Origin: an uncultured Thermoplasmata archaeon | Lineage (GTDB): Archaea; Thermoplasmatota; Thermoplasmata; UBA10834 | Direction of reading: 5' to 3' | DNA length: 64,000 nt | Assembly: GCA_963719945.1 (NCBI GenBank) | Contig: CAVRDX010000001.1 | Span: forward strand, 256,001-320,000 | The notes under the pieces: model-generated | The model's input: the letters and a program-made list of their open reading frames with translations, nothing else | Database searches by the model: none | What the model was told of the DNA's origin: nothing | Translations under genes and position numbers: made by a program | Part shown: piece by piece, positions 1 through 64,000 of the stretch | Layout of the letters: each line of letters opens with the position of its first letter | How positions within the stretch are numbered: the first letter of the stretch is position 1

Positions 1-270
1 ATAGATCGGGTATGTGACCCATCCCATGGCAAAGAGTGCAAAGGCGATTACGAAGAATACGCCGATCTGTCGAAACGGGGTCTTCCTGTTTGTCCAATAG
101 AGGATGAACGATAGAACTGCAGCGAGGACCGATATCGCAGGGGTGACCACATTGGCCATGAATTCCGCCTGCTCATCATTTGCCAAGAGCATTGGCATGG
201 ATGCTGAGAAGGCGAGCACAGCTACGATGAGAAACCATCCACGAGTTGTTCTCGGGAGTGCGAGCCTCAA
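1..270 (-). CDS. Integral membrane protein, N-terminal part (runs off the window; possibly a membrane sensor domain)
   Basis: Not in ORF track. TTG at 268-270 preceded by GGAGG; open frame MRLALPRTTRGWFLIVAVLAFSASMPMLLA...VVTPAISVLAAVLSFILYW...FRQIGVFFVIAFALFAMGWVTYPIY with three hydrophobic segments. Confidence 0.7.
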   Translation of the reverse strand, partial: MRLALPRTTRGWFLIVAVLAFSASMPMLLANDEQAEFMANVVTPAISVLAAVLSFILYWTNRKTPFRQIGVFFVIAFALFAMGWVTYPIY

Positions 271-350
271 TTCTCTTCCTCCGTTCTCTTGTAAGATGGC
301 GTTTGTCGGTATATTTTGAATCTCTTTCTAGGTATAGTCGATGATGGGGT

Positions 351-944
351 CTATTGCCGCTTTTTCCAGATGATCTCTTTGTCCCTGAGCTCGACAGCGA
401 GACCACCCTTTCTGGACATGTCCGTCTTCGCCACGTAGAGAGGAACTACAGTGATATTGAGCTTCTTCCTGACCTCATCCGACAGATTCGAAGCCGCCTC
501 TTTTGCCTGTTGTTCGGTTACCTTTGCATCATCGAAGACTACAGCGACATCGACCTCTTCCCCTGGTCCATGCTCCCCTCTCCCAACAGTTCCGAACAAT
601 CTGCATTCCTCCAGCCAATCATATCTGCTCATCATAATCGAGTAGGATCTGGCTGCATCTCTGTGTGGGTCTGCGTCTGGCAAGATCTTCAACGGTCGGA
701 GCTTCTCTCTGTCGTCGGTAAGCCTGACTGAGGTCGAATTCCCCACCTTTCTTGTCTTGACCAACCCAAGCTTCTTCAGCTCGTCGACCGCTCTCCACAC
801 GGTCATTGTCGGAATTCCAGAAGTCCTTGAGAGTTCGTTGATGCTGAACCTGTGGTCGTGATGGGCCCTTAGGGTTCGAATTATCTCTATTCTGCCTTTC
901 CTAGCCAGTATCTCGATAAATTCCCTTGAGATCGCATTATTCAT
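351..944 (-). CDS. Winged-HTH plus minimal nucleotidyltransferase (MNT)-fold fusion protein
   Basis: N-terminal ArsR-like wHTH (SINELSRTSGIPTMTVWRAVDELKKLGLV); C-terminal LFGTVGRGEHGPGEEVDVAVV resembles the MNT motif LFGSxARG-x5-SDIDL. Confidence 0.75.
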   Translation of the reverse strand: MNNAISREFIEILARKGRIEIIRTLRAHHDHRFSINELSRTSGIPTMTVWRAVDELKKLGLVKTRKVGNSTSVRLTDDREKLRPLKILPDADPHRDAARSYSIMMSRYDWLEECRLFGTVGRGEHGPGEEVDVAVVFDDAKVTEQQAKEAASNLSDEVRKKLNITVVPLYVAKTDMSRKGGLAVELRDKEIIWKKRQ

Positions 945-1042
945 ATCATCAATGGTATGAACATATCATATGTGGTATAAGAAATGGATGCATAAGCCAC
1001 GCCAGTATGAAGAAAAAATGAAAACATAAGTTGGGGTTTGCT

Positions 1043-1999
1043 TCAATCGACGACGGACTCGAGGACGCGAATCTCCCTTTCGGTCGCGTCGATTGCTATC
1101 TTGGCATTTAGCGGCAGGGGCGCGTTGTACATGCCATGGCCCGCGCAGAGACCCCATATGGACGGCCTATTCACCCCTCCGATTCGTTCCCTGACTATCT
1201 CCTCAACGCTGGGGTATGGTTCATCCGGCTTCCTCATTTCTGAGATCTCGCCCATTATTATCGCCCTGGCGTCCTCGATCTTCTTGCACAATCTAAGCTG
1301 AGTCAGGTGGTACTCTATGTGATAATATGTCTCACCGACCTCTTCCAGGAGCAGGATCTTATCCTTGGTATCGAGTTCGTACTTGCTCCCGAGGATGCCG
1401 CACACGAGCGTCAGATTCCCACCACACAGTCTTCCGGTGGCCTTTCCCTCTCCGATGGTCATCATCATCATGCCCTTTGGCGGGTTCTTGATTACCTGGA
1501 GCTCCTCCTGCCCCATCATTACCCTTATGGCCGTCTTCAGATCCTCTGACTGGGTCTTGATGAACTCCTCTCCTCTGGCGGGCCATATATCGACCAGAGG
1601 ACCATGGAATGTGACCATCCCGCACAATTGGTTCAATGCGGCATGGTATGCAGTGATGTCGCTGAATCCCATGAACACCTTGGGATGGTCCTTGATCATG
1701 TCGAAATCGATCATGTCCAGTATTCTCATCGAACCGTAGCCACCGGTCGCGCAGAGCACTCCGTCGATGGAGTCGTCCTCGAATGCCCAGTTGAAGTCAT
1801 CCGCTCTAGACTTATCGTCTGCTGCCAGCGTCCTTACGCTGAGCAATTTCCTGGTGGTGTCTCCAAGCTTGACCTTCAGTCCCATCTTCTTGAGCAGTTC
1901 CACTCCAAGGTGTATTCCACAGTGGTCCGGATTGCTTGATGGCGATATGACTGCCACAGTCGAATTCTTCTTCAGTTTAGGCGGCTTCTGTATCTTCAA
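1043..1999 (-). CDS. S66 family serine peptidase (LD-carboxypeptidase LdcA / MccF-like)
   Basis: VAVISPSS, GGYGSMRIL, GFSDIT (Ser), GGNL, LEEVGE (Glu), AGHG (His): complete Ser-His-Glu triad. Confidence 0.9.
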   Translation of the reverse strand: MKIQKPPKLKKNSTVAVISPSSNPDHCGIHLGVELLKKMGLKVKLGDTTRKLLSVRTLAADDKSRADDFNWAFEDDSIDGVLCATGGYGSMRILDMIDFDMIKDHPKVFMGFSDITAYHAALNQLCGMVTFHGPLVDIWPARGEEFIKTQSEDLKTAIRVMMGQEELQVIKNPPKGMMMMTIGEGKATGRLCGGNLTLVCGILGSKYELDTKDKILLLEEVGETYYHIEYHLTQLRLCKKIEDARAIIMGEISEMRKPDEPYPSVEEIVRERIGGVNRPSIWGLCAGHGMYNAPLPLNAKIAIDATEREIRVLESVVD

Positions 2000-2129
2000 C
2001 TAAACTCCCCCATGGTTGCGACATTGTCGAAGTGGCATAAAACCCCAACGCATGAGCGTGCATTCTGGAACCTGATGGAAACGTATATTCCGACGGTCAT
2101 GGATTTGGATTCAGACCTGGGGAGGATAC

Positions 2130-5851
<3,722 letters not shown>

Positions 5852-5979
5852 TCACTTCTCTCGGGCGTTACACCTCGGCTATCATCGCTTGCAGTAGCTG
5901 ATAGCCAGACGCGCGGATTCAAATACTCGAAATTGACACATTAATAGGTGCAGGTTATTGCTAGCGGAGTGAGCACAAG

Positions 5980-6909
5980 ATGCCCCGAAATGATAGCAGA
6001 GAGGGATCCAGGACGCGGACTGCAGTCGGGTCCTTCGATGATGGCGCTTCGCTCAACAAGCAAAGGCGAAAGCTTCAGAGGATCGTTCGGAACCAGGACC
6101 TGAAGTTGCGTGATGTGTCCGGCGAGTTCGATCCGAGGGAGACCTCCAGCCCGAGCTTGGCGCAGAAGCAAGCGACCCTCTCGCCGGAGCTGCTAGTGCC
6201 TGCAGCGGTCTCGGAAGACGAGTGCGTGCAGTATCAATGCACCGAGTGCGACATGATGGTGAAGGATTCCGATCCATACTGTCCGTTCTGCGGTGCCATA
6301 TTCGCAGACGGCCCGCTATCGTCTTCAGACGAGACCGCGGAAGCGGATGAGAAGCCATCAGACGCCCCTCCGATGATCCGAGAGGAGTTCGTCCGACCGG
6401 AGAAGTTCGACCTGTTCGGCATGATGAAGACAAGGGCCCGGGCACGAGAACTCCTCTACCAGGAGGCTCTGAACGGATTCGCTGGTTCGGCTCGGCTTCT
6501 CGAGGAGATCGAGCACCTGATTTCAGACATCAGCTCTCTGGGCACGGACACCACGAGGGCACGGAGGCTGATGGGCAATGCATGGGAGGCCTGCAGGGAA
6601 GGCAATTGGACGCTTGTCTCTGCCCTTGCAAGACAGACGGAAGAGGTCATGACCCCGAGCATACCATCGCTGGTGAGGTCCGAACTGGCCAGAGCCAGGG
6701 AGTATCTCATGGATGCGAAGGCTGCAGGGGTCGAGGTCTCGGACTATGTCCTGCGCATGAAGGCTGCCATGAATAGCCTGAAGGCCAACGATGTCGACGA
6801 GGCGCTCCGGATAACCAAGGATCTGATGGATATCCTGAGAGAGGACTCGGTCTCCTGGAAGAAAGGCGGATCACCCGCTTCCAGAAACTCCCTGCTATCC
6901 ATATTGTGA
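5980..6909 (+). CDS. Hypothetical protein with zinc ribbon and two C-terminal helical repeat units
   Basis: CTEC-x10-CPFC; two ~60-aa amphipathic units (SSLGTDTTRARRLMGNAWEACREGNW and KAAGVEVSDYVLRMKAAMNSLKANDV). Confidence 0.65.
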   Translation: MPRNDSREGSRTRTAVGSFDDGASLNKQRRKLQRIVRNQDLKLRDVSGEFDPRETSSPSLAQKQATLSPELLVPAAVSEDECVQYQCTECDMMVKDSDPYCPFCGAIFADGPLSSSDETAEADEKPSDAPPMIREEFVRPEKFDLFGMMKTRARARELLYQEALNGFAGSARLLEEIEHLISDISSLGTDTTRARRLMGNAWEACREGNWTLVSALARQTEEVMTPSIPSLVRSELARAREYLMDAKAAGVEVSDYVLRMKAAMNSLKANDVDEALRITKDLMDILREDSVSWKKGGSPASRNSLLSIL

Positions 6910-6956
6910 AAGCGCGGGGAAAGAATTCTTATCATTGTAAATGGGTAATGTGAACG

Positions 6957-7688
6957 ATGTCTTCGGACCATACTTCCATAGACTCTCAGGGCATTGAGAT
7001 CCTCAAGAAAGCATTGAATCAGAGGGTAATTGTCACGAGGTCCAGGATTGTCCCGAGCAATAGAAATCGAGTCTGGTTCGTTGAGACAGATGTGCGACCC
7101 GTAGTCGTAAAGCGTTCTTTCTCCGGCCGTTCGCCCGTGGAGTTCGAGACGATGTTGTTGGCGAAGAAAGCTGGGGTGGATGTGCCCTACCCGCTCTATA
7201 TGGACAAGCATTATCTGGTCACAGAGTTCGTCGCTGGCGAATCATGCGATCTGCTGATAAATCACATGTTCAGCCATGATGCTGCTGGAGGATTGGGCCG
7301 ATGGTTCGCGTCATTCCACGAGCGTCTCGAGAGCTTCGGTCGACCACTCGTTATGGCGGATGCCACACTTCAGAATTTCATCATGCAAGATGATCGCATA
7401 TACGGTTTCGATCTCGAGGATGCGTCTCCTGGAGAACCACTCGATGACTTGGGCCAGATGGCTGCCTCCATACTTGGCAACGAGCCATTCTTTACACCCA
7501 TCAAGTTCGATCTATGCTTCACAATGCTCGAGGGATACGAAGACGAGAGTGGTTTGGAATCATTGGAGAGCGTCCGACCATATGTGGCCAAGCATCTGCG
7601 TAATTCCGTCCGGTCGAAACCTCTCTTCAGGAGACCCTTTGAAAAAGTCGCGCTGACTCTTGAACGCGGTTGGCCGAGCCTCGCCTAG
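6957..7688 (+). CDS. Protein-kinase-like phosphotransferase (APH/Kdo/Bud32-like fold)
   Basis: VVVKR (beta3 Lys), LVTEFVAG hinge, catalytic loop MADATLQNF (D-x4-N), GFDLE (DFG-equivalent), PLDDLG. Confidence 0.75.
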   Translation: MSSDHTSIDSQGIEILKKALNQRVIVTRSRIVPSNRNRVWFVETDVRPVVVKRSFSGRSPVEFETMLLAKKAGVDVPYPLYMDKHYLVTEFVAGESCDLLINHMFSHDAAGGLGRWFASFHERLESFGRPLVMADATLQNFIMQDDRIYGFDLEDASPGEPLDDLGQMAASILGNEPFFTPIKFDLCFTMLEGYEDESGLESLESVRPYVAKHLRNSVRSKPLFRRPFEKVALTLERGWPSLA

Positions 7689-7733
7689 ATGCTCATCTAG
7701 TGACTGCCTTTGGCAATGCGATGAATAGCCTTC

Positions 7734-9962
7734 TCATTCCGCATCCGTCTTCTTATCCTCAGGTTCGCCGTGGGCATCCGCCCTTCTCTTCGCTCGGCTC
7801 CTGATCTCCTCAAGCTTCTTGGTGATCTCAGAGATGCTGTCGACCTGGTCTCCTATGACCTGTTTCCTGCGTTCGATGGTCTCCCTCATCTTCTCCGTCT
7901 TGGACTTCTCGAGAGCTATCTTCTCCATCTCCTCGGCCATATGCTCCCTGCGCTCGTCCATCTCACGCATCTTCTCCTCGAAGGCCTGCTCCCTTGTCCT
8001 GAGCTCCTCCTCTCGCTCCCTGAAGGAATCGTCCCTCTCCTGGATCGTCCGTTCCCTCTCTTCCATCTCGGCCATCCTCTCGGAGACGTGTTTGCGCTCG
8101 GCATCGAGCCGCTTCATCTCATCTTCCACTTGGGCCTTGGCCTGGTCTACCTCCTGTTGGAGGTTGCTCTCGCGGTCCGCGAGCGCCTGAAGCTTGGAAT
8201 CGAGTTCCTGTCGGGAGGCCTTCTGCTCTTCCGCCATCCTATCCATCTCGGCTCTGTCGGCCTCGACCCTCTGCTCGCGCTCCTCGATTACCCTATCACG
8301 CTCTTCGAAGTCGCCCGCCTTGTTATCCATATCGGCTTTGAGGGATTCCAACTCCATCCTCTGTCTGGCGAGTTCTGCGGATTCGGTCTCGAGTTTCGCC
8401 CTGAGCTCTTCGCTCTCGCCCTCTTTTGTTACCAGAATGCGTTCCTTATCCACTATCTCCGATTCGCGGTCCGACATGCTCTGGGCAGCCTCTTCATGAC
8501 CTGCGAGTGATTCGCTCAGCTTGGATTCCCTCTTCTGGACCTCTTTCTCTCTCTTGTCCAGGTCCCTGAGCATCGATTCAATGCGTTTCTCGGAATCCTG
8601 CACGCCCTCCTCTCTCTCAGTGAGGGCTGCCTGTATCGAGTCGAGTTCCTGGGTCCTCTTCTGCAGGTCCTCGTTCTCCTTGCCTATGTTGCCAAGTAGT
8701 TTGGATAGCTCGGCCTGCTGTGATTCGGCACTGGAGTCGATCTCCGCTCTCCTTCTCTCCAATTCCTCCTTCTCTGAGGCCAGCTCCTGTTCTCTACCTT
8801 CAATGCTCGCAATCTTGTCCTTGAATTCCTGTTCTTCCGATTCGAAGGCGGTTCTCCTCTGCTCTTGGTCGTCAGCGGACCTCTGGAATTCCTCCTGCCT
8901 GACTCTGAGATCATCCTCTGCTTGGGCTATCTTCGTCTCCCTTTCTCCGAGGTTGACCTCCGTGTCCGCCAGATCTGCCCTGAGGTTCTCCGTCTCGACT
9001 ATGAATGCTCTCCGCTCGTCCTCCAGAGCCGAGGTTGAATGGTCCAGGTCCATCTTTCGTACCTCAAGGTTGGATTGCAGCTGCTTCAGGGAGTGTTCCC
9101 TGGCTTCGATCTCACCGCGCTCGGCCTCGATCTGCTTCCTATCCCTGTCAAGGCTTTCAAGTCGCACCTTGGTCTCCTCGACTTCCTTGAGCCATTCGAC
9201 CCTGGACTGTTCGAAGCTCTCCTTCTCTTCGTCGAACATCTTCTGGCTCTCTTCGAGTCCGATCCTTTCCTTCACTAATCGTCCATAGCCGATCTCGTAC
9301 TCGTTTATCGATTGGCCGATGCCTACCTGCAACGATCTCATCAGGCCACGCTTCGCCTCAGCAGCTGCCTCGAACGCATGCTTGCTGCGGTTGAGGTTCT
9401 GCTCCCTTTCCAGCAGTAGTGTGACCCTCTCGTTTATCTGGGAATGTCTGTCCGAAACCTCTGCCTCGAACGCCTCTAGCTCTTTCTGCCATGATTCCGT
9501 GTCTTGTTGGAACTTCGAGAGCTCGTTCCTGAGATTCTCCAGTTCCTCGATCTCCTGAGTATGAGCGACCTTCTCCGCTTCCATGGCCTTAATGGCTTCT
9601 TGCGCGTTGGTCTGTTCGCTCTTGGCCTTCTGCTCGGCTTCGAGCGCGGCCTTGCTCCTGGCCTCTATCGATGCATCGAAGGCGCCTTCGACCGAGTTGA
9701 GCATCTCCTTTATGAACCCTGTCTCATCATCCTCGGCGACGTCTTTTCCCACGAGAATGAAATGGAGCTTCTGGCCTCTTATGATAGTTCCGACGAGTCT
9801 GTCGACCTCAAAGGCTCCAATGGCTGCTATGTCTCCCTTGCCTTTGATCGCCTTTTTGACATCATCATAGGTGACGTCTGCCTTTGTGCTGAATACAAAC
9901 TCCTTCAGAAGTCGGCCATCTGGCTCAACTAGAAATCCCTTGTATATCTTCTTACCGAACAT
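7734..9962 (-). CDS. Long coiled-coil protein with N-terminal longin-like domain
   Basis: ~95-aa globular N-terminus (GFLVEPDGRLLKEF...LVGTIIRGQKLHFILVG) then ~640 aa of E/R/K/Q-rich helical sequence; no Walker motifs, no TM. Confidence 0.75.
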   Translation of the reverse strand: MFGKKIYKGFLVEPDGRLLKEFVFSTKADVTYDDVKKAIKGKGDIAAIGAFEVDRLVGTIIRGQKLHFILVGKDVAEDDETGFIKEMLNSVEGAFDASIEARSKAALEAEQKAKSEQTNAQEAIKAMEAEKVAHTQEIEELENLRNELSKFQQDTESWQKELEAFEAEVSDRHSQINERVTLLLEREQNLNRSKHAFEAAAEAKRGLMRSLQVGIGQSINEYEIGYGRLVKERIGLEESQKMFDEEKESFEQSRVEWLKEVEETKVRLESLDRDRKQIEAERGEIEAREHSLKQLQSNLEVRKMDLDHSTSALEDERRAFIVETENLRADLADTEVNLGERETKIAQAEDDLRVRQEEFQRSADDQEQRRTAFESEEQEFKDKIASIEGREQELASEKEELERRRAEIDSSAESQQAELSKLLGNIGKENEDLQKRTQELDSIQAALTEREEGVQDSEKRIESMLRDLDKREKEVQKRESKLSESLAGHEEAAQSMSDRESEIVDKERILVTKEGESEELRAKLETESAELARQRMELESLKADMDNKAGDFEERDRVIEEREQRVEADRAEMDRMAEEQKASRQELDSKLQALADRESNLQQEVDQAKAQVEDEMKRLDAERKHVSERMAEMEERERTIQERDDSFREREEELRTREQAFEEKMREMDERREHMAEEMEKIALEKSKTEKMRETIERRKQVIGDQVDSISEITKKLEEIRSRAKRRADAHGEPEDKKTDAE

Positions 9963-10171
9963 CAGACCACTTCCGACGGGGGTGTCGTGACTTGGGTCAT
10001 TTAGGTACGGACAACGACCATTCGAACCATCTGTGTGTTGTCGGCATACCTGGACGATTGGAAGTTGTTATCGGGTCGCCTGAACATAACCTTTTCCCTA
10101 TGGGTATCTGTCGTGAATCCCTCGCCATACTCCCGATGTGAATCGATCCTGCTATCGTCCTGTCGCTCTGC

Positions 10172-12604
10172 TCAAGGTCGGAACCTCCTCAGCATGGACG
10201 CGTTTGTGACAACTGAGACCGAGCTGAACGCCATGGCCCCTGCGGCTATCATCGGACTGAGAAGCCAATCAGTGAACGGGTAGAGTATCCCTGCCGCAAT
10301 CGGTATCGACGCTGTGTTATAGGCGAGTGCCCAGAACAGGTTCTCTTTGATCTTGCGGAATGTGCGCCTGCTGAGCCGAATGGCCGTGGAGACTCCTTCC
10401 AGATCGTCTCGGACGAGAACGATATTGCCAGACTCGAGGGCGATGTCCGTCCCGCTCCCGATGGCAATCCCTATGTCTGCCTGGGCAAGTGCCGGCGCGT
10501 CGTTTATTCCATCTCCTACCATTGCTACGATCTCTCCGATATCCTGATACGATCGGATGGCAGCGGCCTTATCCTTCGGAAGGAGGTGGGCTTTGAAATC
10601 ACGGATGCCCGCTTTTGTGGCAATCGCTCTTGCGGTCCTCTCATTGTCTCCGGTGAGCATCACCACCCTCAACCCCATTTCCGTCAGAGTGCGGACCGCC
10701 TCTCTTGTCCCTGGCTTGAGGGTATCGGCCACCCCGATGGCTCCCAACGCCTTATCCTGAGCGATGCAGACCATAACTGTCATTCCCTCATCTTCCATCT
10801 GTGAGATGGATTGGTCCAGGTCTGATATGTCTGTCATCAATCGCGCTGCCATTCTCCTATTGCCGACATGTATGGTCACGCCCTTCACGGTCGAGGTCAC
10901 TCCTTCACCTGGCGTCACTATGGATGTGTCCGGATCGTCCAGGGAGATGCCTGCCTCACGGGCAGCCTCGATCACCGCATTGGATAGGACATGCTCAGAA
11001 CCCCTCTCCGCGCTTCCAGCATGGTACAGCAGTTCTCGCTCGTCGTGCGCATCCCCAAGCACCAACCTCACGACCTTCGGTTCGCCGACGGTCAGTGTGC
11101 CCGTTTTATCAAATATCAGGGTGGTCAGTTTTCCAGCGGTCTCCAGAGCGTCGGCATCCTTTATCAGCACTCCAAGTTGCGCACCCCTGCCCGTGCCGAC
11201 AACGATTGCGGTGGGAGTGGCGAGCCCCAATGCGCATGGGCATGCGATCACTAGCACCGTCACGAATGTGGTCAGGGAGAACGACAGTGCATCTCCGACG
11301 TCCCATATCTCGGATCCTACGAAGTACCAGAAGATGAATGTGGACACGGCTACTGTCAGTACTGCTGGCACGAAGTATCCCGCGATCTTGTCGGCATATC
11401 TCTCTATCGGCGCTTTAGAGCTCTGCGCATCCTCCACAAGCCTCACTATCTGGGCCAAGGTCGTGTTCCTGCCTATGCGAGTGGCCTTCACTTTCAGCAC
11501 GCCTGATATGTTGACGGTCCCGCCGATTACTTCGGCTCCCTCGACCTTCTCCTGAGGCATCGATTCGCCAGTGACCATGGATTCGTCCACCGACGAACGC
11601 CCGGATTGGACATTGCCATCGATCGGCAATCTCTCTCCAGGCTTGACCACGACAAGGTCCCCTTCTTTGATTTCATCGACGCTGACCTGCATTTCCACAC
11701 CATCCCTTATCATCACTGCTGTGGATGGCTGGAGGTCCATGAGCTTCATTATCGCCTCCGAAGTCGAACCCCTGGACCTGAGTTCCAGATACTTCCCTGC
11801 GAGGACCAATGTAATTATCACGGCTGAAGTGTCGAAATAGACATCGGGTGTGCTCACCAAATCAGGACTCAGCGTGACTATCAAGCTGTATATGAACGCG
11901 GAGCTGGTCCCAAGGACCACCAGTGTGTCCATGTTGGCTCTCTTGTTCAAGATCGCTCTGTATGCACCCTTATAGTACCTGAATCCCGCGAAGAATTGGA
12001 CCGGAACCGCGAGGATTAGCAGGATGTAATTCCTGGCCTCTGTGGTCATGAGGTCTGACCAGAACGAGTATGTCATGGTCATCGACGCGATTGGGATCGC
12101 GAACGCCAATGCGATGACGAGATCCCTCACCCCCGCACTCAACTCTGCTTTCCTGGCCAGCCGCTCGGCCATGACCCCCTCTATCTCGAGGACCTTGTAT
12201 CCCGCCTTCTCGACTGCTGCTGCGAGCATGGACCTTGAAGCCAAGGTGGAATCGTAGTCCACCGTCGCCTTGCCGAGGGCAAAATTGACCTTTGCGTCCG
12301 TCACCCCTGGGACCTCTTCCAGAGTCTCCTTGATCGTGAGCGCGCATGTGGCGCAATGCATTCCACCGATTGTCAGCGTTGATTCATCATGCGCGATATC
12401 GTACCCCGTTGACCTGACAGCCTCGGCAACATCCTCAATCGAAGCCCTGTCTGGGTCAAATCGGAAGGTGGCTTTCTCGGTCGCCAGGTTGACAGTGATA
12501 TCGTCAACACCTTCAACTGATTCTATGGATTCTCGTACTGCATCTACGCATGTTGCACAATGCATGCCCTTGATTCGGACCGACCCCTTTCTCGAACCCG
12601 ACAA
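10172..12604 (-). CDS. copA: Cu(I)-translocating P1B-type ATPase
   Basis: Two HMA domains (GMHCATC), [22 protein letters not shown] and MAFSS. Confidence 0.95.
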
Positions 12605-13054
12605 ATCCTCTCTCCTCTCAGATCAGATAATAGATTGTCCTAGCACATGCAATCAAATATCAATTGTGCCGGTCCGATGCCCTCGTACGCTTAGTCTTCG
12701 ATGTGATCGAACGGACGGTGGATAATGTATCAAAAAGGGGAATATTCGTTCAATACATATGTCTGTTTGACCGTAAATAGGCACATCTTTCATGAATGAT
12801 TCTATACCACAACAGTCTCTTCCGCGAGATCTCTGCTGCCCTCTCATCTCGGCCGTCATGATCGTTCTTGCCCTTCTCAGCGAAGGTCCTTTGTTTTCTG
12901 ATTGCTGCTCTGATTGTCATAAATGATGCAAGGCGCGGTCATTGGGGTCGTTCTGAGCGGGCAGATATGCCCGCGGATTGGCCACTTACCGTACTTTCCC
13001 AGGGATGCATTTACTATGGAGTATCTCCTATGTTCCAATGCGAGGTGTCGCTCA

Positions 13055-13330
13055 TTGGCTCGAGTCAATGTCAAGTTCTTCGCTACCATACGGGAAGTTG
13101 CAGGGACAGCATCGATAAGTTTGGAAGTCGATGATATCGACTCTCTAATCTCGCACCTTTCAATTAGCTATAGTCATGCCATCGTTTCGGCGGGTATCGA
13201 TCCTGATTCCTTCTCCGATTCTCTCGTGATATTGGTGAATGGTCAGAACATCCGTCAGCTGAAAGGGTTCGACACGCCCCTGGCCGATGATGACGAAGTG
13301 TCCTTGTTCCCACCAATTTCAGGTGGATGA
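13055..13330 (+). CDS. MoaD/ThiS family ubiquitin-like protein (SAMP-type)
   Basis: VKFFATIRE...ILVNGQNI...DDEVSLFPPISGG with C-terminal Gly-Gly; TTG start at 13055 follows GAGGTG SD. Confidence 0.9.
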   Translation: MARVNVKFFATIREVAGTASISLEVDDIDSLISHLSISYSHAIVSAGIDPDSFSDSLVILVNGQNIRQLKGFDTPLADDDEVSLFPPISGG

Positions 13331-13414
13331 CGACCGATTGCCTTTGGGAAGCCTTGCGAATCGCAAGATAAGCTTTATATCGGGCCAGGCCATAACCGCG
13401 ATTCAGGATTTGAG

Positions 13415-14362
13415 ATGGCAAGCGAGACCGAGCCACGCAAGCCCAGAGACCCGTTGGGCATGGTTTTGGCCGTACTGATAGCGCTCATCGTCGTGTCTAT
13501 CGGTCTGATTGGATATGTCATATACGACAACTCCCAGGCTGCAGATTCAGGGACCGTCTACCTAGCGGAGTCTGGGGACACGGTCTATCTCGACTACATA
13601 GGCATGTTCGAAGACGGAAGGGTCTTCGACACGAGCCTCTACTATGTAGCCTCGAACGACACGAGCTATCCGAAATCGCTCACATTCTCTCCCAGGGAAG
13701 AATCGTCGTATTCCGCCTTTGAGATGACCGCTGGTCTCTATGGCGCGTCCGGCGGAACCATCAAGGGATTCGCCCTAGGGGTCATAGGTTTGAAGACTCA
13801 CGATGTCAAAACCATTGTGATCGCCCCCGAGGACGCCTATGCGGTCAACGCCGGTATGATCACAAACATCAGCCTTTATCAGGAAATACCGATTGTGGAG
13901 ACGATGCCCGAAACTGATTTCACTTCTCTCTTCGGCACTCCCGCGGTCCCGTTCAACTATGTGACTCACTTTGAATGGGGTTGGGATGTCCAGGTCCTGT
14001 CGAATGAATTCGGCATAGTGACCTACAAGCATGTCCCTAGCGTTGGTCAGGTGGCATATCCTTTCGGGGACCCTGAGGACGAATACACCCCCTCTGGATG
14101 GGCATGCACGGTTGTGTCCTACGATCCTGCTGCTGATGATGGCATTGGGACGATAACGGTCCACCACGACATCACGGAGTCGGATGTGTACGACGTCAAG
14201 GGCGTGACATATGATGAATCGGTATTCATCGTGTCAGGCTACAATGAGAGTGCAGGCACATTCCAGATCCATTGGAGCAACAGCGAGATCGGATACAACG
14301 GGGAGATAGCTGGAAGAGCGCTTATCTTCGAGGTATACATCCGAGGTGTAGTGAAGGCCTAG
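13415..14362 (+). CDS. Membrane-anchored FKBP-type peptidyl-prolyl isomerase with large insert
   Basis: N-terminal TM; GDTVYLDYIG.FEDGRVFDTS, IKGF..GVIGL, IAPEDAY, final strand IAGRALIFEVYI after a ~155-aa insert. Confidence 0.8.
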   Translation: MASETEPRKPRDPLGMVLAVLIALIVVSIGLIGYVIYDNSQAADSGTVYLAESGDTVYLDYIGMFEDGRVFDTSLYYVASNDTSYPKSLTFSPREESSYSAFEMTAGLYGASGGTIKGFALGVIGLKTHDVKTIVIAPEDAYAVNAGMITNISLYQEIPIVETMPETDFTSLFGTPAVPFNYVTHFEWGWDVQVLSNEFGIVTYKHVPSVGQVAYPFGDPEDEYTPSGWACTVVSYDPAADDGIGTITVHHDITESDVYDVKGVTYDESVFIVSGYNESAGTFQIHWSNSEIGYNGEIAGRALIFEVYIRGVVKA

Positions 14363-15270
14363 TCCTTCCCTGACCCTGCTTTCTCTGGATCGACATGTCC
14401 CTCTCTGATCAATCTTGCCGAAAGCTTTCTGAACTGCCTATCCACGGCGAGCTGCACCTTCTCGTTCCCCGATATCAGAGTCGCACCCACGGCCAATAGG
14501 AAACCTGCAAACACATCCGCGAGCCAGTGGACCCCGAGAAATAGGACTGTGAAGGTGATTCCTACGACCGATAATCCGACGAAATAGACGTACGCCTTCT
14601 TTCTCCAGTCGACGATGCTTCCTTTGAGGCCTGCTGAGCTCAGGACAAGCAACGTGGTCATCACGATGCTGACGTGTCCGCTCGGGAAATCATTGTTGAG
14701 TGGGTCGACGCTCGTCACCATCCTCCCCCAGTTGGTGTTGATATAGAGCAAGGGTGTCAGACCGGAGTCCGCATAGAACCCTGTCACGGTGACCGGGAAT
14801 AAGAGGTAGAATGGCAACAGCACGGCGTAGTTGAACATCATCGCAACGGAATATCGTCTTACCAGATCCATCTCGCGCACGGTCATCAGGATGATCGGTG
14901 TGAAGTAGAGTATGAATGTGAATATCCAGACGTAGACCAGTATTGACATGTCCACGATGATCTGGTAATCGAGACGGTCCTGGAGTATCCGGATCGCGTT
15001 CCCACTTATGCTGAAGATCCAGTTTGTATAGAGGACCTCTTTGGAGACTTCCTCCGCGCTCCGGATGGCGCTCTCGACGAGGGTTATGAGCGGGAGCATG
15101 ATGAGCATTAGAACATACGCCAGGTTGTACTTCAGGGCCTGAAGCGTCTTGTGCATCATGATGTTCTTCCAGCCAACCAGTAGCAGCACGCCAGCTACGA
15201 CCCCCACGATCATAGAAACGACATATAGCAGTAGGAAGACAGGGTACGACAGCGGCATATGTCCCGTCAT
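14359..15270 (-). CDS. PAP2-superfamily membrane protein (AUR1/IPC-synthase-like)
   Basis: Multi-TM; YLLFPV, NDFPSGH, LGVHWLADV. Confidence 0.8.
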   Translation of the reverse strand: MTGHMPLSYPVFLLLYVVSMIVGVVAGVLLLVGWKNIMMHKTLQALKYNLAYVLMLIMLPLITLVESAIRSAEEVSKEVLYTNWIFSISGNAIRILQDRLDYQIIVDMSILVYVWIFTFILYFTPIILMTVREMDLVRRYSVAMMFNYAVLLPFYLLFPVTVTGFYADSGLTPLLYINTNWGRMVTSVDPLNNDFPSGHVSIVMTTLLVLSSAGLKGSIVDWRKKAYVYFVGLSVVGITFTVLFLGVHWLADVFAGFLLAVGATLISGNEKVQLAVDRQFRKLSARLIREGHVDPEKAGSGKD

Positions 15271-15325
15271 TACATCTGAACTGGCATAGAAAAAGGTTCC
15301 CAGAGCATGGCGTTTGCAGGCTCTC

Positions 15326-16483
15326 TCAGAACCATCTGTTCTCCAGGTCGTTCTTCATTACCTCAGCAGCCAGAGCGTAAGTCTTCTCAAGCTTGGCAGT
15401 GCACGAGTCGATGGAGAAATCCCTTGCAGTCGCCACCGCTTCCATCTTCATGGAGTTTGCCTTGGACAGACATCTCCTGATCGCATCGGTGCAGAATGGC
15501 TCGTCGAAGAGGCAGCCGTTCTTGCCTTCCTTCACGAACTCCGGTATCGCCCTGCTCCTTATCCCCGCGACTGGCGTGCCGGACGCCATCGCCTCGAGGA
15601 CCACCAACCCTTGGGTCTCGAAGGTTGAGGCCAAGGCGAGCATGTCGCAGCTCGCATACGCTGTTGGCAGGTCGTCGTCTGGCAGGAACCCTGTGAAGAC
15701 GACTCGGTCCTTGATTCCGAGGGATTCGGCAAGTCGTTGATAATGATTCGAAGCCGGACCCTTCCCAACGACCAGCAACCGCAGATCAGGTTCATCCTTT
15801 CTAAGGTCGGCTATCGCATTCAGTACGATATCCAGCCGCTTCTCGAATGATAGCCTGCCAACATGCAGGATGACCCGATTCCCGTCGAGTCCCCATCTTT
15901 CTAGAAACCCTGGATCATGATTCTTCGGCGTGAACCGTTGTATGTCGATGCCTGTAGGGACCACCTCGCAGGCCTTCATCTTGATTCTGTTCTCGATCAA
16001 CTCGTCTTTTATGGGAGCAGAAGGTGCTATGACGACCTCCGGTCGCCTCAGGAGGTTCCGGAGATATATCCAGACCATTGGCACCATCATATCTTCTCTC
16101 AAGGGGACGAACGAATAGTACTTCACCGCCTCATTTGCCATCGTATGGAACGTCAGCACATGTGGTATGTTCATCGCTCTGGCAACGGTGAGGCTCAGGA
16201 TCGCCATCGATGCCAGGCCATGGCAGTGGAGCACGTCGACCTTCTCCTTTCTGACGCATTCCATCATCCGCGGGGCTGCCCATACGATGCGATAATCCGT
16301 GTACGATCTGAATGCAACCGATGGAAAGTAATGGACTGGCCGCTCCATCTTCAACCTCTTCGGAGTGTCCGGAGCGAACATGACAACTTCATGTCCCCGG
16401 GCCTCGAGTCCTCTTGCCTGGGTCTCCATGGAGATGACAGCACCGTCGATGGTAGGATAGAATGAATCTGCGAACATGGCCAC
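15326..16483 (-). CDS. GT4 glycosyltransferase (monoglycosyl-lipid synthase-like)
   Basis: FADSFYPTIDG, HVLTFHT, VGRLSFEK, ETQGLVVLEAMASG (E-x7-E). Confidence 0.88.
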   Translation of the reverse strand: MAMFADSFYPTIDGAVISMETQARGLEARGHEVVMFAPDTPKRLKMERPVHYFPSVAFRSYTDYRIVWAAPRMMECVRKEKVDVLHCHGLASMAILSLTVARAMNIPHVLTFHTMANEAVKYYSFVPLREDMMVPMVWIYLRNLLRRPEVVIAPSAPIKDELIENRIKMKACEVVPTGIDIQRFTPKNHDPGFLERWGLDGNRVILHVGRLSFEKRLDIVLNAIADLRKDEPDLRLLVVGKGPASNHYQRLAESLGIKDRVVFTGFLPDDDLPTAYASCDMLALASTFETQGLVVLEAMASGTPVAGIRSRAIPEFVKEGKNGCLFDEPFCTDAIRRCLSKANSMKMEAVATARDFSIDSCTAKLEKTYALAAEVMKNDLENRWF

Positions 16484-16502
16484 CTTCAGCGAATCACCTC
16501 GT

Positions 16503-17819
16503 CTATCTGTTGGACGATATCTTCTTGAGTTTCAAGAGCAAATCCTCTGGGGATCTGCCGAGCAGTCTGATCATGGGTTCCTTGCCCATCCCACCCTTGT
16601 CATATATAACGTCCGGAACTCGGCCATATCTCTCGATGGCGTCGAGGACTCCCCATGTCATGGATGACACTCCTTTCGGTTCCTTGGCCCTATCGAACGA
16701 AGCCACCGATAGCTTGGCCTTCCTACAAGCGGAGACGTTCGCATCCGAATACTTGACATTCATGGCGCATCGGATCTCCGGGTTCCGTGACGATGTTGCG
16801 AGCACGATCCTTGCAACATGCTTGGACGCGCCGAACCGCGCACATCCGACCTTCTTCGCCCTCGTGCCGCATCTGACTATCCTTCCATCAAAGGCTGCGA
16901 CTTCCTCGGGCTCCAAGGCTCCCATCATACCATATCCCATGTTCGTTCCGACTTCCGGGATGAGGTCGGAGTCCATTATGTCCTCGAGAGCCTTTGAAGC
17001 AATCTCCAGGTCCTCGAGCACGGTCGCCTTCTGTGCCTCGGCCCTGAGTATGGAAAGGGGATTCGCGCAAGGTATGCCCGTGCCGACGGTCTCCCTGCTC
17101 AGTATTGCTTTGTATATCATCGATTTTGAGATCCTCACTGCCTCCTCGATCTCGTATCCATGTGCAAGGTTGCCTGCAATCAGTGATGCGAGTGTGCAGC
17201 CTGTTCCATGGACCTCAACGTCGATTCTCGGTGACGATAGCTTCAGAATCTCTCCATCCCATAGGAGGAAATCCGTCGCCTCCTTGGTCTTGAGATGCCC
17301 TCCCTTCAGCAGTACTGCATCTGGGCCGAACTCCAAGATCTCAGCGGCCGCTCGTTTAGCGCTCCTCTCGTCCTTCACCTTGATGCCTGTCATTCTCTCG
17401 GCTTCGAGGAGGTTTGGGGTCACAATGGTGCTCATTGGAATAAGTTTGGTGATGAGCATTTCCAGGAACCCTGATTCGTGTAGAGGACTGCCCGTCGTTG
17501 CGATCATTACTGGGTCGACGACGATGGGTGCTCGAACTCCTTTGAGGAGGGTAGCCACGGTCTTGACGGTTTCGCTGCTGAAAAGCATCCCTGTCTTCAC
17601 AGCGTCGAGCTTCACATCCTCAAGGACCGATCTGATCTGGCTAGCCACCTCCTGCTGAGGTATGGGGAATATCGAGGATACACCCTTGGTGTTCTGGGAA
17701 GTCACACAAGTCACGACTGTACATCCGTGGATCCCCAGGGCCTCGAACGCCTTAAGGTCGGCCTGGAGGCCTGCCCCTCCGACTGAATCGGAGCCAGCAA
17801 TAGTCAGAGCGTTGGCCAT
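16503..17819 (-). CDS. thiDN: Bifunctional HMP/HMP-P kinase and thiamine-phosphate synthase (ThiD-ThiN)
   Basis: [33 protein letters not shown]; ThiN part [27 protein letters not shown]. Confidence 0.93.
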
Positions 17820-17927
17820 CGAGGCTCCATGGATTCCTATTGATAAATCTCTTGTGTCCGATGGTGAACACGCTCGATGGACGCTACACTACGGTTATAT
17901 ATGCGGTAGCCAATCAGAACGGTTTGT

Positions 17928-18302
17928 ATGAAGGCTGAGTCCGGCCACATCGTGTTCAAGGAGAAGTTCAGGTGGAAATCCCTGAAAGGCTGTTTCGAGG
18001 AACTTCTCAAGACCTTTCTTGAGGAGACCGACCAGGTCCCCGACGACGATGAGATCGTCCAGATGTTCCTCCGCATCAATATGATGGACATCGAGATGAA
18101 TCGGAAGCCCGAGGGATTCAATCGGAGAGGGCGGATCAGGATGGTGTTTCCGAACACTCCTGACAGGAAGGAGTTCTATATCCGGTCGGATTCGAAGACC
18201 ACTGAGATCATCAGGATAACCGAGAAGCTCAGCAGGTTTTTGAAGAAGGCGGGAGTGCCTCACACGGTCGAATGGGATCAGCTCAAACATCTCCAAGCCT
18301 GA
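17928..18302 (+). CDS. Hypothetical protein
   Basis: 124-aa ORF with protein-like composition, preceded by TTATATAT box, fills the gap between thiDN and the next gene. Confidence 0.65.
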
Positions 18303-18342
18303 GATCGGTCGATACAATTGCATTGCGTGAGTCGTGTGATCC

Positions 18343-20349
18343 ATGGGACTCAAGGAGCGGGTTGACCAGACTGTTCGTGACAAGTCGTCTCTTGATGGCA
18401 TGAGGCATTCTTTTAGAACCATCGAGGCGAGGCAATCCACAAACAAGGCAAAGATACCTGACCTCGAGGGTCGCAAGGACCGGTTGCGCGCCGTGAAAGA
18501 GGGTTCTGTTGGCAATCAGGAGCTACTCATCGAGGCGATCTCTGTTCTTAGAGAGAACGGATTCAGGGTTCTTATGGTCAAGACCGCCGAGGCTGCTCTG
18601 AAGGCCATCCAACACGAGCTGCACGGTCACGAACTGGTTGTCAAATCGAAGTCAAACGTCACGAAGGAGCTACACCTGGCCGAACACCTTGCGAAATCGG
18701 GAGTCGAGGTGATCGAGACCGATCTTGGAGACAGGATCATCCAATTGGCCGGCTGCAAGGCTGCCCATCCCACCGGACCTGCCTGCCACATGACGCGGTC
18801 TGAGATCGCGCAGCTCTTTTCAAAGCATTTTGGACGGGAGATATCCGACGATCCAATGGAACTCACATCGATCATGCGCGACGAGATCGCGGAGTATCTG
18901 TCGAAGGCTAGAGCGGGGATAACGGGTGCGAACGCCATCACCGCGGCTGAAGGCGCGGTGGTGATCGTGCATAACGAGGGCAATGCGGCGAAGTGCGCTA
19001 TGCTCCCAGACAAGCATATCATCGTGACCACGCCTGAGAAGATAGTACCCACTCTTGAGGATGCCATGAACTCGGTCAGATTGCAGACTTATCTATCGAC
19101 CGGGAAGATAGTCAGTTCGTACATCAACGTCATCACTGGCCCCAGCTACACAGCCGACATCGAGAAGAAGCTATATCGCGGGATGCACGGGCCGAAGGAC
19201 GTCGTCATTGTGCTGGTCGATGATGGGAGATTGTCCGCCGCCGATAAGGAGCCGCAGTATTGCATCGGATGCGGCATGTGCCTCCTGCACTGTCCCGTGT
19301 ACAATGTAATGGGGCCGAGTTTTGGGAGTTCAGGGCACATGGGTGGTCAGGGAGTATATCTCTCGGGCTCGACGGGGAAGCTAGAAGACTCTCTTGATGG
19401 CGGTCTATTCCTCTGCACTTCATGCGGCGCATGCACCGAAGTATGCCCTTCTAGAATCGATACTAAAAAAGGGGTAGCTAATCTTAGATGTGCTGCAATA
19501 GACTCAAAAAAGGTGGATATATCCGAGCACAAGGAAGTGCTTGCAAGCCTCAGGAATTACGACAACCCTTGGAAGGTCCCGAGGGCACAGAAGTCCAAGT
19601 GGTCGAAAGGCCTCGGGCTGAAGCCAAAAGGCGATGTCCTGTTCTTCGCAGGTTGCTCAACATCCCTCCTCTTCCCTGAGACTGCTCAGAAGATGGTGGA
19701 GATACTGAGAGCTCTCGGGATAGAGCCTGCGTATATGGGCTCCAAGGAGAAATGTTGCGGATCAACTGCCAGGAAACTGGGTGCGTTCTCTATCGCGCGG
19801 GACAAGGCGGAGGCCTGCTTCCGAGATTTCAGTAATGCCGGGGCAAGGACGGTGGTCACGTCGTGTCCCGGATGCTCGTCTGCTCTGAATCATTATCCTG
19901 ACCTGATGGAAGAATACGGGGTCCAGGTCAGTCACATCTCTCAATTCCTCGATGGTAGGCTGTCGCAGGAATCGCTCTCCCCTGTGAGCCTCAAAGGCAA
20001 GGTGACATATCACGATCCTTGCGACCTTGGAAGGATACAGGGCGTCTATGACGAGCCCCGCCGTGTGCTGTCACAGGTCTTGGACGCACCTTTGGTCGAG
20101 ATGGAGCGATCTCGTAGGAACAGTTCTTGCTGTGGTTCTGGCGGCGGCGTCAAGAGCGGATTCCCCGCGCTCTCCGAAGCGATAGGCGCAGATCGGATCG
20201 AGATGGCCAAATCCGTGGGTGCAGAACTGATTGTGACTTCATGCCCGTGGTGCGTTCAGAGTCTGCGCGAATGTCAGAAATCCAGGGTCAAGGTCAAGGT
20301 GAGGGACCTGGTGGAAGTCGTCCACGAAGCGCTCATGCCCAGGGAATGA
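18343..20349 (+). CDS. LUD (LutB/LldF-like) plus 2[4Fe-4S] plus two CCG domains, fused oxidoreductase
   Basis: VKSKS, ETDLGDRIIQL, NEGN, ITGPSYTADIEK, HGPK; CIGCGMCLLHCP, CTSCGACTEVCP; FAGC, CCG, YHDPC, CCGSGGG, CPWC. Confidence 0.88.
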   Translation: MGLKERVDQTVRDKSSLDGMRHSFRTIEARQSTNKAKIPDLEGRKDRLRAVKEGSVGNQELLIEAISVLRENGFRVLMVKTAEAALKAIQHELHGHELVVKSKSNVTKELHLAEHLAKSGVEVIETDLGDRIIQLAGCKAAHPTGPACHMTRSEIAQLFSKHFGREISDDPMELTSIMRDEIAEYLSKARAGITGANAITAAEGAVVIVHNEGNAAKCAMLPDKHIIVTTPEKIVPTLEDAMNSVRLQTYLSTGKIVSSYINVITGPSYTADIEKKLYRGMHGPKDVVIVLVDDGRLSAADKEPQYCIGCGMCLLHCPVYNVMGPSFGSSGHMGGQGVYLSGSTGKLEDSLDGGLFLCTSCGACTEVCPSRIDTKKGVANLRCAAIDSKKVDISEHKEVLASLRNYDNPWKVPRAQKSKWSKGLGLKPKGDVLFFAGCSTSLLFPETAQKMVEILRALGIEPAYMGSKEKCCGSTARKLGAFSIARDKAEACFRDFSNAGARTVVTSCPGCSSALNHYPDLMEEYGVQVSHISQFLDGRLSQESLSPVSLKGKVTYHDPCDLGRIQGVYDEPRRVLSQVLDAPLVEMERSRRNSSCCGSGGGVKSGFPALSEAIGADRIEMAKSVGAELIVTSCPWCVQSLRECQKSRVKVKVRDLVEVVHEALMPRE

Positions 20350-20364
20350 TCGAGCCCGCCTGGA

Positions 20365-20931
20365 TCATTCGTGTCCTTCTAAGGCGAATTCTCCCAGCGT
20401 GTGATAGGTCGGTCCGCTAGGGCTGAGGATACTCTTCTTCAAGCGAATGCAATCGACCCTGTAGCTGCCATATTGAGTTGCGGCCTTCTCCCTGATCATG
20501 TCCTGAAGCCGACGAATGTCTCTGGAACTCCTCGTTCTGGCGATCGTGAGATGCGGTTTGAACCCTTTTTGATCTCGTTCGAATCCGAGTCCTCCAAGGG
20601 CGATGTCCAAGTGCTCAGCCATGACTGTGAGCAGGTTGCTATCGTGTACGCCTATCCAGACCACCCTGATGCTCGACACAGATGGGAACGCCCCCAATCC
20701 CGTCAATCTCATGGAGAATGGTGTGGTCTCCTTGGATATCTTGCCCATTCGCGAACATATCTCGTCGATGAGACCCTCATCCGTGTCTCCAAGGAATTTC
20801 AACGTGAGATGGAGTGATTCCTGTTTCACGATCTTCAAGTCCGCCCCTGAATGGCGCAGCTCACCCAGAAGCCCGACAAGGTCCTGGGTCGGCTCGATAT
20901 CGACTGAGATGAATGCCCTGATTCTCAACAA
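20365..20931 (-). CDS. thpR: RNA 2',3'-cyclic phosphodiesterase (2H phosphoesterase)
   Basis: RAFISV, HLTLKFLG and FKPHLTIAR motifs. Confidence 0.92.
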   Translation of the reverse strand: MLRIRAFISVDIEPTQDLVGLLGELRHSGADLKIVKQESLHLTLKFLGDTDEGLIDEICSRMGKISKETTPFSMRLTGLGAFPSVSSIRVVWIGVHDSNLLTVMAEHLDIALGGLGFERDQKGFKPHLTIARTRSSRDIRRLQDMIREKAATQYGSYRVDCIRLKKSILSPSGPTYHTLGEFALEGHE

Positions 20932-20994
20932 CTGAGGAAATGACTTCTCGACTAATAGTCCTTGCTTGTGAGCGGCTGCGATTCTCCTCTTTGG

Positions 20995-21765
20995 CTACCT
21001 CAGTCGTCTCCTGCGATGTCCCCTGTCCAGGTCGCGTATCTTGCCCCTGAGCAGGCTGAACCCCATGATGGCTATGATGAACGCTACAGAGAGACCGATC
21101 ATATATGCGAGGTCTCCGAGGGAACTCTCATACAGCGCTCCGAACGAGGCTGAGAAATTGAACGCGCTGTGCAGCCCAACCGCTCCAAGGTAATACGGCA
21201 GCCAGGACTTTCCAAGGATTCCGCTCTTCGCTATTCCGAAACCGAATAGCGCAGATGCAGTGGCGTGGAGAAGCGCCGAGGAGAGGCTTCTGACGATGGC
21301 TGTGGCGATCCATGCGCCAGCGCCATCGGATGCGTAGGCGCTGAACTCATAAAGGAGGTTCTCTGTCGCTGCAAACCCCAACCCTGCAGCTGCGCCGTAT
21401 ACGATCCCGTTCTCCAGTTCGGTCAACATCCTGCGGGACTTGGCTCTGAAGATTCCGACCGCCTTCGCCGCCTCCTCTACGAATGGCGCGATGACACATG
21501 CGAGGATTAGCAGGGGGATGCTCGGGTTCTCTCCGACGAATTCGTAAAACCTTTCTAGGTTCCTGTTGAAGAATGATGAAAGAACTATCTCCAATGCGAT
21601 CGCGATTATCACGGAGATCAGGGATCCATAGAAGAACACCTTGACGACCGAACCCCACGGTTCGCGTGAGTACTTCTCCGTATTCCTGACCCATACCAAA
21701 TACAGCAGGGATGGCACGAATGCGACAAGAATTATGGCTATAGCGAACAAGACCCAATCGTCCAA
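20995..21765 (-). CDS. PrsW family intramembrane glutamic protease
   Basis: REP, APFVEEAAK, GFAATENLLY, LLH, LHSAFN; multi-TM. Confidence 0.9.
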   Translation of the reverse strand: MDDWVLFAIAIILVAFVPSLLYLVWVRNTEKYSREPWGSVVKVFFYGSLISVIIAIALEIVLSSFFNRNLERFYEFVGENPSIPLLILACVIAPFVEEAAKAVGIFRAKSRRMLTELENGIVYGAAAGLGFAATENLLYEFSAYASDGAGAWIATAIVRSLSSALLHATASALFGFGIAKSGILGKSWLPYYLGAVGLHSAFNFSASFGALYESSLGDLAYMIGLSVAFIIAIMGFSLLRGKIRDLDRGHRRRRLR

Positions 21766-21914
21766 TACCGCACCATGTCTCGAAGGATTGCCATATTATA
21801 TCAAGATTGACCCAGGGTTGCCTTCGCGGCGAAATGATAGTGATTGAGAATGTCGGAGACAAGAATCAAAAATCCATAAATAGGAAGTATTTTGGAAGGG
21901 GTTTGAGGACTCGC

Positions 21915-22088
21915 TTAGTCCTCCATCTTGATTGCATTGTTAGGGCACTCGTCCACGCAGGCGCCACAGTCCAGGCACTTCTTCTCGTCCACGACTGCGA
22001 CATCCTCACAAGTGATCGCTCCCTCGGGGCAGACATCTACGCAAGCGCCACATGCAACGCATTCATCCTTTGTGATCTTAGCTGGCAT
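21915..22088 (-). CDS. 2[4Fe-4S] ferredoxin (57 aa)
   Basis: Below ORF-track cutoff: MPAKITKDECVACGACVDVCPEGAITCEDVAVVDEKKCLDCGACVDECPNNAIKMED; two CxxCxxCxxxCP; GGAGG SD. Confidence 0.95.
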   Translation of the reverse strand: MPAKITKDECVACGACVDVCPEGAITCEDVAVVDEKKCLDCGACVDECPNNAIKMED

Positions 22089-22130
22089 CTGACTAACCTC
22101 CGTTGGTATTTTTCGGCATTATCTGCCGCC

Positions 22131-22143
22131 ATATAAACTTTCT
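22131..22143 (-). promoter_or_regulatory. Archaeal BRE/TATA promoter of the ferredoxin gene
   Basis: Minus strand reads AGAAAG-TTTATAT ~45 nt upstream of the ATG. Confidence 0.6.
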
Positions 22144-22281
22144 TGACCGAAACTTATAATGTTAGATTTTTATTCGTCCCTAGAATCTAATTCTGGCAAG
22201 TCGTCATCGAGGCGAGGGCGGGAGTGGTTAGTTCTTCTCGACAAAGTATTTGTTTGGAATGACCCTTCGCTCATATAGAAG

Positions 22282-23355
22282 ATGACTGCAGATTTCATCG
22301 GAAGGTGGATTCTCACTAGTGAGGGTCTCGAGGAAGGATGTCTCGTCCTGGCCGGGGATGAGGTAGTCGATGTTCGCATAGGCAGAGCTCCGCTGGAATC
22401 GAGAAAGTCATTGATCGTTCCATGTTTCGTCAATGCGCATACCCACTTGGGTGATGCTTTCGCATACCCTTCCCCGAAAGGGTCGGTTGAGGAGATCGTC
22501 GGTCCTCCCGATGGCTACAAACACCGCAGATTGAGAGAAGCCGACCGTGACATCAAGGTCCGTGCAATGCAGGAATCCGCCAGATTGATGCTTTCCACTG
22601 GATCGTCTGTTTTCGCAGATTTCCGGGAAGAAGGGGCCGAGGGGGTATGCATGATTCGTGAGGCCATGACTGATTCGTTGCTCAATCCGATCATTCTGAG
22701 CCGCCCATTGAACATCGATGCAGGGGACGTTGAACTGAGGGAAATGCTCTCACTATGCGATGGATTTGGAATGAGTTCGATAAGGGATGTACCCTATGAT
22801 CTCCTTGAGCGTGCATCCAGACTCGCGAGGGCTTCGGGAAAGATATTCGCGTTGCACTCCAGCGAAACCGTGCGTGATGATATCGACAGAGTACTGGACC
22901 TGAAACCCAGATTCATCATCCATATGACCTCTGCTCTCGATTCGGACCTCGTGAGATGTTCCGAAGCGGGGGTTCCCATAGTGGTCTGCCCAAGGTCAAA
23001 TGAGTTCTTCGGCATGGATCCCCGCATACCAACCCTGTTGCGTCACGGGGTGGAGGTCTCGTTGGGGACTGATAACGCCATGATCGCTCCTCCTGATATG
23101 CTTCATGAACTGCAGGCTGCGTATCGGTTGAGCGGACGAGATGGCGGCATATCTCCTGAAACCGCGATACGTCTGGCGACATATTCTGGGCGCAAAGTAT
23201 TAAATGCGGAGCGCATCACTACGGAAATCAGTTGTAATGATGACCTTGCAGTCATCGATGTCACGGGCGATGAACCTTTGACTGAGGTGGCTACTGTTGC
23301 GAGGTCCGCGACCGTATCTGCTATCTCCCTGGGAGGAAGGCTGCGGAGGCCGTAA
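22282..23355 (+). CDS. Amidohydrolase-family metallohydrolase (deaminase-like)
   Basis: FVNAHTHLGD, DFREEG, LHSSE, IHMT, CPRSN, LGTDN. Confidence 0.85.
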   Translation: MTADFIGRWILTSEGLEEGCLVLAGDEVVDVRIGRAPLESRKSLIVPCFVNAHTHLGDAFAYPSPKGSVEEIVGPPDGYKHRRLREADRDIKVRAMQESARLMLSTGSSVFADFREEGAEGVCMIREAMTDSLLNPIILSRPLNIDAGDVELREMLSLCDGFGMSSIRDVPYDLLERASRLARASGKIFALHSSETVRDDIDRVLDLKPRFIIHMTSALDSDLVRCSEAGVPIVVCPRSNEFFGMDPRIPTLLRHGVEVSLGTDNAMIAPPDMLHELQAAYRLSGRDGGISPETAIRLATYSGRKVLNAERITTEISCNDDLAVIDVTGDEPLTEVATVARSATVSAISLGGRLRRP

Positions 23356-23356
23356 G

Positions 23357-23794
23357 TTGGATGATATCAAGAAGATACTCATAGCCACAGACGGATCCGA
23401 ATACACTAGAGAGGCAGTCACATATGGCCTCTGGCTTGCCAAGCGGCTCGATGCAGAGGTCACTGCCCTGTATGTCATCGACCAGACATCGTTTGTCAGC
23501 TACCCTATGGATTCGTCAATTGTCAGCGTCTTCTCACTCCTCGAGAACGAGGGCAAGAGGGCTGTTGAGGAGGTTCGCAAAGATGGGGAGACGATGGGCG
23601 TGAAGGTCACTCCCATGGTTCTCGAAGGCTCGCCTACTCGGAAGATCATCGATACATCTTCCGATTTCGATCTCGTCGTTCTTGGCACGCTGGGGCGCTC
23701 AGCAATATCCAAGCTTTTTATGGGGAGCGTGGCCGAAAGAGTCACTCGTTATGCTCCGTGCCCTGTCCTGGTTGTTAGGAGCAAGAAGAGGTGA
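23357..23794 (+). CDS. Universal stress protein (UspA family)
   Basis: KILIATDGS, GTLGRSAISKLFMGSVAERVTRYAPCPVLVV; TTG start 2 nt after the upstream stop. Confidence 0.92.
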   Translation: MDDIKKILIATDGSEYTREAVTYGLWLAKRLDAEVTALYVIDQTSFVSYPMDSSIVSVFSLLENEGKRAVEEVRKDGETMGVKVTPMVLEGSPTRKIIDTSSDFDLVVLGTLGRSAISKLFMGSVAERVTRYAPCPVLVVRSKKR

Positions 23795-23801
23795 CGGCCT
23801 G

Positions 23802-24644
23802 ATGAAAGTAAAAGAGATAATGACTGAGAATCCAATAGTCGCCGAATTGCCAGGAACGCGTTCCGAAGTGCTGAAGCAGCTGGTCGGTCACAATATCACT
23901 GGCATGCCCGTCGTGAAGACCGATGACGGAACCCTCGCTGGTTTCGTGACTCGTCAGGACATCTTCTTCAAGCCAGAGGAGGAGCAGCTCGCACTCGTCA
24001 TGAAGAGGGACTATCCGTCGATCGGTCCGAACGCCAGCGTCAAGGATGCTGCTCGTATACTGGTCGAGATGGATCTTGGCCACCTACCTGTGGTGGAGAA
24101 AGGCAAGCTCGTAGGGATCATAACTCCCACGGATCTTCTCATCGTGGTCGAGAAGATGAATCCGGAGATATCTGTTGAGGATATCGTTCGGTCTCCCTGC
24201 ATCCCCATATACCACGGGGCTCCGTTGACTGTCGCACTCGCCACGTTCAAGACTGCGAAGGTCTACGCCCTTCCTGTACTGGACGATGACGCCAAGCTCG
24301 TGGGCATCGTGACGGACAGGGACATATTCAATCAGACAATCGTCGACAGAACGGTCGCGATGAGTGACCTCGGGATAAGCGATGGTGACGATAACTGGAC
24401 TTGGGAAGGTCTGCGAAACGTCATGAAACTCTGGTATGAAGTCTCAAAAGTGGACCTCCCGAAATTGACTGTCAAGGATATCATGATCAAGAACCCGATC
24501 ACGGTATTCAGGAAGACTCTTGTTGGAGATGCGGCTCGAGTTATGAGAAAGAACGACTTCGGGCAGCTCCCAGTGAGGGATTCCAAGGACAACCTCGTAG
24601 CAATGATTTATGATATCGATGTTGTATCCACACTCACAAAGTGA
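23802..24644 (+). CDS. Four-CBS-domain protein
   Basis: Repeated CBS signatures (VKEIMT, LPVVEKGKLVGIIT, LPVLDDDAKLVGIVTDRD, VKDIMIKNP); ATG 23802 after GAGGTGA. Confidence 0.9.
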   Translation: MKVKEIMTENPIVAELPGTRSEVLKQLVGHNITGMPVVKTDDGTLAGFVTRQDIFFKPEEEQLALVMKRDYPSIGPNASVKDAARILVEMDLGHLPVVEKGKLVGIITPTDLLIVVEKMNPEISVEDIVRSPCIPIYHGAPLTVALATFKTAKVYALPVLDDDAKLVGIVTDRDIFNQTIVDRTVAMSDLGISDGDDNWTWEGLRNVMKLWYEVSKVDLPKLTVKDIMIKNPITVFRKTLVGDAARVMRKNDFGQLPVRDSKDNLVAMIYDIDVVSTLTK

Positions 24645-24650
24645 TGAGAC

Positions 24651-26345
24651 ATGGACTCGCAGGATATTCTCTCCCTCTGCAAGCGCAGAGGATTCCTATG
24701 GCCCGCCTATGACATATACGGTGGGCTGGCAGGGATGTATGACTATGGCCCGCTAGGTGCAGCTCTTAAGAACAATATGGAGAACCACTGGCGGAGGTTA
24801 TACGTTCTTGGCGAGGGTTTTCTGGAGATATCTTGTCCTATCATCGCTCCGGAGCCAGTGTTCAAGGCGTCGGGACACCTCGATGCGTTCTCAGACATGT
24901 ATGTGGAATGCCTCAAATGTCATGAGAGCTACCGTGCAGACCATCTCGCGGAAGGTCTTCATGGCAACCCCGCGACCCTCAAGGAGGATGAACTGGGCAA
25001 GCTGTTGAAGGACAATGATGTGAAGTGTCCTAGCTGCAAGGGTGACCTCACAGATCCGAGGAAATTCAACCTGATGTTCAAGACATCTGTCGGGGCCGGG
25101 GTCTCCAAGCCGGGATACCTTCGACCGGAGACCGCCCAGGGCATGTTCGTCAATTTCTCCCAGGTCTACAGACACGCTCGCGAGAAACTCCCCGTAGGTG
25201 CGGTCCAAATCGGAAAGGCATTCAGAAACGAGATATCACCGAGGCAAGGCCTTCTCCGTCTGAGGGAGTTCCATCAGATGGAGGCCGAATTATTCGTCCA
25301 TCCAGAGATCAAATCATGGCCGAGATTCTCTGCGGTGAAGGATACGAAGCTGCCATTGGTCCCCAATTCCGGGCAGCCAAGGATGATGACCCTTGCGGAA
25401 GCGGTGGAGCAGAATGTCATTGTCAACGAGGCCCTCGCATATTTCATCTACCTCACATACAAGTATGCATGCGATATCGGATTGGACCCTTCGAGGTTGC
25501 GCTTCAGACAGCATGAGAAGGACGAGATGGCGCACTATGCATCCGATTGCTGGGATATGGAAGCCGAACTTTCGTTTGGATGGATAGAAATGGTCGGGAT
25601 AGCCGATCGGGGATGCTACGATCTTCAGGCACATATCGATCACTCCGGGTCTGAGCTGATGGCGTTCGAGCTATTCGATGAACCGAAGGAGATTGAAGAG
25701 GAAGTCGTGAGGGCCCGGTTCGATGTGATGGGCAAATTGTTCAAGGGCGAGACGAAGAAGATTGCAGACGCCCTATCCAAGCTTCCTGCAGAGTCGGTCA
25801 AAGGAAAGGCCGAAATTTCGTTAGATGTGAACGGAAAGGCGTACACGATCTCCTCAGACTGCTTTGAAGTCGTCATGCGAAAGGAGAAAGTTTCTGGACG
25901 GAAGCTGGTGCCTCATGTGATTGAGCCATCGTATGGTGTGGACAGGCTGCTATATTCCCTCCTGGAGCATTCGTACACGAAGAAGGACGATTATATTGTG
26001 TTGAGGTTCAATGGGCACATCGCTCCGGTGAAAGCTGGCGTGTTCCCGCTCATGGCCCGAGATGGTCTCGACTCTATTGCAACGGAAGTGCATGGTTCGA
26101 TCACCTCTGCTGGCATGACCGCCTATTATGACGATTCTGGTTCGATCGGACGCAGATATGCTAGAATGGATGAGATCGGGGCTCCGTGCTGCGTCACTGT
26201 GGATTACGAGACAAAGACGAACGGAACGGTGACGATTCGTGATAGGGACAGCGCTGACCAGGTTAGGATTAAGAAGGAGAACGTCGCTGTAGCTGTTGCG
26301 AGGATCGTGTCGGGAGCTGGTCTGGGTGCTCTCGAAGGACTCTGA
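24651..26345 (+). CDS. glyS: Glycine--tRNA ligase (archaeal/eukaryotic alpha2 type)
   Basis: LRPETAQG, FRNEISPRQGLLRLREF, MAHYA, VIEPSYGVDR, SIGRRYARMDEIG. Confidence 0.96.
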   Translation: MDSQDILSLCKRRGFLWPAYDIYGGLAGMYDYGPLGAALKNNMENHWRRLYVLGEGFLEISCPIIAPEPVFKASGHLDAFSDMYVECLKCHESYRADHLAEGLHGNPATLKEDELGKLLKDNDVKCPSCKGDLTDPRKFNLMFKTSVGAGVSKPGYLRPETAQGMFVNFSQVYRHAREKLPVGAVQIGKAFRNEISPRQGLLRLREFHQMEAELFVHPEIKSWPRFSAVKDTKLPLVPNSGQPRMMTLAEAVEQNVIVNEALAYFIYLTYKYACDIGLDPSRLRFRQHEKDEMAHYASDCWDMEAELSFGWIEMVGIADRGCYDLQAHIDHSGSELMAFELFDEPKEIEEEVVRARFDVMGKLFKGETKKIADALSKLPAESVKGKAEISLDVNGKAYTISSDCFEVVMRKEKVSGRKLVPHVIEPSYGVDRLLYSLLEHSYTKKDDYIVLRFNGHIAPVKAGVFPLMARDGLDSIATEVHGSITSAGMTAYYDDSGSIGRRYARMDEIGAPCCVTVDYETKTNGTVTIRDRDSADQVRIKKENVAVAVARIVSGAGLGALEGL

Positions 26346-26365
26346 AGGGGAGATTAGGAAACAGT

Positions 26366-27688
26366 ATGTCCTCACAATCTTCCAGTGACCCGCCTGATTT
26401 CCACGGATTTCCAAGGCCCGTGGACTTATCCGACGAGTTCCGGAAATACATAGGCAAGCAGGTCAGCTATGCCACTCATGGCATCCATAAATATCCTGCA
26501 AAATTCATTCCTCAAATCCCTAGATTCTGCATTGAATCCTTTTCCAAGGAGGAGGATGTTGTCCTTGACCCGTTCATGGGCTCAGGGACTACGCTCCTGG
26601 AGTCGTACATACTTGGTCGGGAGAGCTACGGCATCGATATCCACCCATTGGCGAGGATGATCGCAAAGGTCAAGACCTCACCCATGGACCCCACGCATCT
26701 TTCTCGCGTTGCGGAGAGACTATTGGACGGCATCCGTTCGGATGATTGTGACAACAGTTCGCTGATTCCTGATATACCCAATAGGGACCACTGGTTCCGC
26801 CCTGAAGTCCTCGGAAATCTGGCTACGATCAAGAAACATGTATGGCGTATACGAAGTGGACCCACACAGGATTTCTTCAAGATATGCTTCTCATCAATCA
26901 TACGGAAGATGTCGAACTCGGACGCTGACTCGTTGATCCCTGAGGTCACGAGCTTCAGGAAGAAACTAGACGAGCAGGGTAAGACCTCGTTCGATGTGCT
27001 CTCCAAATTCGAGAACACGGTTGGCAACAAACTGCTGGATGCCGAGGGACTCTGGAAGATCTCTCAGGAGGTGCAGAAGGATTTCAGAAACCCGCCGACC
27101 ATCAATATAATCGGACGGGATGCAAGGGCCATCGACATGGAAGATTCATCCGTGGATCTCGCTGTCACCTCTCCTCCATATGCCAGTGCTGTCCACTATG
27201 TGAGCGTTCACAAACTGGAGATGTTCTGGCTTGATCTGCTTGACGACATGGCGAGGCTGGATGGTCAGGTTGTCGGGACATCTAGGGCGTATGTCCGAGA
27301 GTATAGACCCTGGGAGCCAAAGACTCGCGTCCCAGAATTAAAACGAGTATTGACTGAACTGATCGAGAATGAGAAGAAGAGCGCGTACATCGTCTACAAG
27401 TACTTCGACGACATGAGGCGGAATCTCTGCGAGATCAATCGTGTCCTTCATCGGAACGGGATATATTGCATGGTTGTCGGAGAGAACACTTTCAGAAAGG
27501 TCAGAATACCAACTTATCTCATTCTGGCACGGATAGCTTCACAATGCGGGTACGAACTCAAAGGGACATATGTCTATGACGTGATCAATCGGCATCTTGA
27601 CATTCCCCGCTGGAACGATAGCCGGATTGAGAGGGATTACATACTGGTCCTTCAGCGGAAGAGAAAACCTTCCATGGATTGTCTCTGA
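26366..27688 (+). CDS. Orphan amino-DNA methyltransferase, alpha class (probably m4C)
   Basis: THGIHKYPAKFIPQ (motif X), DPFMGSGTT (motif I), then TRD, then VTSPPY (motif IV). Confidence 0.85.
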   Translation: MSSQSSSDPPDFHGFPRPVDLSDEFRKYIGKQVSYATHGIHKYPAKFIPQIPRFCIESFSKEEDVVLDPFMGSGTTLLESYILGRESYGIDIHPLARMIAKVKTSPMDPTHLSRVAERLLDGIRSDDCDNSSLIPDIPNRDHWFRPEVLGNLATIKKHVWRIRSGPTQDFFKICFSSIIRKMSNSDADSLIPEVTSFRKKLDEQGKTSFDVLSKFENTVGNKLLDAEGLWKISQEVQKDFRNPPTINIIGRDARAIDMEDSSVDLAVTSPPYASAVHYVSVHKLEMFWLDLLDDMARLDGQVVGTSRAYVREYRPWEPKTRVPELKRVLTELIENEKKSAYIVYKYFDDMRRNLCEINRVLHRNGIYCMVVGENTFRKVRIPTYLILARIASQCGYELKGTYVYDVINRHLDIPRWNDSRIERDYILVLQRKRKPSMDCL

Positions 27689-27699
27689 ATCGATTGACG

Positions 27700-28926
27700 T
27701 CATGAGGGCATCCTGTAACCCTCTAGCGGAACGAGTATCTCAAACTTCGCTCCTTTGCCATGCTCGCCCTTTTCCCTTATGAATATGCCCGTCAGATCCA
27801 GAATTTCTCTGGTCACGTACAATCCATATCCAGTATTCTTCCCGTATCCCTTTTCGAAGATGATCTCCTTCTCGTTGTCTGGAATCCCAACCCCATCATC
27901 CTCGAAGCTTATTATCAATCCATTCTCTGTCTGTGTGTCATGAACCCGTATCGTGGTGACTCTGGTTCCGTGCCTCATTGAATTCTCCGCCAGGTTATAG
28001 AAGATTCTCTCGAGCATCATATCCGCATAGATCCGAACTCCACTCAATTCGTTGACCACTTTCACTCCGCTCAAATCCAATTCTGACATCGCCTTATCGA
28101 ATACCTGTCGAACATCCTGCCATTCCGGACTGGTGGAGCCTATCGATTGATAGATTCGAGTGAAATCCAGTTGAGCGCTCATCGACTCCCCTGAGAGGAT
28201 TATCTTATCCAGGTATGACGTCAACTTGCTGTCCTTCGATATCCCCCTGGCTACCTGTGCGTAGCCCAGTATGAGGCTGAGTTGATTTAGGCCATCATGC
28301 CGGGTGACCGCACTCATGAGTCCGAGTTTCTTATTCGCAAGCTTGACGGCTTCATCTGCTTTCCGTCTCTCGACTTCGATTCGGTCCCTCTGCAATCTTG
28401 CGTGCAGCACGGGCGCCACAAAATCCGCAATCGCTTTCACGTGCTTCACATCGTCTTCATGGTAATCGGAGGTCCTGTTCGCTACAGCAAACATGCCGAT
28501 GAGCTCACCCTGGTGAATTATCGGGACGCAGATGGATCTGGTTATAGCAATGTGTCCTGCAGGAACATGATGCGTGCCGTTTGAATAAAGTGCCCTTCTC
28601 TGGCTCAGCGAGCGTCCCCAGATACCTCCCCAGACTTCCCGCGGGAAGATGTAGGTCTTGCCAGGGATCTGGCATTGGTCCCAGATGTCTCTGGTCATCG
28701 AAGGTGCAACCATCGAACCATTCTCATCAATATATGCGAAGATGCCATGTCTGCTGTTGGTATCTCTGAGCAGTACTTTGAGCACTTCGTTGTACATCTC
28801 ATCATCTGGCGAATTCAAGAATATCGGGATGATCTTGTTAGCAATGTCGAGAAGCTGCTTCGAATCGAGGACGGAACCCTCTTCGCATGTCTGGTCGCCT
28901 TCTGCCTCTTTCAACTTCCTATCCAT
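27700..28926 (-). CDS. Soluble GAF-domain sensor histidine kinase
   Basis: GAF (ICVPII...FAVAN), H-box TRHDGLNQL, N-box NLAENSMRHG, DDGVGI, FEKG, TGYGL. Confidence 0.9.
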   Translation of the reverse strand: MDRKLKEAEGDQTCEEGSVLDSKQLLDIANKIIPIFLNSPDDEMYNEVLKVLLRDTNSRHGIFAYIDENGSMVAPSMTRDIWDQCQIPGKTYIFPREVWGGIWGRSLSQRRALYSNGTHHVPAGHIAITRSICVPIIHQGELIGMFAVANRTSDYHEDDVKHVKAIADFVAPVLHARLQRDRIEVERRKADEAVKLANKKLGLMSAVTRHDGLNQLSLILGYAQVARGISKDSKLTSYLDKIILSGESMSAQLDFTRIYQSIGSTSPEWQDVRQVFDKAMSELDLSGVKVVNELSGVRIYADMMLERIFYNLAENSMRHGTRVTTIRVHDTQTENGLIISFEDDGVGIPDNEKEIIFEKGYGKNTGYGLYVTREILDLTGIFIREKGEHGKGAKFEILVPLEGYRMPS

Positions 28927-29121
28927 CCTCGAACCTGCCTGCTTGTGGTATCTACGCGCTAATGATTTAACATAATCGTTTTCCGATCACCATTGATGTC
29001 CTGCCCTTGCCTTTTCCAATCCTTCTGACCCCTCGGGTTGCATCTTCGGGAGCATACATGCGCAGTGAATCGCTATCTTATTATGCCCGGTTTCTAATCA
29101 TGTCTCTGGAAGGATGGGATC

Positions 29122-29664
29122 ATGCCAGTCGAACCGCCTCTTAAATTAAGACTCTCTAGGTTGACCGTCACCAGTCTGAGGAACCTATGCGACGCTCAGA
29201 AGCTATCCGGTTGGTCGAATCTGAAGAAGGATGAGTTGGTCCAGTTCATATTGAAGAATCTCAAGCCAAGGATACTCGAGGATTTCTGTACTGTGCAGGA
29301 AGATATCTATTTCGTGGAGAATATGGCGAAGGCGATCAAGTGGGCCGGGAGCCGGAAAGTCATAGAGCTCGACCCCGAGAGCGATCATACGATCGCGAAC
29401 GCCACATTCACCCTACGCCGGTCCGACGGTTACGAGGTCTATAACATACGTTTCGTTAATCAGACGACGGATGACATCGGTACTTCTTGCGAGTGTCTTG
29501 AGTTCAGGGAGAAGGGGTACTTCTGCGGCCATCAGATGGCCACTCTTGTTCGATGCCTTCAGGAAGGGCTCTTCACGTTGGACAAATGGGCCGGTCCCAT
29601 GACCCCTGAGGTCGAAGACATAATCCTCGCGAACGTGTTCCGGAAGAAGAGGGCCAGACATTAG
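29122..29664 (+). CDS. HeH (Rho-N/SAP-like) plus SWIM zinc finger protein
   Basis: LSRLTVTSLRNLC...LSGWSNLKKDELVQFI; CECLEFREKGYFCGH (CxC-x9-CxH). Confidence 0.7.
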   Translation: MPVEPPLKLRLSRLTVTSLRNLCDAQKLSGWSNLKKDELVQFILKNLKPRILEDFCTVQEDIYFVENMAKAIKWAGSRKVIELDPESDHTIANATFTLRRSDGYEVYNIRFVNQTTDDIGTSCECLEFREKGYFCGHQMATLVRCLQEGLFTLDKWAGPMTPEVEDIILANVFRKKRARH

Positions 29665-29733
29665 ATGATATGACCCTGGCCAGACTGCTCGTTGACAAGC
29701 TTTATCTATGCTTACTCTTTTGTCCCGAAAGTC

Positions 29734-32355
29734 ATGGCCCAGTACGATTGGCGAGAGTGCGAGCCCAAGTGGCAGTCGAAGTGGAAGGAATGGCAGGTCT
29801 ACAGATTCGACCCCGCCTCTGAAAAAGAAGTATTCAGCATAGACAATCCTCCTCGATATGCCTCTGGCGCGATCCATTTGGGGCACGCTTACGGATATAC
29901 AGTCATCGACTTCGCCGCGAGATACAAGCGGCTGAAGGGCTACAATGTATTCTTCCCGCTCTGTTTCGATGTCAATGGCACACCAGTTGAGGTGAGAGTG
30001 GAGAAGGTCAAAGGAATCAAGGCATCGGATGTTCCCCGGAAGGAATTCGTAAAGATGTGCAGCGAATTCGCAGAGAAGTACATTGGCGAGATGATCAGCC
30101 AGTTCGAGGTCCTAGGGGAGAGCATGGATCCGTCGATCTACTACCAGACCGATGCCGAGTACTACCGCCGTCTCACACAGATATCATTCATACGCATGTT
30201 CAAGAAAGGACTCGTGTACAAAGGTCATTTCCCTGTGAACTGGTGCACTCGATGCGGAACCGCCCTCGCGGACGCAGAGGTCGATTACGAGCACAGAACC
30301 ACCAAGTTGAACTATATCAAATTCCACGAGGTGGAGTCCGGCCAAGAAGTGATGATCGCGACGACTCGGCCCGAACTGCTCTGCACTTGTCTTCTGGTCG
30401 CCGTGCACCCGGAAGACAAGTCCAAATCCCATCTCATAGGGAAGGAGCTGGCCACACCGGTCTACGACCGACGAGTAAAGGTCATTGCTGACCCGAAGGT
30501 CGACCCAGAGTTTGGGACTGGGACTGTCATGATCTGTTCTATCGGTGACAAGGACGACTTGGAGTGGATCATGAAATACAGCCTTCCATTGGAGAAGGGT
30601 ATCAGCGAGGATGGCCTGATGACATCGCTCGCTGGAAAATACGAAGGAATGCCCGTTGCAGATGCCCGGAAGGCAGTCATTGAAGAACTCCGATCGCAAG
30701 GGTTATTGACGAAGCAGGAGCCACTCGATCAGAATGTGGGCATGTGCTGGAGATGCAGCACGCCGATCGAATTCCTGAAGGTCCCCCAATGGTTCATAAA
30801 GACTGTCCAATACAAAGATGAAGTTCTGAAGATGGTCGATGAGATCGTCTGGAAACCTGATTTCATGAAGATCAGGATCAAAGACTGGATCAATTCACTC
30901 GCCTGGGATTGGGTGGTTTCCCGCCAGAGGTACTTCGCCACTGCCATCCCTCTCTGGGAATGCGATAAGTGCGGCGAGGTGATCCTTCCTGAGGAGGACC
31001 ATTGCTATGTAGACCCGACAGTCGACAACCCATCGGTCGACAAGTGCCCGAAATGTGGTGGCGAGCTCGTCGGTTCGAAGGACGTCTTCGATACCTGGAT
31101 GGATTCAAGTATCTCGCCTCTATACAACACATTCTGGCAGAGGGATGCGAAGATGTTCGAGAAGTTATATCCGATGAGTCTTCGCGCACAGAGCCATGAC
31201 ATCATCCGCACATGGGCCTACTACACGATACTCCGCGAGCTGCATCTCCTGAACCAGAAGCCCTGGAACGAGGTCATGATCCATGGTTTCATAATGGCCC
31301 CGGACGGGAGACCGATGCATACGTCCGCAGGGAATGTAATCGATCCGATGCCCTTGCTTGCAAAATACGGCGGGGACGCGATGAGATACTATGCTTCCAC
31401 CTGCAGTCTTGGAATGGATCATTCCTTCAAGGAGCAGGAACTCGTCCGCGGGAACCGACTCTCTGTCAAGACCTGGAATATCATGAGGTTGGTCGGCGCA
31501 GCCTGTAAGGGTCGCCCAGCCAAACCCGAGAAGATGCATGCCATCGACAGATGGATATTGAGCAGATTCGGGGAGCTAGTCGGAAAAGTGGAGTCACACA
31601 ATGAGCAATACCAATTCGACCGTTCCACTGCACTCCTGGAGGACTTCCTCTGGCATGAGTTCGCCGATCATTATATCGAACTCGTCAAACACAGGGTCTA
31701 CTCCGACGATGACGAGGGTGCCAGATATGCGCTCTACACGGTCGGTCTCGGCCTGCTCAAGATGATGTCCATCATATTGCCTCATATGGCGGAGGACGCC
31801 TATCAGGTCAATTTCAGGGAATTCGAGGAACCCGTGAGCATACACGTTTCCGCTTGGCCTGAGAAACTCGATAAGGACGAGGCCCACGAGGTCATGGGCG
31901 AATCGGTGAAGGATATAGTGTCTTCGATCCGTGCCTGGAAGGCGGCCAATGGAATGTCACTGAATTCCGAACTGTCGCGTGTCGAGATCGTCGGCCCAGA
32001 AGCGGCGTCCCTTATTTCCGGATCGGAGGAGGACATCCGTGCGACTGTGAAAACCAAGGAACTGCAACTGCTTGTCGATGTCCGGTTGAATGAAACCATC
32101 ACGGGGATCAAGCCAATCCACGCGAAACTCGGACCAACCTTCAAGAAGGATGCAAAGGAGATAGTCGCATACATCTCCTCATTGAGTGGAGATGCGATCG
32201 CTGCAGTGGACGATGGCATTGAAGTTCCTCTGAGCGATGGTAGGAAGATATCTCTTGGACGGGAGTTCTATGATGTCGTGAAGACGATGTCATCCGAGCG
32301 TGGAGAACTCAACCATATCACTGCTGGCGGACTCTCTGTGCTGATATACAAGTGA
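29734..32355 (+). CDS. valS: Valine--tRNA ligase (archaeal type)
   Basis: IDNPP, HLGH (HIGH), IATTRPE, GTG, WDWVVSRQR, DTWMDS, HDIIRTW; KMSKS position reads PMHTS. Confidence 0.95.
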   Translation: MAQYDWRECEPKWQSKWKEWQVYRFDPASEKEVFSIDNPPRYASGAIHLGHAYGYTVIDFAARYKRLKGYNVFFPLCFDVNGTPVEVRVEKVKGIKASDVPRKEFVKMCSEFAEKYIGEMISQFEVLGESMDPSIYYQTDAEYYRRLTQISFIRMFKKGLVYKGHFPVNWCTRCGTALADAEVDYEHRTTKLNYIKFHEVESGQEVMIATTRPELLCTCLLVAVHPEDKSKSHLIGKELATPVYDRRVKVIADPKVDPEFGTGTVMICSIGDKDDLEWIMKYSLPLEKGISEDGLMTSLAGKYEGMPVADARKAVIEELRSQGLLTKQEPLDQNVGMCWRCSTPIEFLKVPQWFIKTVQYKDEVLKMVDEIVWKPDFMKIRIKDWINSLAWDWVVSRQRYFATAIPLWECDKCGEVILPEEDHCYVDPTVDNPSVDKCPKCGGELVGSKDVFDTWMDSSISPLYNTFWQRDAKMFEKLYPMSLRAQSHDIIRTWAYYTILRELHLLNQKPWNEVMIHGFIMAPDGRPMHTSAGNVIDPMPLLAKYGGDAMRYYASTCSLGMDHSFKEQELVRGNRLSVKTWNIMRLVGAACKGRPAKPEKMHAIDRWILSRFGELVGKVESHNEQYQFDRSTALLEDFLWHEFADHYIELVKHRVYSDDDEGARYALYTVGLGLLKMMSIILPHMAEDAYQVNFREFEEPVSIHVSAWPEKLDKDEAHEVMGESVKDIVSSIRAWKAANGMSLNSELSRVEIVGPEAASLISGSEEDIRATVKTKELQLLVDVRLNETITGIKPIHAKLGPTFKKDAKEIVAYISSLSGDAIAAVDDGIEVPLSDGRKISLGREFYDVVKTMSSERGELNHITAGGLSVLIYK

Positions 32356-32416
32356 TTCAAGGCTGACAGCCTTCCTCGACAGTTTATAATACTCAGTCCA
32401 CAATTTGCACCTGGAC

Positions 32417-32695
32417 ATGGATAAGAAGGAGTTTGTCGTCGAGGCGCTCAGAGGTGTATTGGACCCTCACACGGGCGTCAGCGTATACGACATGGGACTG
32501 ATTTCTGACATAGTGGTGGGCGAGGATTCTGTTGGGCTAACTTTCATGCCGACGAGTCCGTTCTGTCCCGTTGGCGTCGAACTCGCGAAAGCGATTAGGG
32601 ATCAGGTCCTGACCGTTGATGGCATCACAAAGGTGAATGTCAAAGTGGTAGGACATGTCCGAGCGGACGATATCAACCGAGAGGTTAACGCCTGA
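32417..32695 (+). CDS. DUF59/SufT/MIP18 family Fe-S cluster assembly factor
   Basis: VLDPHTGVSVYDMGLI and TSPFCP motifs. Confidence 0.85.
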   Translation: MDKKEFVVEALRGVLDPHTGVSVYDMGLISDIVVGEDSVGLTFMPTSPFCPVGVELAKAIRDQVLTVDGITKVNVKVVGHVRADDINREVNA

Positions 32696-34097
32696 GCCGG
32701 TCTCTTAACAGACTGACTCGGACGCGCTTTTCTGCCACGGTGCATCTCTCGAGATCCTTCATTGCTCCGAATGCAACGCTCTTGTGCAGATGGACCCTGC
32801 TGTCCTCATCGCCTATCGTCACATCTCCTATGAGATGTTCCTGGACTCTGGCCTTCCTCTCTATGAACCTCAGCAGGTTGACCATGTCAATGCCATCTTT
32901 TCTCCCCAGGTTGATCGCGAAGGCCACCATTCCGAAATGGTCTGCGTACTCTTCGAAGTCGAGCTGACGCTTCACGGTATCCCTGCCACCGGAGTCTGGC
33001 ACATCCTCCTCTTGGATTGTCGTCCTGCCGAAGTTCTCTATGGCTTTGACCAGATGACGCTCCTCATTGGAGACGAATGTGATAGCCTTCCCTGTGCGTC
33101 CAGCTCTTGCGGTTCTGCCGATCCTGTGAACATAGTCTTCGGGGTTCCCTGGGATGTCATAGTTGAACACGTGAGATATGCCTTCGACATCAATGCCTCT
33201 AGCAGCGACATCGGTGGCGACGAGGATCTTCAACTTACCATTCCGGTATTTCGCCATGACCTTCTCTCTCGCGGACTGGCTCATATCCCCATGGATGCCC
33301 TCAACGGAGTACCCATAGGCTCTGAGTTTTCTTACCAGTGTGTCCACCATCCTCTTCGTGGAACAGAATATCAATGAGAGTTCCGGCTTCTCCGTATCAA
33401 GTATCCTGCACAGGGCCCAGAGCTTGTTCTTCCTTCCAACGTTGATATAGACCTGCTCGGTCTGGTCGACCGTCAAGGTGTCCTGGCTGATATTCACTGT
33501 TTTGGGGTCCTTCATGTATCTGAGGGCGAGTTCCCTTATGGCCTCAGGAAGGGTCGCCGAGAAAAGCATGGTCTGCCTCTTCTTCGGAACCCTCTGGAGT
33601 ATCCATTCGATATCATCGATGAACCCCATGTCCAACATCCTGTCAGCCTCATCGAGCACAACGACGGATACATTATCGAACGCGAGTTCTCCTCTTCTCA
33701 TCAGATCCATCAATCGACCTGGTGTGCCTACTACGATCTCTACACCCTTCCTCAATCTGCTGACCTGGACGGTTATCGATTGTCCACCGTAGATTGCCAA
33801 GGGCCGTAGGTCCATGTACTTCGACAGTTCGAAGAAATCTTCGGCTACTTGAACGGCCAACTCCCTTGTAGGCACCAGTACAAGAACCTGTATTCCTTTC
33901 TTGGGCTGGATCTTGGATACGATCGGTATGGCGAACGCTCCTGTCTTCCCAGTGCCCGTCTGGGCCTGGGCCATCAGGTCGAAGCCTTGATTGGCTAAAG
34001 GTATGGTCTGTTCCTGAACTGGGGTTGGATCTTCCCATTCCAACTCGGATATAGCTCTGAGTAATTCTTGGCTGCTTATGAGCTCCTTAAATTCCAT
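32685..34097 (-). CDS. DEAD-box RNA helicase with C-terminal DbpA-type RNA-binding domain (DeaD/CshA-like)
   Basis: PTPVQ, AQTGTGKT, PTRELA, DEAD, SAT, ARGID, HRIGRTAR; INLGRKDGI tail. Confidence 0.93.
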   Translation of the reverse strand: MEFKELISSQELLRAISELEWEDPTPVQEQTIPLANQGFDLMAQAQTGTGKTGAFAIPIVSKIQPKKGIQVLVLVPTRELAVQVAEDFFELSKYMDLRPLAIYGGQSITVQVSRLRKGVEIVVGTPGRLMDLMRRGELAFDNVSVVVLDEADRMLDMGFIDDIEWILQRVPKKRQTMLFSATLPEAIRELALRYMKDPKTVNISQDTLTVDQTEQVYINVGRKNKLWALCRILDTEKPELSLIFCSTKRMVDTLVRKLRAYGYSVEGIHGDMSQSAREKVMAKYRNGKLKILVATDVAARGIDVEGISHVFNYDIPGNPEDYVHRIGRTARAGRTGKAITFVSNEERHLVKAIENFGRTTIQEEDVPDSGGRDTVKRQLDFEEYADHFGMVAFAINLGRKDGIDMVNLLRFIERKARVQEHLIGDVTIGDEDSRVHLHKSVAFGAMKDLERCTVAEKRVRVSLLRDRLRR

Positions 34098-34187
34098 GCT
34101 TTCAATCTTCCTTGTCTTGTTCCAGATATCGAGTTAGTCTTTTTGTACTATTTGAATCCATATGGTTTCCAAGCGTAGGTCGTACAG

Positions 34188-34844
34188 ATGGTCGGTGGCT
34201 TATCCAAGGCAAGGGACGCCTGGCAAAGGTTGTATTCCAAACGCGGGCTTCATTATGGGGGTACTGGCGACATATCATTCCTGGAGCCTCATTTGCGGAA
34301 AGGGAGCCTCGCATTAGATGCCGGTTGCGGAGATGGGAAGACGACCGAAGCCCTCCTCAAGAGATGCGATGTGGTGGCATGTGATTTCTCTCGAGAGGCT
34401 CTCATGGCGCTGAGATCTCAGCGTGATCAGGATAGAATAGCTAATCTGGTCGAATGCAATATATTGAAACTCCCATTTGGTGAAGAAAAGTTCGATGTGA
34501 TTTCTTGCGTTCACATCCTTTCGCACATGGTCGGGGTGGAAAGGATCACAGCGGCGAACCAGTTATCCGCAGCCCTCAAGTCGGGCGGGTTCATGCTCGT
34601 CGAGGTCTTCGGTCGAGGGGATATAAGATGCGGGGAAGGCAAGGAGGTCGAGGATTTCTCCTACCTTCGTGGAGACGGCATAATGACCCACTACTTCCAG
34701 GAGGGCGAAGTCCAGTCCCTGTTCCGAACCTTCGAGATTGTGATGGAAATCGGTGCGATAAGGAGGGTCACCTTCGGTGCGGTCGCGGGCAAGAGGGATG
34801 TCCTCAGGGTGCTGATGCGGAAGCCCGGAGACAAACCCGTATAG
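34188..34844 (+). CDS. Class I SAM-dependent methyltransferase
   Basis: LDAGCGDG, DFS, LPFGEEKFDVI, LKSGG. Confidence 0.85.
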   Translation: MVGGLSKARDAWQRLYSKRGLHYGGTGDISFLEPHLRKGSLALDAGCGDGKTTEALLKRCDVVACDFSREALMALRSQRDQDRIANLVECNILKLPFGEEKFDVISCVHILSHMVGVERITAANQLSAALKSGGFMLVEVFGRGDIRCGEGKEVEDFSYLRGDGIMTHYFQEGEVQSLFRTFEIVMEIGAIRRVTFGAVAGKRDVLRVLMRKPGDKPV

Positions 34845-34998
34845 AAATCGACATAAGTCTTCCGCCAGAGATCGACTATCTGCTTCATGATTCAGAGATC
34901 ATCCGCCAAGGCGATGCACTGATTTAGGAATACGAGGAGCGGATTGCTTGAATCAATGCCTCGAAAGTTTTATTATGTCGACGACTGGATGCAGCCGC

Positions 34999-35280
34999 AT
35001 GGTCAGCAAGGTTCATGCAGCGCACATATTGGTGAAGAGCGAGAACGAGGCCAAGGAACTGATGAACAAGGTCAAGGGCGGAGAGAACTTTGGAGAGTTG
35101 GCAAAGAAGCACTCGGAATGCCCTTCAGGCAAGAATGGTGGGGACCTCGGCTGGTTCGGGAAGAACATGATGGTCCGCGAGTTCGAAGTCGCAGCTTTCG
35201 CGGGAGAGAAGGGCCAGGTAGTCGGTCCCATTAAGACTCAGTTCGGATGGCATCTGATTCGAGTTCTTGATAAGAACTGA
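34999..35280 (+). CDS. ppiC: Parvulin-type peptidyl-prolyl isomerase
   Basis: AAHILVK, FGELAKKHSECPS, GGDLGWF, MVREFE, KTQFGWHLI. Confidence 0.93.
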   Translation: MVSKVHAAHILVKSENEAKELMNKVKGGENFGELAKKHSECPSGKNGGDLGWFGKNMMVREFEVAAFAGEKGQVVGPIKTQFGWHLIRVLDKN

Positions 35281-35510
35281 ATTGATAGGTCCGGGTGCAG
35301 AAGCCTGTCCTCGAACCATCTTAAACCACTTCTTTCATATTCTCGATGTATCTGACAGATATTCTCATCCGACATTTGTAGAGCTGGATATGGTCGGTCT
35401 CGGAATAGCTTTTCTTCGCGGTTGCTGGCAGTTTGATATTCCCGAAAGTGAAATATCCTAAATCCCTTTGGTAGCAAATTATAAGCCAAGTTCATCCATG
35501 CGCAGAAGTC

Positions 35511-35987
35511 ATGGTAGCCGCAGCATCAAAGACGTCCGAGTTCCGACGGATAGATGATTATGGTGCAGTGAAGGAGCTGGCGATCAGGGCGGGCCTGGAT
35601 GTGGCGGATAAGCCGATCGACGACATAGTCGCAGCCTTTGGATACTTCGTTGATGGCACGCTCATGGGCAGTGCCGCACTCGAATTCGAGGAAGGCAATC
35701 ATTTTCTCGAATGGGTTGCTGTCGATAGCAGTGTAAGGCTTAGAGGAATAGGCGCATCACTCGTGGGCATGGTTGAGGACGAGGCGATGTCTCGAGGAAT
35801 GACCGAACTCTGGGCAAAGGCAAGGATTCCGGATTTCTACCGGCGGATCGGCTATCGCATTCTGAGCAAGGACGAGCGAGGTCTGAAGACTCTCGATGGA
35901 TGTCGGGGATGCCCAGAGCGCAACAAAACATGCCATCCAGCAATAATCGTGAAGAACCTAGGGCCGAAGCGGAGAACGGTCTCTTGA
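35511..35987 (+). CDS. GNAT N-acetyltransferase (ArgA-like short form)
   Basis: VAVDSSVRLRGIGASLV motif A, FYRRIGY, C-terminal CxxC. Confidence 0.8.
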   Translation: MVAAASKTSEFRRIDDYGAVKELAIRAGLDVADKPIDDIVAAFGYFVDGTLMGSAALEFEEGNHFLEWVAVDSSVRLRGIGASLVGMVEDEAMSRGMTELWAKARIPDFYRRIGYRILSKDERGLKTLDGCRGCPERNKTCHPAIIVKNLGPKRRTVS

Positions 35988-36007
35988 ATCACTGGCCCCT
36001 AGGCTTT

Positions 36008-37171
36008 TCATTCTTCGTATGGCTTGCCTTCGCCTAGCACTGCGTGTACTTTTGGCATAAGATCCTTGACCGGTATCTTCTGCGGGCATTTCTCTACGCA
36101 TTCACCACATTGTGTGCATGCACTGGCACGGCCACCTTCTTCGAGGAATCTCTGATAGGAGAATCGCGATGACTCCACCGCTTCGTACATGAATCCTTCA
36201 TTGTATAGTTCGAAATTGGATGGTATCTTGACTCCACTCGGGCAGGGCATGCAATATCCACACTTGGTGCACTGGACGAGCATCTTCTGCCGGTACTTCT
36301 CCTGTATCCTCTTGATCAGGCTCTGTTCATCCTCGCTGAGATGATTAGGTCTTGATGCTTCTGCGGATCTCAGGTTCTCATTGACTTGGTCCATGGTACT
36401 CATGCCACTGAGGATGAGGGAGACCTCCGGTTGGTCCCATATCCATTGGAGCGCCAGATCAGCCGGAGTCCGTGTGGATTCCGATTCATTCAGAACATCA
36501 GTTATCTGCCTAGGCGGCCTTGCCAGCTTTCCGCCCAGAAGCGGTTCCATTATGACGACCGCGAGCCCCTTTGATGCGGCGTACTTCAACCCTTCCGTGC
36601 CTGCTTGGTTCTCTGTGTCCATGTAGTTGTACTGTATCTGGCAGAACGTCCATTTGTCATATCCATCCATTATTGTCCTGAACGCCTCGATATCATCGTG
36701 GAATGAGAATCCAAGATGCCTGATTCTTCCGTCTCTGATTGCAGCCTCCGCTTTATCGAGCAATCCCAACTTGATTACAGTGTCTTCCCATCTCTCCTTT
36801 CCCAGACCATGGAGCAGATAGAAATCGATGTAGTCGGTCCGAAGTCTATCAAGCTGTTCGTTCAGGTATTTATCAAAATCATCAGCTTCTTTGACCAGCC
36901 ATACGGGGGATTTCGTTGCGAGCCTCACTTTCTCCCTGTATCCGTCCTTGAGCACATTGCCCAGCAGAACCTCGCTCTTTCCTTCGTGATATGGATATGC
37001 CGTGTCTATGTAGTTGACACCCTTATCGATGGCCGAGCGGATCATCTTGGTCGCCATCCCTTCATCGATGTTCCCTCCAAATGGGTTGCCATCGGTGGTG
37101 GGAAGGCGCATGCATCCGAAACCTAGAGCTGAAGTCTTCCAGTCGAGCTTCCCAAAATCTCTGTACTGCAT
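36008..37171 (-). CDS. Aldo/keto reductase with C-terminal Fe-S domain
   Basis: LGFGCMRLP, IDTAYPYH, ATK, LLH, GFSFHD, MEPLLGG; CTKCGYCMPCP and CTQCGECVEKCP. Confidence 0.92.
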   Translation of the reverse strand: MQYRDFGKLDWKTSALGFGCMRLPTTDGNPFGGNIDEGMATKMIRSAIDKGVNYIDTAYPYHEGKSEVLLGNVLKDGYREKVRLATKSPVWLVKEADDFDKYLNEQLDRLRTDYIDFYLLHGLGKERWEDTVIKLGLLDKAEAAIRDGRIRHLGFSFHDDIEAFRTIMDGYDKWTFCQIQYNYMDTENQAGTEGLKYAASKGLAVVIMEPLLGGKLARPPRQITDVLNESESTRTPADLALQWIWDQPEVSLILSGMSTMDQVNENLRSAEASRPNHLSEDEQSLIKRIQEKYRQKMLVQCTKCGYCMPCPSGVKIPSNFELYNEGFMYEAVESSRFSYQRFLEEGGRASACTQCGECVEKCPQKIPVKDLMPKVHAVLGEGKPYEE

Positions 37172-37303
37172 CTCAACACCTTCTGGATATCAATGATTCT
37201 CAGGGTCGTTCCTTGACGTTTCCGGCTTCCATGACCAATGAATCATCTTCGGGATCGATTTGGAGTCATTTCTCCAATACCTGTGTTTGTGCAAGCATGG
37301 GCC

Positions 37304-37465
37304 ATGGATCGTATGACCGAGCCTGATATGGCTCTGCAAGAGCATAGGCTTGCATGACAAATAACCATTGCCCCAAGACGCAATGGTGAGGGGATATCAG
37401 CAGATGATTTGTGGGCGAGTGCGAATTGGCTGCTCGCATAACCGCCAAAGCTCGGTCATATCCAT
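37304..37465 (+). ncRNA. Candidate structured RNA / cis-regulatory element (unclassified)
   Basis: TATGACCGAGC (37312-22) / GCTCGGTCATA (37450-60) perfect 11-bp closing stem plus 5-bp extension, enclosing three hairpins. Confidence 0.35.
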
Positions 37466-37666
37466 CTGTTTAATATGTACATCATTATTCCCCTGATTGG
37501 GCATCTTTGAGTTTATCGGAAGCAGCGGATGGGATAATGATGAATGACGCTTGGATTGAGCAGGGCGAGGGTTTCGGAGCCATTGGAGCGGAACCCAGGT
37601 CCGATTATCTTCGTCTGCTATTGACACAGTCTGCTCTTGTTGCGCAGTGATCGGTGAAGCTGCATC

Positions 37667-39535
37667 ATGTCTTTCAAAAGAATTCTTTTAGTCAAGCCTT
37701 CTGGCAGGCACGGTCTCTCTTATGCATTCGACCTGGTTCCGACCGCGCTTGAATACATTGCTGCTGCTGTTGAGGATATCACAGATACAGTGACCATCTT
37801 GGACCTCGAGATGGAGCCTGGGACATTCGAAGAAGCTTTCAAGGAGTCCTTGATGGCTCTGGATCCTGACCTTGTGGGGATTACGATGTCTGCCACCGAT
37901 CACAGCGAAGGCCTGGAAATCGCACGGTTGGCCAAGAGTCACGGGGCATTGACCATATTGGGCGGATATCATCCCACAGCCATCGTCGATGAACTCTTAT
38001 TGCAGCCCCAGGTGGACATGGTAATCCGTGGCGAAGGCGAAATCACCATGCGGGAGCTGGTCGAAAATGGTGGGCCAGAAGGTGTGCGGGGCATCTCGTA
38101 CAGGAAGAATGCGCAGATAATTCATAACCCTGATCGAGAGTTCGTTGATGATCTGGATAGTCTGCCTTTTCCAGCTCGACACCTTAGGAGATATGACTAT
38201 GGTACAAGGCTGATGCCAGATCGAGAGTATGATGTCTTGACGACCTCCAGAGGGTGTTTCGGCAGATGCACTTTCTGTTGTGAGCCAACCATGAGCAAAG
38301 GTCATCAGCGCTTCCGCTCTCCAGAGAATGTCATGGAGGAAATATTGGAGATAGTCTCTTTCCACGACAACAAGCCAATTAGCATTGATATCACCGACCC
38401 TCATTTCATGGGGCGACCAGAGCTAGTGGAGCAGCTGTGCGATCTCTTGGCCCAGCATGAGCTCGACATACGTTTCGGCGTCAAGGTGCGAGCAGATTCG
38501 GTGGCGAAGCATCCTGACATCGTACGGAAGATGATTGCAGTCGGGATTGAGGGTTTCGAAATGGGCATAGAAAGCCCTAACATGGCTGACATCAAATCTG
38601 TATCCAAGGGCATGAGTACCGACGTGCACATCCAGGCGGTCAACAACATAAAAAGATGGGGCGGGAATGCAGGCGGGACATTTGTAATCGGCCTCCCTGA
38701 TCAGACCGAGGACCAGATACTGGAATTCCCCACATATGCCAAGAAGATAGGACTCACTAGCACTGCCTACGGCATCGCGACACCTTTTCCTGGCACCCGA
38801 TTCTATGATGAATTGGATGCCCAGGGGCTGATCTTCGAGACAGACTGGAATCGTTATGATGAGATGCACTCGATATTCAAGTCCAAACATATCTCCAGCG
38901 AACGGATGGAAGAGCTGGCCTCCATCTGCATGGCCCGATTCTGGACTGTTGACATGTTCATCGAAAAGGAGCGTATGCATCTGATAAGGCATGGGTCCAA
39001 AAGATCACTCGCCAGATTCCTCGCTGAAAAGATGCATGAACTGAGTTTCTCGATTGAGATGGGTTCGCAACTCCAGAACAAGAATCTGGGGAAGCATGTG
39101 CAAGCGGTGATAGAAGCGTCAGCGGACCCTGGCGTGGAAGGTTATACGAGGAACACTGGGGTACACAACATCATCGACATGACCTTGTTCCTAAGACTCC
39201 TTGGTGATCAGACCGTGCAACTCACAGTGATGAGCGATGGAATAGCTATCACGAGCTGGATTCTAAAGACCACACGAGATGGGGTAGAGTATATTCGAGT
39301 CATCCCTGGGAAATCTGACCTGAACACCATCAATCTGGATGTGGATCTAGATCATTTCGATTTCGGCGGGGACCGTGGCCTAAACATCATCGATAGCATC
39401 CGAATCTTGGGGAAGATGCTCGCATCGAACCGAGGGATAAGAAAGCAGCCTCGCATGTTCCGATTGTTGATTGCTGGAGTCCTCGAGTTGGTTGCTGGGT
39501 ATCTGAGATCTATTGATCGGGCAAGGGCGGATTGA
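37667..39535 (+). CDS. Cobalamin-binding-domain radical SAM enzyme with C-terminal extension
   Basis: LEYIAA, LVGIT, ILGGYHPT, RGEGE, LPFPAR, TSRGCFGRCTFC (CxxxCxxC), GIES, FVIGLP, TPFPGT. Confidence 0.9.
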   Translation: MSFKRILLVKPSGRHGLSYAFDLVPTALEYIAAAVEDITDTVTILDLEMEPGTFEEAFKESLMALDPDLVGITMSATDHSEGLEIARLAKSHGALTILGGYHPTAIVDELLLQPQVDMVIRGEGEITMRELVENGGPEGVRGISYRKNAQIIHNPDREFVDDLDSLPFPARHLRRYDYGTRLMPDREYDVLTTSRGCFGRCTFCCEPTMSKGHQRFRSPENVMEEILEIVSFHDNKPISIDITDPHFMGRPELVEQLCDLLAQHELDIRFGVKVRADSVAKHPDIVRKMIAVGIEGFEMGIESPNMADIKSVSKGMSTDVHIQAVNNIKRWGGNAGGTFVIGLPDQTEDQILEFPTYAKKIGLTSTAYGIATPFPGTRFYDELDAQGLIFETDWNRYDEMHSIFKSKHISSERMEELASICMARFWTVDMFIEKERMHLIRHGSKRSLARFLAEKMHELSFSIEMGSQLQNKNLGKHVQAVIEASADPGVEGYTRNTGVHNIIDMTLFLRLLGDQTVQLTVMSDGIAITSWILKTTRDGVEYIRVIPGKSDLNTINLDVDLDHFDFGGDRGLNIIDSIRILGKMLASNRGIRKQPRMFRLLIAGVLELVAGYLRSIDRARAD

Positions 39536-39559
39536 TTCGCATACTATTTGCCTGATATG

Positions 39560-39970
39560 TCATTTCTCTGATTGATCGAAGTAATATCCACATGGTTCGT
39601 GCAGCTGCTCATCCTTGGTTCTCGGATACTTGCGACACTGAATGGGTCTTATCGCATATGCCTTGCACTTAGCTATCGGTGGGTCGTCATCAGAATACCT
39701 AAGGAATGGACATTTGACAAGGAACTGACAACACGCTCCGCAATTTCTGCAGTTCCCACTCCTCTTCGAATCTATCGGTAATACGAGGCTGGTCACGAAT
39801 CTCTTCATCTTGCCATCGAAAGGGCCGTTGGGGAATCTTGATGAGTTCATAGTTTCCCTTCTGTGGGAGAAGATCCTGTCATCTGATGCTCGCAATACTT
39901 CGGTATGCTGTTCGGCATTATATCTGTACGTGTCATCATCATTCACGTCATCCCATCGCTTAGATACCAT
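39560..39970 (-). CDS. YkgJ-like cysteine-cluster (CxxCxxCC) protein
   Basis: CRNCGACC, CPFL, CKAYAIRPIQCRKYP. Confidence 0.75.
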   Translation of the reverse strand: MVSKRWDDVNDDDTYRYNAEQHTEVLRASDDRIFSHRRETMNSSRFPNGPFDGKMKRFVTSLVLPIDSKRSGNCRNCGACCQFLVKCPFLRYSDDDPPIAKCKAYAIRPIQCRKYPRTKDEQLHEPCGYYFDQSEK

Positions 39971-40015
39971 GGCGGTATCCAGTCCTGATTTCCTCGATTC
40001 TCTCTCTATTGGGGA

Positions 40016-40888
40016 TCACTCTTGATTGATACTGCCCGTGCCTGTCAATTCCTCACTGATTCTCCAAAGCCTCTTCGCCACGCTCTCATCATAGGATTCC
40101 TTCGAGGATTTCTTCACTTTCTTCTTTGCGAAGTACTTCCCGGATACCGAAACGACCTCTGGAGAGGATGCCAAGTATATCGACGTCTGAGCCCCTTTCC
40201 TGGCGCTGATCATGAATGGCTTGCTCAGCAGGATGAACAACTTCCACGCGCCTGTTGTGTCTTTCCCGAAATTAGTTCTCACCATTCCAGGATGGAGGCA
40301 GTTGACGGTCACGCCGGTGTCTGAGAGTCTTCTCGCGAGTTCATATGTGAATAGAATATTCGCCAGTTTTGCCTGCCCATACGCCTTTCCGGGAGTGTAT
40401 CCCTTCTCGATCATGATATCATCGAAATCAATGTGACCCATAATATGACCCACTGAACTCAAATTGATTATCCTCGATGGGGCACTTCTGATGATGATGT
40501 CGAGGAGCAGCGATGTCAGGAGGAAGTGCGACAGATGGTCAAGAGCTAGAGTGTATTCATAGCCATCGACTGAGATTCGTCTTTCGTTAATTATCTCCCC
40601 TGCATTGTTGATGAGCACATCGAGTCGGTCGTATTTTTCTCTGTACTCGGATGCAAGTCTGCGGACACTTTCCATTGATGTCAGGTCGCAGGGTAGATAG
40701 TCGATGTCTTTATTCTCGGTCTCAGACCTCATCTCATCAACAATTCTGATCAGTTTCTCCTTCGACCGACTGACGAGCACGAGTGTGGCTCCCATATGGG
40801 CTAATCCTCTCGCAGTTTCTTTGCCTATGCCCCCGGTGGCTCCGGTTATCATCACGACTTTTCCTTTCATCGAATCGTTATGTGGCAT
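40016..40888 (-). CDS. SDR oxidoreductase (retinol-dehydrogenase-like)
   Basis: TGATGGIG, NNAG, SSVGH, YGQAK, HPG, SGKYF. Confidence 0.92.
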   Translation of the reverse strand: MPHNDSMKGKVVMITGATGGIGKETARGLAHMGATLVLVSRSKEKLIRIVDEMRSETENKDIDYLPCDLTSMESVRRLASEYREKYDRLDVLINNAGEIINERRISVDGYEYTLALDHLSHFLLTSLLLDIIIRSAPSRIINLSSVGHIMGHIDFDDIMIEKGYTPGKAYGQAKLANILFTYELARRLSDTGVTVNCLHPGMVRTNFGKDTTGAWKLFILLSKPFMISARKGAQTSIYLASSPEVVSVSGKYFAKKKVKKSSKESYDESVAKRLWRISEELTGTGSINQE

Positions 40889-41073
40889 AGTTATTCACAA
40901 TCCTCCTCCTCCAAATCTCCGCCAGTGCGCATAGACTTATGGATTGGAATATATCTTTTGTGTTGCGAGCACTATGATCCGTTTGCCATGGTTATTTGAT
41001 TCGGGTCAAACCTCGGTGAATTCATAATCAAATTAATATAGCGCAATCTTTGTCTTTATACTGGGGATTTGGT

Positions 41074-41367
41074 ATGAATATCTCAAACAGACAGGCAATG
41101 ATGACTGTTCTCATAGTATTTTCATCTCTGATGTTCTTTCTCGTGTTGGGGTCGGAGACTGCATCCGCAAGGATGACCGCTAATGAACTCAATCCGCCAT
41201 GGTGGGAGAATCCATTGATCCAACCTTGCATCATGGTACTAATCACAATCATCCTCTATGCTGTATCGGCAGCAATCATCCTTGGTCCAAGGACTGAGCG
41301 GACGCATATACCGATGGACGAACTGAGCCGGACATCAAGATACGAAATCAATATGAGACGGATTTGA
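41074..41367 (+). CDS. Small hypothetical membrane protein (two hydrophobic segments)
   Basis: Signal/TM-like MMTVLIVFSSLMFFLVLG and second TM IMVLITIILYAVSAAIILG. Confidence 0.5.
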   Translation: MNISNRQAMMTVLIVFSSLMFFLVLGSETASARMTANELNPPWWENPLIQPCIMVLITIILYAVSAAIILGPRTERTHIPMDELSRTSRYEINMRRI

Positions 41368-41469
41368 TGAAATCGATATTCTCCTGTAGATGATGTCCGC
41401 GGTTATCTTGATAATTGTGATAGCAGATTTCATTTCCAGATTTCAATCAAGGATGTATTATGGGAGAAA

Positions 41470-41913
41470 TTACTGCGTATTCTGTGGATGAGATTCGAGT
41501 TCATCTTTCAGAAGAGTCAGGCCCTTGATGAGTGCTTCGTTCATATGCTCACCTACTTGTTCCGCCGCCGTCTGCGGATCAGATTGCGCCGAATCTGGGC
41601 TTCGAGGAGTGTATTCCCGGAGATTGTTCTGCATACGATTCCTTTCCCTGAGAATCTTTGCCATGAAGGACCATATGGATGCAATGCATTCTATGCGATT
41701 CATAGTGTTCTCATCCTTAGATCCTGATACTTGTATCAATCTGGAGCTGTCTTCCATAGCAGATCTAAGCGACAGTCCATCAACTGAAACGGCGAGATCC
41801 TCCTCTGATGCATTTATTCTGAGTGATTCGAGCGCCTTGGATATCTCATCGATTGCTCTCCGGGTCTTCCTAGGAAGCCGGCCCGGAGATCCGTCACGTC
41901 TGAACAAGCCCAT
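41470..41913 (-). CDS. Hypothetical protein
   Basis: 147-aa helical ORF, no recognisable motif. Confidence 0.5.
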   Translation of the reverse strand: MGLFRRDGSPGRLPRKTRRAIDEISKALESLRINASEEDLAVSVDGLSLRSAMEDSSRLIQVSGSKDENTMNRIECIASIWSFMAKILRERNRMQNNLREYTPRSPDSAQSDPQTAAEQVGEHMNEALIKGLTLLKDELESHPQNTQ

Positions 41914-42087
41914 GGGTGATGTGTATGATTGTCATTGGCATATTGTGTTTTCGCATGATGTGAGCATTGTGGGAAGCCCTGTCTGGCTCATGTTCAAATT
42001 GCGACAAGAATGGGAGCCTACACCGTCCACATAGTCATGAATAACCCTTATCTCCTATTGCAGGATGATGATTGGAGAGAGAAACAG

Positions 42088-43332
42088 ATGACATTCAAAG
42101 ATCTTAGGCTCATAGAGCCTCTACTGGATGCGGTTGCCAAACAGGGTTATACTACGCCGACACCAATACAGGAACAGGCAATTCCTCATATCCTTCAAGG
42201 CAAGGATTTGATTGGAATCGCACAAACGGGCACAGGAAAGACGGCTGCATTTGTTCTGCCCCTATTGCAGATAATGTCCCAGTCCCCTAAGCATATTATC
42301 CCTAGGTCTCCCAGAACTCTAGTTCTTGCGCCAACCAGAGAATTGGCTGCGCAGATAGATGAGAGCTTTGCAACCTACGGCTCATTTATGAGATTCAGGC
42401 ACACCGTAATTTTCGGCGGTGTCAACCAAGGCGCTCAGGTTAGAGCAATTTCCATGGGAGTTGATGTCCTTGTCGCTACACCTGGCAGATTATTGGACTT
42501 GATGAACCAGCGCCACGTGAATCTAACCCATTTGGAATTCCTTGTTCTCGATGAAGTTGACAGAATGCTTGATATGGGCTTCTTGGTTGATGTCAAGAGG
42601 ATCATTGCAAAATTGCCGGCACACAGACAATCAATATTCCTTTCAGCAACGATGCCTCCAAGGATAAGCGAGCTTGCAAAAACATTGCTCCATCATCCTG
42701 TGCGCGTTGAAGTTGCCCCTCAGGCAACCACAGTAAAACTAGTTCAGCAAAAGGTCCTATTTGTGGACGAAGGAAACAAGATCGCGATTCTATTGGAATT
42801 GCTGAAACATAAAGATCTGAAATGTGTGCTGATATTTACTAGAACAAAAAGACGAGCCAATAACGTCGCCAAACTGCTGACCACTCAGGGCATTCGGGCC
42901 GAAGCCATACATGGCAATAAATCACAGAGTCAAAGAACAAGAGCATTGGATAATTTCAAATCTGGACATGCAAGAGTGATGGTTGCGACAGACATTGCTG
43001 CAAGGGGCATTGACATTGATGACATATCTCATGTAATAAATTATGATCTGCCCGTTGACCAGATTGATAACTATGTCCATAGAATTGGCCGTACCGCGAG
43101 AGCAGGAGCTAGTGGCACTGCATATTCGCTGTGCGCAAGCTATGAACGGGATGCCTTGAGGGAAATCGAAAGCCTCATAAAGATGAATATCGAAGTGATG
43201 TCTCATTCATTTCATTCTAATACGGCAAGAGATGCTGTTGGCGCTGCTGCAAGACCACCGCCAAAACAGCAAAGAGGCCCGAGAAGGCCAAATACGAATC
43301 GACGGAATGAGAGACATTATCGATCGAGATAG
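42088..43332 (+). CDS. DEAD-box RNA helicase, RhlE-like (motif II DEVD)
   Basis: PTPIQ, AQTGTGKT, PTRELA, TPGRLLD, DEVD, SAT, ARGID, HRIGRTAR; basic C-tail; AT-richer codons than flanks. Confidence 0.92.
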   Translation: MTFKDLRLIEPLLDAVAKQGYTTPTPIQEQAIPHILQGKDLIGIAQTGTGKTAAFVLPLLQIMSQSPKHIIPRSPRTLVLAPTRELAAQIDESFATYGSFMRFRHTVIFGGVNQGAQVRAISMGVDVLVATPGRLLDLMNQRHVNLTHLEFLVLDEVDRMLDMGFLVDVKRIIAKLPAHRQSIFLSATMPPRISELAKTLLHHPVRVEVAPQATTVKLVQQKVLFVDEGNKIAILLELLKHKDLKCVLIFTRTKRRANNVAKLLTTQGIRAEAIHGNKSQSQRTRALDNFKSGHARVMVATDIAARGIDIDDISHVINYDLPVDQIDNYVHRIGRTARAGASGTAYSLCASYERDALREIESLIKMNIEVMSHSFHSNTARDAVGAAARPPPKQQRGPRRPNTNRRNERHYRSR

Positions 43333-43476
43333 ATGGCTCAGAATCCTTTGTTCAGAAAAAGTCCTTGTCTCCTTCCGTCGATTAATGGGCGAAAAATGGC
43401 GAGGAACACTCCCTACGAAAGCGATTCTGTTTCCGCTGCATTTTATTCCTTCACACCTTTTCTCAGAAGAATGGAC

Positions 43477-43500
43477 GTGCGGCCGCCGGGCCGTGCACCC
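43477..43500 (-). repeat. Degenerate direct repeat of the tRNA-Gly 3' end (att-like)
   Basis: GTGCGGCCGCCGGG at 43477-90 is identical to 44055-68; the next 10 nt match 6/10. Confidence 0.7.
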
Positions 43501-43601
43501 TGCACAAGCCAGACTCCACTTTTTCTGATTTCAATCAAGAGAAGATTCCTGGGGACAAGGCATCTGCCGCCCCTTCCCCATCGTAGTATTCGCGGGGAGA
43601 A

Positions 43602-43928
43602 CTAGGCTCTCAACATTTCAAATGCACAGTCTGAACAATAACGAGAGAACGAATGTGATCGTCGCCAATTCCTGAGCAGAACGATTGTGAGGACAAGCAT
43701 CACAACAAACAAAGCAGAAAGAGCCAGATTCGCGAGCGAGAAGTCACCATCTGCGAAAGTGCTGATGACATTAGTGCCTAGGCCAATCAGAAATCCCATT
43801 ATGTACAAAGCTGCAAAAACGAAGATTATGGTCCTTAGAGGAAGGCGTATCAGATTCAGACCTCCACGTGGAGGTGATGTCTCCTGCTCCGATTTGTACT
43901 CCCTCCCACACCCAGCGCAAGTGGCCAT
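43602..43928 (-). CDS. Small two-TM protein with N- and C-terminal CxxC
   Basis: MATCAGCG, two TM helices, YCSDC; CTTATAA box upstream. Confidence 0.6.
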   Translation of the reverse strand: MATCAGCGREYKSEQETSPPRGGLNLIRLPLRTIIFVFAALYIMGFLIGLGTNVISTFADGDFSLANLALSALFVVMLVLTIVLLRNWRRSHSFSRYCSDCAFEMLRA

Positions 43929-44055
43929 CAGATAGACAGAATTACTTTCTTCCCTTATAATGCTGGTCTCGGAGCTATTTGAATCGAGAAAATCCTCGGG
44001 TGCAATTAAACCATTAATTGAAAACGAAAAATCTTTGTCTGGCTACGCATAGGAG

Positions 44056-44129
44056 TGCGGCCGCCGGGATTTGAACCCGAGTTTTGAGCTTGGCAAGCTC
44101 AAGTGATAACCAGACTACACTACGGCCGC
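44056..44129 (-). tRNA. tRNA-Gly(GCC), intronless, CCA not encoded
   Basis: GCGGCCG acceptor stem, anticodon arm TGAGC-TTGCCAA-GCTCA, T-arm CTCGG-GTTCAAATC-CCG, discriminator A. Confidence 0.96.
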
Positions 44130-44163
44130 ATACTGGTTGTACGCCTCAATACACAGGGCCCAT

Positions 44164-45486
44164 TTATATCTTGTGCGGGGTCGAGAGCTCTCGACACCCA
44201 TTCTTTTCCATCCACTGGATGGCCTCTCCGACCAAGTAGAGGGACCCTATGACGCAGACTCCTTTTCCAAGAGTGCTCTCCGAAGCCATCTCTATCCCCT
44301 TCGAGGAAGTCATCGAGATGGATGAATGACCTTTGAACTCCTTCTTCACAATCTCGTACAGGTCGGTTGCCGGGAGCGCGCGCTTATTGTCTACCTGAGT
44401 CGCTATGATCCTGGATGCATGAGGAGCAATCGTCCGAACGATCTCCCTAGCGTCTTTATCATTCATACAGCCGACCACGAAGGTCATCGGCAGAGTACCT
44501 AGCGCCTCCAGAGTCGAAATCGCCATCCGCACGCCATCAGGATTATGACCTCCATCGAATATCAAAAGGGGTTCACGTTGCACAATCTGCATTCTCCCCG
44601 GCCATCTGGCATTTGCCAATCCCTTGCGGATCTCTTCCTCAGTTATGTTGTCTTCCTTTTCTGCAAGGCATTCCAGGCACGCGATTGCTGCTGCGGCGTT
44701 CTCCGCCTGATATCCTCCGATCAGAGCGGTCTCAAGGTCAATCATCTCTCTCTTACCAGAGTAATTGAATGATGTCTCATGCAATGTCTGTCTGATGCAA
44801 TCGACTGCGAAATCCAGATCGATTCTCACCAACGGCACTCCGCATTCATCGCACTTCTTCTCGAAGATGCCGAGTATGGATGGGTCCCGTTCACAAGTCA
44901 CGACCGGCGCCCCATTCTTGATTATCCCCGCCTTCTCAAATGCGATCTCCGGGATTGTGTGGCCAAGGTAGTCCGTGTGTTCCAGCCCTATCCTTGTTAT
45001 GATTGACACGTCCGGTTCGATTACATTGGTGGCATCAAGCCTTCCTCCCATGCCTACTTCGGCAACGACAATATCGACATGCTCCTCGGCGAAGTATCTG
45101 AAGGCGAGCCCAGTCGTGAACTCGAAGAAGGTGAGCTGCTGCTCCGGACCTTGCCTAGCCATCGATTCCATCTCGGCTCGGAGCTCCTCCCCTATCCTCA
45201 CAACATCGGCTTCGGGCATATCCTGTCCGTCGACCTTTATCCTCTCGCGGAAATCCACTAGGTGCGGTGATGTGTATAGTCCCACCCTGAAACCGTGGGC
45301 CTTTAGAATCTCAGCCAGAAACGTGCAGACCGAGCCCTTGCCGTTGGTTCCGGTGACATGTATCGAGCGGAATGAGTTCTGCGGATTCCCTATCCTATCG
45401 AGGAATTCCCGCATGTTGTCCAACCCCAGCTTTATCCCGAACCTCTCGAGGTTGAACATCCAGTCGACTATCTCCGTGTAGCTCAT
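44164..45486 (-). CDS. folC: Dihydrofolate synthase / folylpolyglutamate synthase
   Basis: HVTGTNGKGS, YTSPHL, RERI, TFFE, EVGMGGRLDATN, EH, EKAGI, WPGR, DGGHNP, GSLYLVG. Confidence 0.95.
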   Translation of the reverse strand: MSYTEIVDWMFNLERFGIKLGLDNMREFLDRIGNPQNSFRSIHVTGTNGKGSVCTFLAEILKAHGFRVGLYTSPHLVDFRERIKVDGQDMPEADVVRIGEELRAEMESMARQGPEQQLTFFEFTTGLAFRYFAEEHVDIVVAEVGMGGRLDATNVIEPDVSIITRIGLEHTDYLGHTIPEIAFEKAGIIKNGAPVVTCERDPSILGIFEKKCDECGVPLVRIDLDFAVDCIRQTLHETSFNYSGKREMIDLETALIGGYQAENAAAAIACLECLAEKEDNITEEEIRKGLANARWPGRMQIVQREPLLIFDGGHNPDGVRMAISTLEALGTLPMTFVVGCMNDKDAREIVRTIAPHASRIIATQVDNKRALPATDLYEIVKKEFKGHSSISMTSSKGIEMASESTLGKGVCVIGSLYLVGEAIQWMEKNGCRELSTPHKI

Positions 45487-45530
45487 GAGCGAGGTGCAAA
45501 TCCACCTGCATATTAAGAAGTTCTGTGGTC

Positions 45531-46292
45531 CTAGACGGCTAGTCTCTCAATCCACGACCTCATATCGGTCCCGTCCTTCTTGGCCAGACGTTCCATCTCC
45601 TTCAGAACACCCGAACTATATTGTGCGGCTTTCTTGGGTCGGTCGTATGCCTCTACTCCGAGCTGCTTGGCTACATCCCTCAAAACGATCTTGCGTTCCC
45701 CGCGGTCTATCTTTCGGGCCATAGGCGTCTTGGATGCAATGTCTATCACGCTGCTCGATGCGAATGGGTATCCGATGAGCTTTCCTCTTGTCAGGGCAGC
45801 CCGCCTAAGCAACTCGCTCTCCCTCGTAGCCTTCTCGAGATCCGATGCCATCCGAGGTCCGGGGTCGTCCTCCCCTAGGTACTTCGCATATCCTCCGAAC
45901 AACTCGTCGGCGAAGCTGCCTGTGAGGGTCAGTCGCTCTTTCGATTCGATCATGACTGCAAGGATTGGTATCGTATATCCCACGATGACCGGATTATTGG
46001 TGGCAAGGACTGTCGACGCTTCCCTGACCAGGGATCTTATGGTCGGTTCCGTCAGGACGATGATCTCAGATGAAGTCGAAGGATCATCGGAACCATCTAT
46101 GGCGATCTTATGGTCTGCAGCCCCTTCTATCGCGCACGTGTAGCGTGTTACAGGCACGACCTCTCTTGCGAGCGAGTCGATGACCGAACTATCCAAACCC
46201 CCTGAATACGCCATCGCTGCCGTCGGCTCCCCATCTATGCATTCCCTGACGGCATTTCTGAGCGTCTCAATCAACTCTGCAACGTCGGTCAC
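45531..46292 (-). CDS. Asparagine-synthase C-terminal (ATP pyrophosphatase) domain protein, no glutaminase domain
   Basis: AYSGGLDSS PP-loop, GSFADELFGGY, KIVLR, RPKKAAQYSSG; only 253 aa. Confidence 0.82.
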   Translation of the reverse strand: MTDVAELIETLRNAVRECIDGEPTAAMAYSGGLDSSVIDSLAREVVPVTRYTCAIEGAADHKIAIDGSDDPSTSSEIIVLTEPTIRSLVREASTVLATNNPVIVGYTIPILAVMIESKERLTLTGSFADELFGGYAKYLGEDDPGPRMASDLEKATRESELLRRAALTRGKLIGYPFASSSVIDIASKTPMARKIDRGERKIVLRDVAKQLGVEAYDRPKKAAQYSSGVLKEMERLAKKDGTDMRSWIERLAV

Positions 46293-46373
46293 GAACGCAT
46301 GACCTGCACTGTACCTGAAAAATGCATCGCTTGAGGTTAAAGGGTTTAGTTCGATATGTGAAAAAAGTGCATC

Positions 46374-46475
46374 TCACTTATCGCTGAAATCGTCCCAGAT
46401 GCATTCTGGTGCATCATCAAAGAGTTTCAGATCGTCTATTGCAGGTATGAAATCCTGCGATTTCGAGTCTTCCAT
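46374..46475 (-). CDS. Putative small acidic protein (33 aa)
   Basis: Not in ORF track: MEDSKSQDFIPAIDDLKLFDDAPECIWDDFSDK; AAGGAGG SD 10 nt before ATG; T6 run just after the stop. Confidence 0.5.
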   Translation of the reverse strand: MEDSKSQDFIPAIDDLKLFDDAPECIWDDFSDK

Positions 46476-46807
46476 CTTTCTTCGTCCTCCTTTTCGGAGG
46501 TCGCTATATGATTGGGCTATTGAAGTACTTGCCGCCGATAGCTTCCTCAATGTAGAACCTTAATCGAACAGTTCTCTGTTCCGCTGACATCGTACAGGTC
46601 GCAATCTCGATGTCGGATCTCTCAGTATGGATTGATGTGATGGTCGGCAGTCAGCGCGCAATCGTCCGTGACTATCTCATCTGACAGGAAGCCGGTTTGT
46701 TTCGGGAATGAAAACTTAAGGGTGCCAGCGGTTTACCAAAGGCTTAAGAGGGGTATAGGTTATTTACCTAAACAGACAGTTTATGAATCACTCTCGGAGG
46801 GTATTTG

Positions 46808-47350
46808 ATGAATGATGATGACCTCATGAAAGTCAAGATCTGCTTCATTGGAGACGCAGGCGTAGGTAAGACTAGCCTCATCAAGAGATTTGTTCTCGAC
46901 GTCTTCGACGACAGGTATATCGCAACCATCGGGACCAAGGTTACGAAGAAAATTGTTGAGGTCAGTGACCAGGGGACCAATGTCAAGGTCATGATGCTCA
47001 TTTGGGATATTATGGGTCAGAAAGGGTTCCGCGAACTCCTGCGCGAAGCATACTTTTTCGGAGCGCACGGGGCAATCGCAGTATGTGACCTGACGAACAA
47101 GGAGACTCTCGAAGAACTCAGGTATTGGATAAAGGCTCTGACCGATGTCGCGGGTGATGTGCCAATAGTGTTCGCGGGAAACAAGGCAGATCTCGAGAAT
47201 GAGAGGGTAATCAAGGACGAGGAACTCCAGGAATTGGCCTCGAAATACAAGGCCAAATCGTTCATGACCAGTGCGAAGACTGGCCAGGGAGTCGAGGATG
47301 TCTTCAAGGCCCTCGGTCTCGCAGTCTCAGAGAAGATGGGCTCACGGTAG
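46808..47350 (+). CDS. Rab-like small GTPase (Ras superfamily)
   Basis: G1 GDAGVGKT, G2 YIATIG, G3 WDIMGQ, G4 NKAD, G5 TSAK; GGAGG SD; no C-terminal Cys prenylation motif. Confidence 0.95.
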   Translation: MNDDDLMKVKICFIGDAGVGKTSLIKRFVLDVFDDRYIATIGTKVTKKIVEVSDQGTNVKVMMLIWDIMGQKGFRELLREAYFFGAHGAIAVCDLTNKETLEELRYWIKALTDVAGDVPIVFAGNKADLENERVIKDEELQELASKYKAKSFMTSAKTGQGVEDVFKALGLAVSEKMGSR

Positions 47351-47452
47351 TAGCCAGTGGTCCATTACCAACCCTGATAACGAATTAATAATCCTTATAT
47401 GCCCAGCATCGGCTATGAAATCCTCCAGAGAGTCAAGGGGCGGCTTAAGTTC

Positions 47453-50400
47453 ATGAAGGAAGTTCCCGTAGGAGGTTGCAGTCGTCATGCTCGAATTCTG
47501 AGCGGCTCACTTGCAGTCCTTCTCGCAATATTGATGATATCGGGGCCGGTCCTTCTGATGATAGGGGATGACCCCGTCAACGCCTCTGCGGATTCCCTGA
47601 CTTCCTGGGACCATTTGCTGCGCATGCATGAGGGAAGCCCTGTCTCCTCAGGAGATTATGATTGGCTGAACTCTTCCGCCCCTCAGAATCCAAGCGACCT
47701 CGATTACGATTCTGATGGATTGCTCGGAATCACGATCAAGAAGAACCTCCCATCTCAGCGTTGGAGGCATTTCTGGGTGCTCTCCCCTCCGGTGAACTCC
47801 GACGTTAGCATCCAAGGCGACATCTCGGCTCACATCTGGGCGGCCTCCAGGGACAACGAATCGGGGTCGATGATGACCATAACGTTGTCCGACATGGCTC
47901 CGTCCACCTTCTATAGCCCAAGCTCGTGGGCGAGTGTGGGAAGTGCCACGATTGCGCTGACGGGTCCTGTATACTCGTCATGGAAGGCATATGATCTGAA
48001 CATCCCCGGGATAGATTATGTGCTGGCAGATGGCCACTCTCTCGTCTTGACCATCATGAGAGGGGATTCGATCAATGACGGCTTGATGATCCTCTATGAT
48101 AGCAATGCATTCGATTCATACCTGATTGTCCCAACCAGGGACTTCATAAGCGTCGACGATGTCTGGACGGAAGATGAATCTGGAACATCCAGGACCGTGT
48201 TCGCCGACACTGAGGAGATTGTGGTATATGCGAACGTGTCGAACCCGTTCGGAGCATATGATATCCGCGAGTCCTATCTGGAAGTTGCATATTCCAACAA
48301 TGGGACAGTGTGCATCCCGTCGACTCCTCTGACCCTGGTTTCGGCGGACTCGTCCTCAAATCCGTCCTGGAAGCTGTTCTCTACTGCTCTCGAGCATTTG
48401 TGCAACGGAACCTTCAATCTGACGGTCTATGGCTATGATGCATTGGGCACTCCGACCTGGTTGACATCGTCCGTATCGATAGTCACCGCAGATCATTTCG
48501 AAGTCTTAACTCCATCCAATATCATCGCTGGCCAGGAATTCGAGATGACTATCACCGCATTGGACGCGGCTGGAGAGATCGTCCCGAATTGGAGAGGCAC
48601 TGTCGAGGTCGAGTCGGTCTTTTCAGAGACGATGACCCCCTCTTCTGGATCGCTGAATGTCACAACGGTAGAATTCGAGGGAACGGAGAACGGTGTCGTC
48701 ACGGTCGAGAACCAATCATACGACGCGGGCGAAGAGACGATAATCCTTATCGCGTATTCGAACTCGCATTTCGGCTACAGCGTCGAGATCTATGTGTGGA
48801 GCGGTCCCGTCAGTACGATATCCATTGACCCTGCGGGACCTATAACCTCGCTTCTATCCGGATCCATCGTATCTTTCACTGTGGTCGGACTGGATCATCT
48901 GGGGAACGAGAATACCTCCTGGTCGCCAGCATGGTCGGTGTTTGGCAGTGTCGGGACGATATCCGGTTCAGGAATGACGGTCTCCTTCATCGCATTGAAT
49001 GATGGTGTTGGTGGCATAAACTGCACTGATCCTGCGAGCGGCATATATGTGAACGTGAATATCACGGTCGTCGCCGGAAGTCTAGCCAGGATTGTATTGT
49101 CGCCGAGCGGCCCACTATCTATTCCCGAAGGGGTGAGCCAAGTTATTGTCGCGACGGGTTACGATTCATATGACAACATCGTAAGCATGTCCAGCGCTAC
49201 TTGGAGCACTAACACTTCTGGCAAGATCGTCGGTAGCGGTTCCACAGTCACCTACACTGCAGGGTACATCCCCGAATCAGGGGCGATTGAGGTCATGTAT
49301 GGTTCTGTAAGCGCATCGATCAGTGTTACTGTCATTAATGCACTCAATGGTCCACGACTCAGCACCATACCGACGCAGATCGCTACGGAAGATAGTTCAT
49401 GGAGCTTGAGTCTCACTTCATATTGGCATCACACCAATGGCACAGCGAACCTGAAGTGGTTTGCTGAGAATGTCGACACTTCACTCTACTTGGTCACGCA
49501 TGATCCATCTTCAGAGGCGATTGTAAAGTTCTATACGCAACCTGACAAGTTCGGCTCAGACACATTCAGACTCTGGGTAAGGGATCCCGACGGGTTCTCA
49601 ACCTATCAAGATATAGTTGTGAGTATCCAGCCAGTTAATGACAGGCCACATTTCGTCCACAGCCCACCGACCGAGATATATGTCAAGTTCTCAACTCCAT
49701 ATTCCTTCGACTACAGCTACTACGTGTCCGATGTTGACAACGCGAAGAGCAATCTGCTGATGTTCGCCGAATCTTCGAACTACGGCGATATCCTTTTCGA
49801 CCACCTGATATCAACATTCCTCTTCCTGGAGAAGGATGGGACCAACAGCTACTTCGAGATCATCACAATCACTCTGACTGATGCTGTCAATGCAGAATCA
49901 TCAGATTCTACAAATTCCGATTATCTGAATGCCGTGATATGGGTGACGGATGATACGCCACCGTCCCTGAACAACACGTTGCCGGATCAGGAGTTGAACG
50001 AGGGTGACCTAAATGTCTATGCGTTCGACCTGGACGACTTCTTCTTCGACCAGGATCCCGAAGACTATCTCGTCTATCAGTATGGTTTCGACAATATAGT
50101 GATATCCATCGATCAGGAGACCCACGAAGTCTACATGTCCGCACCGTTTGAATGGTCTGGAATCACTGAGGGCACCCTCACGGCCATGGACCCGACAGGC
50201 GCTTTCAAGACAGACATAGTCACGGTGACGGTCTTCGCTGTGAACGATCCTCCGTCGATCTCTCCGATCAATGATATTCATGTGCGCTATGATGTGGTAA
50301 CCAAGATCGATGCGAGCATGTATGTAGCCGATCCAGATCATACTCTGGATGAGTTGGTATTCTCATTTGACAGTCCATATGCAAGCTATTCTGATGGAAT

Positions 50401-51679
50401 GATTGAACTGCTCTTCCCTGCGAACCTCAGCGGTGGAGCGTTCACGAGCCCCTATATCGTCAAAGTCGGCATGACCGTCGCTGACCCTGAGGACGCGTCT
50501 GCAATACTTAGCTTCAGTGTGGTAGTGAGTGACAACTACGCTCCCGCAGTCACATACCCGATTCCATATCCAACACTTATCTCGTTCCCGGAGGATACCT
50601 ATCTCAATGGCTCGCTGAACTTGAGTCTGCTATTCAACGATGTTGATGACTCTAGCTTGTCCTACAGGATAGTCTATGGGAGCGCGTCTCCGAACATACA
50701 TGCGGTGATATATCCCGATGGTGTGGTCAACTTCACAGCCGCAGTCAACTGGTCTGGCATCGAAACTCTTGGGTTCGTGGCAACGGATTCTCACGGTGCC
50801 TGGGCTTCATGGATGGTCACGATCTCGGTGACGCCAGTGAATGATGCACCAATCATCTTGCCGATCAAAGATTTCGTGTTCAAGGGTTGGCCGAGGAACT
50901 CTCATTACATCATTTCCCAGTTCTTCATCGACAGCGAGACTCCGTATAGCTCGCTGGTGATATCAGCAATCCCTGATCAGTATGTGAGCGTAGTCGGCAG
51001 TTACCTCTATGTCAGCCTGCCAGATGGTGTGGATGTCATCACCGTCACTCTTCAGGCGACAGATGGTGACGGCGCGACGTCCAATACGATCAGCTTCAGG
51101 GTCGGCGTGACAAAGACTATGGCTGAGACGATTGGATGGCCGTACACTTTCCCCTTGGTGTTGCTTGCTGCAGGAATCGCGAGCTATTTCGCTGCCATGA
51201 GGATGCCTAGGCCCTACTCCCTTGAGAACCTCTTCCTCATCCACAACGACGGCAGGCTTGTTGCCCATGTCACTGAGGAAGAGAACACGAACATGGACAA
51301 TGACGTGGTGAGCGCCATGTTCACTGCCGTCCAGGAATTCGTGCGTGATTCTTTCCAGCAAGGGGAGGTCGGATTGAAGAAGCTCGAGATTGGCGACAAG
51401 AGCGTCATCATCGAGAAGGGTAAGTCTGTCTACATCGCCATGATCTATTCGGGATGGCCTCGAAAAGAGGTTTTCACATCTCTCGCGATGCTGCTCCGAG
51501 ACATCGAGGAAAGATATGCTGATAGGATTATTCGCTGGAACGGGACTATGAAGTCGCTCAAGGGCGTGCAGGAGATGCTCCAGATATACATGTCAAATGA
51601 GTTCAAGCCCGGTTCCTGGCAGGTCGAGGAAGAGATCGGAGAAGAGGAATGGGTCGACATCCTCGACAAGGAATCCTGA
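47453..51679 (+). CDS. Large single-pass cell-surface protein: Ig-like and cadherin-like repeats, TM helix, cytoplasmic longin-like domain
   Basis: N-terminal signal; Ig-like beta repeats; cadherin-type linkers PVNDRP, AVNDPP, PVNDAP with DPD/DVD motifs; TM ~51131-51204; tail LENLFLIHNDGRLVAH...VSAMFTAVQEFVRDSF...LEIGDKSVIIEKGKSVYIAMIY. Confidence 0.85.
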   Translation: MKEVPVGGCSRHARILSGSLAVLLAILMISGPVLLMIGDDPVNASADSLTSWDHLLRMHEGSPVSSGDYDWLNSSAPQNPSDLDYDSDGLLGITIKKNLPSQRWRHFWVLSPPVNSDVSIQGDISAHIWAASRDNESGSMMTITLSDMAPSTFYSPSSWASVGSATIALTGPVYSSWKAYDLNIPGIDYVLADGHSLVLTIMRGDSINDGLMILYDSNAFDSYLIVPTRDFISVDDVWTEDESGTSRTVFADTEEIVVYANVSNPFGAYDIRESYLEVAYSNNGTVCIPSTPLTLVSADSSSNPSWKLFSTALEHLCNGTFNLTVYGYDALGTPTWLTSSVSIVTADHFEVLTPSNIIAGQEFEMTITALDAAGEIVPNWRGTVEVESVFSETMTPSSGSLNVTTVEFEGTENGVVTVENQSYDAGEETIILIAYSNSHFGYSVEIYVWSGPVSTISIDPAGPITSLLSGSIVSFTVVGLDHLGNENTSWSPAWSVFGSVGTISGSGMTVSFIALNDGVGGINCTDPASGIYVNVNITVVAGSLARIVLSPSGPLSIPEGVSQVIVATGYDSYDNIVSMSSATWSTNTSGKIVGSGSTVTYTAGYIPESGAIEVMYGSVSASISVTVINALNGPRLSTIPTQIATEDSSWSLSLTSYWHHTNGTANLKWFAENVDTSLYLVTHDPSSEAIVKFYTQPDKFGSDTFRLWVRDPDGFSTYQDIVVSIQPVNDRPHFVHSPPTEIYVKFSTPYSFDYSYYVSDVDNAKSNLLMFAESSNYGDILFDHLISTFLFLEKDGTNSYFEIITITLTDAVNAESSDSTNSDYLNAVIWVTDDTPPSLNNTLPDQELNEGDLNVYAFDLDDFFFDQDPEDYLVYQYGFDNIVISIDQETHEVYMSAPFEWSGITEGTLTAMDPTGAFKTDIVTVTVFAVNDPPSISPINDIHVRYDVVTKIDASMYVADPDHTLDELVFSFDSPYASYSDGMIELLFPANLSGGAFTSPYIVKVGMTVADPEDASAILSFSVVVSDNYAPAVTYPIPYPTLISFPEDTYLNGSLNLSLLFNDVDDSSLSYRIVYGSASPNIHAVIYPDGVVNFTAAVNWSGIETLGFVATDSHGAWASWMVTISVTPVNDAPIILPIKDFVFKGWPRNSHYIISQFFIDSETPYSSLVISAIPDQYVSVVGSYLYVSLPDGVDVITVTLQATDGDGATSNTISFRVGVTKTMAETIGWPYTFPLVLLAAGIASYFAAMRMPRPYSLENLFLIHNDGRLVAHVTEEENTNMDNDVVSAMFTAVQEFVRDSFQQGEVGLKKLEIGDKSVIIEKGKSVYIAMIYSGWPRKEVFTSLAMLLRDIEERYADRIIRWNGTMKSLKGVQEMLQIYMSNEFKPGSWQVEEEIGEEEWVDILDKES

Positions 51680-51689
51680 TCCGGCGCAA

Positions 51690-53372
51690 TCAGGCATTCT
51701 TCATGGCATATTCGAACAGCGACTCCTTTGGTTCGCCGAGATTCATCTCGTACTCTTCATAGAGTCTGATCGCCATGGAACGTCTCATGAATTTCATCGG
51801 CAGAGTCCCTGAGCGTAGCAGTGTGTCGTGGAAGAACCTCAGGGTGAATTTGTCTCCCATGAGTTCCTTCACATCGTCCCTGAGCTGGAGGATGTTTAGC
51901 TTTCCGATGAAGTACGATAGATAATATGTCGGGGTTATTGCGTATGTGCGGACATCGTTCATCGCTGCCTTTCTCTGAAGGCCGACTTCCGTTACGAGCA
52001 AGTCAGTCACTTCCTCCGTCGTAGTTCTGCCAGTCGACAACTTGACATCAGCGATTACCCTCACGATTCTGAAAACTAGATCATTCAGCTGTGCCAGTCT
52101 CTCGATCGGCGTGCTGCTGAATCCCTGAGCCATCATCATCTCTTCACAGTAGAGTGCCCAGCCCTCGGCGAAATCCATGGATGCGCTAAGGGCTCTCAGA
52201 TATGATGGGTTGGCATTGGCGACTATCCCTTGCAGGTGATGTCCTGGATATCCTTCGTGGACTGCAGTGTTCGCGATGGTCCCGAACGCGTGATCCATCA
52301 GGAGTTCTGGGTCATTATCCGGCGTCACCAGGAACAACCCTTTCATGTCTGTGGAAAACTTGGCTGGCTCGTATTGTGCTGCAAAAGGCGCGGTGTGTCT
52401 CATGAAGACGGGGGTCTCAATGACCAGCAGCTTCTCTCCGTCAGGAACTGTCGCGATATCGTTATCTATAACGAATAGGCGTGAACGCTCGATCTCCTTT
52501 CTATACGCCTTCAAAACCTCTTCGAAGTTCTTTGGATGGTTCGATCGCATCTTGTTTCTGGCATCGATTGGGTCGCAGGTATCTACAATCTCCTTCGAGA
52601 TTTCAGCCATCTCTTTCTTGACGATTTGGAGATAAGTCTCGGCAATTTCCAATGCCTCATCGGAGGTCATTCCATAGCTTCTGAGTTCGAGATACTCCTC
52701 GAACTCCTTCTCTGTCAATATCGAACCGTCATGTGACCGTGGTATCACGTGATCCTTCAACCATCCATTGTAACTCTCAATCTCCTGGTTGCATCTATCG
52801 ACAGCGCTCTCCAATCGGGCGATGACCCCATCATCCTTCGCCGTCTTCTTCGCGATCATCACAATCTCATCGAGAAACGCAGGGAGCCTCATACCGGTTT
52901 CAAGAGTCACTTCGTTGCAGATCTTCAATGGGTCATTGAGGATGGATTTCGAATCCTCGATGAATCGGGGGAATTTCTCAAGTCGTGAAGAAATCGCATC
53001 TAAACGCTTCTCGAAGGGAATGTCATCCCTTACGAACAGGAAGAAGAGCGAGTTGCATATCTCATCAGGTGCCATGCACATATGCTCGTGCATTCTCAAC
53101 TTCTCTATCTCGAATATCCTTATCTCGAACAGATACTTCGCCAGATCCTTGTCCAAGCGTTCGTTGGGCGAGATAGAAGCATCATCGAACTTGTCGAGTT
53201 CGGATATGAAATGGCGCAATCTCTTCGTCTGTTCGGAGAATATGCCCTTGTTGACTGCCTTGACTTCGTGGTCATATCGATGCCATCCCAATTGAGTTGC
53301 ATAGGCTGGGTCCCAGCTCAGTATCTCGTCGATGATGCTTTCGCTGAGATCTTGGAAGAGGAGGTTAGTCAT
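51690..53372 (-). CDS. DUF885 family putative metallopeptidase
   Basis: ATQLGWHRYD, VHEGYPGHHLQ, EGWALYCE, SYFIG, FHD..L..G..P. Confidence 0.88.
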   Translation of the reverse strand: MTNLLFQDLSESIIDEILSWDPAYATQLGWHRYDHEVKAVNKGIFSEQTKRLRHFISELDKFDDASISPNERLDKDLAKYLFEIRIFEIEKLRMHEHMCMAPDEICNSLFFLFVRDDIPFEKRLDAISSRLEKFPRFIEDSKSILNDPLKICNEVTLETGMRLPAFLDEIVMIAKKTAKDDGVIARLESAVDRCNQEIESYNGWLKDHVIPRSHDGSILTEKEFEEYLELRSYGMTSDEALEIAETYLQIVKKEMAEISKEIVDTCDPIDARNKMRSNHPKNFEEVLKAYRKEIERSRLFVIDNDIATVPDGEKLLVIETPVFMRHTAPFAAQYEPAKFSTDMKGLFLVTPDNDPELLMDHAFGTIANTAVHEGYPGHHLQGIVANANPSYLRALSASMDFAEGWALYCEEMMMAQGFSSTPIERLAQLNDLVFRIVRVIADVKLSTGRTTTEEVTDLLVTEVGLQRKAAMNDVRTYAITPTYYLSYFIGKLNILQLRDDVKELMGDKFTLRFFHDTLLRSGTLPMKFMRRSMAIRLYEEYEMNLGEPKESLFEYAMKNA

Positions 53373-53559
53373 TGGACAAATATGTGCATGATTCAATTGC
53401 ATATAAACTTATACCTTATAAGTGAGCGTCATTTCGAAGTTGCCAGATGGGCTGTAATAGGTGTGATGATCCATTGGAAACGACGCTTTTCCAGCCAGTG
53501 CTAATTAAGCGCCTATCGCAAAGGCTTATACACTGCCTGTCTAATCCCAAGAATCCAAA

Positions 53560-55845
53560 ATGCCAAGCTCAGGCAATCAGTCTGTTACGGTCACACTGAG
53601 GCGCGACCTAGGCCTTTTCGATGTGACGATGATAGGCATTGGTGCCATGATCGGTACCAGCATATTCGTCCTCATAGGGGTCACCACAAGGGAGGTCGGA
53701 GCAGCTGTGCTGCTCGTCTTCGTACTCAATGCGATAGCGACCATCTTCACCGCTGGGACATATGCTGAGCTAGGCTCCACATTCCCAGAGGCAGGTGGAG
53801 GCTATCTATGGGCTAAGAAGGGGTTGAGGCACCCTTCGGCGTTCCTGTCTGGGTGGATGTCTTGGTTCGGTCATACAGTTGCCTGCAGTTACTATGCCTT
53901 GGGCTTGGGTTATGCGATGGTTGCATTCATCGCATACTTCGAAATCGATTTCTTCGGCCTTGCGGATGACATGATCGTTAAACTCTTCGCGGTCCTCGCG
54001 ATAATATCTTTCGTTGGAGTGAATTATATCGGTGTTGGTGCCACGGGCAAGGCAGGCGCCATGATCACCCTGATCCAGATACTAATCGTCGCGTTCTTTG
54101 TAGCGTTCTCGATACTGTTCGCCCTTGATGTATCTGGCATCTACATGCTCAAGAGTATCGGTCCGATCTTTCCGGATGATTTCACTCGCATCTTCATGGT
54201 GATGGGATTCACCTTTATCGCATTCGAAGGCTACGAGATCATCGTCCAATGCGGCGAAGAAGTGAAGGATCCGAAGAAGAACATACCCCGCGCGATCTTC
54301 ATCTCCGTCCTTGTCGCTGCTGTGCTGTACATCTCTGTGGCGTTGGCCTGCCTCCTGAATTTCTCTACCGAATGGCTAGGTGCACAGGGCGAGAATGCGG
54401 TCATCGAGAGTGCTAAGAATGTGATTCCATACCTGGGCGCCCCACTGGTCATTTTCGGAGGAGTGCTTTCCGCGATGGCAGCGTTGAACGCGACCGTTTT
54501 TTCATCATCCAGGGTTAGTTTTGCCATGGGCAGGGATAACTCATTGCCAAAGGTATTCGGGGCAGTTCACAAGAAAAGGCGTGTTCCTCACAACGCCATC
54601 GCGATAACTGGATTGATAATGTTGTTCATGGCGTTATTCTTCCCACTGGAGGTAGTGGTTGCATCGACATCGATCATGTTCCTGCTTCTTTTCACATTCG
54701 CCAATGCGGCATCCATCAAATTGAGGCGTAGACTCACGAAGATAGATATCGGGTTCAAGACACCTTTGTTCCCGCTCTTCCCGGTTGTCGGGATTATCAG
54801 CAGCCTAGCGATTGCCGTGTATATGTTCAATTTCATGCCGATGGCTTGGTATATCACACTCATTTGGCTGGGGGCAGGCCTCGCTCTGTCCGTCTTCGCG
54901 AAGCCCGCAGAGGAATTCCAATCGATCGTCGAGAGGAAGCGGGTCCCGGCAAAGCCTCTTCCGAAGGACCAGATCGAACGGTACAGAGTCTTCCTCGCAC
55001 TCGGAGACCTTGGCGACCTCAGGCTCGTGGAAACTGCAGGTGTCATCGCGCGGTATTTCAAGGGCGAATTGACTGTGAACACTGTGGTCGAGGTACCTCG
55101 GGCGATGCCTTTGGAGGCCATCAGCAGGGATTATGTTGACGAGATCGCCCAGGGATTGAAGAAAGCCATCAAGGTGGCGCCTTCTACTGTCAAAGTCCGT
55201 CCTGTGGTCTCAGTATCGTATTACGTGCCCGGAGCGATCGTGGACCAGATCAAGCACGATGCTGCCAACCTTCTGGTCCTGGGCTGGAAAGGCACTCGCA
55301 GACGCGGAAGAACCATATTAGGTAGGAATCTGGACGAGGTGGTGAGGCGGGCACCTTGCGATGTGGCGATCATCAAGACCAAGAGGTTGAGCAAGAACAT
55401 AGAGAAGATACTCCTCGTCTCGGGTAAATACTATGAAACCAGGAAGGCACTTCTTCTCGCACTGCCACTCGCAAAAGAATATGGTGCTTCGATCGACATC
55501 CTTTCTGTGATAACTGACGACAAGCAGGTGGAACTTGCGAAGGGCAATGCGGATAGATTGAGCAAGATGTGTACCCGGGTTAATGTACCTCACGAGGTCC
55601 ATATCGTGCGCTCGAAATCGCGCGTTAACGCCGTGCTCGAAGCGGCCAAGAAATGCGATCTATTAGTGATGGGTGCGGGATCACAGACTGCGATAGAGAA
55701 GACTCTGCTCGGGACCACATATGATAGGATCATACGGTCGGTAGATGTGCCTGTGATGGTCCTGAAGACCACGAATGTCAATAGGACCCCACAGCCAGGA
55801 ACGGTCGTATCATTCCCGACCTTTATGCCACCTGGCAGGACCTAA
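53560..55845 (+). CDS. APC-family amino acid permease fused to two USP domains
   Basis: GIGAMIGTSIF, YAELG, AGGGY, AFEGYE, EEVKDPKKNIP, SSSR; C-terminal APCDVAII and VDVPVMV USP ends. Confidence 0.9.
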   Translation: MPSSGNQSVTVTLRRDLGLFDVTMIGIGAMIGTSIFVLIGVTTREVGAAVLLVFVLNAIATIFTAGTYAELGSTFPEAGGGYLWAKKGLRHPSAFLSGWMSWFGHTVACSYYALGLGYAMVAFIAYFEIDFFGLADDMIVKLFAVLAIISFVGVNYIGVGATGKAGAMITLIQILIVAFFVAFSILFALDVSGIYMLKSIGPIFPDDFTRIFMVMGFTFIAFEGYEIIVQCGEEVKDPKKNIPRAIFISVLVAAVLYISVALACLLNFSTEWLGAQGENAVIESAKNVIPYLGAPLVIFGGVLSAMAALNATVFSSSRVSFAMGRDNSLPKVFGAVHKKRRVPHNAIAITGLIMLFMALFFPLEVVVASTSIMFLLLFTFANAASIKLRRRLTKIDIGFKTPLFPLFPVVGIISSLAIAVYMFNFMPMAWYITLIWLGAGLALSVFAKPAEEFQSIVERKRVPAKPLPKDQIERYRVFLALGDLGDLRLVETAGVIARYFKGELTVNTVVEVPRAMPLEAISRDYVDEIAQGLKKAIKVAPSTVKVRPVVSVSYYVPGAIVDQIKHDAANLLVLGWKGTRRRGRTILGRNLDEVVRRAPCDVAIIKTKRLSKNIEKILLVSGKYYETRKALLLALPLAKEYGASIDILSVITDDKQVELAKGNADRLSKMCTRVNVPHEVHIVRSKSRVNAVLEAAKKCDLLVMGAGSQTAIEKTLLGTTYDRIIRSVDVPVMVLKTTNVNRTPQPGTVVSFPTFMPPGRT

Positions 55846-56306
55846 CCTACTATTCCTCCGAAGAGTTCTTCGAGTGCCTTCCTCGCGGTCTTGGTGAGGT
55901 CCATCTTCTTTGCATCTTCATAATTGACCCACTTGATGTCCTGCACCTCGGCGCTCAACCTGGTCTCTCCTCCAATAGGCTTCGACAGAAAATCCACGAG
56001 GACGAAATGGAACTTGATTTTGCCCGACTCGTCCCTATCGATCATATCGAACACATTGATCAGCTCTAGAACCTCGACCGTGATGCCTGTCTCTTCCTCG
56101 GTCTCCCTTATTGCGGCTTCCGAGAGTTTCTCTCCAATCTCTACGAGACCACCTGGTATACTCCACTTGCCTGCACCAGGGTCGAAGGCTCGCTTTATCA
56201 GCAATATCTTACCCTCTTTGATGGTGACAGTGCCAACTCCCACAAGGGGGGCATCCGGATATTCGCGTCTGCGTCCATGGTTGTCATTGTCCGTCATGTT
56301 CATCAC
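55842..56306 (-). CDS. Nudix hydrolase (ADP-ribose pyrophosphatase-like)
   Basis: GGLVEIGEKLSEAAIRETEEETG Nudix box. Confidence 0.92.
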   Translation of the reverse strand: MMNMTDNDNHGRRREYPDAPLVGVGTVTIKEGKILLIKRAFDPGAGKWSIPGGLVEIGEKLSEAAIRETEEETGITVEVLELINVFDMIDRDESGKIKFHFVLVDFLSKPIGGETRLSAEVQDIKWVNYEDAKKMDLTKTARKALEELFGGIVG

Positions 56307-57448
56307 TTTCTTCTTTTCCTCAATATCGCGAAGGACATCGCCACTGCAATCGAAGCCACCATTATTATTATAATCCCTATTATCAAGGTCGTATTATTGG
56401 CATCCTCGGCGGATAGCCAGAGTATTCCGCTCAAGAGCGCCTGCGATATCACTTCTATCTGTTCCACCGAGATCGTATCGACAGTATCCTGTGAAGTATG
56501 GTAGTACGGATTGACTGGAATATACACTGGTGGAACCACTCCTGCCATATAGGTTTCCTCTGTCACCAGCATGCTCCGGTAGTTTCCCTCCCAGAACGAT
56601 GAATGGTCGCTGTATATGGTCCATGGTGAATTCACTATATCGATGGTCAGCTCGAGGTCCAACTGTTCTGCCAGATACTTGGTTGCGTCTGCCATGAGAT
56701 TGGATTCTTCGTTGGTGATCATTGTCGTGATGTTCTCTGTCCCTGCCCTGTATCCGATCATGTCGAGGATAGCAGAACCCTTGTAAGTCTCACCATTCGC
56801 GACTTCTTGTTTGACGAAGTACGCGCTGCCAGCACACCCTCCCGAATGATCGTATCCTAATTCCTCCGCTCCAAAGGCAACGAACTTCACGGTATTATGG
56901 AGGTCGACATCCGCCAGTACCCTGGCCATCTCGATTATCGCTGCGATTCCTGATGCGTCGTCATCTGCACCTGGGGCGGTCAGGAGTTCTGCATCTATCA
57001 GGGTATCAGCAAGGCGGTTCTCAGAATCATAGTGCGCTCCAAATAGGAACAGCCCTTCGCTTCCACTATCGGTTGGAATGGTCGCAATGATATTGGAGCT
57101 GATGACATCTCCAATGGTAAACTGCTGGATCTCGGTCTCCAATCCTATATCAACGAATCTCTCATAGATGTAGAGTGCGGATTCTCTTGAGCTCTCTAAG
57201 ACAAAACTCCTGGACCCAAAATCCTCAAGCTCTTCGATCGTCGCCATGATATTCGAACTATCGACCTTTTGAATGATTGCCAGAATCTCATCCATATCTG
57301 GCCCTGCCTTCGCGGGCATGATTCCAGTGCTTGCAGAGAACAGGATCGTGCAGACCATGATGGTTGCAGATGCGAAAGCCGTTGCCCTGGTTATCGCCTC
57401 TTTATGCGATGAACGCGGAGACCATTGCCTGGGTGGCTGTTCATCCAT
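56303..57448 (-). CDS. M28 family aminopeptidase, secreted with C-terminal membrane anchor
   Basis: GAHYDS, GADDDASG, AEELG, LDMIG, SDH, YHT; signal peptide; C-terminal TM plus RKRRK. Confidence 0.9.
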   Translation of the reverse strand: MDEQPPRQWSPRSSHKEAITRATAFASATIMVCTILFSASTGIMPAKAGPDMDEILAIIQKVDSSNIMATIEELEDFGSRSFVLESSRESALYIYERFVDIGLETEIQQFTIGDVISSNIIATIPTDSGSEGLFLFGAHYDSENRLADTLIDAELLTAPGADDDASGIAAIIEMARVLADVDLHNTVKFVAFGAEELGYDHSGGCAGSAYFVKQEVANGETYKGSAILDMIGYRAGTENITTMITNEESNLMADATKYLAEQLDLELTIDIVNSPWTIYSDHSSFWEGNYRSMLVTEETYMAGVVPPVYIPVNPYYHTSQDTVDTISVEQIEVISQALLSGILWLSAEDANNTTLIIGIIIIMVASIAVAMSFAILRKRRK

Positions 57449-57499
57449 GTTTTCGGATTAGCGGTCAACCATATAAAATGGTTCAGCTATACGCGCATC

Positions 57500-58189
57500 G
57501 TGGAACTTGAGCCAATCTTTAGGCAGATAGGAAAGCAGGTGACCGAGGATAGGGTATCCGCGGAATATCATCAATACACTGAGCTCAAACATACTTGGAG
57601 GCTCAGGAATCACACGCTGTCATTCAAAATAAGCGATTATATGGATGGCGCTCCTGATGAGATCACAGAAGCACTCGCATGGTATCTCATATGCCGAGCG
57701 AAGGGCAGCAAATGCCCTGCTGGAATGGCTGCTCAATACCTCGACTATGCTCGATCGACCGGACTATGGGCGTCCAAGAGGGACTCGTACATATCAAGAG
57801 CGAGGAACCTGTCCTTCCGTCCTGTCGGAAGCCACAGGGATCTCGGCCAGGTATTCGACTACGTAAATGGATGCTATTTCAGCGGTGGATTGAGGCGACC
57901 AGATCTAGCGTGGACGAAGGAGTCCCCAAAATCCCGTCTCGGTTTCTATTTCAAGGCGTTGAACCTTCTGGCCGCCAATCGTGTTCTAGACTCTGAGCGA
58001 GTCCCTCGGTATGTGCTCGAATTCGTCGTCTATCACGAACTGCTACACGAGGTAATGAATCCAAAGGGGACTGCTACAAGGAGCATCCACCACACTAAGG
58101 AGTTCAAGGAGCGCGAACAACAGTTCTCGATGTATTCTGAGGCGGAGGCCTGGCTCTTGAAACTCTCACGCCCCAGAACAAGAAGATGA
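57500..58189 (+). CDS. SprT-like / YgjP-like zinc metalloprotease
   Basis: FDYVNGCYFSG, RLGFY, LD...VPRYVLEFVVYHELLH and third ligand HHTKEF. Confidence 0.78.
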   Translation: MELEPIFRQIGKQVTEDRVSAEYHQYTELKHTWRLRNHTLSFKISDYMDGAPDEITEALAWYLICRAKGSKCPAGMAAQYLDYARSTGLWASKRDSYISRARNLSFRPVGSHRDLGQVFDYVNGCYFSGGLRRPDLAWTKESPKSRLGFYFKALNLLAANRVLDSERVPRYVLEFVVYHELLHEVMNPKGTATRSIHHTKEFKEREQQFSMYSEAEAWLLKLSRPRTRR

Positions 58190-58533
58190 TCCGTGTCCCC
58201 CAGGTGTAACAGTGCGATTCATGGTATGCTTAGCACTCTCGTCGCCCTGACCCTCCTGGGGGTTTTGTTGCACGTCGTGTTGTCCACTACACATGCTTCG
58301 GTGTCTCACCGGTGATTCATAGAGGGACCCATATGACGCACTGTAGCCTGGTGTCGGAACACTGCATCATGTAGATCAGCAGCATAGTATTCCAGGCAAG
58401 AGTATTACACCGTTTGTTGGATATATGGCTTTCCCTATGCAATTCGCCTCAAGAATCGTGGCCAGCATGATTCTGGATATCGAGGACACGATACGCAATT
58501 ATTTTTATAGCCATAAGTTATCTTAAAACATAT

Positions 58534-59424
58534 ATGGCAGCGTTGATTGGCTGCTCAGGGTGGTCTTACGATGACTGGGTCGGCAGATTCTATCCTGCCG
58601 ATCTCGCGAGCAGGAAGGGGGAGTGGTTCGCATACTATTCCAAGTACTTTCCTTCAGTCGAGATCAATTCGACCTTCTACAGGGTGCCAAATGAGTATAT
58701 GGTGAAATCTTGGATAGAGAAGGGCCGCCAGAGGCTAGGGTTCGAGTTTTCCGTGAAACTGCCTCAGATGGTGACTCACGACTCTATCCTGAAGGATTCT
58801 TCTGAGGCAGCAGCATCTCAGGCATCGAGCTTCGAAGGTATATGCGTCAGACCACTGGCGGAGGCAGGTCTTCTCGGTGCGGTCCTGATTCAATTGACTC
58901 CGCACTTCAGGTTCGAAGGCAAGGGTAGCTTGGGGAAGTTGAGGTCGCTCTTCCAGATGCTCGATACAGATCTCTATGATTATGCAGTGGAGTTCCGTCA
59001 CAGGTCGTGGCTTAACGAGCGAGGTAACGAACTCGCGCCAGATGCGGTGGAGGTCCTTCAGGAGTTCGGTGTCGCAAATGTGATAGTGGATGGACCAGGG
59101 TTCCCCATAACTCGATCCCTCACATCGAAGCATGCCTATGTGCGATTTCACGGTCGGAACTACGATATCTGGTACAAGGACGAACTTGAGGACGACTACA
59201 GAATCAACCGCTACGACTACCTCTATTCACATGATCAACTGGCTGATTGGGAGCCGAGACTTTCGGAGATAGTCTCCAACTGCGAGAAGGCACGAATATA
59301 TTTCAATAACCATGGGCGAGCGAAGGCCGTCAAGAACGCTTTCCAGATGATGGAGATTCTCGGCATGCCTCATGAACACAAGGAAGTTTTCATACAGGAC
59401 CAGATGACGCTCGGCGGCTATTGA
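58534..59424 (+). CDS. DUF72 (YecE-like) TIM-barrel protein
   Basis: IGCSGWSYDDW.GRFYP, VEINSTFY, FSVK, EFRHRSW, YVRFHGRN, YDYLY, YFNNH. Confidence 0.93.
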   Translation: MAALIGCSGWSYDDWVGRFYPADLASRKGEWFAYYSKYFPSVEINSTFYRVPNEYMVKSWIEKGRQRLGFEFSVKLPQMVTHDSILKDSSEAAASQASSFEGICVRPLAEAGLLGAVLIQLTPHFRFEGKGSLGKLRSLFQMLDTDLYDYAVEFRHRSWLNERGNELAPDAVEVLQEFGVANVIVDGPGFPITRSLTSKHAYVRFHGRNYDIWYKDELEDDYRINRYDYLYSHDQLADWEPRLSEIVSNCEKARIYFNNHGRAKAVKNAFQMMEILGMPHEHKEVFIQDQMTLGGY

Positions 59425-59429
59425 CCTGT

Positions 59430-61853
59430 TCACGAGACCAGGAACGCGGTGCTGCTCCCGTCCTCCTGTTCTTCCACCTTCACGATGGATGCCATCAGGT
59501 CCTTGACATCCTCTAAGTGAGTTATGAGGAATATCTGTCTAAACTGGGTCGATAGGTTGGACAGGGCTGCCATTACACTCCTCTTGCGAGCAGGGTCGAG
59601 TGATCCGAATATCTCGTCCAGTATGAGGAAGTTTATCGGGTTGGCCCCAGTCCTCTCCGCTATGATCCTCGAGATCGCCAACCTGAGGGATAGGTTCGCG
59701 AGGTCTGCTTCCCCTCCCGAGAACCTGCTGATCGGATACAGTGTGCCTTGGTCATCGATCTGGATCTCATAACTGTCGTTCAATTCGACCCCGGAGTACC
59801 TGCCCTCTGTCATGGACTCGAATACATGGGACGTGAGATCTGAGAGGGTCGGGGCCACTTTGCCGATCAGATGATCCCTGAATGTTATCAGCACGTCCTC
59901 GAGAAGTGCGAGGTCATCAGCCTTAGTACGTTCCATCTCTATGCTCTTCTTGACCCTCGAGATGTTCTCCAACTCCTTCCGAGCCGTTTGGAGTTCGGAC
60001 CTGCTGCTATCCTTCGAATCGGAGAGTCTCCGCACCTCGTCTTTGGCCTTGGATAGCACGTTCATTTTTTCATCAATATCCTTGAGAATGACTTCATATA
60101 GCTCTTTCTTTGGTTCAAGTTCGGAAATGAGGGTCTTCAGGGTGCGCTCCTCCATGGAGTTCTTGTCTATCCATTCCTTGACTTCTCGCATCTCGTGATC
60201 GGATCGCGCCATCTCTTCCTGAGTCCCCTTCAAACGGACGAACTCGTCGTGCATGGGTTTCAGCCGGTCCCTCTCCGCTCTCGTCTTGGCATATTCGTCC
60301 TCTGAGAATGTTATCTTGCCTAGTTCTTCAATATCTCGATTCTTGGAGGCTATCCTTTCATCTATCGCTTTCGATTGTCTTTGGGATGCCTCAATCTGAG
60401 ACTCGAGCCTTCCTTTCCTGCGAGTCTCCGCCTCGATCCAAGCGGCTTTCTTCTTGAAAGCCTCCTCCCTCTTCGAAATACCTGCCAGGTCCGCATTTGC
60501 CTTTTCCATCTCTGTCTTCGCTTCGGAGGCAACCCGTTCGGCCTCCGATGATGACTCCGACAACTTGCTGACCAGGAGCCCATAGGCGTTCTCCAACCTT
60601 CTCTCGCAGGTTGGGCAGGTGCCTTCTGAGCCAAGTTTAGAGATCTCTTCGAGTTTCTTGCGGTCCTTCAACGCCGATTCGATGCGTTCCTTTGTCTTCG
60701 CCTTGAGTTCCCCTATCCTGTGCGAGAGGTCCGTCCTGGCCTTCTCTGCTTCAGCACGGGATCTGTCCAGATTCTCCTTCTGTTCTTCAAGCTCAGGGAA
60801 CTTTGAGAGTTCCTCTTCGATCCCTTTGGCCTCTGATCTGATCTGCTCCTTCGACTTCTCATCGGTCTCGATATCCTTGGCAAGGTGCATGGCACGCTCA
60901 GCTTTCCGCCTGGATCCCTCCAACTCGTCCAGTGTGGATGAAATCTTGCCCCAGTCAGTCTCCGCCTTCTCAAGCACTGGAAGTCTCTGCAGCTTGACCT
61001 TTGCCTCATTGATTCTATTCTGCAATCGCTCTTCTCTATTGTGCAATTCTCTTAGCGCTGAGGTCTTCGCTGAGAGGTCCTTATTGGTCGAATTGTACGC
61101 TTCATAGTCCTTCTTGACCTCGTCTCGCCGGCTCTTGGTCACCTCGAAGTCTTTCTTGGCCTTGATCTCATTCTCCTCGGCAGTCTTCAGCATCCGTTCC
61201 GATTCTTCAACGGCTTTCTCTAGAGCTGGCACCTTGCTACCTATCAATGATTCCCGGTCTCGCCCCTCCTCATCATGCAGCGTCTGCTCCGCGCCTTTGA
61301 TCCTCTCTGTCACATCCCTCCTGTCCGCTCTAGCGGTCTGGAGTATGTTATCGACGCCATCGATTCGGAGCATTCGAAGGACCACTTTCTTCCTCTCTCC
61401 TGGTGTGACATTCTGGAGGGCGTTCAATTCCTTCTGGCGCGCGAAGACCGAAGTGAAGAACGATTTGTGTTCCATGCCGATCAGTTTCTCGACGGCCTTC
61501 TTCACGGGCTTATCGCCATCCGCGAGGACCGTGTCTCCTGATTTGAGGGTCGCTTTCATCGTGAGGCTCTTTCCTCCCATCTCCCGTTCGATCCTGTAAT
61601 CGGTGCCTCCCAGCTCGAACTCAAGATTCACAGAACACGATTCTGATGATCCGGCGGTGGCACTTCTTATGCCTTCTCGAGATGTCCTCACCACTTCGTC
61701 TGTATTGCCAAAGAGCGCCCACGCTATCGCTTCTATGATCGTGGTCTTGCCAGTGCCGTTCAATCCGAGTATGCCCACGACTCCATCGGGGAACTCCAGT
61801 TTGACCTCCCGGAATCTCCGATAATTCTTGATCTCGAGGTATGATATCCTCAT
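59430..61853 (-). CDS. rad50: DNA double-strand break repair ATPase Rad50
   Basis: GLNGTGKTT, Q-loop ARQ, zinc hook CPTC, FSGGE, ILDE, SLD, ITH. Confidence 0.93.
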   Translation of the reverse strand: MRISYLEIKNYRRFREVKLEFPDGVVGILGLNGTGKTTIIEAIAWALFGNTDEVVRTSREGIRSATAGSSESCSVNLEFELGGTDYRIEREMGGKSLTMKATLKSGDTVLADGDKPVKKAVEKLIGMEHKSFFTSVFARQKELNALQNVTPGERKKVVLRMLRIDGVDNILQTARADRRDVTERIKGAEQTLHDEEGRDRESLIGSKVPALEKAVEESERMLKTAEENEIKAKKDFEVTKSRRDEVKKDYEAYNSTNKDLSAKTSALRELHNREERLQNRINEAKVKLQRLPVLEKAETDWGKISSTLDELEGSRRKAERAMHLAKDIETDEKSKEQIRSEAKGIEEELSKFPELEEQKENLDRSRAEAEKARTDLSHRIGELKAKTKERIESALKDRKKLEEISKLGSEGTCPTCERRLENAYGLLVSKLSESSSEAERVASEAKTEMEKANADLAGISKREEAFKKKAAWIEAETRRKGRLESQIEASQRQSKAIDERIASKNRDIEELGKITFSEDEYAKTRAERDRLKPMHDEFVRLKGTQEEMARSDHEMREVKEWIDKNSMEERTLKTLISELEPKKELYEVILKDIDEKMNVLSKAKDEVRRLSDSKDSSRSELQTARKELENISRVKKSIEMERTKADDLALLEDVLITFRDHLIGKVAPTLSDLTSHVFESMTEGRYSGVELNDSYEIQIDDQGTLYPISRFSGGEADLANLSLRLAISRIIAERTGANPINFLILDEIFGSLDPARKRSVMAALSNLSTQFRQIFLITHLEDVKDLMASIVKVEEQEDGSSTAFLVS

Positions 61854-62959
61854 TCCTCGTCCTCCGCGAAGTATGGCAGACCAATCTCAGCGAGCTTACT
61901 CTTCTTGCTGTCCGACACATCGAGCGCGTTCACGTACTGCTGGAATTCGTGGGAGAGTGATCCGATGTGCCCTCCTGAGACTTCGCGGAGTTCCTCGGTC
62001 TCAGCCCTTTCCACTTTCAGTTCGAAATGCATTGCCGCAGAACCAAGTTTTCTGACAGTCGCGACCTCCAAAGCTCTATATGCATCTGGTCGGACCTTGC
62101 TCACGGTGAGCCTCACGATCTTGTCATCGATTGAGGATGCGCTGATTCTCTCCCTAGCCTCCTTCAATATCTCCGATGAGGTGAGCTCCGATGCGTCTAT
62201 CGATTGGATGTCGATCATATCTCTTGTTGTCAACTCGTGGAAAATAGTCTTGTCATCGTCAAGGTCCACTTCGATAATGCCCTTCTTCTGGCCGACCTCG
62301 CCAAAGCCTAGTCTCTCGGTCGATCCGGAATAGTACATTCTCTTCCTTACCTCTGTATATCTGTGGAAATGTCCCAATGCGACATAATCGAAATCTCTCG
62401 ATATGGAAGATGCTGGCACGTCCTGTTCGTTGAACTCATCCATCTTGTAGGTGTTAGATCCAAGTATGCCTCCATGGAGGACGAGCACGTTGTACTTCGT
62501 ATCTCCTGACGGAGTGGCATTCGAGATGAACTCGTGCATCGGTGGTGCGACCGAGTGGGGAACTGCATGGACCGTCAGATCGTCCTTCACGATTTTCTGA
62601 AGTCCTGGTTGGTGGACTGAATGCACGTGGTCCAGGTGTTCGAATATTCTGAAAATGTTGCCCGTCTCCCTCAGTCTCGGTGTGGAATGGTTGCCGGAGA
62701 TTAGCACGGTCTTTATCTTCTCGTCGGATAGTCTGATGAGTTGCTTGAGCGCGAAATCAATTGCTCTGTTCTGCGGCCTGACCGTATCGAAGAGGTCACC
62801 TGCGTGGATGACGATATCAGGACGGATCTCTATCGCCTTATCAATGGCCTGTCGAAATGAATCGTAGAAATCCGCCTCTCGCTGGTTGATCCCTTGTGAA
62901 TCGACTTTCGAATAAGCGCCGTACCCTAGGTGAGTATCTGAGATGTGCAGTATCCTCAA
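61850..62959 (-). CDS. mre11: DNA double-strand break repair nuclease Mre11
   Basis: SDTHLG, GDLFD, GNHS, LHG, ALGHFH, YSGSTER; ATGA overlap with rad50. Confidence 0.92.
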   Translation of the reverse strand: MRILHISDTHLGYGAYSKVDSQGINQREADFYDSFRQAIDKAIEIRPDIVIHAGDLFDTVRPQNRAIDFALKQLIRLSDEKIKTVLISGNHSTPRLRETGNIFRIFEHLDHVHSVHQPGLQKIVKDDLTVHAVPHSVAPPMHEFISNATPSGDTKYNVLVLHGGILGSNTYKMDEFNEQDVPASSISRDFDYVALGHFHRYTEVRKRMYYSGSTERLGFGEVGQKKGIIEVDLDDDKTIFHELTTRDMIDIQSIDASELTSSEILKEARERISASSIDDKIVRLTVSKVRPDAYRALEVATVRKLGSAAMHFELKVERAETEELREVSGGHIGSLSHEFQQYVNALDVSDSKKSKLAEIGLPYFAEDEE

Positions 62960-63999
62960 TCTTTCTCACGCTCCATGGCGGCAATGATCTCGGATATCTC
63001 GGCCAATTCCTTGGACGATGCCGAATCGTGGGCCGACCGGTCCGTCCTTGCGAAGACCTCACACATCTTGTGGTTGACAGTCTGGACTGAATTCCAAAGT
63101 GCGACGAGGACTACCGTGATCATGCCAAGTACCAGGATATAGAACAATATGTTCTCCTTGACGACAGAATGCACTATTGGCGATATGATCACGAATCCGA
63201 CTGCGAGATACAAACCGAGCATAGTCCATCGGAGGGCTTTTGCAGTAGCTTGGTACCCCATCTCCTCACCGGACTGTGTTCCGAGCATAGCCTCACTCGT
63301 CGACACCTCAACGAATCTGATCGTCCTGACCCAGGTGTTGTACATGGCTGGGACAATGAGCACTATGGATACGGTGACTGCCAATAGCGTCAGGAGGTCC
63401 GCCCGTCCTCCGACCAGGTATGCATAATCTTCCGTTCGCTGGACGAAACTGCCAAGGCCTACTAGGACAGAGATGACAATCACTATGTTAACAAGGATGC
63501 TCGAGATGTTGTTCCTCATCTCGTTTGATATCTTCCGGGAGGATCGTGAGCGTCTCCTGAGGTTCCTCATGACCAGATTCAGATAGGATGCGAGGACCAC
63601 CAGAGACCTTGGTGTCTTGGTCTCTATCGCTCTGATTATCCCCTCTGTGGATTTGACGCTGTATGGCACGATCAAGGCAGTGATGGTGGTCACTACGACT
63701 ATCATGGGGTACAGATCGGGGCGGATGTTCGGGTTCGTCGCTGCGACCGCTGCGATCATGAGGGAGAATTCTCCGATCGCGACCATGCTCAATCCCGCAC
63801 CTATCGCATTCCTGGCACCGAATCCTGCTGCAAATGTGGATAGTGTGCATGAGAACAGTTTTGCCAGGATGAAGACCACGGTTATTATGACAACTGGGAT
63901 GATGAATGTGGATGGATTGGAGAGTACATCGAGCTCCATCAACATCCCTATGGCGAGTATGCCTATTGTTATGAAGAATATGGCTCCGAAGATATCCCT
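62956..63999 (-). CDS. CPA2-family cation:proton antiporter, C-terminal part (start lies outside the window)
   Basis: Frame open to the window edge: RDIFGAIFF, LAKL, AIGEFSLMIA, then extra TM helices. Confidence 0.85.
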   Translation of the reverse strand, partial: RDIFGAIFFITIGILAIGMLMELDVLSNPSTFIIPVVIITVVFILAKLFSCTLSTFAAGFGARNAIGAGLSMVAIGEFSLMIAAVAATNPNIRPDLYPMIVVVTTITALIVPYSVKSTEGIIRAIETKTPRSLVVLASYLNLVMRNLRRRSRSSRKISNEMRNNISSILVNIVIVISVLVGLGSFVQRTEDYAYLVGGRADLLTLLAVTVSIVLIVPAMYNTWVRTIRFVEVSTSEAMLGTQSGEEMGYQATAKALRWTMLGLYLAVGFVIISPIVHSVVKENILFYILVLGMITVVLVALWNSVQTVNHKMCEVFARTDRSAHDSASSKELAEISEIIAAMEREKD

Positions 64000-64000
64000 G

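Follow-up and report, generated by a model that had tools for sequence, protein, structure and literature searches.

A Rab-like GTPase gene beside a surface protein with a predicted longin-fold tail: a candidate two-gene module of Thermoplasmata

The window analysed here, a stretch of DNA of 64,000 nucleotides, belongs to an uncultured Thermoplasmata archaeon represented by a MAG, and the evidence on the gene pair described below is computational. The first gene of the pair (46808..47350, forward strand; open reading frame from 46805) encodes a small GTPase of 180 amino acids. The first-pass annotation had credited this protein with intact G1 to G5 elements and with a Rab-like character without a prenylation cysteine, and both descriptions hold. 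Its translation reads GDAGVGKTS (G1), YIATIGTKV (switch I), WDIMGQ (G3, catalytic Gln retained), NKAD (G4) and SAK (G5), and the Pfam model Ras (PF00071) matches with 131 bits (E = 3e-38, cut-off 21.6 bits); by motifs and profile the protein is a member of the Ras superfamily. All of the best 60 matches in a PDB sequence search are Rab, Ypt or Sec4 proteins (E from 1e-29 to 3e-25). Four stretches (TIGTKV, IWDIMGQ, YFFGA and AVCDLT) resemble RabF motifs, though only approximately. No cysteine is present in the last 80 residues, which end in ...SEKMGSR, and an amphipathic N-terminus is not present either. As far as its sequence tells, the GTPase is Rab-like and free of a lipid-anchor signal, and it lacks the prenylatable C-terminal cysteine motif that, with a hypervariable tail, marks eukaryotic Rabs. 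Homologues are 81-99% identical among the matches listed. Membership in the MglA family was ruled out, as the G3 motif contains Asp (WDIMGQ) and no Robl_LC7 gene is adjacent. Upstream of the GTPase gene, on the reverse strand, lies an acidic open reading frame of 33 aa (46374-46475); it was dropped as a part of the module, its matches in relatives being weak and patchy (E 0.02-0.2) and the closest of them containing a stop.

The second gene encodes a large surface protein. Its longest open reading frame (47399-51679, forward strand, 1426 aa; residue numbers given here follow this frame) starts at an ATG that falls within a conserved TATA-like box. Since the closest homologues comprise 1408 aa, orthologous gaps between the two genes measure about 95-109 bp and the ATG at 47399 lies inside that box, we favour the ATG at 47453 as the probable true start. 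The gene then spans 47453..51679 and encodes 1408 aa, with a gap of 102 bp to the GTPase gene, in agreement with the earlier description of a protein of about 1400 aa some 100 bp downstream on the same strand. An alignment of 22 orthologous spacers delimits a conserved intergenic element (47375..47416, forward strand), consisting of TGATAAC (47375-47381), a spacer, the TATA-like CTTATAT (47394-47400), GCCCAGCA and GGCTAT. These blocks are nearly invariant and their neighbouring bases variable; the element probably acts as a promoter or operator proper to the surface-protein gene. A CTTATAT box near 47394 had already been pointed out, together with the caveat that it may provide the second gene with a separate promoter. 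The box is indeed kept in orthologous spacers, and the caveat was right: because the surface-protein gene has a conserved promoter-like box of its own in its own family, co-transcription of the pair is not assured. In Sysuiplasmatales, by contrast, the genes of the pair either adjoin each other directly or overlap.

The surface protein is organised as anticipated from its translation, with an N-terminal signal segment, one transmembrane helix and a short cytoplasmic tail. By Kyte-Doolittle hydropathy, a hydrophobic stretch at residues 33-56 (47495..47566, forward strand), preceded by basic residues, forms a putative signal peptide or signal anchor. A hydrophobicity scan locates the single transmembrane helix at residues 1249-1267 (51143..51199, forward strand); the helix is conserved in orthologues and is followed by a tail of 160 aa. 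The ectodomain in between (47567..51142, forward strand) has a high content of Ser, Thr and Asp and contains 20 N-x-S/T sequons, compared to one in the tail, as well as three VNDxP linkers (residues 746, 948 and 1147) and an Ig/cadherin-like repeat at residues 1070-1153. The proposed Ig and cadherin-type repeats stand in part. The Pfam family Big_9 reaches 28.2 bits, above its cut-off of 23.6, whereas Cadherin_5 (15.2 bits, Pfam cut-off 26.5) and the NCBIfam tandem-95 repeat (61.7 bits, cut-off 90) remain below theirs. No sequence relatives of the ectodomain were found in the PDB, and no tandem repeats at the DNA level in its coding region.

The cytoplasmic tail contains a domain (residues 1274-1398; 51218..51592, forward strand) that begins 7 residues past the transmembrane helix and is predicted to adopt a longin-type fold. 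An AF2 model built from an alignment of 94 relatives (pLDDT 88.3, pTM 0.80) consists of the elements E8-16, E21-26, H35-52, E60-65, E68-74, E78-85, H90-112 and H118-132, and supersedes a single-sequence model whose topology was no more than suggestive (pLDDT 48.8). The resulting arrangement, beta-beta-alpha-beta-beta-beta-alpha-alpha, is the order that had been read from the hydrophobic pattern of the tail, and it corresponds to the longin order with two C-terminal helices and no N-terminal helix (PMC10933270). Structure searches with the tail, from which a longin fold was expected, returned longins first. Using the predicted model as query against 48,161 chains, VIA-align ranked about 25 longin entries at the top (Z from 13.8 to 10; 117-139 residues, rmsd 2.4-4.1), headed by AP-3 sigma (Z 13.8), VAMP7 (12.9) and Sec22 (12.7, rmsd 2.4 over 119 residues) and including TRAPP, Ykt6, a Lokiarchaeota longin (10.7) and Mon1-Ccz1 (about 10). 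Roadblock, MglB and LAMTOR domains follow below the longins with Z 8-9.5. Foldseek agrees, every match being either a longin or a roadblock.

At the level of sequence profiles, the tail is matched by no model of Pfam or NCBIfam, longin families such as PF13774 and PF19036 included. Below threshold, Robl_LC7 recurs in 7 of the 94 relatives and Fuz_longin_1 in 4 (best E 0.006), and no other Pfam family recurs among them. A search of PDB sequences with the tail-family profile gave unrelated proteins only (best E 0.069), and a feature search of the ESM-Atlas gave only unnamed clusters with scores to 0.87, below the level of trust. Two assignments were discarded: a roadblock/LC7 domain of the MglB type, as no helix precedes beta1 and the tail has no PF03259 match; and a tri-longin RabGEF (Mon1-Ccz1, Fuz-Inturned, HPS1-HPS4), as the protein has one longin domain and nothing else in the cytoplasm. 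Two ordinary soluble Robl_LC7 proteins are encoded elsewhere in the source genome. The tail family comprises 3,652 representative clusters. Within the surface protein the tail is the most conserved part, with a column conservation of 0.84-0.92 in the longin domain and about 0.6 in the ectodomain. The protein ends in an acidic peptide (…PGxW…EEE…EEWVDIL…; 51611..51676, forward strand) in which W1407 and W1418 are invariant across an alignment of 116 orthologues. This peptide is specific to the family of the source genome, being altered in family f2 and absent in Sysuiplasmatales orthologues.

Both genes are consistently found together. Co-location in related genomes, as proposed for a survey of the Thermoplasmatota, is borne out: in every locus listed with sufficient upstream sequence, the GTPase gene directly precedes the tail-protein gene on the same strand. 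This holds for 13 of 13 orthologous loci of two families and for 24 of 24 named MAG loci, two sets that overlap in part. It occupies the same position in all four loci of the Sysuiplasmatales family f8, whose sampled genomes contain one match each to the tail family and the GTPase family. One of the genera in this family is Candidatus Sysuiplasma. When neighbourhoods are compared across families, the GTPase and the surface protein are the sole shared genes, and the Sysuiplasmatales flanks differ. No effector, cytoskeletal, motor, OmpA, coiled-coil or GGDEF/HK gene is conserved near the pair in the compared neighbourhoods. A paralogous pair is found elsewhere in the source genome as well as in genomes G040 and G144. 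It consists of a 217-aa protein with transmembrane helix and tail, followed 33 bp later by a GTPase gene, hence in the opposite gene order. The third tail protein of the source genome has no GTPase nearby.

The association extends to the tail-domain family as a whole, which is enriched beside Ras-like GTPases. Of the 38 tail-domain genes in five single-contig genomes, 14 lie no more than 3 kb from a Ras-family GTPase gene, all 14 on the same strand, while in 2000 trials of random placement the number averages 2.6 and never exceeds 9. Ectodomains and gene orders vary among these GTPase-linked genes, with unrelated ectodomains in family f4, and other Thermoplasmata have up to six tandem GTPase genes after one giant tail-bearing protein. 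No GTPase is found within 3 kb of 24 of the 38 genes. Together with the lone third tail protein, this indicates that the domain need not always pair with an adjacent GTPase. Among 151 genomes of the class, 102 gave a match to the tail domain and 105 a match to a Ras-like GTPase (E <= 1e-20), a shared pattern of presence and absence that may rest on few loss events, the genomes being related and not independent. Families f6, f19 and f20 have neither, and family f11 has no tail and a Ras match in 1 of 15 genomes.

Direct binding of tail and GTPase had also been suggested, and it is weakly supported. A complex predicted from two tails and one GTPase scores 0.51 against 0.01 for the best of 3 controls, with runs agreeing in at least 67% of contacts and a partner pLDDT of at least 76, but it is graded weak and comes without a given interface. 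Of 80 solved complexes, 58 attain the mark for this score, as do 2 of 110 mismatched pairs; only 7 of the 80 solved complexes, but both passing mismatches, attain it at 0.60 or under. A resemblance to longin-GTPase complexes already solved may also have contributed to the pass.

The fold, the adjacency, the paralogous pair, the family-wide linkage, the phyletic pattern, the conservation and the weak complex score support a two-gene module in which the longin tail of the surface protein serves as a docking and regulatory platform for the Rab-like GTPase, an interpretation we regard as rather probable. Domain architecture, predicted fold, conserved adjacency and co-occurrence of both families are observed here; physical binding of the GTPase by the tail we infer. 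In such a module, the membrane-tethered longin domain of a giant, putatively glycosylated, adhesin-like surface protein would dock a soluble GTPase, which has no lipid anchor of its own and would in this way reach the membrane where the surface protein sits. The action of the GTPase there would depend on its nucleotide state, with the tail as a candidate GEF, GAP or dock for the GTP state. The direction could be outside-in, with the surface protein as receptor, or inside-out, in which case the GTPase would govern where the adhesin is placed, whether it clusters or how it is turned over. Counting against the module, longin domains also act apart from GTPases, for example in SNAREs and in the sigma and mu subunits of adaptors, and longins of these two kinds head the structural matches.

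With respect to direction, the GTPase cycle could set the position, clustering or shedding of the adhesin-like protein, the tail being an effector or a GAP, which we consider possible though doubtful. MglA and MglB of Myxococcus position adhesion and motility complexes, and roadblocks of the MglB type, which are GAPs and positioning factors, are the nearest prokaryotic relatives of the fold. The tandem arrays of up to six GTPase genes per giant tail protein fit several regulators acting on one surface structure, and the catalytic Gln is consistent with this direction, whereas the conserved neighbourhood contains no cytoskeletal or motor genes. Alternatively, a ligand or contact sensed by the ectodomain would alter dimerisation of the tail, which would then catalyse GDP/GTP exchange on the GTPase, and the GTPase would signal to cytoplasmic effectors. 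We judge such a receptor with GEF activity unlikely. Its architecture of ectodomain, transmembrane helix and conserved cytoplasmic domain is that of a single-pass receptor, the GTPase is strictly adjacent, and Fuz_longin_1 is one of the two Pfam families matched below threshold by tail relatives, Mon1/Fuz-type longins being GEFs. However, the results do not tell a GEF apart from a GAP or an effector, the longin GEFs described so far are heterodimers of multi-longin proteins and the protein here has a single longin domain, no effector is conserved nearby, and no PDB sequence relative of the ectodomain points to ligand binding. Finally, that the tail serves homodimerisation, cytoskeletal or S-layer anchoring, or sorting, with the GTPase a mere conserved neighbour, would accord with the majority of tail-family members that have no adjacent GTPase, with the adaptor and SNARE longins heading the structure list, with the promoter-like box and with the weak complex score, but appears quite improbable given that the two-gene unit persists where all flanking genes changed, that the paralogous pair recurs in opposite gene order, that the pair recurs with unrelated ectodomains in family f4, and that presence and absence follow a shared pattern in both families.

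Small GTPases recurrently use longin and roadblock dimers as their platforms, as in MglB-MglA, Mon1-Ccz1-Rab7, TRAPP-Rab1, SRX-SRbeta and FLCN/GATOR1-Rag. The proposed docking platform shares fold, element order and a partner GTPase of the Ras superfamily, here a Rab-like one, with the eukaryotic and Asgard platforms (Mon1-Ccz1/Rab7, TRAPP Bet5-Trs23/Rab1, DENN, FLCN-FNIP and GATOR1/Rag, SRX/SRbeta and the Lokiarchaeota longin 8yqg). It differs in that a single longin domain is joined by one transmembrane helix to a giant adhesin-like extracellular region, in that the tail has no Pfam longin match above threshold, and in its host, which belongs to the Thermoplasmata and is neither an Asgard archaeon nor a eukaryote. 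For MK-D1, an Asgard archaeon, the GTPase genes are reported to lie generally outside operons with longin or roadblock genes (PMC10933270), whereas the adjacency of GTPase and tail is strict here. MglA-MglB, found in bacteria and Euryarchaeota, is likewise a prokaryotic gene pair, in which a small GTPase is joined by a member of the roadblock/longin superfamily (structural match at Z 8.3-8.6). Unlike MglB, the tail has no N-terminal roadblock helix, has two C-terminal helices and is membrane-integral instead of soluble; MglA is without the G3 Asp (PMC4316618), whereas the GTPase here is Rab-like with DxxGQ.

Two further systems invite comparison. In Group 1 Rup neighbourhoods of bacteria, a Rup GTPase is accompanied by a membrane protein that combines a conserved domain without a name, a transmembrane helix and OmpA (Wuichet and Sogaard-Andersen 2014, PMC4316618). 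There, too, a predicted membrane protein that is uncharacterised and has an unnamed domain on its cytoplasmic side stands beside a Ras-like GTPase. Bacterial proteins of the OmpA family are among the structural neighbours of the tail in the ESM-Atlas (TM-score 0.70-0.72, rmsd 2.4-2.7, about 132 residues). Group 1 Rup GTPases are without the G3 glutamine (PMC4316618), which is present here, and the extracytoplasmic parts are unrelated, OmpA there and Ig/cadherin-like repeats here. With the Gln present and no OmpA, coiled-coil or GGDEF/HK gene conserved nearby, the pair was not assigned to the Group 1 Rup system. In ArvA/ArvB/ArvC of Haloferax, likewise, the small GTPase of an archaeon belongs to a conserved gene cluster whose function is related to membranes (PMC10927574). 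The partners of ArvA in this vesiculation system are ArvB (DUF2073) and ArvC (DUF2072) (PMC10927574). It was ruled out, since the downstream gene here encodes the longin-tailed surface protein and neighbouring genes have no DUF2073 or DUF2072 Pfam match.

Rab-like GTPases of Thermoplasmata without lipid anchors were reported in 2016, with no known partner, location or function (PMC4915359). Archaeal Rab-like proteins are without prenylation sites and perhaps gain access to the membrane by protein-protein contacts (Surkont and Pereira-Leal, PMC4915359). We found no description of a transmembrane-anchored longin domain in Thermoplasmata in the literature. The partnership of longin or roadblock domains with GTPases is already known, and we rate its form as the tail of a surface protein a variant of it. 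The module names a specific, conserved and membrane-integral candidate partner for these anchor-less GTPases, and the question of their membrane access becomes directly testable using two small soluble constructs. It also brings to light a large longin-fold family, without a Pfam or NCBIfam model, outside Asgard archaea and eukaryotes, which bears on whether the longin-GTPase partnership is a eukaryotic and Asgard invention or of older prokaryotic origin. If true, the module would be one of the few instances among prokaryotes in which a surface protein with a single membrane pass is wired to a small GTPase and not to a kinase or sigma factor. It seems improbable to us that a Thermoplasmata adhesion receptor signals directly via its longin tail to the Rab-like GTPase as part of an ancient prokaryotic wiring, possibly shared with Rup1. 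Should this be the case, the receptor-longin-GTPase wiring would predate, and may have seeded, the eukaryotic longin regulators of Rab, Arf and Rag.

The GTPase gene of the module (46808-47350, + strand) belongs to a genome of 1.78 Mb (G000; 4 contigs, 87% complete; the window is C1:256001-320000) whose nearest named relatives are uncultured Thermoplasmata MAGs. The gene encodes a Ras-superfamily protein of 180 aa (Pfam Ras, 131 bits) with the motifs GDAGVGKTS, YIATIGTKV, WDIMGQ, NKAD and SAK and a C-terminus (...EKMGSR) devoid of Cys; compared by sequence with solved structures, its 60 best matches are without exception Rab/Ypt/Sec4 proteins. These features bear out the first-pass annotation, which had described a stand-alone, Rab-like GTPase without a prenylation Cys. 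The 510-bp gap upstream of the gene harbors an acidic ORF of 33 aa (46374-46475, - strand; …LKLFDD…IWDDFSDK). About 9 relatives carry weak look-alikes (…LKLFDD…DF.[DE]K, followed by a stop; E 0.02-0.8) 5' of the GTPase gene, and in the closest relatives the ORF is interrupted by an internal stop.

The next gene on the same strand encodes the surface protein, with a longest ORF of 1426 aa (47399-51679, + strand). The true start is probably the ATG at 47453, since the closest homologues comprise 1408 aa, the spacers of orthologues measure ~95-109 bp, and the ATG at 47399 falls within a conserved TATA-like box. The spacer itself contains blocks (47375-47416) that are nearly invariant in 22 orthologous loci, namely TGATAAC, GCTTATAA, GCCCAGCA, and GGCTAT. 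Within the genome's own family, the surface-protein gene is thus preceded by a conserved promoter-like element of its own (TGATAAC, spacer, the TATA-like CTTATAT, GCCCAGCA, GGCTAT), in line with the earlier caveat that the CTTATAT box may give the second gene its own promoter. The near-palindrome ATAAGCC...GGCTAT, which overlaps the TATA-like box, could be an operator. In Sysuiplasmatales the two genes abut.

Numbered by the 1426-aa ORF, the surface protein opens with a basic N-terminus and, behind it, a hydrophobic segment (residues 33-56). There follow an acidic, Ser/Thr-rich ectodomain of ~1,190 aa that contains 20 N-glycosylation sequons as well as three VNDxP linkers, a single TM helix (residues 1249-1267), and a C-terminal cytoplasmic tail of 160 aa. 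The Ig-like and cadherin-type repeats proposed for the ectodomain were recovered in part: one Big_9 match exceeds its cut-off, cadherin-like and tandem-95 matches stay below theirs. The tail is the most conserved part, with a column conservation of 0.84-0.92 versus ~0.6 in the ectodomain (116 orthologues). In the genome's own family, an acidic peptide (…EEWVDIL…), in which two Trp are invariant, closes the tail; this peptide is absent from the Sysuiplasmatales orthologues.

The tail matches no Pfam or NCBIfam model. Its AlphaFold2 model (pLDDT 88.3, pTM 0.80), built on an alignment of 94 diverse relatives (A1), consists of beta8-16, beta21-26, alpha35-52, beta60-65, beta68-74, beta78-85, alpha90-112, and alpha118-132, and agrees with the beta-beta-alpha-beta-beta-beta-alpha-alpha order anticipated in the first-pass annotation. 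Longins are characterized by the absence of an N-terminal helix and by two C-terminal helices (PMC10933270); the modelled tail shows both traits and follows the longin order. With the predicted model as query, structure searches returned the expected fold: all Foldseek matches at E <= 1e-3 are longin or roadblock proteins, and in a Foldseek-independent search of 48,161 chains longins rank first (AP-3 sigma Z 13.8, VAMP7 Z 12.9, Sec22 Z 12.7; further TRAPP subunits, Ykt6, a Lokiarchaeota longin with Z 10.7 and Mon1-Ccz1 with ~Z 10), with roadblock, MglB, and LAMTOR domains below (Z 8-9.5). Among the 94 relatives, only Robl_LC7 (7) and Fuz_longin_1 (4) recur as Pfam matches below threshold.

An exhaustive HMMER search assigns 3,652 representative clusters to the tail family at E <= 1e-3, of which 1,316 satisfy E <= 1e-10. 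The domain usually forms the C-terminal end of a large protein (1,000-2,400 aa); it also occurs in small proteins (135-260 aa) and at times in two or three copies per protein. Several proteins of ~2,200-2,400 aa (P0128, P0136, P0139 and others) carry two or three copies ~500 residues apart, implying multi-pass topologies or several cytoplasmic loops. Protein P0264 joins the tail domain to AAA_16 and TPR repeats in a STAND-like arrangement.

The co-location of both genes in related genomes, expected from the earlier reading, was confirmed. In all 13 orthologous loci (two families, same order), the GTPase gene immediately precedes the surface-protein gene on its strand, and it does so too in each of the 24 named MAG loci whose upstream sequence is long enough, a set that partly overlaps the former; contig ends cut 4 further loci. 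Each sampled genome of the Sysuiplasmatales family f8, of which Candidatus Sysuiplasma is one genus, has one tail-domain match and one Ras-like GTPase match, and in 4 of 4 loci fetched the two genes are neighbours in this order, either overlapping or 18-76 bp apart. Within the 40-58 kb stretch of the window, only these two genes are common to the neighbourhoods of families f1, f2, and f8; the conserved unit is therefore the pair rather than a larger stretch of synteny. Of the 38 tail-domain genes in five single-contig genomes, 14 lie within 3 kb of a Ras-family GTPase gene, all 14 on the same strand; 2000 random placements give 2.6 on average and 9 at most. In family f4, which is among these linked cases, the giant ectodomains are unrelated and up to six GTPase genes form a tandem array. 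One such array (G059:C1:3131858-3153101, in another genome of the class) places six ~290-aa GTPase genes immediately 3' of the gene for a tail-bearing protein of 5,179 aa; f4 genomes (3-5 Mb) contain 28-35 Ras-family matches and 10-21 tail domains. A survey of the class (151 genomes) recovered the tail domain from 102 genomes and a Ras-like GTPase (E <= 1e-20) from 105. Families f6, f19, and f20 have neither, and f11 hardly any; given the non-independence of related genomes, only few losses may underlie this shared pattern.

It is conceivable that the surface-protein tail and the GTPase are not coupled: most tail-family members have no adjacent GTPase, and the best structural matches of the tail are adaptor and SNARE longins. 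We consider this unlikely. A complex prediction with two tails and the GTPase, each with its own alignment, and 3 controls reached a score of 0.51 versus 0.01 for the best control (contact agreement at least 67%, partner pLDDT at least 76), thereby passing a mark that was attained by 58 of 80 solved complexes and also by 2 of 110 mismatched pairs; passes with a score of 0.60 or under include only 7 of those 80 complexes and both passing mismatches. The result is graded as weak support and may also owe its pass to likeness to solved longin-GTPase complexes. It would add only a small increment to the predicted tail-GTPase binding.

The genome encodes three tail-domain proteins and five Ras-like GTPases. 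A second pair, also present in genomes G040 and G144, consists of a 217-aa TM-plus-tail protein and, 33 bp on, a paralogous GTPase, in reversed gene order (L004:4856-5509 and L004:5542-6105; G000:C1:134856-136105, + strand). The frame of this GTPase breaks after ...TSARTGEN, by either a frameshift or an assembly error, and another frame goes on with VEAAFDALAQM... and a ~100-aa helical extension that resembles that of a 302-aa paralogue (L007:4671-5579); in G040 and G144 the orthologous frame stays open over 280-282 aa. The third tail-domain protein (L005:3327-8556; G000:C3:279327-284556, + strand) carries FG-GAP and PKD domains and has no GTPase nearby. Its N-terminal third seems broken (a 176-aa FG-GAP ORF, ~1.3 kb of short mixed-frame ORFs, then a 1140-aa frame; orthologues comprise ~1,700 aa), possibly a pseudogene or an assembly error. 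Elsewhere, a Rab-like GTPase paralogue overlaps by 4 bp with a gene for a 310-aa V4R/DUF835 protein (L008:4704-5216 and L008:5213-6145; G000:C3:98704-100145, + strand); V4R reportedly has a common origin with TRAPPC3 (PMC10933270). DUF835 is fused to the tail domain in proteins P0178 and P0242. A gap of 1 bp separates the gene for a 136-aa V4R protein from the downstream gene for a stand-alone, 115-aa Roadblock/LC7 protein (L055:1059-1469 and L055:1471-1818; G000:C3, ~79.7-80.5 kb, + strand), and a second Robl_LC7 gene is located at L056:1426-1785 (- strand). The genome thus holds longin-like, roadblock, and V4R building blocks besides its five Rab-like GTPases.

By analogy, the module may be likened to known pairs of a longin or roadblock protein with a GTPase, namely MglB-MglA, Mon1-Ccz1-Rab7, and TRAPP-Rab1. 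Three traits set it apart from these: its architecture (one longin domain joined via a TM helix to a giant ectodomain), its taxon (Thermoplasmata), and the lack of a Pfam match for the tail. An MglA/MglB pair is ruled out by the G3 Asp of the GTPase and the longin helix order of the tail; nor is the module an ArvA system. The features of a bacterial Group 1 Rup neighbourhood are not found, as the GTPase has a G3 Gln and an OmpA gene is absent from its surroundings. Bacterial membrane proteins of the OmpA family are nevertheless among the structural neighbours of the tail in ESM-Atlas, which would be compatible with a Rup1 link. Our literature search found no description of a TM-anchored longin family in Thermoplasmata.

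The best-supported mechanism, which we regard as reasonably probable, is that of a membrane-tethered longin platform: the tail, held at the membrane by the TM helix, would dock the soluble Rab-like GTPase, which has no lipid anchor of its own, and would regulate it. In this role the tail may be a GEF, a GAP, or a GTP-state dock, signals may run outside-in or inside-out, and the ectodomain may or may not act as a sensor. Surkont and Pereira-Leal (PMC4915359) suggested protein contacts as a possible route to the membrane for archaeal Rab-like proteins, those of Thermoplasmatales and Aciduliprofundum among them, and a docking platform of this kind would fit their suggestion.
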